Both the position numbers and the translations under genes were made by a program. A stretch of 64,000 nt of DNA from Vampirovibrionaceae bacterium NZW_1234 (lineage in GTDB: Bacteria > Cyanobacteriota > Vampirovibrionia > Vampirovibrionales > JAGQHJ01), in NCBI GenBank assembly GCA_041697335.1, contig JBGUGD010000038.1:93971-157970 (forward strand), in the 5' to 3' direction. The notes beneath the pieces were generated by a model, which searched no databases, had not been told where the DNA came from, and saw nothing but the letters and a program-made list of their open reading frames with translations. This document shows positions 1 through 64,000 of this stretch, one piece after another; positions within the stretch are counted from its first letter, which is position 1; the number at the start of each line of letters is the position of its first letter.

Positions 1-1233
1 CTCTGCCTCAGCCAGAGCCTGGTCAGCCGTCAGATCGTCGCCGACCTGATCCCGTTTCGCGATGTTTTTTCCAGCGTTTTCTTCGTCTCCATCGGGATGC
101 TCCTGAACGTGCCCTTTCTGTTGGGCAACCTGCCCCTGATTCTCTTGGTTACCTGTGTGATTGTGGTGGTTAAACTTCTGGGCATCAGCTTGGCGGTCTA
201 TTTTCTCCGGTTTCCGGCAAAAACCATCTTCTGGTGTGCCATGTCGTTGTTTCAGGTTGGGGAATTCTCGTTTATTTTGCTTCAAACCGGCCTACAGACC
301 GGCACCCTAGACGGGGTCCTCCTCAATACCGTGACCAGTGCCATTGTGCTAACCATGCTGCTGACCCCCCTAGCCATCCGCTCTATCCCCAGCTGGCTCA
401 ATTACATCGAATCCGACGGCGGGTGGCTCAAAGGTCTGGAAAAGGCACTTCCTGGGGGTGCGATGCCCCCGCTGAAAGATGAAGTGATTATTGCGGGCTA
501 TGGTCCCATTGCCAAAAACGTCGCCCATGTACTGCAAAGCCATGACATCGGGTTTCGGGTCATCGAAATGAACATCAACACGGTCAAGCGGCTCCAGAAT
601 CAGGGCATCCACTGTGTCTTCGGCGACTCCTCCAATGCCGAAGTTTTGCATGCAGCTGGGATCCAGGAAGCCAAGGTTTTTGCCATCACCATCCCGGACA
701 TCCGCGCCACGGAGCTGGCCATTCAAAATGCCAAACGCCTCAACCCCCATATTTACTGCATCGTACGCACCCGCTATCAGCATCCCATCGGGGCATTGTT
801 TCAGATGGGCGCCGATGAAGTGGTCTACGAGGAGTTTGAAACCAGCATGAGTTTTATCTACTCCATCATCGATGTCTTTGGCGACACGGTCAGCGACAAG
901 GAAAGCTACATGCTGCTGCTGCGGGAAAACCGTAAATCCCTGATGAACGCCGGAAAAGCCATCGAGGAGCAAATGCGCTACGGCCGCTTCAGCGTCTTCA
1001 AAGATACCAAGATTGAGTGGATCACCATCCCCGAAGGCAGCAATCTGGAAGGCTCAACGGTGGCCGATGCCGCCCTGCGCCAGCGCACCGGGGTCAATAT
1101 TCTGTCCATTCTCGATGAGGATGGCGTGACGCAACTCAACCCCGAACCGGATACGGTGCTCAGATCCAACCAGGTTCTTGTCGTCATCGGCACCCTGGAG
1201 CAACTGACGCACCTGGAATCGTTGTTGTGCTAG
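1..1233 (+). CDS. Monovalent cation:proton antiporter (CPA2, KefB/KefC-like) with TrkA-N and TrkA-C domains; 5' truncated by the window edge
   Basis: Hydrophobic N-part (FFVSIGMLLN, QVGEFSF), IAGYGPIA Rossmann/RCK motif with FGDSS, C-terminal TrkA-C-like LRQRTGVNILSI. Confidence 0.9.
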   Translation, partial: LCLSQSLVSRQIVADLIPFRDVFSSVFFVSIGMLLNVPFLLGNLPLILLVTCVIVVVKLLGISLAVYFLRFPAKTIFWCAMSLFQVGEFSFILLQTGLQTGTLDGVLLNTVTSAIVLTMLLTPLAIRSIPSWLNYIESDGGWLKGLEKALPGGAMPPLKDEVIIAGYGPIAKNVAHVLQSHDIGFRVIEMNINTVKRLQNQGIHCVFGDSSNAEVLHAAGIQEAKVFAITIPDIRATELAIQNAKRLNPHIYCIVRTRYQHPIGALFQMGADEVVYEEFETSMSFIYSIIDVFGDTVSDKESYMLLLRENRKSLMNAGKAIEEQMRYGRFSVFKDTKIEWITIPEGSNLEGSTVADAALRQRTGVNILSILDEDGVTQLNPEPDTVLRSNQVLVVIGTLEQLTHLESLLC

Positions 1234-1505
1234 GGCCGTTTGTTATACAAATCCTGCGCCATTTGGTTAACCGCTGTATACAAGGGTTCTAAGGCAACCG
1301 CAACGCCCTTGAATATTGCACCGGAAGGCTGATTGTCATTTCCGGACTTATAGTAATTAATCACGGCCTGGGCCGCCGCTAAGTTTTGAAAAACAGTCGG
1401 GTTTATACCGTTATTGCTCGGCGTTTTTGGATCTGGAAAGAAATCATCATCGGTTTTAATGCCAAAACGAACCTGGGGAGCTAACGAAGAAAAGCGAACC
1501 TGCAT
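1230..1505 (-). CDS. Small hypothetical protein with N-terminal VRFG motif
   Basis: 91-aa ORF; GAGGA RBS upstream; begins MQVRFSSLAPQVRFG. Confidence 0.65.
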   Translation of the reverse strand: MQVRFSSLAPQVRFGIKTDDDFFPDPKTPSNNGINPTVFQNLAAAQAVINYYKSGNDNQPSGAIFKGVAVALEPLYTAVNQMAQDLYNKRP

Positions 1506-1962
1506 TTTTGGATCTCCTCACAATCATCACAACACGTTCTTCTACTTGAGCAGAAAGCCTTGCCCTCAGGCACCGGCCTTACCTCTGCCGTGTTTCATTA
1601 TGCAATGCTGATTTCAATCGGAACCCCAAAAAATACATAAAAAGGGATCATTGTTACACTTATTTATGATGCATTTATGGATTCCGGTTCCTGCCAGCCG
1701 CCGTGCCATTGCCCCAGGAAGGCACCTCAGGCAAACCGCTTCAGAGGCAGCCCAGGTCTTCTGAACACAGACAATCCTCCCATACGCTCTCTAACCGGGC
1801 ATAAATCGTTCGGAGCGCCAAACAGGTATCGCATTTCAAAAGCATCACAACAGCGTTTGCAACCCTTTCTTTACAGGTAATTTGCATATCCATACGAACC
1901 ATGATTCAATCATGGACACTTTTGGGAGTCGTTGACATTTTGTATCAACAAGGAACGATTTG

Positions 1963-2346
1963 ATGATTATCACTCAAACTGCCGTACGACCGGTTAATAC
2001 TCGTGTCATGAAGTTTAAAAGTCTGGACCTGGGCCATTTGGTCACCGCAGCGGTTGCCTACCAGGTGGGCAAATCCGGCAAATCCGAAACAGACGCCCCG
2101 CAGCCGCTCACCCCTGAGGAGAGGAAACTCTACTCCGGAACACTCCTGGCTTCGGCGGGTATCCTGGTTGGTTTTCTGGCTCTGTGTGTGACGGCACCCT
2201 TAACCGGCCTGCAGTTGTATCCCTTTAACCTGTCTTCTAATAAAAACACGGCTGTCTCCAAAACGGATAGCCCCCAAACAAAGGCGCAGACCGACGCAAC
2301 AGCGGCCCCGAAGCAATCCACCTGGCACCTCTATCCCTTCAAGTAG
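1963..2346 (+). CDS. Hypothetical membrane-anchored protein
   Basis: AAGGAA RBS upstream; one hydrophobic segment; LYPF occurs twice. Confidence 0.55.
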   Translation: MIITQTAVRPVNTRVMKFKSLDLGHLVTAAVAYQVGKSGKSETDAPQPLTPEERKLYSGTLLASAGILVGFLALCVTAPLTGLQLYPFNLSSNKNTAVSKTDSPQTKAQTDATAAPKQSTWHLYPFK

Positions 2347-2522
2347 GGTGAGTCCTTTTCAACCAAACCTGGTAACCGCAAACCGGGTAACCGAGTGATC
2401 TCGCGGATCGGTACGTTATTGCCTATACCTCAGCACAGGGGACTGATCGACTGGCGTAGCCGATACAAACAATAGCCGTTTACGGATTTCTACGTCAGGT
2501 ATTGCGCGACGGTCGGCAATGT

Positions 2523-3077
2523 CTAGTCTTCTTTACGATAAAACCCAAAGGCCGCAGGCTTGAACTTGTCCAACTCGGCCCGAAGCTGCTCGCGGCTTTC
2601 TTCCAGGCGCTTAATTTCGTCCCTCAGGGAATCGTTTTCGCTTTTGCTGCGGATCAATTCCACCACCACTTCATCCAGGCCCGACAATTTGTCATCGAGC
2701 AACTGGGACAAATCCCGCAGGATTTCTTCCTTGGCGTTGCTCACGGACTCCACGATGCCCGACAAATCCGCCCGAGATAACGCCACACTGCGTTGGGCAG
2801 AGGCATAGCCGCCACGAGCCGGGGTTAGTTGTGGGCCGGTCTGCAAGGCCGTACTTTCCGCAGAGCGCGGCGCCAGGCCCAATTTTTCATCTTCAAAAGC
2901 TTTTTGCAGGGTTTCGACATCTTTAATACCAAAAAACAGATGCCCCGTGCGCTCGTTGCGATGGGGGTGAATCCCCAGCCGATTGCATAAGTTCAGAATC
3001 TTGGCCTCTTCGGTATGAAGTAACTCGCACAAGTACGCCATGGTATACGGAAACGCATCGGTTGACATCGGATTCAT
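2523..3077 (-). CDS. MerR-like HTH protein with C-terminal coiled coil
   Basis: N-terminal YTMAYLCELL...RNERTGHLFFGIKDVETL resembles a MerR-type winged HTH; heptad-rich C-terminus. Confidence 0.65.
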   Translation of the reverse strand: MNPMSTDAFPYTMAYLCELLHTEEAKILNLCNRLGIHPHRNERTGHLFFGIKDVETLQKAFEDEKLGLAPRSAESTALQTGPQLTPARGGYASAQRSVALSRADLSGIVESVSNAKEEILRDLSQLLDDKLSGLDEVVVELIRSKSENDSLRDEIKRLEESREQLRAELDKFKPAAFGFYRKED

Positions 3078-3433
3078 GAACGGGCTGCCTCGTCTCAGTC
3101 GGTTTTAAACTGACATCATCTTAACACAAACCCCGCCATCGAAAAGGACCTCAAGCACAAAGGGCAGCCATCAGAGTCCCATGTTCCGGTTCAGGCCGCT
3201 CTGAAGGTACTGACGGCCTTTACAATCAGGGAAACCCTATTCCATACTCAACCCAAGCAAACCCGACATTCTGCACAGAAAGTCCCTTCAAGCATGAAAA
3301 ACACTCCAGGCAGCTTATGCCGTTTCAGCCATTGAATGCCAGAGAAGCCCTTCAATTTGCTACACTTGTCAAAGCAACAGGCTGCCTGTCCCGTGAAAAA
3401 CCGTCTTTCAGGCGGACATTATCCGAAAAAGCG

Positions 3434-3444
3434 TGTGCTATAAT
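3434..3444 (+). promoter_or_regulatory. Extended -10 sigma70-type promoter of ftsH
   Basis: TGTGCTATAAT about 65 bp upstream of the ATG. Confidence 0.6.
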
Positions 3445-3508
3445 CTAGTTGGTCAAAACCCCTTTTCTGGTTAAACACATTAGTTTTAGCGACGGGATAC
3501 AGGAGTCC

Positions 3509-5422
3509 ATGAAAAAGCATCAAACAACCGGTGTCTGGATCTTAGTGCTGATCCTTCTGGTGGTGGTCTTTGCTTCCACCCTGATCTTCAAAGATCAAGG
3601 CGCCATCCCCAAGGATTTGAACCAGACGCAATTTAGCGAAATGGTACGAAACAAAGAGATTACGTCGGTCGTGATTCAGGAACGAGACCTGATGGCCGTA
3701 GGCAAGGATAAAAAGCAGTACAAGCTGGTCCTGCCCGCCAACGATGTCTCCTCCGATCGGATTATGCAGACGTTGGAAGAGAATAATGTACAAATCACCC
3801 AGGTCCGCCCGGAAGAAACCGGCAAGTGGATTGGCGCGCTCACCACATTTATTGTGCCGCTGATTCTCGTCGGCCTCGTCATTTTGATGATCCGCAGCGC
3901 CCAGAGCGGTGGCTCGCAAGCCATGTCCTTTGGCAAAAGCCGGGCCAAGATGATGCCGGAAAACAAGGTCAAAGTGACCTTCAAGGACGTGGCCGGCATT
4001 AGTGAAGCCAAACAAGAGCTGGAAGAAATCGTGGACTTCCTGAAGAACTCCGAGCGTTACCAGAAGCTCGGGGCCCGTATTCCCAAAGGTGTTCTGCTGG
4101 TTGGGGCACCGGGTACCGGTAAAACCCTGCTGGCCAAAGCAGTGGCCGGAGAAGCCGGTGTGGCCTTCTTCACCATCAGCGGTTCGGACTTCGTCGAAAT
4201 GTTCGTCGGGGTCGGTGCCAGCCGGGTACGCGACTTGTTCGAGCAAGCCAAGAAACACTCCCCCTGTATCATCTTCGTCGATGAAATTGATGCCGTGGGC
4301 CGTCAGCGGGGCGCCGGTTTAGGCGGCGGCCACGACGAGCGGGAACAGACCCTGAACCAGTTGCTGGTGGAAATGGACGGTTTTGACTCGGCCAGCGGGA
4401 TCATTATGATCGCCGCCACCAACCGCCCGGACATTCTGGACAACGCCTTGCTGCGTCCGGGTCGTTTCGACCGCCAGGTCATCCTGGATCGCCCAGATGT
4501 CACCGGCCGGGAGGAAATCCTTCGGGTTCATGCCCGCAACAAACCTCTGGCCACGGACGTTGACTTGAAGCGTCTGGCCAAAAGCACCCCTGGCTTTACC
4601 GGGGCCGACCTGGAAAACCTGTTGAACGAAGGGGCCCTGTTGGCCGCTCGTGAAAACCGGGACAAAATCCACATGGAGCACCTGGACTTGGCCATCGACA
4701 AAGTCATTGCCGGGCCTGAAAAGCGCTCCAAAATCATCAAGGAAAAAGAAAAGGAAATCATCGCCTACCACGAAGTGGGTCACACTCTGATGGGCATTTT
4801 TGTTCCCAGCCAGAACAAGTTCCGCAAGGTCAGCATCATCCCCCGCGGGATGGCCCTCGGGATGGCCTGGAATATGCCTGAAGACGACAACCACCTGGTC
4901 ACCCGGGAAGAGCTTCTGGCCAACATTGCCAGCATGCTGGGCGGTCGGGTAGCCGAGGAAGTCATCTTTGGCCGTATCACCACCGGGGCCTCCAACGACA
5001 TCGAGAAGGCCACGGATCTGGCTCGTCGCATCGTCACCATTTATGGGATGAGCGAGCGCCTGGGACCCATCAAGTTCGGCAAGAGCAACGAACACGTGTT
5101 CCTCGGCCGCGACTTCGGCAGCGATCGCGATTACAGTGAGGAAGTGGCCTCGGCCATCGATCACGAAATCAAGACCATCATCGAGACCCAGTACCAGCTG
5201 GCCCAAAAGCTGCTGACGGAAAACCGGGATATGATGGACGCCATCGTCAAGGTGCTCTTGGAAAAAGAAACCATTGACGACAAGGAAGTCACGGGCATTA
5301 TGGACAAGGTGCTGGAAGAGCGGGGCGAAACCCCTCGGTTCTCCTCCCAGCTTCAGCGGGAAACCGAAGAAGCCGAATCCACCAACGGCACCGGTGCCCC
5401 CGAGCGGGAAACCGTTCACTAG
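3509..5422 (+). CDS. ftsH: ATP-dependent zinc metalloprotease FtsH
   Basis: Two TM segments, Walker A GAPGTGKT, Walker [35 protein letters not shown] before ATG 3509. Confidence 0.97.
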
Positions 5423-5443
5423 GCCGAATCACCTACCGAACAA

Positions 5444-6952
5444 TTAAACATCCTTACGAACGCCGGGAAAGTCTACTTTCCCGGTTAGTTTGTATGTGAC
5501 CCAGTGTTGGAACTTGGGCGCCAGCCAGCCAATGCACACGCCGCTGATGACATAGCTGGACAGCAGCGCAATGGTCTTGTACCGACCCGTCAAGGCCAGC
5601 ATCCCAGGCATCCGGGTGCTGTTCACCTTCATCAGCCGGGTGGCCAGTCCGGGAGCCACGTGGGACGAAGTCCGTTTGAAGAGACCCATCTGCCGGGGCA
5701 ACCAGAGCAGTAACCGCTTTAAGGCATCTTCCTCGGCGGGGGCGCTGATCAGCAGGCCTTTTAAATCTTCCACATCCACCAGCTTCCGGGGGTCTAACAG
5801 ATAGTGGTGCTTCGTGGAGGAGACCTTGCCGCCGAAGATTTTCCGGAAGGCGGTCAGGGGCAGGGATTCTTTGGAAGACAAGACGTGAAGCTTATTCTGT
5901 AACCGGGCCAATTCCAGAATCGGGTCCTTATCAAACCTGCCGGTCAAAGGATTTAACCGCTTGGCAATCTCATCAAAGGCATTCTTGCCGGTTAAGCCTT
6001 TGAAGAAGGCCAGTTGCTCCTTCCACAGCTCAGGCTTGAACTGCTTTTTCTTCAGCCACGCCAGAGAATCGTAGGTCAAGCCGGTAAACACGCCTTTGGA
6101 TTTGTCAAACCACCGCTTCAGATGCCCCTTCACATAGTCCCCGAGGAAATAGAGAAACAGGACAATGGACCCTTCCCGAATGGCCACTTCCGTCCGATCC
6201 ACCCAGTTCCGGGCCTTGTACAACCGGCCGCCGGAAATCCCCATATCGATGGCCACGTTGCCGTAGAACTCGCTGTTGATGAGATTGGCAATCCCTTCCA
6301 GCAAACCGGCATTCCCACCAAACCGAGGGTAGGGTTGGGCTGCTGCCCATGCCGGCTGCTGTAAGGGCCCCCTCAGCCCTGTGGGGCTGAGCCCAACCTG
6401 ATGACTGGATGCGATAGAACCCGAATTTTTGGAAAGAAGCGTGTGAAGCGCCTCAAAATTGATGCTTTTCTGGGGCTCGGAAACCTTGGGGGTGCTCTCC
6501 TTGCTGAGCTGGAACCGGGTAATGGCCTGGTTAATGGAGGGAATCACCCACCCGATAATGGCCACCGGAATAATGGTGCCAATCAGAAACTTGGCGATGT
6601 TGGCTTTCAAATAATCGTTCTTCCGGGAGAGAATCCACTGGGGAATGGCTTGCTGGTTTTTCTTCAGGAAGAGCATAATATCGACCTTGGGGTCCAGCCC
6701 TTTCCACCGCATCATGGGGTTCAGAATCCACTTTTCCAAGGCCTTCCGACCGGCCAGCCAGACCAGGGTGGTGCTGAACTCCTCGATCATCCGCTCCCGG
6801 CCCGCATGATTGGCCCCGACGCCACCCCGATTGTATTCCATTGCGCTTCTGCCGGCGTTATCAATGAGGTCCTTCACCCACAACGGGTAAAGGGAGTGCT
6901 CATTGTCGAGCGCCGAGAAGACTTTGGTTGTAACAGCGGGGGAGATTCTCAT
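5444..6952 (-). CDS. Uncharacterised membrane protein with two internal repeats
   Basis: 502 aa; each half has D-x5-GR...E and ends in a hydrophobic IGWxxP...T segment; internal PRFGG; AGGA RBS. Confidence 0.85.
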   Translation of the reverse strand: MRISPAVTTKVFSALDNEHSLYPLWVKDLIDNAGRSAMEYNRGGVGANHAGRERMIEEFSTTLVWLAGRKALEKWILNPMMRWKGLDPKVDIMLFLKKNQQAIPQWILSRKNDYLKANIAKFLIGTIIPVAIIGWVIPSINQAITRFQLSKESTPKVSEPQKSINFEALHTLLSKNSGSIASSHQVGLSPTGLRGPLQQPAWAAAQPYPRFGGNAGLLEGIANLINSEFYGNVAIDMGISGGRLYKARNWVDRTEVAIREGSIVLFLYFLGDYVKGHLKRWFDKSKGVFTGLTYDSLAWLKKKQFKPELWKEQLAFFKGLTGKNAFDEIAKRLNPLTGRFDKDPILELARLQNKLHVLSSKESLPLTAFRKIFGGKVSSTKHHYLLDPRKLVDVEDLKGLLISAPAEEDALKRLLLWLPRQMGLFKRTSSHVAPGLATRLMKVNSTRMPGMLALTGRYKTIALLSSYVISGVCIGWLAPKFQHWVTYKLTGKVDFPGVRKDV

Positions 6953-6998
6953 GGAGAGGGGCGTTCCTACGGTTTCTGGGGTAACGGGGGAAGGGCTT

Positions 6999-7036
6999 GA
7001 AACAAATCAGCCCCGGCAGGTGTCTTGCCGGGGCTG
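6999..7036 (-). terminator. Attenuator terminator 2
   Basis: Minus strand CAGCCCCGGCAAG-ACA-CCTGCCGGGGCTG followed by ATTTGTTT. Confidence 0.85.
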
Positions 7037-7058
7037 TAGGTCGTTTGGGTGTGTCTGT

Positions 7059-7157
7059 TTATGACAACGAACGCCAGCCTCGGCACAATCCAGGGCGGCG
7101 ACGGCGTTGTTGCTGTTGCGCTTGTCTCAGGCTGGTTGTCACGAGGTTGAGGTTCAT
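7059..7157 (-). CDS. Leader peptide 2 (MNLNLVTTSLRQAQQQQRRRRPGLCRGWRSLS)
   Basis: Translated by hand; AGGA upstream; shares AQQQQRRRR with leader 1; its 3' part is complementary to the 5' arm of terminator 2. Confidence 0.8.
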   Translation of the reverse strand: MNLNLVTTSLRQAQQQQRRRRPGLCRGWRSLS

Positions 7158-7195
7158 TGCGGGGGAGGTCCTGTTTCTGGTTTAGGGCTGTAACG

Positions 7196-7230
7196 AAAAA
7201 CCACGGATCTTGTGTTGTGGATCCGTGGTT
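7196..7230 (-). terminator. Attenuator terminator 1
   Basis: Minus strand AACCACGGATC-N10-GATCCGTGGTT followed by TTT. Confidence 0.85.
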
Positions 7231-7266
7231 GTAAGCTGTTTATGCGGTTTTTTAAACGAGCAACTT

Positions 7267-7338
7267 TTACCGTGGATCCACCTGAGGTTGGCGGCTACGG
7301 CGACGGCGTTGTTGTTGCTGTGCAAAAAGTTGACTCAT
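7267..7338 (-). CDS. Leader peptide 1 (MSQLFAQQQQRRRRSRQPQVDPR)
   Basis: Translated by hand; ATG 9 nt after the -10 box (near-leaderless); 3' end GTGGATCC pairs with the 5' arm of terminator 1. Confidence 0.8.
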   Translation of the reverse strand: MSQLFAQQQQRRRRSRQPQVDPR

Positions 7339-7347
7339 AGTACAGTC

Positions 7348-7375
7348 ATTATCACTGTAAAAAGCATATTGTCAA
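7348..7375 (-). promoter_or_regulatory. Sigma70 promoter of the tandem attenuator leader
   Basis: TTGACA-N16-GATAAT on the minus strand. Confidence 0.7.
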
Positions 7376-7398
7376 GGCGACACAATCTCGATTTCGCC

Positions 7399-7423
7399 GA
7401 TTTGTAACACCCCGTTACAAATC
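7399..7423. promoter_or_regulatory. Palindromic operator candidate
   Basis: GATTTGTAAC-N5-GTTACAAATC, a perfect 10-bp inverted repeat with no U tract. Confidence 0.45.
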
Positions 7424-7446
7424 CGAAAAGACATCTCGAGTTGATA

Positions 7447-8475
7447 TCAAATGCCGGTATTCAGCAGATCGTGGAGGTGGACAATGCCTTCGGAGTACCC
7501 CTCGGCGGTGTTCACCGGAAGGACGGTAATCTTGTTGTTCTCCATCATGGCCAATGCGGCGGCGGCCAAGGCTTCCTTGCCAATGCTCTTGGGATTGGCC
7601 GTGTAAACATCCCGGGCCTTCAGCGTGGCGATGTCCTGATCCCGGGTGAGGGCCCGGCGGACATCCCCATCGGTAATCACGCCGCAGGTCTTGCCTTGGG
7701 CATCGGTCACCAGGGTCACCCCGAGTTTTTTCGAGGTAATTTCCAACAGGGCTTCTTTAAAAGGCGTATCCAACTGCACCACGGGCAGGGCATCACCGGT
7801 ATGCATCACGTCACCCACCGTTAGCAGCAGTCGCTTTCCAAGGCTGCCTGCCGGATGAAAGACGGCAAAGTCGTTGGTTGTAATGCCTTTTCGGCGCATC
7901 AGGGTTACGGCCAGGGCATCGCCCATCACCAGGGTGTTGGTGGTGCTGGCCGTGGGGGCCAGGTTCAGGGGGCAGGCCTCCTGCTCCACGGAAATGTCGA
8001 GGACCACATCACTGCGGCGGGCCAGGGTGGACTCCCCATTGCCGGTCATGGCAATCAGGGGGAGGTTAAAATGCTTGACTACCGGCAAAACTTGAAGTAG
8101 TTCCGGAGTTTCGCCGCTGTTGGAGATGGCAATGACCACATCGTCTTTCATAATCATTCCCAAATCCCCGTGCATGCCTTCGCCCGGATGGAGAAAGAAG
8201 GCCGGTGTGCCGGTACTGGAGAACGTGGCAGCTATTTTCTTGGCGATAATACCGGATTTGCCCATCCCGGTAAGAATCACCCGCCCCTGGCAGGCTTCCA
8301 GAATCCGAATTGCCCGTTCAAAGCGATGATCCAGGCGGGCTTGCATCTGATGCAAGGCGGCGATTTCAATACTCATCACCCGATGGGCTTCTTCCACGGG
8401 ATTAATGGTTTCAGCCGGGGGTGTCAGGCGTTCCCTGGACAGCGGTTCCTCTTTGAGGTGTTCCATCGGAGTCAA
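7447..8475 (-). CDS. kdsD: Arabinose-5-phosphate isomerase (KpsF/GutQ family; SIS + CBS domains)
   Basis: TGMGKSG, HGDLG, SNSGET, APTAST and FHPAGSLG motifs; CBS pair. Confidence 0.93.
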   Translation of the reverse strand: MTPMEHLKEEPLSRERLTPPAETINPVEEAHRVMSIEIAALHQMQARLDHRFERAIRILEACQGRVILTGMGKSGIIAKKIAATFSSTGTPAFFLHPGEGMHGDLGMIMKDDVVIAISNSGETPELLQVLPVVKHFNLPLIAMTGNGESTLARRSDVVLDISVEQEACPLNLAPTASTTNTLVMGDALAVTLMRRKGITTNDFAVFHPAGSLGKRLLLTVGDVMHTGDALPVVQLDTPFKEALLEITSKKLGVTLVTDAQGKTCGVITDGDVRRALTRDQDIATLKARDVYTANPKSIGKEALAAAALAMMENNKITVLPVNTAEGYSEGIVHLHDLLNTGI

Positions 8476-8662
8476 AGACCACTCCTTGAGGTTGTGTCAA
8501 CTCTGCTTGAATCATAGCACAAACGATTCGCCTCGGAAGCCATGGGGGGATGACTTGCCCAGGGCCTAACGGACTGATCATTGGCAAACAACGCCCGGTG
8601 GCGTCTTTAATTCCGGATTCCGGTGTTTTTCAAACCAATTGTCACGTTTTATGACGTTTTTT

Positions 8663-8689
8663 TAAACTTTGTTCGAATCGGGTCGATAC
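8663..8689 (+). promoter_or_regulatory. Sigma28 (FliA/SigD)-type promoter
   Basis: TAAA-N15-GTCGATAC, 43 bp upstream of the HD-GYP gene. Confidence 0.65.
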
Positions 8690-8732
8690 AGAAATTAACT
8701 TTCCTCCGAAAACGACTGAGAGAGCTACGCCA

Positions 8733-9722
8733 TTGCTGATTAAACTACGTTTTGATGAAGTTGTAAGCCAGCAACCCTTGGCTTATGACATTTTAGACAG
8801 TCTTGGCCGGGTCATTTACCAGGCCGGCGAGACCGTGGAGAGCAAGAATCTTCGTAAAATCGCCCCCGACGGCATGTTCCGTCATCAAGAAAAACTTCCC
8901 CTGGAGTGGATTGTTCAGGACGAGATGCCCCAATTCTCGGACACCACCCAGTTGCAGTCCATCCTGAACCAATCCGATGAATACGCCCTGGAAGAACTGA
9001 ATATTCCCTTCCTCCTGAACCGGGAAGAAGCCGTGCCCTACCTGAACAGCATGTTCGGCTTCTGGAAAAAAATCGAAGACGGCGAAGATTTCGATCTGGC
9101 GTTACTGGACATCATGCGCCATCAGTTGATAGCCGATATCGTCCCCAAGATGGGACAACTCCAGTATTTAAACCAGCTTCGCATCCGGGATGAAGTCACT
9201 TTTTCGCACACCCTGGATGTGACGGCCATTAGCATTGCGCTGGGAGCCAAGCTCGGGCTTGATAACAAAGACCTCGAGACTTTGGCTCTCGCCGCCCTTC
9301 TCCATGATCTGGGCAAACTGTTCATCCCCAAACCCATTATGTTCAAGCCCACCCGGCTCACGGACAAAGAGTTCGAGGTCATGCAACTGCACCCGGAAAT
9401 CGGCTACCGCATTATTCGGGAAGAACTGAAGCTGCCCGAAGAAGTGGCCCGCCCCGCCCTGGAGCACCAGGAGCTGTATGCCGGCGGCGGCTATCCGCAA
9501 AACCTCCGGGGAGACGAAATCCACTACTTCTCCCAGATTGTGAAAATTGCCGACGTCTATGATGCCTTAACGTCAAAACGCCCCTACAAAGAGAGCATCT
9601 GCTCCTACAAGGCCATTAAAATCATGCTCCTCGAAGGCAGCCAAAGCTTCAACCCGGAAATCCTGCGTCCCTTCCTGGATTTAGCCAACTTCCCCAAAGA
9701 CGAAATTCCCGACGACCTCTAA
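8733..9722 (+). CDS. HD-GYP domain cyclic dinucleotide phosphodiesterase
   Basis: LLHDLGK, HPEIG, HQE...GGGYP, ADVYDAL..RPYK. Confidence 0.9.
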   Translation: MLIKLRFDEVVSQQPLAYDILDSLGRVIYQAGETVESKNLRKIAPDGMFRHQEKLPLEWIVQDEMPQFSDTTQLQSILNQSDEYALEELNIPFLLNREEAVPYLNSMFGFWKKIEDGEDFDLALLDIMRHQLIADIVPKMGQLQYLNQLRIRDEVTFSHTLDVTAISIALGAKLGLDNKDLETLALAALLHDLGKLFIPKPIMFKPTRLTDKEFEVMQLHPEIGYRIIREELKLPEEVARPALEHQELYAGGGYPQNLRGDEIHYFSQIVKIADVYDALTSKRPYKESICSYKAIKIMLLEGSQSFNPEILRPFLDLANFPKDEIPDDL

Positions 9723-9785
9723 AACATGGCCCATTCGCGCCACACCCAACCCCGGCCCAGATAGGCCAGCCTTGCGCAATGGCTT

Positions 9786-10070
9786 TTAGCCTGCAATTTT
9801 TTTAAGGGGTTTGTGCGTTTTGCCAGCGACATAGAGATCATAATTCGTCTGGAGGTTCATCCACATCTCTGGGCCGGTTCCAAATGCATCTCCCAACTTG
9901 AAGGCCATTTCCGGGCTGACGGAGCGCTTTCCATTAATAATTTCATTTAAGCCGTTACGGGCAATACCCAAATACTGGGCAAGCTGGGTTTGGGTTAACC
10001 CCAAGGGGCCCATATATAATTCTTTCAAGATTTCGCCAGGATGAGTAGGTTGTCTGTTTGTGGGCAACAT
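9786..10070 (-). CDS. higA: HigA-family antitoxin (XRE HTH)
   Basis: PTHPGEIL...LTQTQLA...WMNLQTNYDL. Confidence 0.92.
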   Translation of the reverse strand: MLPTNRQPTHPGEILKELYMGPLGLTQTQLAQYLGIARNGLNEIINGKRSVSPEMAFKLGDAFGTGPEMWMNLQTNYDLYVAGKTHKPLKKIAG

Positions 10071-10085
10071 AATCGAAAGCTCCTT

Positions 10086-10376
10086 TCAATGATAATCTGT
10101 GATTTGGACATCATACGCGTGTCCGTTCTCAAATCTGAAGATAATGCGGTATTGATCATTCACGCTGACAGACCAAAAATCGTTTAAATCGCCCGACAAC
10201 TTATGCAGCCGTGTCCCTGGCGGTGTTCCCATGGCGTTGGCATCAATCACGGCATTCAGTTGATCCAGCATTAACCGGGCTCGACGGTGCAACTGAGAAG
10301 GAATTTTTCGGGCAGATTTTGTGTTTCTGCCCTGAAAGATATCTTCCGTGGTGTCGTCGCGAAATGAGTGAATCAT
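10086..10376 (-). CDS. higB: HigB-family (RelE/ParE superfamily) toxin
   Basis: MIHSFRD...PPGTRLHKLSG...WSVSVNDQYRIIFRF...DYH; toxin gene precedes antitoxin. Confidence 0.92.
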   Translation of the reverse strand: MIHSFRDDTTEDIFQGRNTKSARKIPSQLHRRARLMLDQLNAVIDANAMGTPPGTRLHKLSGDLNDFWSVSVNDQYRIIFRFENGHAYDVQITDYH

Positions 10377-10382
10377 GCCTTT

Positions 10383-10411
10383 ATTGTAGCGCGTAGCGTC
10401 ATAAATTACAA
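10383..10411 (-). promoter_or_regulatory. higBA promoter (probably leaderless) with flanking inverted repeat
   Basis: TTGTAA-N17-TACAAT, 6 nt before the ATG; ATTGTA...TACAAT inverted repeat. Confidence 0.6.
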
Positions 10412-10488
10412 TCCGGGGATAGAAAGTAAACACACGCCATTGCCCTTCCGATGCCGGAAGGAACATGGTCTAGAACGACGCCTGAAGA

Positions 10489-11274
10489 TTAAAAATTCTG
10501 AGAAAACTCTTTGAGCAGGACCGGGATATCTTGATTTGGATTGACTTTCAGGTCCGTGGAAATCATATCGGCCTTGTAGCGATGGTTGGGCAGCATGGCC
10601 ACTTCGCGAATAAAGGTGCGGGCCGAATCCACGGGAACGGCAAATCCAATGCCGATGTTCGTGCGTTTACCTTCGGGGTTGAAAATGGATTGGTTGATCC
10701 CGATGATTTCCCCGTCGGTATTCAGCAAGGGTCCGCCGGAATTGCCGGGATTGATCGAGGCATCGGTTTGAATGCGGTTACGCTGGCGATCGATGCGGCT
10801 GATAATGCCCAGGGTCAGCGTCCGATCAAAGCCGTAGGGATTGCCGATGGCCAGGACCTTTTGGCCCACTTTAATGTTTTCCGACCGGCCCAGGCGTACA
10901 TAGGGCATGGGCCGATCGGTTTTCAACTTTAAAATGGCCAGGTCTGATTTTTGACCAATACGTGCCAGCACCGTCGCTGGATACTCTTCTCCGGACTCTA
11001 ACGCCACCATGGCCTTTTGGGCATCGCCAATCACATGGCTGGACGTCAGAAGAATGCCGCTGGGATCGATAATGACGGCGGCCCCCTGGGAGGGTCCGTC
11101 GTCCATTTCAACGGTCAGCGTCACCACGGCCGGAGCGGCTTTTTCATACACAGAAATATTATTCACCTCTTCGCTGTCCAATGCGTTGACGGGACAGACG
11201 AACAGAAAGAGTAATGTTGTCAGAACCAACAAAAACCCTAACCATCTCTGCTGAGGATGCCATGAACGGTGCAT
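10489..11274 (-). CDS. Trypsin-like (HtrA/S1C) serine protease without an evident PDZ domain
   Basis: Signal peptide; TSSHVI, SDLAIL, IGNPYG, QTDASINPGNSGGPL. Confidence 0.9.
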   Translation of the reverse strand: MHRSWHPQQRWLGFLLVLTTLLFLFVCPVNALDSEEVNNISVYEKAAPAVVTLTVEMDDGPSQGAAVIIDPSGILLTSSHVIGDAQKAMVALESGEEYPATVLARIGQKSDLAILKLKTDRPMPYVRLGRSENIKVGQKVLAIGNPYGFDRTLTLGIISRIDRQRNRIQTDASINPGNSGGPLLNTDGEIIGINQSIFNPEGKRTNIGIGFAVPVDSARTFIREVAMLPNHRYKADMISTDLKVNPNQDIPVLLKEFSQNF

Positions 11275-11678
11275 GGATTTGAAATTATCCCTTCTAATGA
11301 TTGGCCGGAAAAACAAGAGAGTTTCTCTACTATGGTTAACATAAGTCCGGTGAAGAAAGAAGATTTCCCCTAAAACTGTTGCAATTTGTAAAACTTGGGA
11401 TCGCACTCAAAAATCCGGCTTTCATGCACAGGGGGCATGCTTGGGGGAATAGGTCAAAAAATCATATATTAAGTTTTTTAATGACTACACAAAAAAATGA
11501 TTCAACAAAATTGAGAATATGTTACTATTGTTAAAGTCTAACCATTCCTTTCTTTCTTACGTTTTGAGCGGCTCTGGGATTATCGTCTGGCCGCTTTTTC
11601 TCTGTCTTGGGGAAAACACGTTAAGCCCCGGTCATGCACACGACATGCCCGAGGTTCCACTGAGGTCAGACTCCGGTG

Positions 11679-12209
11679 TTATAATTCTTCTTTTTTCGCC
11701 ATCACGTCGGCCAGCATCTGGGCCTCGATGAGATACTTCACCGTCGACAGCAATGTTTTCGGCTTAAAATCGGAGACCACCAGCAGATTGCGATACCAGG
11801 CAAAACAGCTGTCAGGGCGTTGCCGTTCGGCATCCATCTGCATTTTCTGGCGCAAAAACTCAGGTGTGGCCAAAGTTGCGGCATATTTTTCCGGCTTGGT
11901 TCTGCCCGGTTTTGCGACACTCACCTGCAATGTGGCTTCATCACACACATCACCGGCAATATCCAGGGCCACCCTTGCCCCACGGACGGTCAACTCATCG
12001 TGATAACTGGAAGGATTCACAGGGCCCTGCTCTCTTTTCTGTTTCGGATCCGATTTCTCTTTTTCCACTCTATCTTTGTTGGGCTCCCAAGGCTCACCAT
12101 TGGGCTTCAAATGCCCCTGAAACAAAAGGGGCTTGGGTAAACGGCTTCTTGAAAAGCCTGCTGGTGCAGATAACGCATACGGATTGGAATACGGGCTGAT
12201 GACAACCAC
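11679..12209 (-). CDS. Hypothetical protein (N-terminal LFQG; C-terminus loosely Imm8-like)
   Basis: AAGGAG RBS before GTG; the domain resemblance is weak and from memory. Confidence 0.6.
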   Translation of the reverse strand: MVVISPYSNPYALSAPAGFSRSRLPKPLLFQGHLKPNGEPWEPNKDRVEKEKSDPKQKREQGPVNPSSYHDELTVRGARVALDIAGDVCDEATLQVSVAKPGRTKPEKYAATLATPEFLRQKMQMDAERQRPDSCFAWYRNLLVVSDFKPKTLLSTVKYLIEAQMLADVMAKKEEL

Positions 12210-12292
12210 GGTGCAACTCCTTCAGGAACACGCCACTCACACATGGCGATCGCTGACAATCTAAAGACGGTCAAAATATAAAATTGCGTGCA

Positions 12293-14140
12293 CTACAGAA
12301 TATTAAAAACGTCGGTTTCATCACTTTTATCATAAAAGGCCCGAATCGTCCCGTTCAAGGGAATCGCCATATCCACATAATATTGCGGGGTTGAGGCATA
12401 GGTAGCACTGGAGAGCTGAGGTTGCCCTTGCAGCAAGGCATTGTATCGCGGCTGACGACGAATCGTGTCCAGGGTGGTTTGGTTCATCACCACCCGCACC
12501 GTCTGGGTGGGACCGGACCACGAGGGATCGATAATGACCCGCTCGCCACCACGATGACGCAACTCCAAGCGAATAGAGCCGCTTTTGGACTTGGCCACAC
12601 GGGTTTCAATCTGACCCGCCCCTTGCCCGGAAGCGCCGTTTAAATGATCGGCCACCATGGTCTCAAGTCGCTGAGCCGATGTGGATCGAACCCGCGCCTC
12701 AATGGCCTTCAACGTATCATGATGGACTTCCACATGTAAAAATCCATTGGTGGTCAAATTCCGCCGCATAAAAAGACATTCGCGAGCGGCCGAATACCAC
12801 GGCTGTGTGTGGAGGTTCAGTTTTAATTTCTGGCTGATGCTGGCCAGCTTTTCAAAATCCGCCCGCATTTGGACATGATGTTGAAGCTGGGTCTGGGACT
12901 GAAGACTGATGTCGGTCAGGCGCTGACGAAAGCGATCCCGGACAAGATCTTGAAACGGGCCGGCCAGGTCTGCCTGGGCCGCAAATTTTTCAATCGCCTT
13001 TTCAACCAGCGCCACGTGGTTGTTGAGCTTGGAGGAACTGATCAGGATACCCGCGTTATTGTGCAACGAACTCCCGGTCAGGTTCTGCATGATGGTGTTA
13101 AACGGGCGCGAGGCCTTCACGATCCGCATAATATCTGCCGCAGGCAAGTGGGGTGTCGTGGGTCCCGCCGGTATATTACGATGATCCTGAACGGCTTGGG
13201 CCAGTTGGTCTATGCTTGTTGCCGCCCGAAGCGTCGAAATCGCAGCCTGCCGATGCTCTAGGCGTTGGGCTCGACGCAGATGGAGCTGCCCCACCTCAGC
13301 ATCATTTGGTCCCTGCTCTGAAGCGGGCCGATTTTGGAAGTAGTACTGAAGCGCCTGATGCTCGGCAATGCGAGCTTCATTCTCCAGGGGGTCATTCTCA
13401 TAGTTAAAGCGGGCATCGTCCAATGCTGTTCTGGCGTTGATTAAATCCTGCTGCACTTGGGGCGAATTACTGCCGGTGGTGGCGAACTCGCTATCGGCCG
13501 CTTGCGATGCGGCCATAAATTGCTGGGTGGCTTCCTGAAACGCCTGATCCGCACTTCGGTAGGCTTCCACCCGCGCCCGATAGCCGGGCTCATTGTTTTG
13601 AGCCCGTAAGATGGCATCGGCATGGTGCAATTCATGGGCCAGCTCATTAATACGAACAGAATTTCTGGTATTTCTGGGCAGCCCGATCTCGATTTGATCC
13701 GGCCCCACTTCACGTGTGAAGGCTGTTTCATGACTGCTCAAGAGACGGATGGCGACTTTTCCGTCCATTTCCGGACGAAATCCATAGGGAGCCAATTGGT
13801 CGTATTGAACTTGCCCCCGACCATTCACAATGGCAATACTGTGGGTAGACTCACATCCGGTCCGAACCCGGTGCAAATCGGCGCTTGCCGATTCCTGAGG
13901 TTTCTGGGCACCGGAAACAACGGCTTGCACTAACCCTGAGAGCCCTTGAACCAGGTTCCCGAGCGGGCCGGTCAACGCGGGCTTGGGCGACTCCGGAGAT
14001 TGAGGGTTTTGGGCTTTTGTAGACAGCTCCACCTGATCCCCTTCGGCCCCGAAACGCATGGACATGGATGCCGCTGGGGTAAAGGCATGCGGGCGAACCT
14101 GAGAAACTTGCTGACGACTCTCCAAAGACAATGGACGCAT
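12293..14140 (-). CDS. Hypothetical protein with HExxH zincin-like motif and N-terminal MRFG
   Basis: ELAHELHHA plus downstream DPLENEA; GAGG RBS. Confidence 0.75.
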   Translation of the reverse strand: MRPLSLESRQQVSQVRPHAFTPAASMSMRFGAEGDQVELSTKAQNPQSPESPKPALTGPLGNLVQGLSGLVQAVVSGAQKPQESASADLHRVRTGCESTHSIAIVNGRGQVQYDQLAPYGFRPEMDGKVAIRLLSSHETAFTREVGPDQIEIGLPRNTRNSVRINELAHELHHADAILRAQNNEPGYRARVEAYRSADQAFQEATQQFMAASQAADSEFATTGSNSPQVQQDLINARTALDDARFNYENDPLENEARIAEHQALQYYFQNRPASEQGPNDAEVGQLHLRRAQRLEHRQAAISTLRAATSIDQLAQAVQDHRNIPAGPTTPHLPAADIMRIVKASRPFNTIMQNLTGSSLHNNAGILISSSKLNNHVALVEKAIEKFAAQADLAGPFQDLVRDRFRQRLTDISLQSQTQLQHHVQMRADFEKLASISQKLKLNLHTQPWYSAARECLFMRRNLTTNGFLHVEVHHDTLKAIEARVRSTSAQRLETMVADHLNGASGQGAGQIETRVAKSKSGSIRLELRHRGGERVIIDPSWSGPTQTVRVVMNQTTLDTIRRQPRYNALLQGQPQLSSATYASTPQYYVDMAIPLNGTIRAFYDKSDETDVFNIL

Positions 14141-14297
14141 AATCTGGGACCCTCACTTCACATCTGGCGATACGTAGACAAACTGGCAACAACACGTGGT
14201 CTGTGATCAACGAATGATGAAGTAAGACCCCTCAAGGCCCGTTGATGCTAGTGTGTTAACCTGTGTAACAATTGGATCCCCAGTGCCAGCTCCCCGC

Positions 14298-14421
14298 CGC
14301 TGGCCACGCCTGCTTTGAAGGGGTCAGATGCGAGGCGAGAGGAGCAGAGGGAAGGAGCGTATCTGAAATACGTGACTGACCGAGCACCGCATCAACGACG
14401 CCGATGGCCTTTCTTCAGAGC
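14298..14421. mobile_element. MITE-like palindromic element, copy 1 (right end truncated)
   Basis: Near-identical to 14444-14564. Confidence 0.7.
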
Positions 14422-14441
14422 CCTCCTCGCGCTCACCACGT

Positions 14442-14581
14442 GTCGCTGGCCACGCCTGCTTTGAAGGGGGCAGATGCGAGGCGAGAGGAGCACAGGGAAG
14501 GAGCGTATCTAAAATACGTGACTGACCGAGCACCGCATCAACGACGCAGATGGCCCCTTCAGAGCAGGCATGGCCAGCGAC
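14442..14581. mobile_element. MITE-like palindromic element, copy 2 (complete)
   Basis: About 28-bp terminal inverted repeats GTCGCTGGCCACGCCTGCTTTGAAGGGG / CCCCTTCAGAGCAGGCATGGCCAGCGAC; central GCGTAT..ATACGTGA core. Confidence 0.75.
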
Positions 14582-16452
14582 TAGGCTTCCATGAGGTTTT
14601 TGTCGTCTATCAATCCAGAATCGTAATCCGCGCCATCGGCAAGAAGCCCCCCAGGAATCAGCGGCAGGCGGAACCCGAAGACACTGCCTTTATTCACCTG
14701 GCTACGCACAAACACCGTGCCATGATGATGCTCTTCAATGGCAATCTTCACCAAGTGCAGCCCCAATCCGGTGCCCTTAACCGTATGAACCTTGGTTTCA
14801 ACCCGGTAAAACCGATCCCAGATACGGGCCAAATGCTCTTCCGGAATTCCCACGCCGGTGTCTTCCACCGACACTTCCAATTCCTTGCCGTTGTCCACGA
14901 TTTCGGCCCGAACTTTCACCCGCCCGCCTTCCGGGGTGTATTTAATGGCGTTGCCTAACAGGTTGCGCAAGACCCGCTCAATGCTGTCGCTGTTCATATA
15001 GACCTTGGGCAGATTCGATTCGAGGGCCGTGGAGATAATCAGCTGCTTCTGCTCGGCCAGAACCTTGATGGATTGAACCGTCAGGTTAATGAGCGGCGTC
15101 ATATCCTGATAATCCATTTCCATTTTGTATTCCGGCGCTTCCAGACGGGAGAAGTCCAGAATATCGTTGACCATCTTCTTCAATCGGTCGGTCTCGATGT
15201 TCAGGGTCTGCATGAATTCGTTGTAGGTTTCACTGTCCAGCTCATCGCCGTGGTTCACAATGGTATCCACATAGCTCTTGATGGTGGTGACCGGGGTTCG
15301 CAATTCGTGGGACACATTGGAAATGAACTGGGTTTTCATCTTGTCGATTTCCATTTCCCGGGTGATATCGCGCATAATCATGACGTAACCCAGCGACAAG
15401 CCCTCGGTATCTTTAATGGAGGAGATAATCAGGCGCAAGGTCCGGCTCCCGATTTCCACAGAGCGGGTAAAGGTCTCCGGCTCCCCTTCCTGCAAGGCCT
15501 TTTTAAAGTCGGCAATCACCGCCTCAAAGGGATGTTCCCCGTCATCGGTGGTGTACTCGGTAATGGGGGTTCCCAGCAAGACTTCGCTGTTTTTAATATC
15601 GAGCATGTCACAGGCGGATTCGTTGATGATGACGGCCTCGGCATCGTTATCCGCCACCAGGACCCCGTCGGTAATACTGAGCAAAATGGCTTCCAGTTTG
15701 TTGCGTTCAAAGGTCAGGGTATCGATGTTCTGATCTTCATAAACCCGCAACCGGGTCGACATATCGTTAAAGGACTCGGCCAGGTGCTTGAGTTCGCCCC
15801 AAAGCTCATCAGAGGGGATACGATAGCCAAAATCGCCGGTCGATAGGCGTTTCACCCCCCGAACCAACGTCCGAAGGTGCTTGCTTAAAATCCAGGTAAT
15901 CCCTACCACGGCAATACTGGAAATGATCCAGGCACTTAAAAAAGCCACAATCAAGGTCAATTGGCTGGCCGAATTCAGGCGATTCTTGCTCTTGGAGGTA
16001 AGCCCGATATGGACAGAGCCCATCAGCGGCTCATTGGGGTTATGATTCGGGTGAAGCTTGGTCACCTGGTGAAACAGATTCCTGTCCTTCAGGCGGGCCT
16101 TGACCTCGCTCCGGTAGAGCACTCGCCCTGTCCCATCCTGGAACTCGATATAGGCGATGTCCGGGTGTGAGCGAATAATTTTATCAATGAACTGATGGAC
16201 TTCTTCCGGGGGCTGGGCATTCTGAATTTCGGCCGCCCCGGCCAGGGAGATGGCCGTGGTCAAGGAGTGGACCGTCTCTTCATAGGAACGCTCCAGGGCA
16301 TTGTCAAAATGCCGGTAAATAAAGAAACATACAATGGCCAGTGTCACCGTACTGAGCAACAGACCAAAGATCAAAATCCGGTTTTCCGAAGTGAAAAACT
16401 GGGGTTTTGCAGAAATAAAGTATTTGGTTTCAGACAAGGGGAGCTGGGACAT
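14581..16452 (-). CDS. Sensor histidine kinase (2 TM-HAMP-PAS-HisKA-HATPase), NblS/Hik33/WalK-like
   Basis: NVSHELRTP, NLLGNAIKYT, DTGVGIP, GTGLGL. Confidence 0.92.
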   Translation of the reverse strand: MSQLPLSETKYFISAKPQFFTSENRILIFGLLLSTVTLAIVCFFIYRHFDNALERSYEETVHSLTTAISLAGAAEIQNAQPPEEVHQFIDKIIRSHPDIAYIEFQDGTGRVLYRSEVKARLKDRNLFHQVTKLHPNHNPNEPLMGSVHIGLTSKSKNRLNSASQLTLIVAFLSAWIISSIAVVGITWILSKHLRTLVRGVKRLSTGDFGYRIPSDELWGELKHLAESFNDMSTRLRVYEDQNIDTLTFERNKLEAILLSITDGVLVADNDAEAVIINESACDMLDIKNSEVLLGTPITEYTTDDGEHPFEAVIADFKKALQEGEPETFTRSVEIGSRTLRLIISSIKDTEGLSLGYVMIMRDITREMEIDKMKTQFISNVSHELRTPVTTIKSYVDTIVNHGDELDSETYNEFMQTLNIETDRLKKMVNDILDFSRLEAPEYKMEMDYQDMTPLINLTVQSIKVLAEQKQLIISTALESNLPKVYMNSDSIERVLRNLLGNAIKYTPEGGRVKVRAEIVDNGKELEVSVEDTGVGIPEEHLARIWDRFYRVETKVHTVKGTGLGLHLVKIAIEEHHHGTVFVRSQVNKGSVFGFRLPLIPGGLLADGADYDSGLIDDKNLMEA

Positions 16453-16542
16453 GAAAAGCGACTACTCTCAGGACTATCCACTTACCATTGTATCGGATCT
16501 CAGCGGACTTTACCTGATTTAAACTCAAACGGGGGGAAAAGT

Positions 16543-18546
16543 TCAATCAATCAACTTACCTTGTAGTAGTTCCTTGGTGTAAATTTTAGCCTGCTGCGTA
16601 TCAAAGTCATCCACGTCCGGCGACGATACCGGCTCAGCAGCCACCAGGGCCGGTGAGGGTGGGGTTACAGGCTCCGAAGGCCCCGCCGAAATGGCCGGTT
16701 CATCAAAGCGCGGGGTGGCTTGGGTGGCCAAAGAGGCCATGGTTTCAGATACCGAAGGCTCAACTGAAGGGGCCGTCATGGCAGGCTGGGGAACCGGTTC
16801 CGAGGGTTCAACCGGAGGCAAGGGCATCGCAGGCGGGGCACTCATATTCATGGCTGGTGACGTTGCCACCGGCGCAGGAGCCGCCCCCTGTTGGAAGTGA
16901 AAGCGCACGGATTGCCCCGTCACAGCCAGGAAAGCTTGCTCCAGATGCTTGGCCCGATCCGGGGTTTTCTTGAACATCTCGTAAATGGCTTCCGTGGAAT
17001 AACTCAAGGTGGCGATACCGTTTTCAAAGGAGACCAGCCGGAAATGCTCATTAATAATGGTGCGTGACGGCAGACTCTTAATGGCGGCCAAGACCTGGGG
17101 CCAGATTTGAGCGACATCGCTACCACCGGCCAGTGCGGGCGAAAAAGCGGTCGCTTGCGGGGGCGTCTCTTGGGGTGGCATCGGTTTTTCCGGCATCGGG
17201 GCAGGTGTCTGCTGCTGGGTCGGCGGGGCCTCGGTTGGCCGTTGCAACTGTGCCGACGGCGGCACGGAAGGTGACACCGGGGGTGTTGTCATCGCAGGTT
17301 GAGGAACCGGTGAGGCCGGACGACTGGCGGCCTGAGATCGTTGAGGAGACGGAGACGCCATGGGCATGGCACCGCCCTGAAGGGCTTGCTCCAAAGCCTC
17401 CACCCGAGCCGCCAGGGACTTGACCAGATGAATTTCCTGGCGATAACACAAGTCCAACAACCCCACTTCAAACCAGAGCTGGGGCTGATGGCTGTGGCGC
17501 AACTGGGACTCCATCGTGGAGAGTCGCATTAGCATCTGGGGGATTTCTTCGACTTCAAAACCTTGGGCCTGTTGGCACAGCTTGGCGTAAAAATCGGGGG
17601 TCAGATCCAGCTGATCGGCATCGGCGCTGGGGCCGCAGGATTTGGCCAAAAGCAGGTTGCGAAAATGCTGGGTCAGTTCCTTGACCATCTGCACCGGTTC
17701 AATGCCCCGCTCCTGCAAATAGCGAATCTGCTGCAAGATTGCGTGAGGGTCCTTGTCCTGGATGCCCTGGGTCATATTCCACAGGATGTCCTCTTCCAGC
17801 ATCCCGATAAAGGCCCGCACCGTCTCCGGGGTAATGGCCTGGTTGCTTTCAGCCTTGCCCAGGACCGAGACCTGATCCAGAAGGCCCAAGGCATCGCGAA
17901 GCCCGCCTCGCACATGGCGGCCGATCAAGGCAACGGCTTCCGGCGTAATCTGGATGCCTTCTTTTTCGGCCACATAGCTTACCCGGCTTTCGATCTGGGT
18001 GCGGGTAATGCGGGCGAAATCGAAGCGTTGGCACCGGCTGATAATGGTCTGCAAGACCTTGTGGGGTTCGGTCGTGGCAAAGATAAAGACCACGTTTGGC
18101 GGGGGCTCTTCCAGGGTTTTCAGCAGGGCGTTAAAGGCCGCGGTGGTGAGCATGTGGACTTCATCGATGATGTAAATCTTGTACTTGCCTTCCAGGGGGG
18201 AGAAGGCGACTTTGTCGGTCAAATCCCGAATATCGTCCACCCCGTTGTTGCTGGCGGCATCGATTTCGGTCACGTCCAGGGCATTGCCCTGGGTGATGGA
18301 GACGCAACTGGGGCAAACCTGGCAGGGGGTTACAGTGGGTCCTTCCTGGCAATTCAGGGACTTTGCCAAAATACGGGCACTGGAGGTTTTACCGGTACCT
18401 CTGGGGCCGCAGAACAAGTAGGCGTGAGAAATTTTTCCTTGCGTCAAGGCGTTTCCAAGAGCAGTGGCAACCACTTCCTGTCCCACCAAATCGCCCAAGG
18501 CCTGGGGGCGGTATTTGCGATAAAGCGGTATATAGGTTTCAATCAC
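16543..18546 (-). CDS. dnaX: DNA polymerase III subunit gamma/tau
   Basis: LYRKYRP, GPRGTGKTS, EIDAASN, IIDEVHML, SRC; Pro-rich linkers; start codon approximate. Confidence 0.96.
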   Translation of the reverse strand: MIETYIPLYRKYRPQALGDLVGQEVVATALGNALTQGKISHAYLFCGPRGTGKTSSARILAKSLNCQEGPTVTPCQVCPSCVSITQGNALDVTEIDAASNNGVDDIRDLTDKVAFSPLEGKYKIYIIDEVHMLTTAAFNALLKTLEEPPPNVVFIFATTEPHKVLQTIISRCQRFDFARITRTQIESRVSYVAEKEGIQITPEAVALIGRHVRGGLRDALGLLDQVSVLGKAESNQAITPETVRAFIGMLEEDILWNMTQGIQDKDPHAILQQIRYLQERGIEPVQMVKELTQHFRNLLLAKSCGPSADADQLDLTPDFYAKLCQQAQGFEVEEIPQMLMRLSTMESQLRHSHQPQLWFEVGLLDLCYRQEIHLVKSLAARVEALEQALQGGAMPMASPSPQRSQAASRPASPVPQPAMTTPPVSPSVPPSAQLQRPTEAPPTQQQTPAPMPEKPMPPQETPPQATAFSPALAGGSDVAQIWPQVLAAIKSLPSRTIINEHFRLVSFENGIATLSYSTEAIYEMFKKTPDRAKHLEQAFLAVTGQSVRFHFQQGAAPAPVATSPAMNMSAPPAMPLPPVEPSEPVPQPAMTAPSVEPSVSETMASLATQATPRFDEPAISAGPSEPVTPPSPALVAAEPVSSPDVDDFDTQQAKIYTKELLQGKLID

Positions 18547-18737
18547 GGCGTAACCATTCCCTTCCACAGATGAAAACGTGCCCTTAAGTGTACCACCTGG
18601 GCACCCTCAAGGCGATCTTGATTTTTAAATGCATGGGCATCCTCCAACGCCAAGGCCCGTTCAACACGACGTCTCTCTGGGAATGTTACGGTTTGTAAGC
18701 GGCTGTGACCCCAATCCTCGTTTTTTCGGAATTATTC

Positions 18738-18873
18738 GGACAAAAAATAAAAAACCCTCTTTGCAGAGGGAAATTTGTAAAGCGAAGAGATAAAGGGGAT
18801 TTATTACGAAGAGGGGAGATGATTTATATTTGTATAAAAACAATTTTTTAAGATTCGATGTTAGAGTGTTACC
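18738..18873 (-). repeat. 136-bp direct repeat, copy 1 (promoter motif + candidate sRNA + terminator)
   Basis: 18738-18825 is identical to 20509-20596; the remainder is diverged. Confidence 0.9.
18742..18825 (-). ncRNA. Candidate CU-rich small RNA, copy 1
   Basis: Follows the TTGTTTTTAT motif; ends in CCCTCT-GCAA-AGAGGG-TTTTTT. Confidence 0.55.
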
Positions 18874-19013
18874 GAATGTAACGCCCGCCCCGGAGCAAAA
18901 CAGCTTCTTTTTATAAGAAGGATGATCGCAAAAAACGGTGTGACAGAAACCCGAAAGCCTGTTAAGCTGGACCTAAACGAGCATCCAGAACAAGAGGGAA
19001 AACGGGTTCCGAG

Positions 19014-19997
19014 ATGGGCGAAAAAAAGAAAAATTCCTCCCCAAAACGAACCGCCCCTAAAAAGCGGGGTACCAAAACCAGTGCCTTTGGCACCTCGGGG
19101 CGCATCAATCACGATGCCTCGGAATTTTACGAGAGCAAACTCTATGAGCATCTCCAGATAAAAACCACCGCGCCGGGCGACGAATGCCCCTTGCCCGAGG
19201 AGGCCGTCAACCGGATTTACTGTGCCTCCAGCCAGCAGATGTCTCACCTGCCGGATAACTCGGTGCATCTGATGATTACCTCGCCCCCGTATAACGTTAA
19301 AAAAGAATATGACGACGATTTAACCCTGGACGATTACCGGGCCATGCTGCGGGCGGTTTTTGCCGAAACCTACCGGGTGCTGGTTCCCGGCGGGCGGGCC
19401 TGTATCAATGTGGCCAACCTGGGTCGAAAACCCTATATTCCGCTTCACAGCTACATTATTGACGATATGCACCAGCTGGGGTTTTTGATGCGGGGGGAAA
19501 TTATCTGGAATAAAGCCTCCAGCGCCAGCCCGTCGACCGCCTGGGGCAGCTGGAAATCGGCGGGGAATCCGGTGCTTCGGGATATTCATGAGTACATCCT
19601 GGTGTTCAGCAAAGACACGTTTACCCGCAAAAAAACCGGGCGTATCGATACCATTGGGCGGGACGAGTTTTTGGAGTGGACCAAAAGCGTCTGGACCTTT
19701 CCGGCGGTGTCGGCCAAGAGTATCGGGCATCCGGCCCCTTTTCCGGAAGAGTTGCCCCAGCGCCTGATTCAGCTGTATTCCTTTCAAGAGGATGTTGTGC
19801 TCGATCCCTTTAATGGCAGCGGCACCACGTGTGTGGCCGCCCTCAAGGCCGGTCGACGCTATGTGGGCTATGACGTTGATCCTGCCTATGTGGCCCTGGC
19901 CGAATCTCGTGTCGAGGCGGTTAAAGCCCAGATTGCCGAAGACGCCCCGTCCGAAAGCCAACCGGTGGAAGCCGCGCTGACCCCGCTGCCGGGCTAG
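19014..19997 (+). CDS. Orphan beta-class N4-cytosine/N6-adenine DNA methyltransferase
   Basis: TSPPY (motif IV) precedes HPAPFP and DPFNGSGTT (motif I); no adjacent endonuclease seen. Confidence 0.92.
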   Translation: MGEKKKNSSPKRTAPKKRGTKTSAFGTSGRINHDASEFYESKLYEHLQIKTTAPGDECPLPEEAVNRIYCASSQQMSHLPDNSVHLMITSPPYNVKKEYDDDLTLDDYRAMLRAVFAETYRVLVPGGRACINVANLGRKPYIPLHSYIIDDMHQLGFLMRGEIIWNKASSASPSTAWGSWKSAGNPVLRDIHEYILVFSKDTFTRKKTGRIDTIGRDEFLEWTKSVWTFPAVSAKSIGHPAPFPEELPQRLIQLYSFQEDVVLDPFNGSGTTCVAALKAGRRYVGYDVDPAYVALAESRVEAVKAQIAEDAPSESQPVEAALTPLPG

Positions 19998-20090
19998 TCT
20001 TTATAATAAGCGTTACATTAAAGCGAAACTGAACAGGGGCTATCACCTCGTTTCATGTTTCGGGTCATCCTGACCTGGGACAGGAGGGGT

Positions 20091-20211
20091 TGACCGTGTG
20101 GCCAAATTGGCCACACGGTGGCTCCCAAGGTTGCATGTTCTGAGCGTACGGCGAAAGAAGGCCGATTGAATGTGCAATGACCGTGTGGCCAAATTGGCCA
20201 CACGGTCATTG
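20091..20211. repeat. Two copies of the palindrome ACCGTGTGGCCAA-A-TTGGCCACACGGT (REP-like)
   Basis: Copies at about 20093-20119 and 20180-20206; the second extends to GCAATG...CATTGC. Confidence 0.8.
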
Positions 20212-20508
20212 CCCTCGCCGGAAGCGGGGAAATTGCTTCTTTGAATGGCTTTTTCCGGTTCAATCCGCATAAGACCTCGTTTAAAATGGGTTTTTACTTT
20301 TGATATACCCAAAAACCCTTTATTTTAAACGTATTTTTCATTAAATAATCATTAAGATTCCCTATATTAAGCCATTTACACCATTTTCAACCTTAAAATA
20401 CGCTTTCAGATTGAACAACACCCAAAATCACACCGACCTTTGCACAAAATAACAGGATCAGTCCCACACAAACGAGGCTCTCAGCCTTGCACGAGACGGT
20501 CGAAAAAG

Positions 20509-20644
20509 GGACAAAAAATAAAAAACCCTCTTTGCAGAGGGAAATTTGTAAAGCGAAGAGATAAAGGGGATTTATTACGAAGAGGGGAGATGATTTGTAT
20601 TTGCATAAAAACAAATATTCTAGACCCGATGTTAGTTTGTTACC
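20509..20644 (-). repeat. 136-bp direct repeat, copy 2
   Basis: Offset 1771 bp from copy 1. Confidence 0.9.
20513..20596 (-). ncRNA. Candidate CU-rich small RNA, copy 2
   Basis: Identical to copy 1. Confidence 0.55.
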
Positions 20645-20853
20645 AATTGTAAAAAAGATTGCGAAACCGTTGCCCTTGAGGTTTAACAAAGGGAGAAGCG
20701 TGGCTGGATATTCGGCTGGAGAACGCCCCTGGCAACAGCATGGGATGAACGATGCGAGGCCAGCACAGGTGCTTTTCATTCTCTTATTTTGGTGTTACAG
20801 TTTACTATCCAAACCGCAAAACAATTTGTTTCAGAACTCCGTGGAGGTCCGTC

Positions 20854-21360
20854 TTGAATACATACGAAGTACTCATTATCTTTAAGCCCATCCTGGACGT
20901 CGAAAATGTTGACGCCGTCTTGGAAAACTTCCAGAAGAACATTGTGGAAGCCAACCAGGGCCAAGTTGCTGAAGTGGATCGTATTGGTCGCAAGCGCTTG
21001 GCATTTGAAATCGGCAAGTTTAAAGACGGGTTTATGACGCTGTACCTGCTTAAGTTCCCGCCGGAAAAAGTGGCTGACTTCAGACGGGCCTGCCAAATCA
21101 ATGAAGACGTATTGCGAGTCACCCTGGTGCGTCAGGACAGCCTGCCCCAGACCCGTGAAACCTTCCAGGAAGCACGTCGTGAAGAAGGCCCTGGCGGTCG
21201 GCCCCATCGCGGTGGTCCCCGTCGTGATTTCGGTGGCCCCCGGCGCGACTTCGGTGGTCGTGGCGACCGACCCGACTTCCGTGGCGGCGACAGACCCGAT
21301 CGTGGTCCGGACCGCGGTCCTCGTCAATCTGCAGAGCCCGCCGTTACGCCTGCCGAATAG
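20854..21360 (+). CDS. rpsF: 30S ribosomal protein S6 with RGG-rich C-terminal tail
   Basis: GGAGG + TTG; YEVLIIFKP, GRKRLAFEI, INEDVLR; sits in rpsF-ssb-rpsR order. Confidence 0.93.
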   Translation: MNTYEVLIIFKPILDVENVDAVLENFQKNIVEANQGQVAEVDRIGRKRLAFEIGKFKDGFMTLYLLKFPPEKVADFRRACQINEDVLRVTLVRQDSLPQTRETFQEARREEGPGGRPHRGGPRRDFGGPRRDFGGRGDRPDFRGGDRPDRGPDRGPRQSAEPAVTPAE

Positions 21361-21409
21361 GCACGTAGCATAACACTCCCCCCTCTGAGGCAGAAAAGGA
21401 GATACGACG

Positions 21410-21898
21410 ATGGCACTTGCACGAGCCACAATTAGCGGAACGCTGATCAGCGAACCCGAAAAACGGTTTACCCCCAACAACATCGCTGTTGCGAACTTTA
21501 CGCTACAGGTAAATGCAGCCACGTCCAAGGAAGCGCCCTTTATGGTGCGCGTCACCTGCTGGCGGGCATTGGCCGATACCGTTGTCGAGCAACTGCACAA
21601 AGGCGATCACGTGGTTGTTGACGGCCGGTTACAGGTGAATCAATTTGAAAGCGCTTCGGGCCTAGCCAAGCGCATGTACGAAATTGATGCCACCAACGTC
21701 TATAAAGGTGAGCTGAGCCCCCTGGGTGCGGCCTTTGAAGCCCAAAGCGGCACTCGCTCGCAAGGCAACCAAGGCAGCAGCTATGGCAACTACCAGCAGC
21801 AGCCGGTGTCGGTGGGTGTCAGTCAACCGGCAAGCGTATCCTCCGGGGACTCCTTCCCCCAGGATGATGTGCTGACCGAAGACGACATTCCGTTCTAG
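21410..21898 (+). CDS. ssb: Single-stranded DNA-binding protein
   Basis: OB fold with LHKGDHVVVDGRL; C-terminal EDDIPF. Confidence 0.95.
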   Translation: MALARATISGTLISEPEKRFTPNNIAVANFTLQVNAATSKEAPFMVRVTCWRALADTVVEQLHKGDHVVVDGRLQVNQFESASGLAKRMYEIDATNVYKGELSPLGAAFEAQSGTRSQGNQGSSYGNYQQQPVSVGVSQPASVSSGDSFPQDDVLTEDDIPF

Positions 21899-21979
21899 AC
21901 TTGCAAAAGTCACCCAAACCAATTACCATCTTTTCTACAGAACACGTAAGGAAGAAGAAGCAACGAGGTTTATTTCCGA

Positions 21980-22210
21980 ATGGCACACGAATCCTCCCGT
22001 AACCGCAAGAAAATCTGCAATTTCTGCGCCGATCAGATCGAGAACATCGATTTTATGGATGCAGGCAAGATGAGACGCTACTTAACCGAGCGGGGCAAAA
22101 TCCTCCCGCGTCGGATTACCGGGACCTGTGCCAAGCACCAGCGCATGCTGGCCAAGCGGGTTAAAACCTCTCGCCAAGCTGGCTTAATTCCTTACGTTAT
22201 CGCCAGCTAG
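21980..22210 (+). CDS. rpsR: 30S ribosomal protein S18
   Basis: CNFC, TERGKILPRRITGTCAKHQR. Confidence 0.97.
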   Translation: MAHESSRNRKKICNFCADQIENIDFMDAGKMRRYLTERGKILPRRITGTCAKHQRMLAKRVKTSRQAGLIPYVIAS

Positions 22211-22242
22211 AGATACCCTCAGGCGATTCAACACTCCTTTTT

Positions 22243-22273
22243 TCAACGGCACCAGATTTTCTTGGTGCCGTTG
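22243..22273. terminator. Stem-loop after rpsR
   Basis: CAACGGCACCA...TGGTGCCGTTG. Confidence 0.55.
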
Positions 22274-22474
22274 CCGTCTCAAGGCATTCCTGCACCATTC
22301 CCGGGCACCGAAGAGAACGCCTTCTGAACCCGACGAAATAATCTACTACTGGTGTATTGAAAGTTGTGGGGATCCGTCCCACAATGAAACACATCGAAAC
22401 ACACAAAATTTTCTTCGACGGCCCGTTGCAGGCCCCCGAGATGTGAACGACAGAGCCCACACGTTGAGATTAAG

Positions 22475-23284
22475 ATGATGCCCACAGCTGCTAAGTTTAT
22501 TGCAACGCTTCGGCCCGCGTGGATGAAGTCCAGGGCAAACTTGGCTCGCATCGGCTTTTTGGGCCCCTCCGCAGCGATGGTCGTCTGTGATCTGGAGCAA
22601 AACGCATTGGTGCGTAACTTTACGGAAGTCAACAGTCGGCGTCTGCTTCTGCTGATGACCTCCAAATCCACGGTGCGCTCCCAACGCATTCTTCAAAACG
22701 TTTCGGAAGCCATCCTCAATCATAATGTCGGCCCTGTGGTCCTGGACCCCAAAACAATCAGCATGCACTTCCATCGCTACATGAGCCTGGAGCGTCGTTT
22801 TTCCGAAGATTCGGCGACAGGCCTCCTGCCCTATGAGTTCCAAGGGTTCCTGCTGTATGACGACCGGCTTTATGTGTTACACAACAGTCGGGATGAACGC
22901 TGTTATGTCTGTCGGCACGGGCGCATGGTAGGCTTTACGCTGAGCTCCAAATCCTTTGTCCCCTTGCAACCGGATGACCTGCTGCTTCTGGCGCATGACC
23001 GGGATATGCGCCACTTGGTGCAATCCGGCATGATTGCCGAGGTGTATGGCCTGTTTGCCCGTCAGCCCTTTTGCGATCCCCGGGATTCACGCGGACAGCA
23101 CCGAGTTCAGCAAGCCCTGCATTTTCCCGTCCTTGGACTTCGCCTGAGTTCGGCTCCGGCGACTCCCATTCGGGCCAAAGCTCCCGGAGTCGAAGTGCGG
23201 ATGTCCTTGCTCCAGTGGATTTTAACCTTTATCTGTATTGTCTGGCTCCTGGGACTCATTGCTTACGCAACTACGCACTTCTGA
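22475..23284 (+). CDS. Hypothetical protein, possibly a degenerate PP2C-like fold with a C-terminal TM anchor
   Basis: LQPDDLLLLAHD resembles the PP2C LxxGDxLLLxSDG motif; start uncertain. Confidence 0.55.
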   Translation: MMPTAAKFIATLRPAWMKSRANLARIGFLGPSAAMVVCDLEQNALVRNFTEVNSRRLLLLMTSKSTVRSQRILQNVSEAILNHNVGPVVLDPKTISMHFHRYMSLERRFSEDSATGLLPYEFQGFLLYDDRLYVLHNSRDERCYVCRHGRMVGFTLSSKSFVPLQPDDLLLLAHDRDMRHLVQSGMIAEVYGLFARQPFCDPRDSRGQHRVQQALHFPVLGLRLSSAPATPIRAKAPGVEVRMSLLQWILTFICIVWLLGLIAYATTHF

Positions 23285-23350
23285 CGGATTGCATCTGCAG
23301 GAGAGATCGCTCACGATAGGATTTGACAAAGAGACGAGAGGAGAACGGTT

Positions 23351-23704
23351 ATGGGATTGATCATCAACTGGATTTTACTGGCCTTAAGCCTTATTCTGAT
23401 TGCCTATATTATCCCCGGGATTGAAGTCAACAGCCTGGGTACCGCGTTTTGGGCAGGCTTGATCATCGGACTCATCAACATTACCATCCGGCCCATCTTA
23501 CGCTTTATCTCCCTGCCCGTGACATTTTTAACGCTGGGCCTGTTTGCCTTTGTGGTCAATGCCTTTCTCTTCTGGCTGGCCTCGGCCATTGTCCCGGGGT
23601 TCGAGGTCAACGGGGTTTTACCGGCCTTGATTGGCTCCATTCTTCTGTCGCTTCTCTACAGCCTATTTGACCGGCTTCTTCCACATCCGATGGCTCGTGT
23701 CTGA
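23351..23704 (+). CDS. 4-TM phage-holin-like membrane protein (YvlD/DUF360)
   Basis: GLINITIRPIL..SLPVTFLTLGLF..VVNA. Confidence 0.88.
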   Translation: MGLIINWILLALSLILIAYIIPGIEVNSLGTAFWAGLIIGLINITIRPILRFISLPVTFLTLGLFAFVVNAFLFWLASAIVPGFEVNGVLPALIGSILLSLLYSLFDRLLPHPMARV

Positions 23705-23827
23705 TCCGGGTCTCGGAAAACACGCCGTATCCACAGTCCTTATATTTATTTAAGGAAAAAAATGAGATTGATTGTTTTTATATAAATGGTAGTTTGATAA
23801 GACGTGTTTCTTCGGTCTCCGGTGATA

Positions 23828-23985
23828 TAGGTACAAATGGCTGTATGAAAGCAATCCCTTCCTGTAAGGGCGGACTTAACGTCTACACGTTAAGCGGCCA
23901 GTGCAGCGGAGGAGGTCGACACGTTCAGCGATGACACCTGGCCCCACTTTGGGAGGGTGTTGAAATGCGCACGAAACTGCCTACT
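23828..23985 (+). ncRNA. Candidate 6S RNA or other structured ncRNA
   Basis: No substantial ORF; rod-like pairing (TAGGTA/TGCCTA, CCCTTCC/GGGAGGG, GGCCAG/CTGGCC) around an internal bubble holding the CTTAACGT/ACGTTAAG hairpin. Confidence 0.45.
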
Positions 23986-24066
23986 TGAATTACCGCTTTC
24001 TTTCTCTTTCTACTCCTCACACATTCTATCCTGCTATCTTGCAAATGGATAACTCACATGAACACA

Positions 24067-24105
24067 TAAAAGCAGTGTTTCGGAAGCTTCCAAACACTGC
24101 TTTTT
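24067..24105. terminator. Bidirectional intrinsic terminator
   Basis: AAAAGCAGTGTTT-CGGAAGCTTCC-AAACACTGCTTTTT. Confidence 0.8.
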
Positions 24106-24289
24106 AATGGTTATCCTGCCCCGGCGTCCAACGGACACACCTTGAGGGGCAGTGACCGAACCTGCTCAGCCTTCATCCGCCCTCAAATCTGTGGAAACGG
24201 ACATTCCCTGATATTATGGTTTCATACTGGGTTTTGTGTTGCCGGGCAAACTCAGCCGAGGCAACCTGGGAAAAAGGACTTACCGAAGA

Positions 24290-24814
24290 ATGTATAAGTA
24301 CGTTTTCACGTTCTGTTTAGGTCTGCTGACATGGATGCCGTTTGCCCAAGCAGGGGATCCGTTACCGTTTTCGATAACACTCCCACAATCGTTTGCGGCG
24401 CTGCAAAAAAAAGTGTTGCCGGTTGAAACCTATTTAGGCCAAGGCACCATGACCCGTTGGATTTCGAATAACCCGGAAAAGCTTTGCACCGTGGTTTTAT
24501 ATGATTACTCCCCCCAGGTCATTGCGTCCTATTCCGATAATGCCTTGCTTGAAATGACGCAAGAAGACGTGACGATGAAAGGGCAAATTCTCTCCCAACA
24601 AAATACGACTCTCGGTCACTTCAAGGGCAAGTCGTACTGGTTTCGGCACCCCAACGGCAAGGCCTACGGCCGATTCAACTTTATCGTTGCCCGACCCAAA
24701 CTCTATCAATACGGCTGCATTGCAGGCTCGGAGGCCGCGTTAAAAACGCCCGAAGTGAACACATTCGTTCAGTCGTTTCGCTTATCACACGAGCACTCCC
24801 TACCGGGGGGGTAA
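24290..24814 (+). CDS. Secreted hypothetical protein (possibly PsbP/Mog1-like fold)
   Basis: Sec signal ending AQA; C-terminal FVQSFRL. Confidence 0.7.
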   Translation: MYKYVFTFCLGLLTWMPFAQAGDPLPFSITLPQSFAALQKKVLPVETYLGQGTMTRWISNNPEKLCTVVLYDYSPQVIASYSDNALLEMTQEDVTMKGQILSQQNTTLGHFKGKSYWFRHPNGKAYGRFNFIVARPKLYQYGCIAGSEAALKTPEVNTFVQSFRLSHEHSLPGG

Positions 24815-24846
24815 CATTGGAGCAAAACGTTCCGGAACGCGTGGGG

Positions 24847-25161
24847 CTATTTATGATGAGCCGGGGGCTTGGGCGGATTTTGATGGGCACCGGGCTCGGT
24901 TGGTTTGGTCTGGTCCTTGGTCGGGTGCGGCCCACTGCAGGCATGCGCAATAAACAACCCCACAAATGCGACCCACGCACACAAAATGCCTAAGACCGTT
25001 TCATTGTCGATGTGTTTTTGAGCCCCATGGTCTCCCGAGGTGGTTTTGGTGTGTTTTTCGGGGTTACCGCTCTGCTCCGATCCGGTAGGGTTGGTGGGTT
25101 GATGACCGAATCGACTCTTGGGAACGGGTACGGTTGGATTGAACGTCAACACGGTTTTCAT
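24847..25161 (-). CDS. Small membrane protein with N-terminal SRFG motif
   Basis: MKTVLTFNPTVPVPKSRFG; one TM segment. Confidence 0.6.
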   Translation of the reverse strand: MKTVLTFNPTVPVPKSRFGHQPTNPTGSEQSGNPEKHTKTTSGDHGAQKHIDNETVLGILCAWVAFVGLFIAHACSGPHPTKDQTKPTEPGAHQNPPKPPAHHK

Positions 25162-25430
25162 GGCCAGATATCACTTTTTACTGACGCGACACCTATACAT
25201 AACCCAAAGCGACGGCGAAATTGCTGCATCCTTGTTTGATAGTTGAGATATACCGCTTGCGGATAGGCGGTTATGGCGCTTTTTTCCAAGCGCCCGCTTG
25301 GGATAAGGTCGATATCGCCCTCCATTAAATACAGGATCCTGGACGCCTCGGGCTCCACATTGAATGGGCTTTGGCCGATACGTCATGTGGAAAAACAAGA
25401 CAAGACGAAGGACGAAGAAAGAAGGTCGGG

Positions 25431-25919
25431 ATGGCTGTATTACCGCAGAAATGTGGACACTGCAAAGGACTGTTTCTGCCCAAATCCCTGGGCGCAGCCA
25501 AAGTGTTCTGCATCAAGTGTGCCGTAAAATGTGAGGAGGCCTCCGAGCACATTCGCGTGTATCTAAAGCGCCATCCCGAGGCCAAACAGAGCGAGATTGC
25601 CGATACCCTCAGAATTCCGCGGGATTTCGTCAACTACCTCTTCGACCAGGGACGATTTGTGCCCAGCCTGAGCGATCGCCCGGCCGGGTCCCGGCGGCCA
25701 TGCATTGTGTGTTCTCGCGTACTTTCCCCGAGTGAGGATGTCTACTGCACCACCTGCCAAAAAATGATTGATGCCCGCCTTCATGTGCGCCTTACCGGAA
25801 AAAGCACGCTTCCGCCAACACCCCAGCGAGAAGGCGACCCGAGCCGATCCACAGCCCTCCCCCCTCGCCTAAAACCGCCAGGCATCCCATCGCCAGAAAA
25901 CCTATTTCCTCCTCGCTAG
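25431..25919 (+). CDS. YvyF-like flagellar-operon zinc-ribbon/HTH protein
   Basis: CxxC-x-LF...CxxC...YLKRHPEA..SEIA...QGRF...CxxC...CxxC; GCCGATAC (sigma28 -10) at 25374. Confidence 0.75.
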   Translation: MAVLPQKCGHCKGLFLPKSLGAAKVFCIKCAVKCEEASEHIRVYLKRHPEAKQSEIADTLRIPRDFVNYLFDQGRFVPSLSDRPAGSRRPCIVCSRVLSPSEDVYCTTCQKMIDARLHVRLTGKSTLPPTPQREGDPSRSTALPPRLKPPGIPSPENLFPPR

Positions 25920-25977
25920 GCACTTTCCCAGGGAGGAGAATTGCCCCGGCCATTCGGGTTAATGGTATGATTTTCAT

Positions 25978-26823
25978 ATGATCAAGCTGATTGCATTGGA
26001 TTTGGATGGCACCATTGTCAACGAGGCACTGGAAGTCTCGCCGCGAACGCTGGCCATGCTGCAACGGGTGCAGGACGAAAAAGGCGTTAAGGTTGTGGTG
26101 GCCACAGGACGGATGTTTCCGTCATCCCTGCCCTTTGCCCGACGCCTGGGCCTGACCACGCCGGTGATTTCCTACCAGGGGGCCATGATTCGGGATATTG
26201 CCGAGCGCCTGGATCGGATTCACGACCATCCCATTATGTTTCACCAAACCATTGAGATGGACGTGGCTCGGGCCATTGTGGACTTTGTTCACGAGGAGCG
26301 GCTTCACACCAATGTGTACGTCAACGATCACCTGTTTACGTCCCACTGGAATCCCAACTCGGTGTACTACCAAAACATTTCCGGGGTGGTCCCCCAAGAG
26401 GCGCCGAACTTGCATGAGATACTCACGGGCGCGCCGTCGAAAATCATGATCATTGATGACCGGGCCGATGAGATTGTGGCCCGCCTGAAAACCCATTTCT
26501 CCCAGGATGTGAGCATCTGCAAGTCCCGAACGAATTTCTGTGAAATTGTGCATACGGCCGTGTCCAAATGGAACGCCATTCAACACCTGATGTCCCTGTG
26601 GAACATCCAGGCCTCCGAGGTGATGGCCATCGGGGATCATGAGAATGACCTGTCCATGATTACGGCTGCCGGGGTGGGCGTGGCCATGGGCAATGCCCCG
26701 GATAACGTGAAGGCCCTTGCCAACTACGTGACCGATCCGGTGGGCGAGGATGGGGCGGCCAATGCCATTGAAAAGTTTGTGTATGGGCATCTGCCCCTGG
26801 AGGACGTCCACGTACCCTCATGA
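25978..26823 (+). CDS. Cof-type HAD-IIB hydrolase
   Basis: DLDGT, ATGR, SKW, IGDHENDLSM, AMGNA. Confidence 0.93.
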   Translation: MIKLIALDLDGTIVNEALEVSPRTLAMLQRVQDEKGVKVVVATGRMFPSSLPFARRLGLTTPVISYQGAMIRDIAERLDRIHDHPIMFHQTIEMDVARAIVDFVHEERLHTNVYVNDHLFTSHWNPNSVYYQNISGVVPQEAPNLHEILTGAPSKIMIIDDRADEIVARLKTHFSQDVSICKSRTNFCEIVHTAVSKWNAIQHLMSLWNIQASEVMAIGDHENDLSMITAAGVGVAMGNAPDNVKALANYVTDPVGEDGAANAIEKFVYGHLPLEDVHVPS

Positions 26824-27305
26824 GAGTTGGTCATGGGTTTGACTTGCATACACTAGAGTCCGGCATTCCGTTTATGCTGGGCGGGGTTCAACTGGAATGG
26901 CCCAAAGGCCCCAAGGGTCACTCGGATGGCGACGTGATTCTGCATGCGGTGATTGACGCCCTTTTGGGGGCGGCAGGCCTGGGGGACATCGGCGAGTGGT
27001 TCCCGCCGTCGGATGACACCTATAAGGGGGCCGACAGTTCGGACCTGTTGCAACGCACCCTGCGTTGCCTGGAAAACGAAAATTGGCGTATTCATAACAT
27101 CGATGTCACGGTGATGCTGGAAGCCCCCAAACTGAGCGCCTACAAAGAGCGCATTCGGGATCACCTGGTGACCTTGGCCGATCTGCAACTGAACCAGGTC
27201 AATATCAAAGCCAAAACCATGGAAGGCCTGGGTCCTATTGGCGAAGGCGACGCGGTTGCCGCCATGGTCACCGTGCTGATTGAACAGAAACGCGAAGCAC
27301 CCTAG
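26820..27305 (+). CDS. ispF: 2-C-methyl-D-erythritol 2,4-cyclodiphosphate synthase
   Basis: RVGHGFDLH, GHSDGDVILHA, GDIG, KAKT. Confidence 0.96.
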   Translation: MRVGHGFDLHTLESGIPFMLGGVQLEWPKGPKGHSDGDVILHAVIDALLGAAGLGDIGEWFPPSDDTYKGADSSDLLQRTLRCLENENWRIHNIDVTVMLEAPKLSAYKERIRDHLVTLADLQLNQVNIKAKTMEGLGPIGEGDAVAAMVTVLIEQKREAP

Positions 27306-27745
27306 GCGTAGCGGATCCAGTTGATCATATCGTGCCCGAGGGTGGCGCGTCCGGTGGCGGGTTTGCCGTCCTTGGTGACCGGACAGGAGGGGCCGGTACA
27401 TGGGGAAGACAGTTCCAGAGCCTTGGAAAACGGTGTCTTGGAGCGCACCCATTGAATGGCAATGACCGGCTTATCGGGGTTTTCTCGGACCTGCCTGGCT
27501 GCCGCCCGATTCAGGCGAACGCGATCCACCAGGGCTTCGACAGCCAGGGGGATAAATTGCAACAGATGCGGCACCCGCTCAGACAGGGTGGCCTTGGCAC
27601 ATAAAGCAGGGGAGAGGGCGTCAATCGCCTCGGCGGGCAGGTGTGGAATTTGTTTTAACAAGGGTTTCAGTGCAGTGACATCGGCTTGGGTTGTGGTGCG
27701 ACCAAAGCGCATGACAGGGGTGTAGGCGGATGTGTGAATGGGCAT
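27302..27745 (-). CDS. Hypothetical protein with N-terminal MRFG motif
   Basis: GAGGAG RBS; begins MPIHTSAYTPVMRFG. Confidence 0.7.
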   Translation of the reverse strand: MPIHTSAYTPVMRFGRTTTQADVTALKPLLKQIPHLPAEAIDALSPALCAKATLSERVPHLLQFIPLAVEALVDRVRLNRAAARQVRENPDKPVIAIQWVRSKTPFSKALELSSPCTGPSCPVTKDGKPATGRATLGHDMINWIRYA

Positions 27746-27761
27746 GATTCTGGGTTCTCCT

Positions 27762-27822
27762 CACTCTGCAATTCTTTACTCTGCAATTCTTTTGGCTGTA
27801 ATTTTTTGGGGCTGCAGTTTTC
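27762..27822. repeat. Degenerate 15-bp tandem repeat (about 4 units)
   Basis: CTCTGCAATTCTTTA / CTCTGCAATTCTTTT / GGCTGTAATTTTTTG / GGGCTGCAGTTTTCC. Confidence 0.6.
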
Positions 27823-27922
27823 CGGCGGCTCTGTTTTTGGCGCCATGTTCCGGTACTGAATCAAGCCACTATAAGCAAGATGAAAGGAAGATGCAAATAG
27901 AAAAACAATAGTATTGCGCAGT

Positions 27923-28894
27923 TTAAGAGGAAAGCGTCCTCTGGGCACGCGGATGAGCCTTGAGGTAGGCCGCTTTGAGACGCTCTGTTGTGACGTGGGT
28001 ATAAATCTGAGTCGTGCGAATGCTGACATGCCCCAACAACTCTTGGACCACCCGCAAGTCCACGCCATGATTCAACAGATGGGTGGCAAAACTGTGTCGG
28101 AAGGTGTGTGGCGAAATGGCCTTGGTGATTCCGGCCTCTTTGGCAATCTGGCACAACAGCCGGTGGACGCTTCGGGTGGTGAGGGCCTGGCCTTTGTAGT
28201 TTAAAAATACCGTGTCCCCCGGCCTTGGGGCGTGGCCAGCCAAAGCGGCGTATGCCTTCAGCAGGTATTCTTCCAGGTACTGCAAGGCCTCCTGGCTGAT
28301 AAAGCTGATGCGCTCCTTGCGGCCCTTGCCCATAATGCGGATTTCCCCTTCGCCCATCATGATATCGCCCACCTGCAATTGCACCAGTTCCGCCACCCGC
28401 ACGCCGGAGGAGAACATAAACTCCAGAATTAAGAGGTTACGAAGGGCAATAGGCTCCAACTGGCGCCAGTCTGCAATGGACCCGGTTACGGCGAGCTTCA
28501 TCTGAAGCAATTCTTCCGGGGTCAGAAATTCGGGGAGCTTCTTAAGCTGCTTGGGGGCCTGAAACTGGAGTGACAATTCCCCCAACTCAAAGAACTGCTC
28601 TTTAATCAGGTACTTGAAAAACATCTTCAGGGCGCTGAGCTTTCGGGCAATGCTGCTTTTCGCAAGATTCTGACTGTGCAGGTGCTGGGTAAACTGACCC
28701 GGTGCCCGCTGAAGCCAGGCCAAGTCCACCTCGACGGACCGGGATTGATCTTCCAGCCAGCGCACAAAGCCTTCCAAGTCCTTGCTGTAGGCGCGCAGCG
28801 TATTGGACGATAAATCCCGCTGCAGGCTCAAACTGGCTAAAAATTCTTCTCGACCCTCAGCAAACCGGTGTAATAAACTGTCTGTCCTCTCCAT
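27923..28894 (-). CDS. xerC: Tyrosine recombinase XerC/XerD
   Basis: SGVRVAEL, GKGRKER, SPHTFRHSFATHLL, LLGH..TTQIYTH. Confidence 0.9.
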   Translation of the reverse strand: MERTDSLLHRFAEGREEFLASLSLQRDLSSNTLRAYSKDLEGFVRWLEDQSRSVEVDLAWLQRAPGQFTQHLHSQNLAKSSIARKLSALKMFFKYLIKEQFFELGELSLQFQAPKQLKKLPEFLTPEELLQMKLAVTGSIADWRQLEPIALRNLLILEFMFSSGVRVAELVQLQVGDIMMGEGEIRIMGKGRKERISFISQEALQYLEEYLLKAYAALAGHAPRPGDTVFLNYKGQALTTRSVHRLLCQIAKEAGITKAISPHTFRHSFATHLLNHGVDLRVVQELLGHVSIRTTQIYTHVTTERLKAAYLKAHPRAQRTLSS

Positions 28895-29035
28895 ATCTGT
28901 GATTATACGGCTGCTTTTCAAAAAGGGCCAGAGGGAGCTCAGCACGTCAGCGAGGCCCGGGGACGGTTTTTCGGGGGCACGGGTTTGTGCTAGGATAGCC
29001 AGTACACAAAACACGACTCAAGAGGTGTGTAGACG

Positions 29036-30220
29036 ATGGCTTTGGAACAGGCATACTCACAACCCCCGCTCCTGGTGACCTATCAACTGGTCCTGCCCCC
29101 GGAGAAACTGAACGCCGCTACCGTCGAATCGATGGCGAACAAGATTGCCATTGGCCAGACCGTGGGCACGGAACTTGCAGCCGATCTGACCTTGCTGAGC
29201 GACTACCGGGCCACGGTGGCCGACTATCGAATTTTGCCGGAAACCACCCCCGAGGGCGAAGGCATTGCACTGATCCAAATTGCCTTTCCGCTCAATACCG
29301 TCATCAGCGATATTGGCACCCTGACTTGCGTGATTTTCGGCAAGCTGTCGATGTCCGGCAAGATCCGCCTCGTGGAAATCGATGTTCCTCCCGTGTTAGC
29401 CGAGCGGTTTGGCGGTCCCAAGTTTGGCTTGGCGGGCATTCGTGAGCGTGCCCAGGTGGCTGAAGGCCCCTTGCTGATGAGTATTTTTAAGCCCTGCCTG
29501 GGCCTTCCCGGGCACATGCTGGCAGAAAAGCTTTTTCAAACCGGCTTGGGCGGCGTTAACATGGTCAAGGACGACGAGGTTATCTCCGATCCGGATTTTG
29601 ACAGCGCCCGCCGCCGTCTGGCCGCTTGCCTGGCGGCCTCTGAAAAAGTAAAACAGGAGACCGGAAAACCCATTCTCTATGCCATCAATCTCTCCGGCCC
29701 TGCCGATACCCTATTGGATCGGGCTCGGACCCTGGCCCGTGACGGCGCCCCTATGCTGCTGTTCAACTACCTGTGCTATGGCCTGCCGATGCTCTCGGCC
29801 CTGCAAGCGGATCCGGCAGTCAATATCCCCCTGATGGCACACCCTTCCCTGGCTGGGGCGTTTTATGGCTCACCATGGCATGGGGTTTCGCCCAAAGCCC
29901 TGTTTGGCCAGCTGCCTCGATTGGCCGGGGCGGATCTGGTCCTGTTTCCCAGTCCCTATGGATCGGTCGCCCTGGGCTTTGAAGATGCCATGCGGGTGAA
30001 AGCGGCTTTAAGCGTGGAAATGTCCGGCCTAAAACCAAGTGCCGTGGTGCCGTCCGCCGGTATCAAAGCCAGCATGGTCCCGGCCATCCTCAAGGATTTT
30101 GGCTCGGATGTGGTCATCAACGCCGGAACCGGCATCCACGATCACCCGCAGGGTTCTGCCGACGGCGCCCGGGAGTTTGTTCGGGCCATCCGGGACTATC
30201 ACGCCGTTCCGGCGGTTTAG
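29036..30220 (+). CDS. mtnW: RuBisCO-like protein (form IV), 2,3-diketo-5-methylthiopentyl-1-phosphate enolase
   Basis: GKLSM, GPKFG, MSIFKP, VKDDE, AHPS, FPSPYGS, PSAGI; clustered with mtnX and mtnB. Confidence 0.92.
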   Translation: MALEQAYSQPPLLVTYQLVLPPEKLNAATVESMANKIAIGQTVGTELAADLTLLSDYRATVADYRILPETTPEGEGIALIQIAFPLNTVISDIGTLTCVIFGKLSMSGKIRLVEIDVPPVLAERFGGPKFGLAGIRERAQVAEGPLLMSIFKPCLGLPGHMLAEKLFQTGLGGVNMVKDDEVISDPDFDSARRRLAACLAASEKVKQETGKPILYAINLSGPADTLLDRARTLARDGAPMLLFNYLCYGLPMLSALQADPAVNIPLMAHPSLAGAFYGSPWHGVSPKALFGQLPRLAGADLVLFPSPYGSVALGFEDAMRVKAALSVEMSGLKPSAVVPSAGIKASMVPAILKDFGSDVVINAGTGIHDHPQGSADGAREFVRAIRDYHAVPAV

Positions 30221-30230
30221 GGGACCTGTC

Positions 30231-30935
30231 GTGAGCGTCGTCATCGAGCATCGCCAGCCGGTTATCTTTAGTGATTTTGACGGGACCATTACCGAACGGG
30301 ACGTCATTCAGATGATTATGGAAGCCTTTGCCCCACCCGTGTGGAAGGACATTGTGGCTCAAATCCTGGATGCCCGGACCTTGAGCATTAAAGACGGGGT
30401 GACCCAACTGTTTGACCTTCTCCCGGGCAGCCTGCATGACGATATTGTTGCCTTTGTGAAAGAGAATGTGCGCTTTCGGCCCGGCTTTCCCGAGTTTCTG
30501 ACGTTTTGCCAGGCCAAGGGCATCCCCTTTAATGTGGTCAGTGGCGGCGTCGACTTTTTTATCGAGCCTGTTCTGGCCCCCTATCGGGATCGGTTGACCC
30601 TGTACTGCAATCGCGCCCGGATGACACCGGAGCGCATTGAACTGAGTTTCCCTTATGGCGCCACCGATTGCGAGCCATGCAACCAGTGTGCCTGTTGCAA
30701 AATCGGGATTCTGGACAGGTACTCCCCCGAGACCCACTACAGAATCGGTATTGGGGACAGCATTACGGATTTGGGGATGTCCCGGCGTGCGGATTGGACC
30801 TTTGCCCGAAGCCGCCTGATTGACTATACGGCTGAAGCCGGAATCCCCACAACGCCGTTTGAGACCTTTTATGACATACAAGCGGCCCTGGAGGCCAAAC
30901 TGACGGAGGTGCCCCTTGGAAGCCCTCGATCGTAA
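30231..30935 (+). CDS. mtnX: 2-hydroxy-3-keto-5-methylthiopentenyl-1-phosphate phosphatase
   Basis: SDFDGTIT, VSGG, CACCK, IGDSITD. Confidence 0.9.
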   Translation: MSVVIEHRQPVIFSDFDGTITERDVIQMIMEAFAPPVWKDIVAQILDARTLSIKDGVTQLFDLLPGSLHDDIVAFVKENVRFRPGFPEFLTFCQAKGIPFNVVSGGVDFFIEPVLAPYRDRLTLYCNRARMTPERIELSFPYGATDCEPCNQCACCKIGILDRYSPETHYRIGIGDSITDLGMSRRADWTFARSRLIDYTAEAGIPTTPFETFYDIQAALEAKLTEVPLGSPRS

Positions 30936-31587
30936 CACCGCACAACAGCACATCATCGATGCCGCCCGCCTGTTTTATGATCGGGGCTGGTTGTTGGGCA
31001 CCGCCGGAAACCTGTCGGTGAGACTTTCGGCGTCGCCACTCAAGTTTGTAATTACCGCAAGCGGCGTTGATAAAGGCCTGCTCTCCCATGAGGATTTTGT
31101 GGTGGTGGATGCCCAAGGCCAATTGACGGAAGCCTCCTCCCATAAAGCCTCTGCCGAGACCTTGCTGCATGCCGCGATTTATCAGGCCTATCCCCACGCC
31201 GGGGCCGTGTATCATGTGCATTCCGTTGCCGGGACGACCTTGTCCCAGACCATGCCCGCCGAGGCCCGGAGTCTGCGGTTTGAAGGTCTGGAGATGATCA
31301 AGGGCCTGGGCTTCAACACCCATGAGACCTCGATTGACCTGCCTGTTGTGGACAACCACCAGGACATGGCCTATCTGGGACAATGCTTTCCGGAGGTCGC
31401 CAACCCCGAGGTGCCGGGGTTAATGCTGAAGGGGCACGGCATCTATACCTGGGGCCGTACTCCGTTTGAGGCCAAGCGGCATATCGAAATCTGGGAATTT
31501 CTGTTTCAGGTGAGCCTTAACCAACGGCTGCTGGGGGCGTTGCCGTCACCGGCTCATACACCGCTTCCCATCCGGCAGGGGTCATAA
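30916..31587 (+). CDS. mtnB: Methylthioribulose-1-phosphate dehydratase
   Basis: GTAGNLS, TASGVDKG, SAETLLH, HVHS, GHGIYTWG. Confidence 0.93.
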   Translation: MEALDRNTAQQHIIDAARLFYDRGWLLGTAGNLSVRLSASPLKFVITASGVDKGLLSHEDFVVVDAQGQLTEASSHKASAETLLHAAIYQAYPHAGAVYHVHSVAGTTLSQTMPAEARSLRFEGLEMIKGLGFNTHETSIDLPVVDNHQDMAYLGQCFPEVANPEVPGLMLKGHGIYTWGRTPFEAKRHIEIWEFLFQVSLNQRLLGALPSPAHTPLPIRQGS

Positions 31588-32056
31588 ACACCCGCAAGGC
31601 CACAATGAAACGGTCCTCGGCCAAGGTGAACCAATGACGCGTATAGGCAGGCACCACGATGAGATCGCCTGCCTGCACATGGATGTCAAAGGGCTCGCTG
31701 TCCGGGGGCACAATCCCGAAAATACCGTTGCCACTCAACACCACCCGGACCTCGTCATCGGTATGGTGATGGGTTTTATCGAACTTGGCGAGAATGGCAT
31801 CGAGGTTGGGGGTCTCCGGTGACAGGCAAACGACGTCTTCGGACAAGTAACCATGGGCCTCTTTTAAGGCCTTTAACGGCGCCTCGATGGCCTTGAAAAT
31901 CTGGGCCTGATACTCTGGGTTCTTGGCGGCTTCTCGACATACGCTGGGGTCCACGGTGCTGATGTCCCACACCCCGCGCTCAATGCCAACCGGGTCGCAC
32001 AGGCGAGCCATCTCTTCAGGCTGCGTGAATTTCGTTGTGCCTTGTTGTATCCACAT
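31517..32056 (-). CDS. mtnD: Acireductone dioxygenase (cupin)
   Basis: HHHTDDEVR, GDLIVVPAYTRHWF; 3' end overlaps mtnB. Confidence 0.92.
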   Translation of the reverse strand: MWIQQGTTKFTQPEEMARLCDPVGIERGVWDISTVDPSVCREAAKNPEYQAQIFKAIEAPLKALKEAHGYLSEDVVCLSPETPNLDAILAKFDKTHHHTDDEVRVVLSGNGIFGIVPPDSEPFDIHVQAGDLIVVPAYTRHWFTLAEDRFIVALRVFMTPAGWEAVYEPVTATPPAAVG

Positions 32057-32240
32057 GGGTCCCGTCTCCAGACTCAGTACCACTCTGGCGGTTATTGTAG
32101 CGTAAATGGAGACCCATGTCCCAAGGGGACGCTTTAAATTCGTTCACACACTAGCATCAATCCGGCTTGAGAGGATTTTATGCCGCTAATTTCGGGTGTG
32201 AACCTTATGGTTACGATGGGACAAACTTGGGAGATGGGAT

Positions 32241-32951
32241 ATGCATTTGAATGCGGTTCAGTCCGTCCGCTTTGGCGGTTTTCACGTGTCGGAAAAACGC
32301 TTTCGGGACAAGGACATGATTATTTTTTGCTTGGGCGGCGGGCCTTATGAAACGTTTAGTACACTGGAAATGAGTCAATACCGCCAGGCGGCTCCTGTGG
32401 TAACCTGTGTCGATGACCACTTTCCGGAATTGACGTACAAAAGTCCGTTTGACATCCGGCCGGCGATGATGGCCCACTTTGGCTGGGAACAGGATCCCTG
32501 GCAACAGTTGAAGGTCAGCCTGGAGCCCAAGGAGCCGTTTAAGGCCTTGGCGAGTAGCTTGGCGTCTCAGCGGGAGTTGATTGCTGCCTTCATGATGCAG
32601 AATCAAGCCCGTGCCCGGGCATTATTAACAGACCTGTGCTCGCAGATGACCTTGCGGCCTTCGCAACGCAACACCAAAACGGATGACGGCGAATCCAAGC
32701 CCGCCCTGAAAGAAAGCCTGGAACGGCTTCGCCAGATGAACATTCGCCCCCCTTATCTGCCTGATGAGATACCGGAGGATCAGCACGAATCCGTTTTTGC
32801 AGAAACCAAGCGCCGTATCCTTGACGCCTTGGCCAACCCGCTCACCAAGCTGACCTACCGGGTCATGGTGAAGGATGACTCGGCCCAGGAGACCCAAGGG
32901 CATTTGAAAGTGGCCCTGGAAGTGCCCAAAGTGGACACAGGACTTCAGTAG
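32241..32951 (+). CDS. Hypothetical protein with N-terminal VRFG motif
   Basis: GGAG RBS; begins MHLNAVQSVRFGG. Confidence 0.7.
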   Translation: MHLNAVQSVRFGGFHVSEKRFRDKDMIIFCLGGGPYETFSTLEMSQYRQAAPVVTCVDDHFPELTYKSPFDIRPAMMAHFGWEQDPWQQLKVSLEPKEPFKALASSLASQRELIAAFMMQNQARARALLTDLCSQMTLRPSQRNTKTDDGESKPALKESLERLRQMNIRPPYLPDEIPEDQHESVFAETKRRILDALANPLTKLTYRVMVKDDSAQETQGHLKVALEVPKVDTGLQ

Positions 32952-33082
32952 CCTGTTTATTTGCCGATAACCGGATACATCTTCATGCGACGGGGGGTAC
33001 ACCCCCTCTAGCGAAAGGCACAACGGAATTGCTATAATGGATGTATCAGGACACGAATGCAATCGGAAAGGTAGGCCCTTGT

Positions 33083-33256
33083 ATGACCCAAACCGCCCAT
33101 GAACCCCACGTTCACTCCGAACACTGCGGGCATCATCACCACAGCCATAGCCCCTATGTGCGCGAGTCAGCCAAGATCGGGCGGAATGACAAGTGTCCCT
33201 GCAACAGCGGAAAGAAATTCAAAAAGTGCTGCGGCAGCGCCGATGCCGCCAAATAG
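33083..33256 (+). CDS. Small SEC-C motif protein with His-rich N-terminus
   Basis: [21 protein letters not shown]. Confidence 0.85.
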
Positions 33257-33286
33257 CCGTTCATCGGGCTTAACGTAAGACTTAAA

Positions 33287-33316
33287 CAAAACCGCCACCT
33301 CTGGTGGCGGTTTTTG
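33287..33316. terminator. Intrinsic terminator
   Basis: AAAACCGCCACC-TCT-GGTGGCGGTTTTT. Confidence 0.85.
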
Positions 33317-33516
33317 TTTGGCGCTCGCCATGCCGCTTTTCCCCGGGGTTGTGAAACATACCAAGGGGGCTTCTCTTCAGAATTTCTAAATATTTGTAAA
33401 TCCAAGGGAATGACAACTATCAAAAAATTCTTAAGATCTTGTTTTTATATGTATACGTAACAGTTCTCTCGAACACTCGCCATGGGCGAGGTGTGACAGG
33501 TTGGAGGCGACATTTT

Positions 33517-33789
33517 ATGTCAGGCTTTGACAAAATCCCTGGATTTTTTAAGCCACAATTTCAAAATTTTTCGCCCTCCCCCGCAGCGCAACGCCGGGTG
33601 GAGCCCAACCCGTTTGAGACCGCAAACGCCTTTCCCAATTCGCCGTTTTCGAACTTCGCCTCCACCATGGGGCAGTCGGATCCGGGTGGGATAGACATTG
33701 AAGCCGTCTTGCGAGATCTGGAACAAATGGCCAAGATGATGGACGCGCCCAAGCGCCTGCCCGGAACCGGGATCGATCGTCTCAGTTAA
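33517..33789 (+). CDS. Small hypothetical protein
   Basis: GGAGG RBS; C-terminal GTGIDRLS. Confidence 0.65.
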   Translation: MSGFDKIPGFFKPQFQNFSPSPAAQRRVEPNPFETANAFPNSPFSNFASTMGQSDPGGIDIEAVLRDLEQMAKMMDAPKRLPGTGIDRLS

Positions 33790-33867
33790 GACGTTTCTTG
33801 AACCCAATGCATCGGTTCCCGTTCGGTCTGTCAGATCGGGCGTTCGAGCTACAGCGCCAGCTTTCCT

Positions 33868-33901
33868 AAAGAGGAACGGAAAACTTTTCCGTTCCTCTTT
33901 T
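33868..33901. terminator. Bidirectional terminator between convergent genes
   Basis: AAAGAGGAACGGAAAA-C-TTTTCCGTTCCTCTTT. Confidence 0.8.
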
Positions 33902-33927
33902 CGTAGTCATCCTAAAAACGAGAGCCC

Positions 33928-35724
33928 TTAAGCCTGGGCACCATAGGTGGCGTTGCGGTACTTGGTTTTCAACGCCTCCGTTTTCGCCAGGACAGCTGCA
34001 CTCAAGAGCTGCTTGGGCCGAGGGTATGTATGAAATTCGTTTAAAACCCGTTTTTGCACATCCCGGAAGTCCTCACGATACAGCAGATGCTGACGGTTGA
34101 TACCGTCGTACCAGACGACAAGCTCATTCTGACCTTTTTCTCGAACACTGCGGACACTGGGTTGACCATCGGGCGTGCGAACAATCTTCACCCGACCGGG
34201 GATGGACTCCTTGCCGGGCGCATCCAAAGGCGCTTTCATCGCATCCTGCTCCGGGTCTCCGTAAGCGGCCAGTTTGGCCGCGGCCGACATATTGCTCCGG
34301 GACAGGGCATCGTGGAGGTAGCCGCCCACGCCGTAGTACACGCAATCAGGTGGCGAAAATCCAGCTTGAATAAGCTTTTCGTTGATCTCCATGACCTTGG
34401 GCAAGGTCATCCCATCAGCCTGAATCACCCGCAAGGTAGTCATGGCCTTTAAAGGCCGACCATCAGCCGCAGTCACCGTCGTATAGAGGCCTGCCTCGAC
34501 GGCCTTGTTCAGGGCAAAGAGAATCTGCTCATAGGGGTCACCCGAATCCGGGCGGGCACAAACGATGTTGCCCGTGTGCTGGGCTTTTTTGGCCAACTCG
34601 ACAAGATAGCCCACAGCCTTGCGGTAGTCATAGCAATCGGCCACATAGGAGGCAATGCGCCCTCGGGCATGATTAAAGATGGCGTCATAGGCATCGGTTT
34701 CCTTGTCATAGCCTTGGACAATGCCGTGATACAAAGAGTCCATGGCCAACGTGGAAGCCGAATTATTGTTGGCCCGTTTATAAGCCAGATACGCGGCAGA
34801 AACCGTGGAGGTGGCCGGGAAACTGGTCAGTGACGCCAGTCCCAGAACCTGGCTTTCTTCCGGGGTCATACCGGAGCGATCGCTGAAATCGACCATCAGT
34901 TTCTGAGCCTTGGCAGTGACATCGGCCTCGGCCATGGGTTGGTTCGTACATTTACGAACCAGATCTTTGTTGTAATCCAACCAGAAGCGCAACAAGGACG
35001 CCCGTTCACTGGTCGCCCACAGTTGCACCAGCTTGCTTTCAAACCAGACCGCCAACGGCCCGAAGCCATCTTTGGCGGTGATTTGAATCACCGGCTCACC
35101 GGGGAAACTGACGGCGCCGTCTCGCAAGGCTTCCACTTTAATGGGAATATAGCCGTCGTACTCGTCGACAATACGGTCCCACATGGCTCTGTCCCATTTA
35201 AAGGGCTGCCCCGCCCGGGCGGTCTTATAAAAGGTGTCCGCCTCATCGATTTCCTGACGGGTGACCGGATCATGGAGGAGTTTTCCAATCAATTCCTGAA
35301 GCCCAAAGAAGACAAAGCGGGACTGTTCCGGCTTGAGACCGATTTGCTTCATCCACGGTGTCAGCTCCCGCCGAAACGACAGCTGATACGTGCTCATGGT
35401 CTTGGCCTTGGGACTCACATAACCGGCACTCGCGGCAATGTAGGCATCGGGCATCAGCATCCGGGGCACACGCAACGGCGGCAGGAAACCGGCTTGCCGA
35501 CCCACTTTATCCGTGGTCTCCCGCAAGGACACAAACGCGGCTTGCAGCTGCTGTGGCGTCAATCGCCGCCCCAAGCCCTGGGCTTGGCGGAGTAAATCTT
35601 GTTTCAGCTCGTTTAATGTCGCTTTATTTGCCTTGGGGTTTGCTTGAAACCGAACCTTTGAGGGGGTCATACCCCCTGAGAAACTTTGGAATGAAACACT
35701 CAGGACCATTGGACCATCTCCCAC
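33928..35724 (-). CDS. Nicotinamide phosphoribosyltransferase (NadV/NAMPT-like) with N-terminal extension
   Basis: FVFFGLQ, DFSDRS, VADCYD, RPDSGDP, VIQADG, GVGGYL; start uncertain (35724 or 35709). Confidence 0.85.
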   Translation of the reverse strand: MGDGPMVLSVSFQSFSGGMTPSKVRFQANPKANKATLNELKQDLLRQAQGLGRRLTPQQLQAAFVSLRETTDKVGRQAGFLPPLRVPRMLMPDAYIAASAGYVSPKAKTMSTYQLSFRRELTPWMKQIGLKPEQSRFVFFGLQELIGKLLHDPVTRQEIDEADTFYKTARAGQPFKWDRAMWDRIVDEYDGYIPIKVEALRDGAVSFPGEPVIQITAKDGFGPLAVWFESKLVQLWATSERASLLRFWLDYNKDLVRKCTNQPMAEADVTAKAQKLMVDFSDRSGMTPEESQVLGLASLTSFPATSTVSAAYLAYKRANNNSASTLAMDSLYHGIVQGYDKETDAYDAIFNHARGRIASYVADCYDYRKAVGYLVELAKKAQHTGNIVCARPDSGDPYEQILFALNKAVEAGLYTTVTAADGRPLKAMTTLRVIQADGMTLPKVMEINEKLIQAGFSPPDCVYYGVGGYLHDALSRSNMSAAAKLAAYGDPEQDAMKAPLDAPGKESIPGRVKIVRTPDGQPSVRSVREKGQNELVVWYDGINRQHLLYREDFRDVQKRVLNEFHTYPRPKQLLSAAVLAKTEALKTKYRNATYGAQA

Positions 35725-35896
35725 GCCACACCATCATATAAAAAATGACTCTACTTGAAATGCAGGCATGACTCAAGAATTATCGCGATTTATACGCAAA
35801 GTTTGTTACAAGTCTATTGCTTGTTTTGAATATTCGCTTTACCTTAAAGCGAATTAAAGCTCATTTCGCAAAACACATGACATTGGCTCTCGATTT

Positions 35897-36811
35897 ATGA
35901 AACTTGATACCTGTCCATTCAGCTCGTCTCCTCGCTTTGGCTGGAGCAAACAGTCCCCCCCGGCTGTGGAAAGCTATTCCATAAGCATGACCCCGGAGTG
36001 TGTGATGCGCTCTTCTGATGGGGCGATCGAGCCGACCCCGCAACTCGTCTGCGAGATTGCCGGTAAAATGACCGGACTCGATCAACCTCGGTTTGTGCTC
36101 CTCACCGGCCTGTATCAACGCCTTCAACTTCAATTAAAAGAGATTCAACACTTTCAGACGTCACTCATTCGTGCCGTAAGCCAAGCCGTAAAGGCGCAAC
36201 ACTCCCCCCTGATTGACCCAAAGGGGTCCTATGGCACCTGTCCGGAATCCAAAGATGGCCTCTCCTCGGCCAATGCTCTGAACAAACCCCAGGAGCGAAA
36301 AAACCTGCACTGGGACAATGGCGACAGTTGCCATCATACGCCGCTGAACTCCCTTTCGTATGGACTTAACGTTGGGATTGAGGGAGGCAAGCCCCGGCTT
36401 GGGGATTTTGCCCAGTGGCTGAAGGATACACGCGGAAAATCACCCTCCGAGTTTAAGCCCACGGAATTGAAAGCACTCTATGAAGCGTACTATCCCGTCA
36501 TCGAAAGTGACTATAGCATTACTTTAAGCGAGCTCGACCCCGACAATGACATACCCCTATTGCTTTTTAACAACAGCAACCGCCACGACGGCATCCTTCA
36601 TGGGGTGACACCGGTCACCCAAACGGCGCCGGATGCCCGTCGCCCATTGTTTCGGGTGACGTTAAGCCGCAACGGCGATATTCGAATGCAGGAATGGCGC
36701 CAAGAAGAAGCCGAGCGGCGCAGAGCTGAATATTTAGGATTTGACGAGGCCACACGTGACGCCTTGCGGGCCAAAGGTCTGGAAGGCTGGTATCTCGGGA
36801 CGGAAGACTAA
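35897..36811 (+). CDS. Putative TauD-like Fe(II)/2-oxoglutarate dioxygenase with N-terminal PRFG motif
   Basis: LHWD (HxD) plus LLFNN...ILHGVTP...RPLFR; fold call is tentative. Confidence 0.55.
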   Translation: MKLDTCPFSSSPRFGWSKQSPPAVESYSISMTPECVMRSSDGAIEPTPQLVCEIAGKMTGLDQPRFVLLTGLYQRLQLQLKEIQHFQTSLIRAVSQAVKAQHSPLIDPKGSYGTCPESKDGLSSANALNKPQERKNLHWDNGDSCHHTPLNSLSYGLNVGIEGGKPRLGDFAQWLKDTRGKSPSEFKPTELKALYEAYYPVIESDYSITLSELDPDNDIPLLLFNNSNRHDGILHGVTPVTQTAPDARRPLFRVTLSRNGDIRMQEWRQEEAERRRAEYLGFDEATRDALRAKGLEGWYLGTED

Positions 36812-36913
36812 GCCCTTGTAAAAGCAAGCTATTTGTTGGATGGCTCTCGTCCTTGCTGTATGGGACAATAAGCCCAAACCCATGTCGACTTTTTTACTTA
36901 CAGGAGAGCCCCC

Positions 36914-37897
36914 ATGCTTCTGGTGACCGGCGGAGCCGGGTATATTGGCAGTCATTTCATCAAGACCTACCTGGATCTGAATCCATCGGAATCCGTCATT
37001 GTGGTCGATAACCTTTCCGAGGGGCATCGGGATGCCCTGATTTATCCTGACCGGATCCGCCTGGTTCAAGAAGACGTGGGTCATATCGCAGCGATGAGCC
37101 AGATTATGCAGGACCATGATGTCGATGCCGTGGTTCATTTTGCCGCCAGCTGCTATGTCGGCGAGTCTCAAACCCAGCCGACCAAGTATTTCCAGAACAA
37201 TGTGGTTCAGACCCTCAACCTGTTTCAGGCCATGGAACAGGCTCAGGTCAGCCGGTTTCTATTTTCCTCAACCTGTGCCACCTATGGTAACCCCATCCGC
37301 CTGCCCTTGGACGAGTCCCATCCGCAGCAGCCCATCAACATCTATGGCCTGACCAAACTCATGATGGAAATGGCGTTGAAAGGGTATCACGAGCGGCTCA
37401 ACTGGTCCTATGTCGCCCTTCGGTACTTTAATGCGGCCGGGGCCGATGAAAGCGGCCAAATCGGCGAAAGCCATGCCCCGGAAACCCATCTGATTCCAAA
37501 CGTCCTGAAAACCGCCCTCCAGCAACGGGACTCGGTTGAAATCTATGGCGATGACTACGACACCCCGGATGGAACCTGCCTGCGGGATTACATCCATGTG
37601 ACCGACCTGGCTCTGGCACACTGCAAGGCCTTAAACTTTTTAAAATCCAATGTGGTGGGTGAGGCCATTAACCTGGGCACCACCCATGGTGCCTCTGTCA
37701 AAGAAGTCATCGATCTCTGCCGTGAGATTACCGGATGCGATATTCCTGTGAAGCTATCCCCGCGCCGCCCTGGGGATCCCCCGTCGCTTGTGGCCAATGC
37801 CGACAAAGCAAAAGCCGTATTGGGATGGGAAACGCGCTATTCACTGCGCCAGATTATCGAAACAGCCTGGCACTGGGAGCAACATCGGTGCTATTAA
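36914..37897 (+). CDS. galE: UDP-glucose 4-epimerase
   Basis: TGGAGYIGSH, HFAA, FSSTCATYG, YGLTK, LRYFNAAGA, TPDGTCLRDYIHV. Confidence 0.95.
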   Translation: MLLVTGGAGYIGSHFIKTYLDLNPSESVIVVDNLSEGHRDALIYPDRIRLVQEDVGHIAAMSQIMQDHDVDAVVHFAASCYVGESQTQPTKYFQNNVVQTLNLFQAMEQAQVSRFLFSSTCATYGNPIRLPLDESHPQQPINIYGLTKLMMEMALKGYHERLNWSYVALRYFNAAGADESGQIGESHAPETHLIPNVLKTALQQRDSVEIYGDDYDTPDGTCLRDYIHVTDLALAHCKALNFLKSNVVGEAINLGTTHGASVKEVIDLCREITGCDIPVKLSPRRPGDPPSLVANADKAKAVLGWETRYSLRQIIETAWHWEQHRCY

Positions 37898-37900
37898 GCC

Positions 37901-38542
37901 TTAATTGCGTCGGCCAAAGTGAAGGGCGACGGACAGTGCGGCAAGTGAGCTGCAAATCAGGAGCGCATTGGTGGCCCAGGATTGTATTTCTTTGGCCAAC
38001 GTCAGGTTCTGCTGAATGCCCTGCCACCAAGTCCAGTAATCGATGACCTTCCCCAAGGGATGGTAATACTCGGCTACGGCAAAATGGGCTTTGATATTGG
38101 CCGGTGTCGGCAGTGCAAATCCCTGGTTCGGAAGTGACACGTCAAACGCCGGGATACAGGTAATCATGATAATGGCACAGCCAATGGCCGCAGCACGCGC
38201 CAGGCATTTCCACATGGCATGGCTGTACTCCGAGGCTTGCCAGACACAGCCGCAGGCAACCAGCATATACAGCAGCAGCCCGATATCAAAATAATATTGG
38301 GCAACGGTTCCCGGATTAAACCATTGGAATACCTGGCTGATAATCAAGGGTAAAAAGACCATCAGACCCCAAAACGTGCTGCCCAGAGGGCTGGCAATGG
38401 CTTCAACACGATTGCTACCGGAGGACTCCGGCCACGTGGTTGAATTGATAGGATCAATCAGCGGTGGTGGTGTCGTCGAAGATACCGACGTACCAACCGG
38501 CTTGAACGGGGGAATAGATGATAAATGCCCTTGCTGCGCCAT
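37901..38542 (-). CDS. Hypothetical multi-TM membrane protein
   Basis: GGAGG RBS; four hydrophobic segments. Confidence 0.7.
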   Translation of the reverse strand: MAQQGHLSSIPPFKPVGTSVSSTTPPPLIDPINSTTWPESSGSNRVEAIASPLGSTFWGLMVFLPLIISQVFQWFNPGTVAQYYFDIGLLLYMLVACGCVWQASEYSHAMWKCLARAAAIGCAIIMITCIPAFDVSLPNQGFALPTPANIKAHFAVAEYYHPLGKVIDYWTWWQGIQQNLTLAKEIQSWATNALLICSSLAALSVALHFGRRN

Positions 38543-38607
38543 GGTGCCTCCACAATCCGACTCAAACAGAAAAGATATCCTCTACTGGTATAAAAAATTT
38601 CTTTCCG

Positions 38608-39288
38608 CTAGTTGGAACGGTTTATGTCCAATTGTAATGGGTGAGCTTCGATAAAGCGGCGTTGGAAGACCGTTTCAAAGGCATCAATGACCCAGGGATA
38701 GAGGCGCAAGACAGCCTCATGATCACCAAACACCTCTGGCTGAAGGACCTGTAGGGATGTCATGACAGAGCTTGACAGGCCACAGGGGTTAATAGACTGA
38801 AAGTGACTTAAATCGGTCGTCACATTCAGGGCAAAGCCGTGATAGGTCACCCATTTGCGAACGGCCACACCGATGGACGCAATTTTTTGGTCACCGACCC
38901 AGACACCGGTCCAACCGGGGTTGCGCCGACCTTCCACCCCAAATCGCTCGAGGACCAAAATCAGGACCTCTTCCAGGTTCCGCAAGTATCGATGCAAATC
39001 CCGCTCCCCTTCGTTCAGCTGGAGTATGGGGTATCCCACCAACTGTCCGGGGCCGTGATAGGTCACATCCCCGCCTCGCTCAATCGGCACGACAGGAATC
39101 GCTTGCGTTGCCAGCAAATTCTCCTCATGGGTGCCTCGTCCCAAGGTAATGACCGGCGGGTGTTGGCCTAGAAGCAAGGTATCGGGAATATCGCCCCGGA
39201 TCCGCTCTGCTACACAGGCCAATTGTTGGTCATAGACCGTCTGATACTCGGTCAAACCAAAATCAATCCAATGGCCGGTCAGCGGCAT
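38608..39288 (-). CDS. lipB: Lipoyl(octanoyl) transferase
   Basis: QHPPVITLG, RGGDVTYHGPGQLVGYP, KIASIG, HGFALN, INPCG. Confidence 0.95.
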   Translation of the reverse strand: MPLTGHWIDFGLTEYQTVYDQQLACVAERIRGDIPDTLLLGQHPPVITLGRGTHEENLLATQAIPVVPIERGGDVTYHGPGQLVGYPILQLNEGERDLHRYLRNLEEVLILVLERFGVEGRRNPGWTGVWVGDQKIASIGVAVRKWVTYHGFALNVTTDLSHFQSINPCGLSSSVMTSLQVLQPEVFGDHEAVLRLYPWVIDAFETVFQRRFIEAHPLQLDINRSN

Positions 39289-39306
39289 AAGCCTGTCTCA
39301 GCGCAG

Positions 39307-40755
39307 CTATACTTTGGCAGGAGCCGGTTTTGAGGGTCGGGAGGATTCCTTGGCCTGATAAATATGAATGGCATGCCCTTCCAAGGCTTCGGCTGCTTCC
39401 ATCAACGACTCCGGTAAGGTGGGATGTGCATGCACGGTTAAGGCCAGATCTTCGGCACAGGCCCCCATTTCAATCGCCAATGCGGCCTCGGCAATGAGTT
39501 CAGACACTTCCGGGCCAATCATGTGCACGCCCAAAAGCTCATCGGTTACGGCATCGGCAATCACCTTCACAAAGCCATCGGTATCGTCCATGCTCATGGC
39601 CCGACCGGAAGCTGCGAAGGGGAATTTGCCCACTTTAATATCTCGTCCGGCTTTGCGGGCATCGTCTTCGGTCATCCCTACGGTTGCAATTTCGGGGTCC
39701 GTAAAAATGGCTGACGGCATCGCCCGGTAATCCAGGATTTCATTCTGCCCGGCAATGACCGCCGCGGCGACCAACCCTTCCTTGGAGGCCTTATGTGCCA
39801 AAAGCGGGGCGCCTACAATATCGCCAATTGCATAAATATGCGGCCATGAGGTTTGAAGTTTATTATTGACCTGGACAAAGCCTTTGGCATCCATTTTGAC
39901 CCCAATCTTTTCCAAGCCGAGATTCTGGGTATTGGGCTTTCGGCCCACGGCAACGAGCACTTTATCGGCCTGAAGGGTTTTTGTGCCGTCCGGCGTGTCC
40001 AGGGTGACGGTCGCCTGTCCATTGTTGACGGCCACTTGGGTGGTTTTGCTCTCCAAAAAGATCTCAATCTGCCGCTTTTTCAAGGCCCGTCTCAGGGTAT
40101 CGGCCACTTCTTTGTCGACACCGGGCAACAACTGCGGCAGCATCTCAACGACGGAGACTTTGGCACCGAGTTTTGCATACATCACACCCAGTTCCAGACC
40201 AATCACGCCACCGCCAATGAGCACCAAGCGTTCCGGGATAGCCTGCAAGTCCAGGGCATCCGTGGAATCAATAATCACTTGATGATCATAGGGCATATTG
40301 GGCAGCTCAACCGGTGTGGAGCCCGTCGCCAAAAGATAATTCTTGGCAACCAGCGATTGTGTCTTACCCTCTTTATCCACCACTTCCAGGGTTTTGGCAT
40401 CAACGAACCGTGCCGTTCCATAAAGGGTCTCGATCTGATGGCTTTTAAAAAGTTGTCCAATCCCCCCAGTCAATTTTTTGACGGTGTCATTTTTCCAACT
40501 GACCAGTTGCGGCATTTCAACGCTGACGGCATCGACTTTAATGCCCATCTTGCTTGATTTCTTAATTTTCTCAAACAACGAGGAGGCATAAATGAGGGCC
40601 TTAGACGGGATACAACCCCAGTTCAAACACACGCCACCCAATTTGTCTTTTTCGACAACGGTCACCTTCAAACCCAGCTGTGCCAAACGAATGGCAGCCA
40701 CATACCCCCCCGGTCCGGCTCCCACGACGACAACATCACGCATCTGTTCTGCCAT
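39307..40755 (-). CDS. lpdA: Dihydrolipoyl dehydrogenase (E3)
   Basis: GAGPGGY, GGVCLNWGCIPSK, GGGVIGLE, HAHPTLPE. Confidence 0.96.
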   Translation of the reverse strand: MAEQMRDVVVVGAGPGGYVAAIRLAQLGLKVTVVEKDKLGGVCLNWGCIPSKALIYASSLFEKIKKSSKMGIKVDAVSVEMPQLVSWKNDTVKKLTGGIGQLFKSHQIETLYGTARFVDAKTLEVVDKEGKTQSLVAKNYLLATGSTPVELPNMPYDHQVIIDSTDALDLQAIPERLVLIGGGVIGLELGVMYAKLGAKVSVVEMLPQLLPGVDKEVADTLRRALKKRQIEIFLESKTTQVAVNNGQATVTLDTPDGTKTLQADKVLVAVGRKPNTQNLGLEKIGVKMDAKGFVQVNNKLQTSWPHIYAIGDIVGAPLLAHKASKEGLVAAAVIAGQNEILDYRAMPSAIFTDPEIATVGMTEDDARKAGRDIKVGKFPFAASGRAMSMDDTDGFVKVIADAVTDELLGVHMIGPEVSELIAEAALAIEMGACAEDLALTVHAHPTLPESLMEAAEALEGHAIHIYQAKESSRPSKPAPAKV

Positions 40756-40919
40756 TGGACCTTTTGCCTCCTTGAGTTTAAACACCACGAACAACCCGTA
40801 TTCTAGCCTAAAAACCTCGCCCCGAATACTCCTGTTCTCCCCTTGCCAAATACGCGCACTTTTTGCGATGGTTTACGTTTATTGAAATGTCATCCGTCTG
40901 GAATTGGGATTAACTCGCG

Positions 40920-41333
40920 ATGTACCCCGTTTCTTCTGCTTCCCCCGCCCGGCCCGCCTCTGTTCATTTTTCACAAACAGCCTTGGGCTTAAAATTCGGA
41001 ATTCACTTCAAGCCTGATTACTCCAAGCTATCAGCTGAGTTTAAAGCGGTTTATAATGCCTTTTCCAAGAAAATGCTGGATGCCACCCGGGACGTTGACC
41101 CCCATGGAAGCTACACAACCCGAAAACCTGAAGCTCTGGGGTACTACCACTTCCAGGTTGTCACCATCGAGGGGAAACAGGGCTTTAGCCTAAACTGCAT
41201 GGCACAACGCCACATTGCCCCGTTGCGCACCTACCTCATTTCCCAGGGGGTCATCCAGGCGACCGCCAATCCCGAGGTGGATTCATTCCAAGGTCATCCC
41301 GTCATCTTCAGGGCTGTGGGGATTCGGTTTTAG
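40920..41333 (+). CDS. Hypothetical protein (N-terminal VHFS/LKFG)
   Basis: 137-aa ORF lying between the E2 and E3 genes. Confidence 0.6.
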   Translation: MYPVSSASPARPASVHFSQTALGLKFGIHFKPDYSKLSAEFKAVYNAFSKKMLDATRDVDPHGSYTTRKPEALGYYHFQVVTIEGKQGFSLNCMAQRHIAPLRTYLISQGVIQATANPEVDSFQGHPVIFRAVGIRF

Positions 41334-41742
41334 CTTCAGCCTGCCGAGTCACCCCAGGCAGGTGAACCTCCAAAACAGGTTTCTTACAGGCGACTTTGAA
41401 CTGGGTATAGGCATCGAAGGCCCGATCAAAATCAGTCTGGGTCAGATCCTCCTGATGCGCCAGGAAAAAATCATGCACCCGATCCTGATTATCCTCGTGG
41501 GAATATGCCATGGACACATCGGCCCCGAGCTCTCGCATCAGAAAAACAGCGTCGTCATCGGTCAGCACCCGTGCCATGACCTCCTCCCCTGAGCGACGAA
41601 ACGAATCAGCCTCAGCGATAGGACGCGTCGACGCCACCGTGAGTCGAGCGGTGCGATCCATGCGAATAATTTCGCTGTGGACCTCAAACTCCCGGGGACC
41701 ATACACCCGAGCGACGGCTGAAAAACGAACTGGAGAGACCAT
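41308..41742 (-). CDS. Hypothetical protein (N-terminal VRFS)
   Basis: ATG immediately follows the E2 stop codon. Confidence 0.65.
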   Translation of the reverse strand: MVSPVRFSAVARVYGPREFEVHSEIIRMDRTARLTVASTRPIAEADSFRRSGEEVMARVLTDDDAVFLMRELGADVSMAYSHEDNQDRVHDFFLAHQEDLTQTDFDRAFDAYTQFKVACKKPVLEVHLPGVTRQAEAKTESPQP

Positions 41743-43014
41743 TTAGGGCGTTAAGAGAAAACGAGCCGGGTGTTCGAGCCAGTCAATGACTTCCTTCATG
41801 AATAGGGCCGCCTCAGCCCCATCCACCACACGGTGATCACAGGAAATAGACAGATAGGTCATCTCCCGAATCACGATCTCGTCATTTCTGACCACCGGGC
41901 GCTTTTCGATTTTCTGGATGCCCATAATCCCGACCTCCGGGTAGTTGACGATCGGTGCCGAGAAAATCCCGCCAATGGAACCAATACTGGTGAGGGTAAA
42001 CGTCCCGCCCTGCAAATCGGTGAGAGCCAGCTTGCCCTGACGTGCCTTGTCGCTAAGTTCGACAATCTCAACCGCCAGGTCCAGAACGGAGCGTTGATCA
42101 GCATGCTTGACCACAGGCACGATCAAGCCTTCATCGGTCGCAACGGCCACGCCGATATTGTAATACTGCTTGAGGACAATCTCCTGGGTGGCTTCATCCA
42201 GAGAGCTGTTGAGCTTGGGGAATTTTTTCAGCCCTTCGATGACGGCTTTGATAATAAACGGCAAAAACGTCAGTTTGAGGCCCATGGCCTCAGCCATAGG
42301 CTGTAGATCGTTGCGGAACTTGACGATTTCAGACATATCCGCCTCTTCCACATAGGTAAAGTGCGGCGCCGTCTGTTTGGACTTCACCAGATGCTCGCCA
42401 ATCTTGCGGCGCATCCCTCGGAACGGAATCCGTTCTTCACCCTGCCCGGCAATAATCGAGGACCGCTGAAAAGTCGGTCGTGCCTGCTGGGGAGCGGCCA
42501 TACCGCCACCGGAAGAGAAGGCCATTAAATCCTGTTTGCGAACCCGACCACCTGGCCCGGACCCACTGACCAGAGCCAGATCGATTCCCATTGTGCGAGC
42601 CAACTTACGAACCGCCGGAGCCGCCAAGGTTCGATGACGTCCACCTGCGGAGGGTAGTGGGGCTGTCGCGACCGGACGAGAGGATACAGGCGGTGCTTCA
42701 GAATGCACTTCCTTGGCCGCAGCAGAGCCATTGGTTGCAGCCGCTTCATTAGAGGCCGGCTTGGCTCCTGAAGTGGCAGAATCATCAATGCGGATAATAA
42801 TGCTACCGACTTTGACAACATCGCCTTCTTTATACAAAAGCTCTTCGACAACACCGTTCACGGGTGACGTAATTTCAACCGTCACTTTATCGGTCATCAC
42901 TTCAACCATGGGCTGGTCTTCGGTGACGCTTTGGCCAGGTTCAACCAGCCACTTGGAAATCTCGCCCTCGTGGACGCCTTCTCCGATATCCGGGAGTTTA
43001 AATTCAAATGCCAT
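41743..43014 (-). CDS. 2-oxoacid dehydrogenase E2 (dihydrolipoamide acyltransferase)
   Basis: Lipoyl domain TDKV, E3-binding AAPAVRKLA, DHRVVDGA. Confidence 0.95.
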   Translation of the reverse strand: MAFEFKLPDIGEGVHEGEISKWLVEPGQSVTEDQPMVEVMTDKVTVEITSPVNGVVEELLYKEGDVVKVGSIIIRIDDSATSGAKPASNEAAATNGSAAAKEVHSEAPPVSSRPVATAPLPSAGGRHRTLAAPAVRKLARTMGIDLALVSGSGPGGRVRKQDLMAFSSGGGMAAPQQARPTFQRSSIIAGQGEERIPFRGMRRKIGEHLVKSKQTAPHFTYVEEADMSEIVKFRNDLQPMAEAMGLKLTFLPFIIKAVIEGLKKFPKLNSSLDEATQEIVLKQYYNIGVAVATDEGLIVPVVKHADQRSVLDLAVEIVELSDKARQGKLALTDLQGGTFTLTSIGSIGGIFSAPIVNYPEVGIMGIQKIEKRPVVRNDEIVIREMTYLSISCDHRVVDGAEAALFMKEVIDWLEHPARFLLTP

Positions 43015-43072
43015 GTGTGGAAAACCTCCCCAAAATAAAACTACTGACAAATGGTCGGGCTATGAATCACAA

Positions 43073-44047
43073 TTAGTAATTCAGCACCTCCATAATGGCC
43101 CGATAAACCCTGGCCGGGTGAGGCATGTACACATATTCCAGCGTGTACGGGAACGGTGTATCCAAGCCAGCAACCCGAAGGATGGGGGCTTCCAGATAAT
43201 CAATGGCTTTTTCGGCAATGGTTGCTGCAATTTCAGCACCGAAACCACAGGTTTTAGGCGCTTCATGCACAATAACGGCCCGGCCGGTTTTCTTCACCGA
43301 ACTCACAATGGTGTCCATATCCAAGGGGTACAGCGTTCTGAGGTCTACAATCTCCACACTGTAACCGCTTTCGGCAGCCTTGTTCGCCGCTTTCTCCACC
43401 ACTTGAACCATGGAGCCGTAACAGTAAATCGACACATCCGTACCTTCCCGAACAATATTTGCCGGGCCGATGGGCACAATATAATCGGTATCGGGAATGT
43501 CCTGTTTAAAGGCCCGGTAGATCTTCTTGGGCTCCATAAAGATGACCGGATCATCGCCTCGGATCGCCGCTTTTAAAAGTCCCTTGGCATCATAGGGATT
43601 CGAGGGAATAACAACCTGAAGGCCAGGGGTGTGACAGAAATAGGCTTCCGGGCTTTGGGAGTGATAGTGCCCACCACGGATACCTCCGCCATAGGGTGTC
43701 CGAACAATGACGGGAGAAGTGAAGTCTCCCCCTGAGCGGTAGCGCATCTTGGCCATCTCGGACACAATCTGGTCAAAGGCCGGGTAGATAAAGTCTGCAA
43801 ACTGGATTTCCGGTACCGGTTTCAGGCCATAAACCGCCATCCCAATTGCAGCACCGATAATGCCACTTTCAGACAGCGGAGTATCCATCACCCGGTCACC
43901 ACCGAATTTATGGAACAACCCTTCGGTCGCTCGAAAGACTCCGCCATTCAAGCCGACGTCTTCACCCAGGACAACCACGCTGTCATCGCGCTCCATCTCC
44001 TCGAACAACGCCGTATTGATTGCTTGCAATAAAGTTGCTTCAGCCAT
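43073..44047 (-). CDS. 2-oxoacid dehydrogenase E1 beta (pyruvate or branched-chain type)
   Basis: GEDVG.NGGVFRAT, DTPLSE, EIQFADF, HYHSQSPE. Confidence 0.95.
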   Translation of the reverse strand: MAEATLLQAINTALFEEMERDDSVVVLGEDVGLNGGVFRATEGLFHKFGGDRVMDTPLSESGIIGAAIGMAVYGLKPVPEIQFADFIYPAFDQIVSEMAKMRYRSGGDFTSPVIVRTPYGGGIRGGHYHSQSPEAYFCHTPGLQVVIPSNPYDAKGLLKAAIRGDDPVIFMEPKKIYRAFKQDIPDTDYIVPIGPANIVREGTDVSIYCYGSMVQVVEKAANKAAESGYSVEIVDLRTLYPLDMDTIVSSVKKTGRAVIVHEAPKTCGFGAEIAATIAEKAIDYLEAPILRVAGLDTPFPYTLEYVYMPHPARVYRAIMEVLNY

Positions 44048-44105
44048 TGGTACTTATCCCTCCTGAATTCCTACTGTTGACCGTGACGCACGATGTTGAC
44101 ATGCA

Positions 44106-45218
44106 TCATAACGGGAACTCCCCTTCATTGGTCAGCTCGAGACCCTTTTCATGAGCTAGGATATCCTCCTGCTGATCCTGGAGGACTTGGGGAATATAGG
44201 AGTAAACATCTTCAAACAACGTTTCCCAATCGGGAGTTGCAATACTTTCAGCCTGCTTAATGGCTTGGTTGATACGTTCCTGAGCCTGGGTCCGGACCTG
44301 GGTTTCATAGTCCTCGGTCCAGAGGCCCCATTCCTGCAACCGTGCTTTGAACACCAGGATGGGATCCCGTTTCAGCCATTCGTCCATTTCTTCCTTGGAG
44401 CGATATCGGCTCGGATCATCGGACGAGGAGTGAGGACCGGCACGGTAGGTTTTCAACTCCAACAGAGTGGGTCCTTCGCCACGACGTGCCCGCTCTGCGG
44501 CTTCTTTAGTCGCTTTGTAAACGGCCAGAATGTCATTTCCGTCAACCAAAATACCCGGCATGCCATACGCCTTGGCTTTATCGGCGAGAACTTCCACACC
44601 TGTCTGGCTACAGACCGGGGTGGATATCGCATATTGATTGTTCACCAAGGCAAAAATACAGGGCGCCTTAAAGGCTGCGGCAAAATTCATCCCGGAATGA
44701 AAATCGTTGGAAGAGGTTCCGCCATCCCCAAAATAGGTAATCGCAACACTGTCGTCCTTTTTGACCTTCATGGCCATGGCCGCACCAACGGCCTGGATGA
44801 CCTGTGTGCCAATGACACTGGAGATGGAAAGGAACTTGTGCTGGCGAGACGTATAATGCACGGGCATCTGTTTACCTTCCACGATATCCTCCCGGTTACC
44901 GAAGAGGTTGTTGGCCATGGTCTGGATTTCGACCCCACGAAACATCGCCACACCAGGCTGACGGTAAGATGAAAAGACCCAATCTGTGTCTCTTAGAGCA
45001 AACGCTGTTCCAATCTGGCAGGCTTCTTCACCAAAAGAGCCTGCGTAAAAACCAATCCGGCCCTGACGTTGAAGTTTAAAGCACCGGTCATCATACTCCC
45101 GGGTGAGGACCATGTGTTCGTACATGGACCGAAGCTGATCTTCCGTCAGCCCTTCCGGTAATTTCTGCGAGTGTTCGGCGGTTGTCTTCATAGTCCACTT
45201 TTCCTGTGTCAGTGACAT
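44106..45218 (-). CDS. 2-oxoacid dehydrogenase E1 alpha (motifs closer to the branched-chain type)
   Basis: RQGRIGFY, QMPVHY, GDGGTS...NNQYAIS, HSSSDDP; AGGAGG RBS. Confidence 0.93.
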   Translation of the reverse strand: MSLTQEKWTMKTTAEHSQKLPEGLTEDQLRSMYEHMVLTREYDDRCFKLQRQGRIGFYAGSFGEEACQIGTAFALRDTDWVFSSYRQPGVAMFRGVEIQTMANNLFGNREDIVEGKQMPVHYTSRQHKFLSISSVIGTQVIQAVGAAMAMKVKKDDSVAITYFGDGGTSSNDFHSGMNFAAAFKAPCIFALVNNQYAISTPVCSQTGVEVLADKAKAYGMPGILVDGNDILAVYKATKEAAERARRGEGPTLLELKTYRAGPHSSSDDPSRYRSKEEMDEWLKRDPILVFKARLQEWGLWTEDYETQVRTQAQERINQAIKQAESIATPDWETLFEDVYSYIPQVLQDQQEDILAHEKGLELTNEGEFPL

Positions 45219-45271
45219 ACATGCCCTCCTAAACAATATCCCCAAATCGACAGTAATTCGGTAGTGATGCT

Positions 45272-46168
45272 TCAGGTCATTTGTCGGCGTTTTTCGATGA
45301 CTCCTTGAATAAAGAATTCAGCCGCTTTATAAGAGCTTCTCACCAAGGGACCCGACGCGCAATAGAGAAAACCCATATCCAGGGCAATGGCTTCCCACGC
45401 CTGAAATTGCTCGGGCGTAATGAAGCGCTCAACGGGTAAGTGCTTTGCTGTGGGCTGAAGATATTGCCCCAGGGTCAGAATATCAACCCCATGAGCTCTT
45501 AAGTCTTCCATACAGGCTTTCACTTCTTCATCGGTTTCGCCTAAGCCCAACATAATCGAGGATTTGGTATAAATATCGGGGCGCATCGTCTTGACTCGCT
45601 CGAGCAAGGTCAGGGTTTGCTGATACCCGGCACGGCGATCCCGCACAGGGTGGGTCAGACGCTCAACGGTTTCGATATTTTGCGCAATCACGTCAGGACT
45701 CGAGTCCATCAGGCGTTGCAGGGGCGCCAATTGGCCCTGAAAATCCGGTATCAGTGTCTCAACAATAATGCTCGGAATGGCTTCTTTTAATCGCTCTACC
45801 GTTTGGGCAAAGTGATCCGCCCCGCCATCGGGGAGGTCATCCCGATCCACAGAGGTTAACACGACATATTTCAGGCCAAACCGCTTCACCGTATCGGCGA
45901 TCTTCTGGGGTTCCTCAGCGTCCAACCAGCCTTGCGGGTTACCTGTTTTAACCGCACAAAAACGACACCCGCGGGTGCAGGTATCGCCCATTAACATATA
46001 GGTCGCGGTACCACCGGCCCAACATTCCGCTATATTGGGGCATTTGGCCTCCTCGCAGACCGTCGAAAGATTCATCTGACGAGCAAGGGCCTTAATCTCG
46101 TTATAGACCGGACCTCCGGGTGGACGGATCTTAAGCCAGTCCGGCTTGCGAAGATACGTGGTAGTAAT
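45272..46168 (-). CDS. lipA: Lipoyl synthase (probable ATT start)
   Basis: [32 protein letters not shown]; an in-frame stop lies just upstream of the ATT. Confidence 0.95.
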
Positions 46169-46484
46169 GGATTAACCCTCTATAAGTACGCCATTATTTT
46201 CAGAAGTATACTTGCTCAGCATTATTCATGAAAAACATGGCGAAAACAATGCCAAGGACGACGAGACGGGCCACGGCAACATTTCGAGGGGTTCCGTTTC
46301 AGTGGGTTATTGACGGCGATTACGAGAAGCACCTACCGACGCTTGCTTCTGCCCAAAACGCAGTTCCAGGGTCAGCATTAAAGTCCGTTCAAAGCGAAAA
46401 CACAATTGATACAAGGGCATATGATTCATGATTCTCCTACACAAAACCTACTTCTTCTTTACGTCTCAGAACTCATACGAAAGC

Positions 46485-46688
46485 TTACTCATCTCCAGGA
46501 GGTACCGGGTGGGTCTCAGGTGGTTTCGGTTGCAATAACCGAGTCACCAGGGTCATAAATCCGTTACTCTTCTGACGACGTCTTACACAAGAGCGGAGGT
46601 GGGAAAATTCCTCCATCACGGAATTTTGAAACAAATAGTCTAGCGTTTTCTCGCAGATGGCCTGCTGCTTTACCATGCCATAGGACAT
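46485..46688 (-). CDS. Small hypothetical protein
   Basis: GAGG RBS before MSYGMVKQ. Confidence 0.4.
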   Translation of the reverse strand: MSYGMVKQQAICEKTLDYLFQNSVMEEFSHLRSCVRRRQKSNGFMTLVTRLLQPKPPETHPVPPGDE

Positions 46689-47115
46689 CGGGGATACCTC
46701 TTCTCGTCTATTCGCCACTCTGAATGGACTGCCTTCAATCAACAGATGATGTACACAGAATTGATAATGACTTTACAACCGAAAGTCTTCTAGAGGTTAT
46801 ACCCTTTTTTTTTGAGTTTCAATCGAACTCAAGCATGGTGACTGCAATATAACTTTACGCCTCTGATGCAAAGCATTATTCCCGGTTTTAAGGGTCTGAT
46901 GTGCTGTCAATACCCGTCGATGCCCCCAATCCTGCAGCGCTGGAAATGGCCTTTGCCACTCGAGGAACGGCAGAATCTACCATTCCTCGCGTCCTGGGAA
47001 GGCTTTCTCAATGTTGTTCTGTCAGCATTTAACAGCAACATCCTCGCCGCATCATCGCGTTGACAATTCCGCCTTCAAGTGTGGCAGGGGATTGGGACTG
47101 AGTCTAAGCTTGGGT

Positions 47116-48006
47116 TTAAGCCTTAATGCCCTTTGGGCTTAAGGGCAACCCCGCTTGGGTTAGTTCCTGGGCCAATTGATCAGACGTGACGGCATAAATA
47201 TCACGATATTCCGGATCCGCAGGGTTTGTCAGGCAGGAATTATCCAACCCGTAAATAGCATCGGAGACAACGATGGGTGTAATATCCATTGCTTTAAAGC
47301 CTTTAATGGCCTGCTTAACGCAAATATCGGTGCAAACACCGTACACCAAGGCAATATTACGACCCGTTTGCTTGACCATATCAAACAATTTCAATGCCTT
47401 TTGATTGGGAACCACCTGAAACGTCGTTTTACCCGTAGCCGGATCGATACCTTGGGGCTGATTATATTCGAAGAGATTGAACCGGTTCTTGCGAATTTCA
47501 ATGGTTGCTCCCCGCTTAACCAGATTTTCAAAGGCCGCGCGATCGGGCACATCATCCTGTTGTGGGTCTACCGAGACCACATGAACATCAGACGACAGTT
47601 CGGTTTCTGGAATATTCTGCCAGCCGGGGGTATTTTCAATGCAATGTTCATCCGAAAACGCTTTGAAGTCCTCGAATTCCGGATCTCCGGGCTGATGGGT
47701 ATCCTTGGAGCGAAAATGAGGAATTTTGAAAGGATTATTGGGCAGTAAGGTCATCCGAAGCCGGTCAACGGCTTGCTTCAACTTTGGAATAATGGTCTCG
47801 GCTTGAGGCACATACAAGCCCTTTCTGGGATTATCGGGATGCACACGCATGAAGTCATCCTGCGTATCCACGTCGTGTATAAAGAGCTTCTGATTTTTCA
47901 ATGCATCCTGGAGCATTGCCGACGCCTTTGCATCCCAAGACAGTATTCCAAAGCGAGGCGACTGCTTCATCGGCTTGAGGTTAATCGCATTCATCCTAAT
48001 CGCCAT
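47116..48006 (-). CDS. Nicotinamidase/isochorismatase-family hydrolase with N-terminal PRFG extension
   Basis: DVDTQDDF, DTH, EHC, K, YGVCTDICV; start approximate. Confidence 0.85.
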   Translation of the reverse strand: MAIRMNAINLKPMKQSPRFGILSWDAKASAMLQDALKNQKLFIHDVDTQDDFMRVHPDNPRKGLYVPQAETIIPKLKQAVDRLRMTLLPNNPFKIPHFRSKDTHQPGDPEFEDFKAFSDEHCIENTPGWQNIPETELSSDVHVVSVDPQQDDVPDRAAFENLVKRGATIEIRKNRFNLFEYNQPQGIDPATGKTTFQVVPNQKALKLFDMVKQTGRNIALVYGVCTDICVKQAIKGFKAMDITPIVVSDAIYGLDNSCLTNPADPEYRDIYAVTSDQLAQELTQAGLPLSPKGIKA

Positions 48007-48098
48007 TGTATTCCCATCCATAGCCTGCACCACACCTGCACCGTTGCGCATAAGTCCTTCAAAATCGAATCTCTATCATAGCCCTTCCGAATTGATTT

Positions 48099-48125
48099 TC
48101 AAGATATTGAATGCAAATCCGATAT
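48099..48125 (+). promoter_or_regulatory. Sigma28-like promoter candidate
   Basis: TCAA-N15-TCCGATAT. Confidence 0.4.
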
Positions 48126-48341
48126 CAAAAAGCGTCATTCTTCCATCAATGTTCGTGCCACATCCTTGCTCTTTCAGGCCTTGACAGTGCTTTGAGCCAA
48201 CCGTAACAGAAACGTAACGAAGCCCAAGATCCTTAACACAAAATTTATAAAGATTGTTTTTATAACCATGTAGGAAGTTATGAGTGTCTAGCCCGGGTTT
48301 ATCTCTCTCACCCAGGGCGGAATTGAGTGTAGGAGTTTTGC

Positions 48342-49436
48342 ATGGCGAATACGTCCATCAGTCCAGTTGCGATCAATAAACAAGTTTCAACAACCTTAAA
48401 TAACCTGAATCGGCTTCAGTGGGACACCAACGGTGACCAGGGCCAAGCGGTATTCATGCCTATTCGGTCTCAGTCAGGCTCTTCAAGGAGCAACGATGCA
48501 CAGCTATTGATGCAACAAATGCAAAGCCTGCAAAGTGTCGCCCGATTGGTGCGCCAACAGGAAGATAAGCAAGGGGGTACGACCACAAGTTCACAGAACC
48601 CCTCCTTGTCCAATCAGTTATCACAATTATCAACAGCGCTTGAAAAGCTGGTCTCTGCCCTTTTCAGAAATGCTTCAGGCAATAATTCTGCATCGGTTGG
48701 TACAGGACAAACCACACAGGGGAATAATACCACCCCGGTAAATACTGAGCCTGTTGTGACCTCAAATGGCGTGGCAACAACCACCCCTGTAACAACCACA
48801 TCCACCCAAGGCACCGGAACAACCAATGCTAATCCCAATGTTGAAATAACGGCCAACTCGGCCCGGCTGAAAAATTTCAACGGCCTGGTGCAATACCATT
48901 CCCTTTCCTGTGGTCCGACCTCGCTGACCATGGTCTTGAACTTTATGGGCATGAATTTAGACCAACGGGATGTCGATAGTATTCGTCCTAATAAAAGTGC
49001 CGGACTTGCTCCCAGCGTTATTCGTGATGGTGCGAAAAAATTTGGGGCGGAAGCCTCGGTCCAGGATAATGCCACCTTTGAAGAGATTGATGCCCAAATC
49101 CGAAGTGGCCAACCTCCCATCCTCCTGATTAACAACGGAACCGGAGGACAACATTATGTGGTCGCCATTGGCACATCCACCAACGCCTTTGGTCAACGCG
49201 AAATTGAATATCTCGATCCGATGACCGGCCAGCCGGTAAAAGAGAACTTTGATGCCTTTGTGAGAAATCGATGGGGCAATATTAAAGAAAACGGAGCCTC
49301 AACAGGGATGAACAACCTCATGATCACTATCTCAAGAAACGGGAACTTGAATCCGGAACGGCTTTCAGGCAAATCTCTGGAAACAGACAACGGGTGGCGT
49401 GAGGTCAACTTCCGAGGAACCCAACAAGCCGCTTGA
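48342..49436 (+). CDS. C39-like cysteine peptidase domain protein with low-complexity N-terminus
   Basis: QYHSLSCGPTSLTM, HYVV, YLDP; AGGAG RBS. Confidence 0.85.
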   Translation: MANTSISPVAINKQVSTTLNNLNRLQWDTNGDQGQAVFMPIRSQSGSSRSNDAQLLMQQMQSLQSVARLVRQQEDKQGGTTTSSQNPSLSNQLSQLSTALEKLVSALFRNASGNNSASVGTGQTTQGNNTTPVNTEPVVTSNGVATTTPVTTTSTQGTGTTNANPNVEITANSARLKNFNGLVQYHSLSCGPTSLTMVLNFMGMNLDQRDVDSIRPNKSAGLAPSVIRDGAKKFGAEASVQDNATFEEIDAQIRSGQPPILLINNGTGGQHYVVAIGTSTNAFGQREIEYLDPMTGQPVKENFDAFVRNRWGNIKENGASTGMNNLMITISRNGNLNPERLSGKSLETDNGWREVNFRGTQQAA

Positions 49437-49584
49437 TTTAGCCGACACCTTTTTTAATGTGTGACTGATTTTTTGACGAATCAGTCCGATATGAAGGGTA
49501 CTCATTAAAAATCCAGCCCCATAACTTAAGAATGACCCTTCCGCGAATAAACTCTCTCTCGCTTCAGCAATACTAACAAGATTT

Positions 49585-49623
49585 CCATGCTCTGGTGCTT
49601 CATCGACATCCAGAGCATTTTTA
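49585..49623 (+). terminator. Intrinsic terminator
   Basis: ATGCTCTGG...CCAGAGCAT-TTTT. Confidence 0.55.
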
Positions 49624-49781
49624 TTGCGCTAAAAAACTTCCCTGAGAGTTTTTAGCAGAACGCACCTTAACAAATAATTTACGCATCAAATCCCCGCAAA
49701 TTGTTTTTATATATATAAGTAGTGTTGTGTGTGAATTGGACCTCGAAGCCCGAGGTACCGGTAATGTGTAGGAGTTTCGCT

Positions 49782-50816
49782 ATGGTAAGTTCTCTTGGCC
49801 TTGGCCAGCAGATTAACTATAACTTTGCGCCAGCGGTGATTAGCAACCGTCGTATCTCTGGGACGAACCAGAATCCGTTTACGCTTGTTTCTTCCCAAGC
49901 GCAGAGCCCCTCAACCGTAGCACCCAATAACCTCATGATGCTACTGTCCATGATGTTTCTGGGACGTCTCTTCAAGTCCGGCAACTCAGAGTGGGACTCC
50001 GGTCGTGATGAATGTCCGGTGGTCACGTGTGATCCGTGTTGCCCAGAGCCAGCACCACAACCTTCATGGCCTCAACCAGTACAACCCTATAATCCGGGTG
50101 GCAGACCTTCCAGTTTTACCGAACTTACCCCAGTAGGCCCCGCACCTCAACCGGTTCCAGCGCCTACACCCATTCCTGTTCCGGCACCAACGCCGGTGCC
50201 CCAACCGGCGCCTTCTCCTGCAGATCCATACCGGACCCCAGGCTCAAAGAAAATGAATATCAATGTCATCAAACAGTATGACAATGAATCCTGTGGTCCT
50301 GCCTGTATGACCATGATTTTAAACGCCTTTGGCAAAAATGTAACTGAGCGCCAAATTGATGATCAAATTCGGGCACATAAAAACGAAGGTCTTTCGCCCA
50401 GCAGATTATTGGATGGCGCTCGGATGAACGGTGCCAACGGGACCATTTTGAATAATTCTAATTTCGCTGAAATTCGTGAGAATCTCGATGCCAATAACCA
50501 AATGATTGCGTTTGTTCGGAACAACTCCGGCGGTTCCCATTTTGTTGTTATTAGCGGCTATACGGTCTCTGATGATGGCGAAATTTCGTTGGAAATTTCT
50601 GATCCGTGGACCGGCAGAAAATCCACCATGGATTACGACAAGTTTGAACGGGACTATTGGACCAATATCCCTGATGGCTCTCGTGACTCCGGGTTCGACA
50701 AATGCATCATCGTATTTTCCGATCGTAATACCTTGCCCCAGCAGCGGCTGAGCGGCAAAGCCTTTGAAACCGATAGTCGCTGGTACCAAATGAATACACG
50801 TCCTCTGGCCGCATAA
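49782..50816 (+). CDS. C39-like peptidase paralogue with Pro-rich linker
   Basis: QYDNESCGPACMTM, HFVV, ISDP; shares the RLSGK..ETD..W C-terminus with the upstream gene. Confidence 0.85.
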   Translation: MVSSLGLGQQINYNFAPAVISNRRISGTNQNPFTLVSSQAQSPSTVAPNNLMMLLSMMFLGRLFKSGNSEWDSGRDECPVVTCDPCCPEPAPQPSWPQPVQPYNPGGRPSSFTELTPVGPAPQPVPAPTPIPVPAPTPVPQPAPSPADPYRTPGSKKMNINVIKQYDNESCGPACMTMILNAFGKNVTERQIDDQIRAHKNEGLSPSRLLDGARMNGANGTILNNSNFAEIRENLDANNQMIAFVRNNSGGSHFVVISGYTVSDDGEISLEISDPWTGRKSTMDYDKFERDYWTNIPDGSRDSGFDKCIIVFSDRNTLPQQRLSGKAFETDSRWYQMNTRPLAA

Positions 50817-51007
50817 TAACGGCGAAAGCATCAGGTATAAACTAGCAAATAAACATTATCTTGGATATTTGCTGTAAGGCACTGATGAACAAAAGCGAAC
50901 GTTTTATCTAATGCTTTTGAAAGACCATGAAAACTCCCTAGCACAACTTTTTCTTGAGGCGCATTCATACCGGAACAGTCGCCCCAATTCAAGGAGTGTT
51001 AGAGAGA

Positions 51008-53080
51008 ATGTCTTTGGATGTGAAACCCTTGGCCGGACATGATCGTTCGAATTTTCGTGAGAAGCGACCTGACATTCCTGTACAAGGCTTGCCCTCCCAG
51101 GCAAATGCACTGAACGATCAATTTTCATCGAATCATCTTCGGTCCAGCGAGTTGGCTCCAGTTCGCTTTGGAGCAGCGCGACCCCAAAAATTCCAGGAGA
51201 TGGCAATCAGACGCGTAGGACTTGCCCTCAATGAAAGACTCTCAGACTGGAAAAGTACGGTTGATCCAGATTATAAGAGCTTTATTCCAGACTTTGAACT
51301 AGCGACAAAGGATACCCTTCTCCTGTTACCTGAAAATAGTCTTGCTGGCGCTTATTTAGGGACCACAGACAAGATGATATATAGTGCCCAAGCGGCATAT
51401 ACAGGTTACCCAATCGAACAACTGGCCTCTCATGAAGGGTTCCATGCGCTCTCAAACATCAAACGACGGCATCTGGCAATTCATGACAATAGTATTGTCA
51501 CGCCATTGATTATTGATGAGCTTATCAGCCGGATCACTGACGGGGAAAGCATGCCTAAACTCTTAGCCGGGTTTGATTTCCATGTGGATCCGAAAGAAAA
51601 ACCACCCTTTGATATTACCGAAGCAGATATTCCCACACTGGAAGTATGGAGTGGCGGAGCAGTTAAAATATTGTTATCTAGCTCAAAATTTATTGATCCC
51701 TCTTCCTATCGCCTGACGGATGCCGGAAAAGAAAAACTTATTTCTCTGATGACCCCGGATGTGACCGACCTCTTAAAAAGAAATGCCCCTCACCTATCCC
51801 CTCAGGAAGCCGTCGTTCAAGGGTTTAATTATCAGCTTACAACCTTTAAGCGCATGTCCCCCAAGATTGTTGATAAGCCTTATCTGCCCACTGATTTCAG
51901 GCGCCCATTGGCAGACTGTATGCGACAAATCCTGACTCAACCGGATCGGTATACTGACCGTCCCTCCTGGGAAGTACAACGAATTAACGATCATGGCAAA
52001 AAGCAAATTAAGGCACTTCTGGACCATCCTGCGGCGGCTGAATTTATTCAACAATTTGGGAACACCGATGAGGCTGAAAAGAACTTATTAACCTATGCGG
52101 ATTCGATCTATTACCGCTTTTACATCGCCGATCGCAGCACCCATACCAAGTTACCGTCGGCCAAAGAGCAAGCTCTGGGTAAAATTCCCCTAACAGCAGA
52201 AAAACGAGATGAGGGTATAAAGGCCGTCAAAGGCCTTGTGTCAACGCTTGAGGGTAATTTGATGGTTATTCTTTCAAGCCTGGTCACACAGCCTGAGTAT
52301 AAATTGGCATATTCCCTGGTGGCTTATGAGGAACGAAAAGCACGAGAAGAATCGTATCGGTTCCATCTGGACCAGGTAAACAAGGAACTCGATATTTTTG
52401 CAAAATCCAAAGCGAAAATGATGGATATGGGCACGTTCAAACGTATCAGCGAACTTAAGACCCAAAAAGAGCAACTCACTAATAATTTAACGATGATGCC
52501 GCTCCTGGATCGGTTTGTCGATCTGATGCGTCAAATGGATATTGCTCCAGCCAGTCCTGAAACCTTGGAAAAGATCCGCACCCTGGAATCAACCCAACAA
52601 GAACTGAAACAGAAGCAATCAGAATTGAAGCAATTACAGTCAAAGCTGAGCGAGCGAACAGGGCAATCCGAAAATGAAACACGGATACAGGATGATAGTG
52701 GTCACGTGGTTATCTCCTCTTCTCGCGTCCTGGATCCTGAAGAAACAAGAGTATTTATGGAATTGAAAGATATCAAGCAGCAAATTTCTCAAAACATGCA
52801 AAGCCTTCGCCAACTGAGGCAACCGGACCAACGCCTTGCGGACACCCCGGCAAATCAACTCTTGAAAGATCAGTATTTTGAAGTCCTGAATAAGCTACAA
52901 GCCCTTTATCCCAAATGTACCAAGGAGCTTCAACAAGACTATTCTCCCATTCAACAGCTTGGGCCTAATGTAGGTCTTAGCGGTTCAACGGATATAGCAG
53001 ACGTAATCGGCACACTTGACTTAAGCCAAGCCAAAAAAATCAGGATCGACTGGGACGGAGACGAGTCTCCTACGAGCTAG
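51008..53080 (+). CDS. Large hypothetical protein with HExxH motif, coiled coils and N-terminal VRFG
   Basis: SHEGFHA; AYEERKARE; heptad repeats. Confidence 0.75.
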   Translation: MSLDVKPLAGHDRSNFREKRPDIPVQGLPSQANALNDQFSSNHLRSSELAPVRFGAARPQKFQEMAIRRVGLALNERLSDWKSTVDPDYKSFIPDFELATKDTLLLLPENSLAGAYLGTTDKMIYSAQAAYTGYPIEQLASHEGFHALSNIKRRHLAIHDNSIVTPLIIDELISRITDGESMPKLLAGFDFHVDPKEKPPFDITEADIPTLEVWSGGAVKILLSSSKFIDPSSYRLTDAGKEKLISLMTPDVTDLLKRNAPHLSPQEAVVQGFNYQLTTFKRMSPKIVDKPYLPTDFRRPLADCMRQILTQPDRYTDRPSWEVQRINDHGKKQIKALLDHPAAAEFIQQFGNTDEAEKNLLTYADSIYYRFYIADRSTHTKLPSAKEQALGKIPLTAEKRDEGIKAVKGLVSTLEGNLMVILSSLVTQPEYKLAYSLVAYEERKAREESYRFHLDQVNKELDIFAKSKAKMMDMGTFKRISELKTQKEQLTNNLTMMPLLDRFVDLMRQMDIAPASPETLEKIRTLESTQQELKQKQSELKQLQSKLSERTGQSENETRIQDDSGHVVISSSRVLDPEETRVFMELKDIKQQISQNMQSLRQLRQPDQRLADTPANQLLKDQYFEVLNKLQALYPKCTKELQQDYSPIQQLGPNVGLSGSTDIADVIGTLDLSQAKKIRIDWDGDESPTS

Positions 53081-53093
53081 TCACACCCGAAAA

Positions 53094-54953
53094 CTAGGCA
53101 TTTGCCAGTAACGCTTCTGCGGCAGGCATTTTTACGTCGGTGAAGATTTTCGGATTCTTGCGGATTTCCAGTATCGTTTTGGCAAAGTGTTCCATGCGGT
53201 CATCCCACACAAAGTACTTTTCCACGTAGGTCTTGGCTTTGGCCTCGCTGCCTTCGAGCTGTACATCCACAATGTCAGCCAACATGGCACGAGCGGCTTC
53301 GTGCATCTTTTCGGGAATCACTTTCAGGCGCTTTTGGTCGTCAAGGACAACAGCCCCCTGGTTGAAAAAGTATTGGGCTTGCATCACACTGCGCACCGGG
53401 TAGGGCTGCTGCAAGGTCGGCTTTTTGATGGGGAAATTATCAAAGGCCCAGGTTGTATAAATGGAGTGAGCTTCTTTTTCGGTTAGCTCGCCTTTCTTCA
53501 GCAAGTGATCGACCATGAACATCGACATAATGTCGGCTTTGTTTTCTTCCACAATATCACCGTAAGCACCCAAGGCACCTTTTTTATCGCTGCCGGAAGC
53601 CGTGGTCTTTGGCCCTAAGGAATGCCCAAGCTCATGACCAATGGTGGTAAGATGGTCCGCGAGGTCATCATCGTAAAGATGATGCTGCTCCGGCACCAAC
53701 AATGCATTGAGCATCTTCGGCAAGAGGGTCGGGTCGGAAGGCGGGGCCATGCGAATTTGACGATGGAATACATTACGTCGGCCACCCCCCAAGGTGGTAT
53801 AGATTTTATCGTCGTTGGGCAAGTTCTGGGCCAGAGTCACCCCGGTTTTCTTGCTGGCGTAATCACCGGCAATGTAAAGTAAATCAACATCCACCATGGA
53901 TTGTTTCACTTGATCCGCAGAGCTAACATTGTCAAAATCTTGCTTGTACTCGTTACTCCGTGGAATTTGAGGGGCCACTTCATGGAGATGGCGACGGTAT
54001 TTTGCAAACAGCTCCTGGCCTTCTCGGTTGACAATACCTACTCGCACCCCAATCATGTCTTTACTTTTGGGGGAAATATTGAGTTCGGCCAAAAGTTTTG
54101 CCACTCGAGGGTCGGAAGCCACACTGGCCGTCAGATTATCTTCATAGGACTCACGGCCAATCGTAAATTCCAGTGGGGTATCTTCCAGTTTGGCCCACGC
54201 TTCGTCGGCTTGATAAGCATAGACAGGATCGGTACTCACCAGTGCAGCCGCCTGAAGTTTCAAGTATTTCGCAAAATCAGCATTGGTGGTAACCCGAGCG
54301 GCTTGTTGCAGTTCACGGGCCGCTTGTTCATACTCTTCACGAAACGTGACGGCATAGGGGATTGCCTCCAGCCGGTTACCATTTCGGACCACAATGGTGT
54401 CGTTGCTGAGAATCGGAGCAGCTTGCTCAGGGTGCTTCAGGATGTAGTTGATCAACTCTTTTTTGGTAATATCCGAGGGATAAAGTCCCAGTCCTTTTTC
54501 CGGCTTCTGGCCCTTGATCAGGCGAATGACTTTATTGGTCAGTCGATGGAAGCCATTGATGCTGTTAAAGGATTGAAAGAAGAAAAACGCTTTCTGGGCG
54601 TGGCTGTCTCCAGCTTCAGCAGCCTCTTGTAACGCCTTCTTCACGGGAATATTTTCTTTGTGATCCTGCTTTAAAAACACCTGATCCAGCGCTTGAGCGG
54701 CCCGAACCAAGTGAACGAGGGCCTTGCGATCTCCCTCACTCAGCCGGAGAATACTGCTTCCAGGAACATCAAATACAAATGTTCGTGTATTATTTGCCTT
54801 CCATTCGTCCAGTTTCTTTTCAGGCACCCCAATTTTATAAGGTCCATAGGACTTGGCCTTTTTCCCGGCAAATAAAACCGATGTGTTGCCAAGGGAACTG
54901 GTGTTATTCATCAAATGAGGTTGCATGCGCATTACCGGGAATGTCGTTTGCAT
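53094..54953 (-). CDS. Dipeptidyl peptidase III-like (M49) zinc peptidase
   Basis: AQNLPND, GHELGH, EENKAD; N-terminal extension ending VLFAG. Confidence 0.85.
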   Translation of the reverse strand: MQTTFPVMRMQPHLMNNTSSLGNTSVLFAGKKAKSYGPYKIGVPEKKLDEWKANNTRTFVFDVPGSSILRLSEGDRKALVHLVRAAQALDQVFLKQDHKENIPVKKALQEAAEAGDSHAQKAFFFFQSFNSINGFHRLTNKVIRLIKGQKPEKGLGLYPSDITKKELINYILKHPEQAAPILSNDTIVVRNGNRLEAIPYAVTFREEYEQAARELQQAARVTTNADFAKYLKLQAAALVSTDPVYAYQADEAWAKLEDTPLEFTIGRESYEDNLTASVASDPRVAKLLAELNISPKSKDMIGVRVGIVNREGQELFAKYRRHLHEVAPQIPRSNEYKQDFDNVSSADQVKQSMVDVDLLYIAGDYASKKTGVTLAQNLPNDDKIYTTLGGGRRNVFHRQIRMAPPSDPTLLPKMLNALLVPEQHHLYDDDLADHLTTIGHELGHSLGPKTTASGSDKKGALGAYGDIVEENKADIMSMFMVDHLLKKGELTEKEAHSIYTTWAFDNFPIKKPTLQQPYPVRSVMQAQYFFNQGAVVLDDQKRLKVIPEKMHEAARAMLADIVDVQLEGSEAKAKTYVEKYFVWDDRMEHFAKTILEIRKNPKIFTDVKMPAAEALLANA

Positions 54954-55125
54954 CCACTGCACTCCTATACACTTTTCTAGATCAGTCACGTTGAGTGCCA
55001 TAATCTCAAAAACAATCTCAAAGGCAAACAAAATATATAGATTTATGAAATGATTTATTCATAAATCTTTATATCAATTAAATGCCAATATTGAAGGCAG
55101 AATGGTGAAGTTCGTTAAAGACAAG

Positions 55126-56010
55126 CTAGCCGACGTATTCGGTAATTTTCTGGTTCCAGTAGGTTTGAGCCTTTAAAATTGTCTGCTTCACCTTCTCCGG
55201 ATCGTTTTTCAAGTCAGCCACGGAAATTCGTATTGACTGATGCTTGGCAGAATCGGAACCCGGCACATACATTTCAGCGTCGGGAGCAAAATGAAAGCCC
55301 ATATTCTTAAACCGAAAATCTAATGAAAAATCCGCCAATGGGCGAGGGTCAAACTCTTGATTCAGTTCACGGTATTTTTCCATATCGGTTTCCAGCAAGG
55401 TATTTAAATCAGTGCCTTTTTCCTCCAGAAAAGTTTCAAAATCACGATCTTTGAACTGAAAATTCGCCTGGTACCATTTATAGTCTTTCTGTTGTGAAAA
55501 GGCTTGCTGAACCTCAGGGTCAGCCAATATTCCTGATAACCTGTGTAAGGCATCAAGCGATTCCGCACTTAGACGATCTCGGGTGTTCTTACCCTGGATG
55601 AGTTCTTCTAAAATCCAACCACGGACGGAATAGGTATCCTGAAATTTCTTTAAGCTGCCTATTACCTTGCCCACCTGAGCCATATGGTCAATATTCGATT
55701 GAAGACGTTTAATGATCTTGGCAGACTGGTTCGATATCTCCGCAGGAGCAATATTAATACCTTTAATGCCATCTGGACGGCAATACAGCTTTTTCGTTTG
55801 GGTTTCCAGTCTGATTTTCCCTTCTCGGCCCAATTCCTTGTGAACAATGACGATGACATCATCTTCAGGTGTGTTCAGCAAGGGCTTCAATTCCGGAGAA
55901 TCAAAGACGGTTTTGAGATCAGCATAAGATTTCCGCCCATCAACATCATCTTTTCTACCAAATAATCCGGGCACAAATCCACTCAAGCTGGCGCCAAACC
56001 GAAGATGCAT
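55126..56010 (-). CDS. Hypothetical protein beginning MHLRFG
   Basis: GGAG RBS; 294 aa. Confidence 0.7.
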   Translation of the reverse strand: MHLRFGASLSGFVPGLFGRKDDVDGRKSYADLKTVFDSPELKPLLNTPEDDVIVIVHKELGREGKIRLETQTKKLYCRPDGIKGINIAPAEISNQSAKIIKRLQSNIDHMAQVGKVIGSLKKFQDTYSVRGWILEELIQGKNTRDRLSAESLDALHRLSGILADPEVQQAFSQQKDYKWYQANFQFKDRDFETFLEEKGTDLNTLLETDMEKYRELNQEFDPRPLADFSLDFRFKNMGFHFAPDAEMYVPGSDSAKHQSIRISVADLKNDPEKVKQTILKAQTYWNQKITEYVG

Positions 56011-56066
56011 AACACGTCACTCCATCTGTTTTTGAGAAATTCTATCGAGAAAAAACCCGTCAATCT

Positions 56067-57263
56067 TCAAAATTGCCCACCCTCAAGCGAAGGGCTATGA
56101 CTTGCCCATATCGCATTGATTTGCGCCTCTGTAACTGCCTCAACCACAGCGCGATAGAAAGGCGAAAGAGCATCCGGATGCAGTACCGGTTCCTGGGGAA
56201 TAGAAGCAGGCGGATCGGAATCTAAGTGAATCGGGGTCGCTGTCGAAAAGGCAATAACCCCATCGCCGCTCGTCGTGTCCATGGTACTCCCCATGGCACC
56301 AATCCCCAAACCGGCCCGAAGCGCTAACTGGCGCAGTTGGGTTGGAATTAAGGGGGCGTTTGTGGCAATCACCACAATAATAGACCCTTGACGTTGCGGC
56401 TTCGTAGATTCTCGATGGACACGATCCTGGTCATCTTGTTGTTTCAATGCCTCAAGGGAGCGCCCGAGCTTTTGCTCCAAAGCCTGACGAACTATGGGAT
56501 TCATTGTGTTGAATCGACTATGATTAGCATTAACCAGAACACCAACCGTGTAATTCTCCCGGTTTAGGGTAACCTGACGAGACGCCGTCCCAATCCCCGC
56601 GTGGAGTTCGAACGATCGCATGCCTGTCCCCGCCCCGACACGTCCTTGAAGCACCCTATCTGAGCGGGCAGACTCCAAAGCCCTGACAGCGGTCTCCGGT
56701 TGAATCGTGTTCAGGGCTTCAATCGTATTGAAGACGCCATCATAACATTCCCCAATCACCGGCAAGAGCCCCGGCCACCGAGTGCTTCCTCTGGTTTCAC
56801 CGGGATAATGTTTGAGGAAATAGCTGAAGACACCGGTATGTACAGCACCCACGGAGTAGGTGTTGGAAAGCATTATAGGCGAATTCAGGATTCCAGATGT
56901 TTGTAGCGGTCCTAAGCCGGTCAATTCCCCATTTCCGTTTAACATCAAACCATCCGCCCAAAGACCAAGTGTCGCCAGATCGTGAGGATGAGGCATTATT
57001 GCCGTCACACCGGTGCGAATCGTGACAGGTTTATCCTGACGTATCGTGACATGCCCTACAGAAACCCCGGGCACATCGGTAATGGCATTTAAGGGACCGG
57101 GCAAATACTGCCACTGGGGAAGCACAATACGGTTTTCAGAAGAGGAGGGTCGAATACCGCTGAAATAATCGTCTTGGTCTGCCGCTTGAGAAACGCCCAA
57201 CAGCGCCAGAATCATAATGATGAAAATGGCCAGGAATTGACGACATTGATTCTGTGGTTTCAT
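56067..57263 (-). CDS. DmpA/P1 (S58) family aminopeptidase with signal peptide
   Basis: GPLNAITDVPGVSVGH, NGNGELTG, GAGTGM, QGSIIVVIATNAPL, SGD. Confidence 0.9.
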   Translation of the reverse strand: MKPQNQCRQFLAIFIIMILALLGVSQAADQDDYFSGIRPSSSENRIVLPQWQYLPGPLNAITDVPGVSVGHVTIRQDKPVTIRTGVTAIMPHPHDLATLGLWADGLMLNGNGELTGLGPLQTSGILNSPIMLSNTYSVGAVHTGVFSYFLKHYPGETRGSTRWPGLLPVIGECYDGVFNTIEALNTIQPETAVRALESARSDRVLQGRVGAGTGMRSFELHAGIGTASRQVTLNRENYTVGVLVNANHSRFNTMNPIVRQALEQKLGRSLEALKQQDDQDRVHRESTKPQRQGSIIVVIATNAPLIPTQLRQLALRAGLGIGAMGSTMDTTSGDGVIAFSTATPIHLDSDPPASIPQEPVLHPDALSPFYRAVVEAVTEAQINAIWASHSPSLEGGQF

Positions 57264-57310
57264 CGGGTAACTTACCGTCCTCTCTCATCATCTGGCCCAG
57301 CCAACACAGT

Positions 57311-59736
57311 CTATGCGGATTTCGTTTTTCTCGAAACACTTCTTTTTAATAATTGTTCTTGAGCTGCTTTCGAGGCTTTATCCCATAACGCCTGCCAACT
57401 GTCACAGCCAATACTTTTCAGTTTTTCCATAATCGAAGGGGATTCAAAAAGAGCCTCAATGTCTTTGGGGTCCTGAAGCGTTTCCTTTTCCGCCATGGTC
57501 ATAATAATTTCCTGCCTTACCTCAGGAGGAACCATCTGGATAAACATTCGGGTTTCCTGGTAAAGCGCATCAATTTTACGAGATCAATAAAGCGCTCTGC
57601 ACGTCGGCGCGTTCTGTCGGAAGGCCATACCAACCCATGCGAAGTCTCCCAGGGAGATAAATCTAAATCGCCCACTTCCTTGCGGTAGAAGGTATATTCC
57701 GTGACGGCGTGTCTCATGGACTTGTTGACATGTTTCCAATCGTTGGAGGCGCCACTGCTCACATGTTCGTCTCCACCGTAAAACACTTCTTCTGCCGCCC
57801 GGCCTGCCAAAGCAACACGCTGAAGATTTTCAAAGTATTCCCGGGTTAAGCCATACTGGGGCAACTTTTCCACATCCAGACCCACCATCCCCATGGCCGT
57901 CATCCCGGACAAGTGACGTGGAACGATACTGATATAATCAAAAGGCACTTTTCTTGCCCAAGCCACCAAGGCATGGCCAACGGCTTCGTGTCCGGCAGTT
58001 CGTTGCTTTTCAGCTTCATCGATTTGAATGCCTTCTTTTTCCAACCCATGACGCCGGTTATCAATTTCTTTTAAGAAGTCTTCTTCAATGATTTCAGGCT
58101 CTTCCATGGGCTCCTTCACACGCAGTACTGAATTAATGGCAGCCTGGTTAGTAATAGAAGCAATTTCAGCCCCAACGGCCCCTGCGCCCATTTTACGGGC
58201 AATTTTGAGCGTATCCAGCCCCGGGGCCACGCGCTTGCCCTTCAAATGGACCTTTAAAATTCGCTCCCGCTCTTCTGGCGTAACCGGACCTCTGACAGCA
58301 ATCTTGCGATCAAAGCGGCCATCGCGAATGAAGGCCGGATCCAGCAAATCGGCACGATTGGTCGTCGCAAAGACCATAACGTTTTGAAGTTCGTTAAACC
58401 CATCCAATTCGGACAAGAACTGATTAATGGTGGCATTTTTCTCCTGACTGCCACCATCCTGATGGCCATCCCGAGTGGTGGCAAGCCCATCCAACTCATC
58501 AATCATTAAGATGACAGGGCCCTTTTTGGCAGCCTCGCGTATCTGGGCGAACAATTCACGAACCCGAGAAGCCCCCACACCCACAAATTTTTCAATAAAC
58601 TCAGACCCGTTGACATAAAAGAACGGGCACTTGGCTTCATTGGCAATGGCTTTCACCAACATTGTTTTACCCGTCCCCGGTGGGCCTTCAAGCAGCACAC
58701 CTTTGGGGAGTTTGGCACCATTCAGAATTTCTTTCAGATCCGGCTGACCTTCATCAGACACTTCTTTGGCTTGCGCGTACTCCGCTTGAATCTTTTTCAG
58801 GATGGTCAACAAATCCTGAATCTGCTTGACCACCTCTTCCATCCCGGCGACATCCTCCATGGTGACCTTTGGAATTTCGCCCTGAGCCACTTCCTTGGAC
58901 TTTGATTTGCCCAACACCGGATCTTTCTCATACGAATTACGAGACTTCCGGTACATATACACACTCAAGCCGATACCTGTAATAAACAGGCTTAGAAAGG
59001 CAATGTTCCACCAGGTTTGGGAATCCACTTTGGAAAATACGCCGGAATTGGACGATAATGCTGGATCCAGCCTATCCATAGCGGGGCCACTGGCCAGCGT
59101 AACCCCACGGGCAGGATCGCGACGCTCGAATACAATATCCGAATCTTTCAGCTGCTGCATCATTTTCTGAGCTTCAAGACGACGTTGCTCAAAGAGGCGA
59201 AAGGCGTCCGGATTCATGGCCGGATTTAACCCGAAATTGCCGGGATGATGCAGGCCCTGCATAAAAACGGCCTGGACCTTATCCGACAAATCCTGGGAAA
59301 AGTACCGGGTGTGGCCATCTTTGTATTGTAACTGCCATGTATCTCCCTCAATAACGACTTTGGCCACTTCCTTTCGCATCATCGCCTGAATGACTTCATC
59401 GGCAGAGACAATAAAGCGTTTCTCATTTGGGTCACGGCGAGCGCTGATGGAGGGTATCCTGTCTTGCCACGCTCCGCCCCCCTGCGCTTGTGCATCGTTG
59501 GTAACACCCAATAGCCCAAGTAAAGAAGATAGAACCATGGGAGTAAAGTATGCCGGAGTTTTCGATTTTTCAGACACACGAGCATGACCCCGACCGAACG
59601 CCATCGGTTGGGATTTACGAATATCCTTATTCAGGGATAAACGAGAGGTGACACGTGGAGTCACGTTTAGAGGAGACGCTATTATCACTCGCCCTTTTTC
59701 CAGCATTCCCAAAGTGTTATTTGAGAGAGTCAGCAC
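57311..59736 (-). pseudogene. FtsH paralogue split by a frameshift near 57580 (or a sequencing error)
   Basis: GPPGTGKT, MIDELD, RDGRFDR, HEAVGH, GASND; the FtsH-type C-terminus (AEKETL) continues in another frame at 57311-57547. Confidence 0.75.
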
Positions 59737-59863
59737 AACGACCGAAGGCGAGCATCATAAACCAAACCGATGCCAAACTCAAATTGCAATTCAGGTTTTA
59801 ATAAAAATTGTTAAATTCCGCTTAACCCAACTCGGGATCAGTGTGACCAATTGGCCTTTGGGC

Positions 59864-60529
59864 CTATTCAACTCTGTTGTGTCCCCAGACATCACGATGA
59901 TCCTTCCCTGCTCCCGCCGTTACCAAATGAAGGATCCCCTGCTCGCTTAGCTGTTTTAATTGTGAGGGTCCTGCATTACGGATGCGGCCATAGAATCCCA
60001 GGTTTCGTCGACTTTGGTTGGCCCGCTGGAACTGGGAGTCAATTTGATAAACTTCATAGGCCCCGGTATGGCGATGAATAAAAATAGCATGCCCAGGAGC
60101 CAGGGTTGTATCAACATCGGGATAGGCGCCATGTGGCCGGGTAAAATGATTCCAGGGGACTTCAGAAAAGCTCATGGTCCGATTTCGCTCAACATCACTA
60201 TAGCGGGATGCCTGCTCGTAAAATCGCTCCAGGGCAGCAATCATGTAAAACTTAGTTACCATACCATTTTCAGGGGGAGGTAATTGCTTCATAAATCGAA
60301 TCGCTTCATTCACCCATACTGCTCGTCCGTGTTGAAACAACTCCGGAGGCAGTTTTTTTTGCAGCAGGGCTTGTTCAAACCCGTGGTTCACACGTTCCTG
60401 GATGTTGGAACGGGAAATCGTGGGAACGGAATTCGCATTCACATTCACTGAAACCTGCTCAAGCGCACTGGTGTGTCCAAAACGCATGCGGCTGGCAGTG
60501 GACCTAAAGGCGGGCTGTGTTAAGAGCAT
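59864..60529 (-). CDS. Hypothetical protein with N-terminal MRFG motif
   Basis: AGGAG RBS; begins MLLTQPAFRSTASRMRFG. Confidence 0.7.
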   Translation of the reverse strand: MLLTQPAFRSTASRMRFGHTSALEQVSVNVNANSVPTISRSNIQERVNHGFEQALLQKKLPPELFQHGRAVWVNEAIRFMKQLPPPENGMVTKFYMIAALERFYEQASRYSDVERNRTMSFSEVPWNHFTRPHGAYPDVDTTLAPGHAIFIHRHTGAYEVYQIDSQFQRANQSRRNLGFYGRIRNAGPSQLKQLSEQGILHLVTAGAGKDHRDVWGHNRVE

Positions 60530-60599
60530 ATGAGGTTCGACTCCTGCTGGCGGGTAAATCCTGCGATTATAAAACCAGCAGAGAATGAAATGTTGCGCC

Positions 60600-64000: not shown

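Follow-up and report, generated by a model that had tools for sequence, protein, structure and literature searches.

The 64,000-nt window analyzed here (the whole stretch of DNA, from a Vampirovibrionales MAG that is 94.75% complete and designated G000) carried on its minus strand one strong promoter, two short ORFs, two intrinsic terminators, and then a gene for a 502-aa membrane protein (5444..6952). The locus raised the question of what signal, if any, the two ORF–terminator units would pass on to this uncharacterised gene. From the sequence, we consider it probable that each unit is a ribosome-mediated leader-peptide transcription attenuator and that the pair, arranged in series behind one promoter, senses charged tRNA-Arg and controls the gene.

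Anatomy and folding of the two units

All features of the locus were on the minus strand. The sigma-70-type promoter (7348..7375) had −35 TTGACA (7375-7370), a 16-nt spacer, and −10 GATAAT (7353-7348); it matched 11 of 12 consensus positions, was the top site in a scan of positions 5000-9000, and was the single promoter predicted to serve the two units and the gene. The −10 element lay 9 nt from the leader-1 ATG, so the leader 1 mRNA was probably leaderless or nearly leaderless; the leader of relative G003 was also preceded by a near-identical −35 context. Leader ORF 1 (7267..7338; 23 codons plus stop) had four Gln codons (7320-7309) directly before the Arg run CGC CGT CGC CGT (7308-7297), with an additional CGC at 7293-7291, and its final codons (7269..7281) constituted the putative antiterminator strand of unit 1, able to pair with the 5′ arm of intrinsic terminator 1 (7196..7230; stem 7228-7220 plus 7209-7201, 10-nt loop, and U-tract TTTTT at 7200-7196). 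This terminator had a 9-bp core of −13.7 kcal/mol and was not listed by the hairpin scan because its loop exceeded the loop limit of the scan. Leader ORF 2 (7059..7157; 32 codons plus stop) likewise had four Gln codons (7118-7107) directly before four Arg codons, CGC CGT CGC CGC (7106-7095), and unit 2 further contained (i) region 1, the start of leader 2 (7142..7159), which paired with 7082-7065 in the minimum-energy fold to give an anti-antiterminator stem, (ii) region 2, the putative antiterminator strand (7066..7085), which paired with 7045-7026, including the 5′ arm of terminator 2, and (iii) intrinsic terminator 2 (7000..7036; stem 7036-7026 plus 7018-7008, 7-nt loop, and U-rich tract 7007-7000) with 11 pairs, nine of them G-C, and −23.2 kcal/mol. 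The gene followed terminator 2. Both leader ORFs, complete with start and stop codons, thus sat between promoter and gene, each had a single-amino-acid run of the regulatory kind, and each was separated from the structural gene by an intrinsic terminator. The preliminary description had placed promoter, leaders, terminators, and gene in exactly this order and at these positions, and the trp/his-type geometry and tandem arrangement that it proposed were supported by this anatomy.

A stretch of four Gln codons and then four CGN codons was present twice in the window (expected 0.01; at least two occurrences in 0 of 100 shuffles). The two leader cores were alike (local score 37 vs 17.3 ± 2.6, 0/500 shuffles) and had 26 nt in common, but the stems were not alike, in line with the earlier suggestion that selection had kept the peptide motif and the architecture despite unrelated stems. 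Both units folded better than shuffled sequences (z = −3.27, with 1/200 shuffles equally good, for unit 1; z = −4.70, with 0/200, for unit 2). The Rfam scan (E <= 10) gave four chance-level matches to eukaryotic snoRNA/miRNA families (best E = 0.15) and no leader or T-box family. A DNA search of this genome for further copies of the unit found none; a crude Arg-run screen returned noise and rpmJ only; and a stricter intergenic screen for CGH runs yielded 21 micro-ORFs, among which an ATG plus a well-placed terminator was found for the two window units only. The idea of other such units elsewhere in this genome thus found no support in these searches. Among the sequencing runs listed for the locus, 12 were DNA runs that covered it wholly or partly, and none was an RNA run.

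The pairing of the stretch past the Arg run with its own terminator, claimed earlier for both units, held for unit 2 (−19.0 vs −11.5 kcal/mol on average in shuffles, p = 0.003; beginning 15 nt past the run) and was weak for unit 1 (−9.1 vs −7.6 kcal/mol, p = 0.20) in a test whose arm excluded the loop-side bases; by direct reading, which used these bases, 11 of 13 positions of unit 1 paired. Across the 16 units of window and relatives, the best partner of the terminator 5′ arm began 4-21 nt past the Arg run in 15, the pairing energy was −14 to −19.3 kcal/mol in 11, and p was <0.05 in nine (300 shuffles); besides window unit 1, the pairing was weak in G004 unit 1 (p = 0.66), G006, G023, and G033.

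A ribosome-footprint profile was computed on transcripts without the terminator 3′ arm, and the pairing of the 5′ arm was read out for different A-site positions. The 5′ arm was 0.6-0.9 paired with the A-site on or before the run, and the value fell to 0.2-0.4 a few codons past it in both window units (unit 1: 0.8 until the A-site had passed the run) and in G004, G012, G022, G024, G026, and G036; in G006, the drop came only at the final two codons, and the profile was flat in G002, G020, G038, G023, and G040. In the window units, pairing of the 5′ arm already stood at 0.69-0.72 with no ribosome, so an untranslated transcript might read through, unlike in trp. When whole units were folded at equilibrium, the terminator was preferred at every ribosome position, so that the model works only under the usual kinetic assumption. 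Of the folding with and without a footprint that had been suggested as a check, the whole-unit version was accordingly uninformative, while the transcripts lacking the 3′ arm showed the expected shift in both units. In these computations, an antiterminator competing for the 5′ arm, freed by a stall and masked at the ORF end, was clear for unit 2 and most relatives and weak for unit 1.

The two units would operate as follows. A ribosome would translate leader 1 during its transcription by RNA polymerase; with charged tRNA-Arg plentiful, it would pass the four CGY codons, reach the end of the micro-ORF, and cover the strand complementary to the 5′ arm, whereupon the terminator would form and transcription would stop. 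With charged tRNA-Arg scarce, the ribosome would stall at the Arg run, or perhaps earlier, on the Gln codons, and leave the downstream strand free to pair with the terminator 5′ arm, and the polymerase would read through. Unit 2 would repeat the decision, so the two gates would multiply, and a tighter off-state and a steeper response would be expected; the membrane-protein gene would thereby be switched on by arginine shortage.

Leaders of relatives and the signal sensed

Conservation upstream of homologues of the gene was positive within the order: an Arg-run micro-ORF plus terminator lay upstream of the homologue, on the same strand, in 19 Vampirovibrionales genomes, which are related genomes and not independent samples (G000, G002, G003, G004, G006, G012, G020, G022, G023, G024, G026, G030, G033, G036, G038, G040, G181, G186, and G192). 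One identical detector scored 9/15 true upstream regions and 0/15 wrong-strand and 0/15 coding controls. The leaders of G003 and G004 appeared to be tandem too; no leader was found upstream of the homologues in G010, G011, G016, and G017 or of two distant paralogues in the window genome (contigs C25 and C13). The terminator stems varied between genomes, and the stretch after the Arg run usually paired with the terminator 5′ arm. Relatives of ~30% GC (f7) had leaders with a Shine-Dalgarno sequence, in which an Arg doublet stood ~20 residues before the stop codon. The C-terminal peptide of these leaders was conserved, although the stop codon differed and Leu, Gly, Val, and Asn were encoded by varying codons; no U-tract terminator was seen in f7.

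These comparisons bear on the view that the units are untranslated and their micro-ORFs accidental, the units being instead a pair of paralogous small RNAs or simple terminators for the kpsF-like gene upstream. A strong promoter with a terminator ~140 nt on is the anatomy of an sRNA gene as well, and the shared 26-nt core could act as a seed; however, the frames were open with start and stop codons in all 19 genomes although their sequences differed, the third positions of the runs obeyed a wobble rule rather than a pairing rule, f7 showed synonymous variation under peptide conservation, and the single predicted promoter for both units and gene and the lack of an Rfam match fitted this view poorly. 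We regard it as hardly credible.

The conserved feature was the Arg run, usually with Asn before it; the Gln run was present in 1/19 genomes, that of the window. A dual Gln and Arg (nitrogen-status) attenuator, in which the four Gln codons would be regulatory too and either starvation would open the gates, is nevertheless suggested by three observations: both window leaders keep four Gln codons immediately before the Arg run, an A-site on the Gln codons also left the antiterminator free in the footprint profile, and at the Gln position many relatives carry Asn, which is the other amide amino acid. Against it stand the restriction of the Gln run to this genome, the leaders of G022, G020, G006, G023, and G033, which had neither Gln nor Asn before the run, and the unremarkable Gln codon choice (CAA 6/8 in the window leaders vs 45% genome-wide). 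Moreover, both GlnRS and AsnRS were present in the genome, so no shared amidotransferase bottleneck would link Gln and Asn; for the same reason, a role of the Asn/Gln codons in reporting a GatCAB-only charging route was rejected. An argC leader of a relative, G088 (see below), held part of the window Gln-rich stretch, so the window Gln run may simply be inherited. Dual sensing thus seems unlikely, and of the earlier proposal of tRNA-Gln and/or tRNA-Arg sensing, the Arg part was supported by conservation and codon choice and the Gln half did not stand as stated; Gln co-sensing may occur in this genome, since a ribosome on the Gln codons also frees the antiterminator.

A ligand-sensing arrest peptide of the SpeFL/TnaC kind, in which a small molecule would be bound by the nascent Asn/Gln-Arg-Arg stretch within the exit tunnel and a later fixed-position stall would alter RNA folding, would find a parallel in f7. 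In SpeFL, two consecutive Arg residues help to bind ornithine ~21-22 residues before the stop (10.1101/604074, in the part of the source available), much as in the f7 leaders with their Arg doublet and C-terminus conserved at the peptide level, and this conservation is a hint that the nascent peptide has a role there. Within the order, however, Arg run and stop lay between 4 and 27 codons apart, and the C-terminal peptide was not conserved and tracked the terminator sequence; a peptide-only model would also leave unexplained both the exclusion of CGG/AGR from the run and the codon avoidance in the regulated gene (see below), and no Pfam family, DUF2618 included, matched the leaders at E <= 10. 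The arrest peptide responding to a ligand or antibiotic that had been offered as an option is therefore not favored within the order, and we rate it as quite improbable.

The preferred reading of tRNA-Arg sensing drew further on codon choice. In the leader runs, CGT/CGC/CGA made up 65/71 Arg codons and CGG 2/71, vs 121/383 and 192/383 in the downstream genes. The window gene had CGG 23, CGT 1, AGA 2, and AGG 2, i.e., CGH in 1/28 of its Arg codons vs 0.657 genome-wide (binomial p = 5e-12). In closed genome G006, which had tRNA-Arg ACG, CCG, CCU, and UCU only, the leader run was all CGH and the 20 Arg codons of the gene were 2 CGH plus 18 CGG; the CGG skew of the gene was absent in G012, G004, and G033. 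In f7, the Arg doublet was CGA-CGA in 8/9 leaders and CGT-CGA in 1/9, other Arg residues within the leaders were AGA or AGG, and the genes used AGA for 96/108 and CGA for 1/108 Arg codons. The choice of codons points to a single tRNA-Arg isoacceptor, and the tRNA sensed would be the one reading CGU, CGC, and CGA (ACG/ICG anticodon in the closed relative); the regulated gene avoids the sensed codons and so would still be translatable under the inducing condition. The window assembly had tRNA-Arg CCG, CCU, UCG, and UCU, with no ACG gene found; tRNA-Glu was missing too, which indicates an incomplete tRNA set, and the isoacceptor argument thus leans on the relative. Leader codon choice is biased to one isoacceptor in classical attenuators, and the codon split observed here fits selective-charging theory (PMC1183508, as far as the available part of that source goes), with the exception that CGA is very rare in f7, where the theory would not lead one to expect sensitivity of this codon to starvation.

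Arginine metabolism and the regulated gene

CGH Arg-run micro-ORFs were also present upstream of argC in 3/8 f5 loci (G088, G118, and G109), with a terminator detected in two (G088 and G118). Window leader 2 resembled the G088 argC leader (unit 2 score 31 vs 16.1 ± 2.3, 0/500 shuffles). In the window genome at its 94.75% completeness, no argG was detected, argH and argB gave nothing above their cut-offs, and a search for argC at E <= 1e-40 was negative; a strong argG match was present in only 2 of the 19 leader-bearing genomes, G040 and G181, where leader and argG occurred together. The window organism seems unable to make arginine, and the signal would then be external arginine supply. An assignment of ornithine carbamoyltransferase to an arginine deiminase pathway was rejected, as arcA was not found.

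Polybasic runs and CGA decoding slow ribosomes. A general sensor of translation speed or capacity, whose slow run (I:A wobble at CGA, polybasic chain) would report ribosome performance, tRNA modification, or ribosome-targeting compounds and not arginine, would accord with this property and with the use of the very rare CGA-CGA pair in f7 leaders. The window runs, however, use the common codons CGC and CGT (together 50% of Arg codons in the window genome), the same leader type stands upstream of the arginine-biosynthesis operon in relatives, and the association with genomes lacking a strong argG match would stay unexplained; such a sensor is very improbable.

The regulated gene itself gave less guidance. 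Its product was a membrane protein, largely helical, whose unnamed family was confined to class Vampirovibrionia and matched in 138/301 sampled genomes of the class. It had no match in Pfam or, by sequence profile, in PDB, and a single chance match (0.19) in NCBIfam; its AlphaFold model (mean pLDDT 65.7) retrieved nothing from PDB with Foldseek at E <= 0.001, and the wide VIA-align search gave generic helical bundles within the common range (best Z 6.0). The ESM Atlas matched it with unnamed Melainabacteria clusters only, a search of 5.8 billion proteins returned 10 matches, all unnamed, a single-sequence search of genome contigs found nothing, and a search with an alignment of closer sequences yielded three named MAG records plus one distant metagenome locus. 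A gene with no known arginine link or function counts against the arginine reading.

A broader proposal is put forward tentatively and is possible rather than probable: Vampirovibrionia may have an undescribed arginine attenuon, in which one family of leaders with tRNA-Arg(ICG) codons only would govern the arg operon in prototrophs and, in auxotrophs (including gut Gastranaerophilales-like lineages), would have acquired as its new target a membrane-protein family specific to the class, written in the codons of the other isoacceptor and acting in arginine acquisition or in the arginine-starvation response. If so, selective tRNA charging would here, in a natural setting, partition sensor and target codons. 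The attenuator would also give this anonymous membrane-protein family its first functional handle, and it would imply that the family is induced by arginine shortage in organisms seemingly unable to make arginine.

Comparison with known systems

Two terminator-based gates in series before one gene are familiar from riboswitches and T-boxes in tandem, in which the RNA itself binds a ligand or a tRNA; the window units would act through leader peptides. The T-box leaders of Firmicutes arginine genes resemble the window model in that uncharged tRNA-Arg leads to terminator read-through, but their binding of the tRNA is direct and independent of translation, and no T-box match was obtained here at E <= 10.

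The argC leaders of other Vampirovibrionia (G088, G118, and G109) share the CGH Arg run with the window, and that of G088 is similar to unit 2; they control argC, the expected logic, whereas the window leaders, in tandem duplicate, would control a membrane protein where the arg pathway was not found.

SpeFL/ORF34 (DUF2618, upstream of speF in gamma-proteobacteria) is, like the window leaders, a short upstream ORF with consecutive Arg codons. In the accessible portions of the sources, these codons relay arginine availability via ribosome pausing and alternative mRNA structure (PMC6386406), rare as well as frequent Arg codons worked, and SpeFL is an ornithine-binding arrest peptide too, with the motif HIRRXXH (10.1101/604074). 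SpeFL/ORF34 acts through Rho-dependent termination and RNase G, in contrast to the intrinsic terminator and antiterminator of the window leaders; the latter matched no Pfam family at E <= 10 (DUF2618 = PF10940 included), both lacked HIRRXXH, and the gene downstream was neither speF nor an ornithine decarboxylase gene.

In the open-access literature searched, the amino acids with a described leader-peptide attenuation were His, Trp, Phe, Thr, Leu, and Ile/Val, arginine was covered by T-boxes and the Rho-/RNase G-based SpeFL/ORF34, and no terminator attenuator with Arg codons and no attenuation in Vampirovibrio were described, which agrees with the earlier statement that no tandem Gln4-Arg4 attenuator had been reported. 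A 2005 comparative paper, in its available part, likewise had T-boxes as its only entry for arginine, with attenuators given for His, Thr, and Phe (PMC1262725).

The classical leaders (trpL, hisL, pheL, thrL, leuL, and ilv) and the window leaders have in common a short ORF with a codon run for one amino acid and mutually exclusive antiterminator and terminator hairpins, between which the ribosome position decides. The window differs in (i) the amino acid, arginine, (ii) the target, a non-biosynthetic membrane protein, (iii) two complete units in series, the first start being probably leaderless, and (iv) the lineage, Vampirovibrionia, with no match to an Rfam leader family. If the arginine reading is true, classical attenuation would gain arginine as an amino acid, a target outside biosynthesis, and a sister lineage of Cyanobacteria that has been little studied, and the codon split (CGU/CGC/CGA in the leaders vs almost exclusively CGG in the gene) would be a clear natural illustration of selective-charging theory.

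Anatomy of the tandem leader element

All elements named in the preliminary description were present on the minus strand, as established by minus-strand reading and ORF listing: (i) a promoter (TTGACA, 16 nt, GATAAT) at 7375-7348, matching 11 of 12 consensus positions and ranking first among sites in the 5000-9000 interval; (ii) the 23-codon micro-ORF 1 at 7338-7267 (sequence reading and ORF listing) and terminator 1 at 7230-7196 (hairpin plus U-tract, by folding), composing unit 1; (iii) the 32-codon micro-ORF 2 at 7157-7059 (sequence reading and ORF listing) and terminator 2 at 7036-7000 (terminator scan and folding), which was stronger than terminator 1, composing unit 2; and (iv) the 502-aa gene at 6952-5444 (ORF listing). 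Both micro-ORFs displayed four Gln codons immediately followed by four Arg codons, a codon pattern occurring twice in the window vs 0.01 expected. Folding stability was above that of shuffles (z = -3.27 for unit 1 and -4.70 for unit 2); leader cores 1 and 2 were alike, with a score reached by 0 of 500 shuffles, and the stems of the two units were unlike. The element matched no Rfam family.

The end of the -10 element and the ATG of leader 1 were separated by 9 nt, and therefore translation of leader 1 probably starts on a transcript that is leaderless or almost so. An AGGA preceded the ATG by ~13 nt, across a C-rich spacer, in both leader 2 (7174-7155) and the main gene (6970-6950) on the minus strand, with comparable spacing before the homologues in genomes G003, G012, and G022; this represents a Shine-Dalgarno spacing of unusual length or else another initiation signal. 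Elsewhere on the minus strand of the window, two adjacent small ORFs (94 and 126 aa) at 9786-10466 presumably resemble, as judged by eye, a HigA/HigB-type antitoxin-toxin pair, and a genome-wide screen returned a 46-codon intergenic ORF at 41562-41702 with three consecutive CGH (CGU, CGC, or CGA) codons and a distant hairpin, which is probably spurious.

Leaders upstream of homologues and their pairing potential

DNA located 5' of the homologues (family genes) was extracted in gene orientation. Conservation in related genomes was confirmed: a short ORF with a run of consecutive Arg codons, then a hairpin plus U-tract, lay on the gene's strand upstream of homologues in 19 genomes of the order, namely the window genome G000, G002, G003, G004, G006, G012, G020, G022, G023, G024, G026, G030, G033, G036, G038, G040, G181, G186, and G192. 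Two units in series were also found in G003 and G004, both of the window's own family. The G002 upstream region was interrupted by a contig end, G014 and G189 were not scorable because their upstream DNA was too short, and the DNA preceding the G010, G011, G016, and G017 homologues yielded no leader. The same fast detector was positive in 9 of 15 true upstream regions vs 0/15 wrong-strand and 0/15 coding-region controls. The conserved leader part was the Arg run, with Asn before it in most cases and Pro frequently after it; thus, the Gln/Arg motif originally put forward stood in its Arg half, while its Gln run was confined to the window genome among the leader-bearing genomes. A dual Gln plus Arg sensor, which the adjoining Gln4-Arg4 codons of both window leaders would suit, would concern this genome only and is unlikely.

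Several further features were observed near family genes. In genus g20, the Arg leader and the family gene were separated by a ~120-aa ORF with its own terminator and three 13-residue repeats beginning YRHD, located ~360 nt before the family gene in L037 (G040), at 1340-1640 in L043 (G024), and on the minus strand in L044 (G036); such 13-residue YRHD repeats were in frame with the N-terminus of the family gene in L024 (G016). A tRNA-like stretch with its own terminator was noted by eye in L013 (G022), ~300-430 nt before the family gene and just upstream of the leader's promoter.

Terminator stems varied from genome to genome. For 15 of 16 units, the best partner of the terminator 5' arm began 4-21 nt after the Arg run, within the micro-ORF. 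The pairing energy was -14 to -19.3 kcal/mol in 11/16 units, and the pairing was better than 95% of 300 shuffles in 9/16. The proposed antiterminator pairing of each window unit with its own stem held in the shuffle test for unit 2 (p = 0.003) and was weak for unit 1 (p = 0.20). Whole units folded at equilibrium gave the terminator in every case, as expected because the switch would be kinetic; therefore, transcripts ending before the terminator 3' arm were folded with a ribosome footprint set at every codon in turn. In both window units, G004, G012, G022, G024, G026, and G036, the 5' arm was 0.6-0.9 paired with the A-site on or before the Arg run and 0.2-0.4 paired with the ribosome a few codons beyond it, with the caveat that in the window units the 5' arm was mostly paired without any ribosome too. 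This pairing dropped only at the final two codons in G006, and the profile was flat in G002, G020, G038, G023, and G040. Thus, in the folding model, the Arg run is the last position at which a stalled ribosome keeps the antiterminator unmasked. Untranslated small RNAs are a very unlikely rival reading.

Related leaders in the low-GC family f7 (~30% GC) were located 26-34 nt before homologues (loci L066-L074 and L083-L095), with a strong Shine-Dalgarno, the start M-x-N-N-R-R, and a seven-residue peptide before the stop, conserved at the peptide level and ending W-G-L-stop. Among nine leaders, eight had CGA-CGA as the Arg doublet and one had CGT-CGA, the remaining leader Arg residues being AGA or AGG; the genes behind these leaders had AGA at 96/108 Arg codons and CGA at 1/108. 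A pattern search gave 16 matches, distributed over 14 of the 101 f7 genomes. Eight of these matches preceded a family gene and one more lay at a contig end, each with CGA-CGA; the other seven represent background. No U-tract terminator was seen in f7 leaders, and their expression platform may be translational, not transcriptional. A ligand-sensing arrest peptide of the SpeFL kind is more plausible for this branch, with its peptide-level conservation, and is quite improbable as a general account. In f7, a helix was also observed joining the codons that directly follow the Arg doublet to the stretch directly preceding the main gene's ribosome-binding site.

Codon choice and the link to arginine

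The runs of 16 units were composed of CGT (13), CGC (33), CGA (19), CGG (2), AGA (1), and AGG (3), and CGG accounted for 192 of 383 Arg codons in the downstream family genes of the same loci. A "CGH, never G" rule corresponds to the decoding set of inosine-bearing tRNA-Arg. The closed genome G006 had exactly four tRNA-Arg genes (ACG, CCG, CCU, and UCU), an all-CGH leader run, and a gene with 2 CGH plus 18 CGG among 20 Arg codons. The window gene had 1 CGH among 28 Arg codons vs 65.7% genome-wide (p = 5e-12); gene codon skew was absent in G012, G004, and G033. Selective-charging theory, in the available part of its account, predicts that sensor and target are written in the codons of different isoacceptors (PMC1183508), as observed here; CGA rarity in f7 is at odds with this theory. 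A general translation-speed sensor is a very unlikely rival.

The window assembly contained tRNA-Arg genes CCG, CCU, UCG (G000:C14:20324-20399), and UCU; neither tRNA-Arg(ACG) nor tRNA-Glu was found, several tRNAs lay at contig ends, and the set is incomplete because tRNA-Glu was absent too. A 954-aa open frame (G000:C39:44587-46800) combined a GlnRS match with a GatB/YqeY-like C-terminal match, which suggests a fused GlnRS.

The argC survey covered 28 loci: (i) 8 from f5, with a CGH Arg-run micro-ORF upstream of argC in three (G088, G118, and G109) and a detected terminator in G088 and G118; and (ii) 20 from f2, f4, f6, f8, and f9, with such a leader in 0/20, the G128 (f6) locus having only a non-consecutive R-A-R-R micro-ORF without terminator. 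Unit 2 and the G088 argC leader were significantly similar (score 31 vs 16.1 +/- 2.3 for 500 shuffles, maximum 29) across the Gln-rich stretch, the run plus Pro-Gly-Leu, and the terminator 5' arm. A search of the window genome (94.75% complete) recovered no argG, no argH or argB above cut-offs, and no argC at E <= 1e-40; arcA was absent upon search, and ornithine carbamoyltransferase was present; the organism is probably unable to make arginine. Across the class, strong argG matches fell in families without a match to the membrane-protein family, with none found in f1, 2/99 f7 genomes, and only G040 and G181 among the 19 leader-bearing genomes, a distribution that is a pattern among kindred genomes and not a statistical test.

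The element is a real, conserved regulatory element. The analysis showed its anatomy and conservation, its pairing potential and codon rules, and its similarity to an argC leader. Two ribosome-mediated attenuators in series are its best-supported explanation, and a probable one: they would respond to the charged form of the CGH-reading tRNA-Arg isoacceptor, and falling arginine supply would stall the ribosome on the leader, allow terminator read-through, and de-repress a membrane protein with a putative role in arginine shortage.

The membrane-protein family and known attenuators

Named relatives of the 502-aa gene belonged to MAGs labelled "Vampirovibrionales bacterium" or "uncultured cyanobacterium", which places the window in Vampirovibrionia, the non-photosynthetic sister class of Cyanobacteria. 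By sequence, the protein had no match in Pfam, NCBIfam, or PDB and just 10 matches, all unnamed, among 5.8 billion proteins; its AlphaFold model was mostly helical (mean pLDDT 65.7), and fold comparison gave no informative match. The family profile matched 138 of the 301 class genomes sampled, being near-universal in f1-f3 and f7 (97/99 f7 genomes, several paralogues each) and not found in f5, f6, f8, or f9. An 873-aa distant paralogue (G000:C13, ~187565-190150, minus strand) lay directly 3' of an ORF resembling, by eye, an APC-type amino-acid permease.

A 2005 comparative paper, in its accessible part, gave T-boxes as the only RNA-level regulation for arginine (PMC1262725), and no Arg-codon terminator attenuator was found among the papers listed by searches of open-access main texts. 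The nearest published arginine case was ORF34/SpeFL before speF: in the portions of the reports available, a pair of adjacent Arg codons conveys arginine availability through Rho and RNase G (PMC6386406), and the SpeFL peptide also binds ornithine (10.1101/604074). The window leaders did not match the ORF34/SpeFL family. The unexpected target and the codon partition make the element worth experimental follow-up. It displayed the structural hallmarks of trp/his-type attenuators and, by analogy, would share their manner of working, but differed from them in amino acid, target, and tandem layout.
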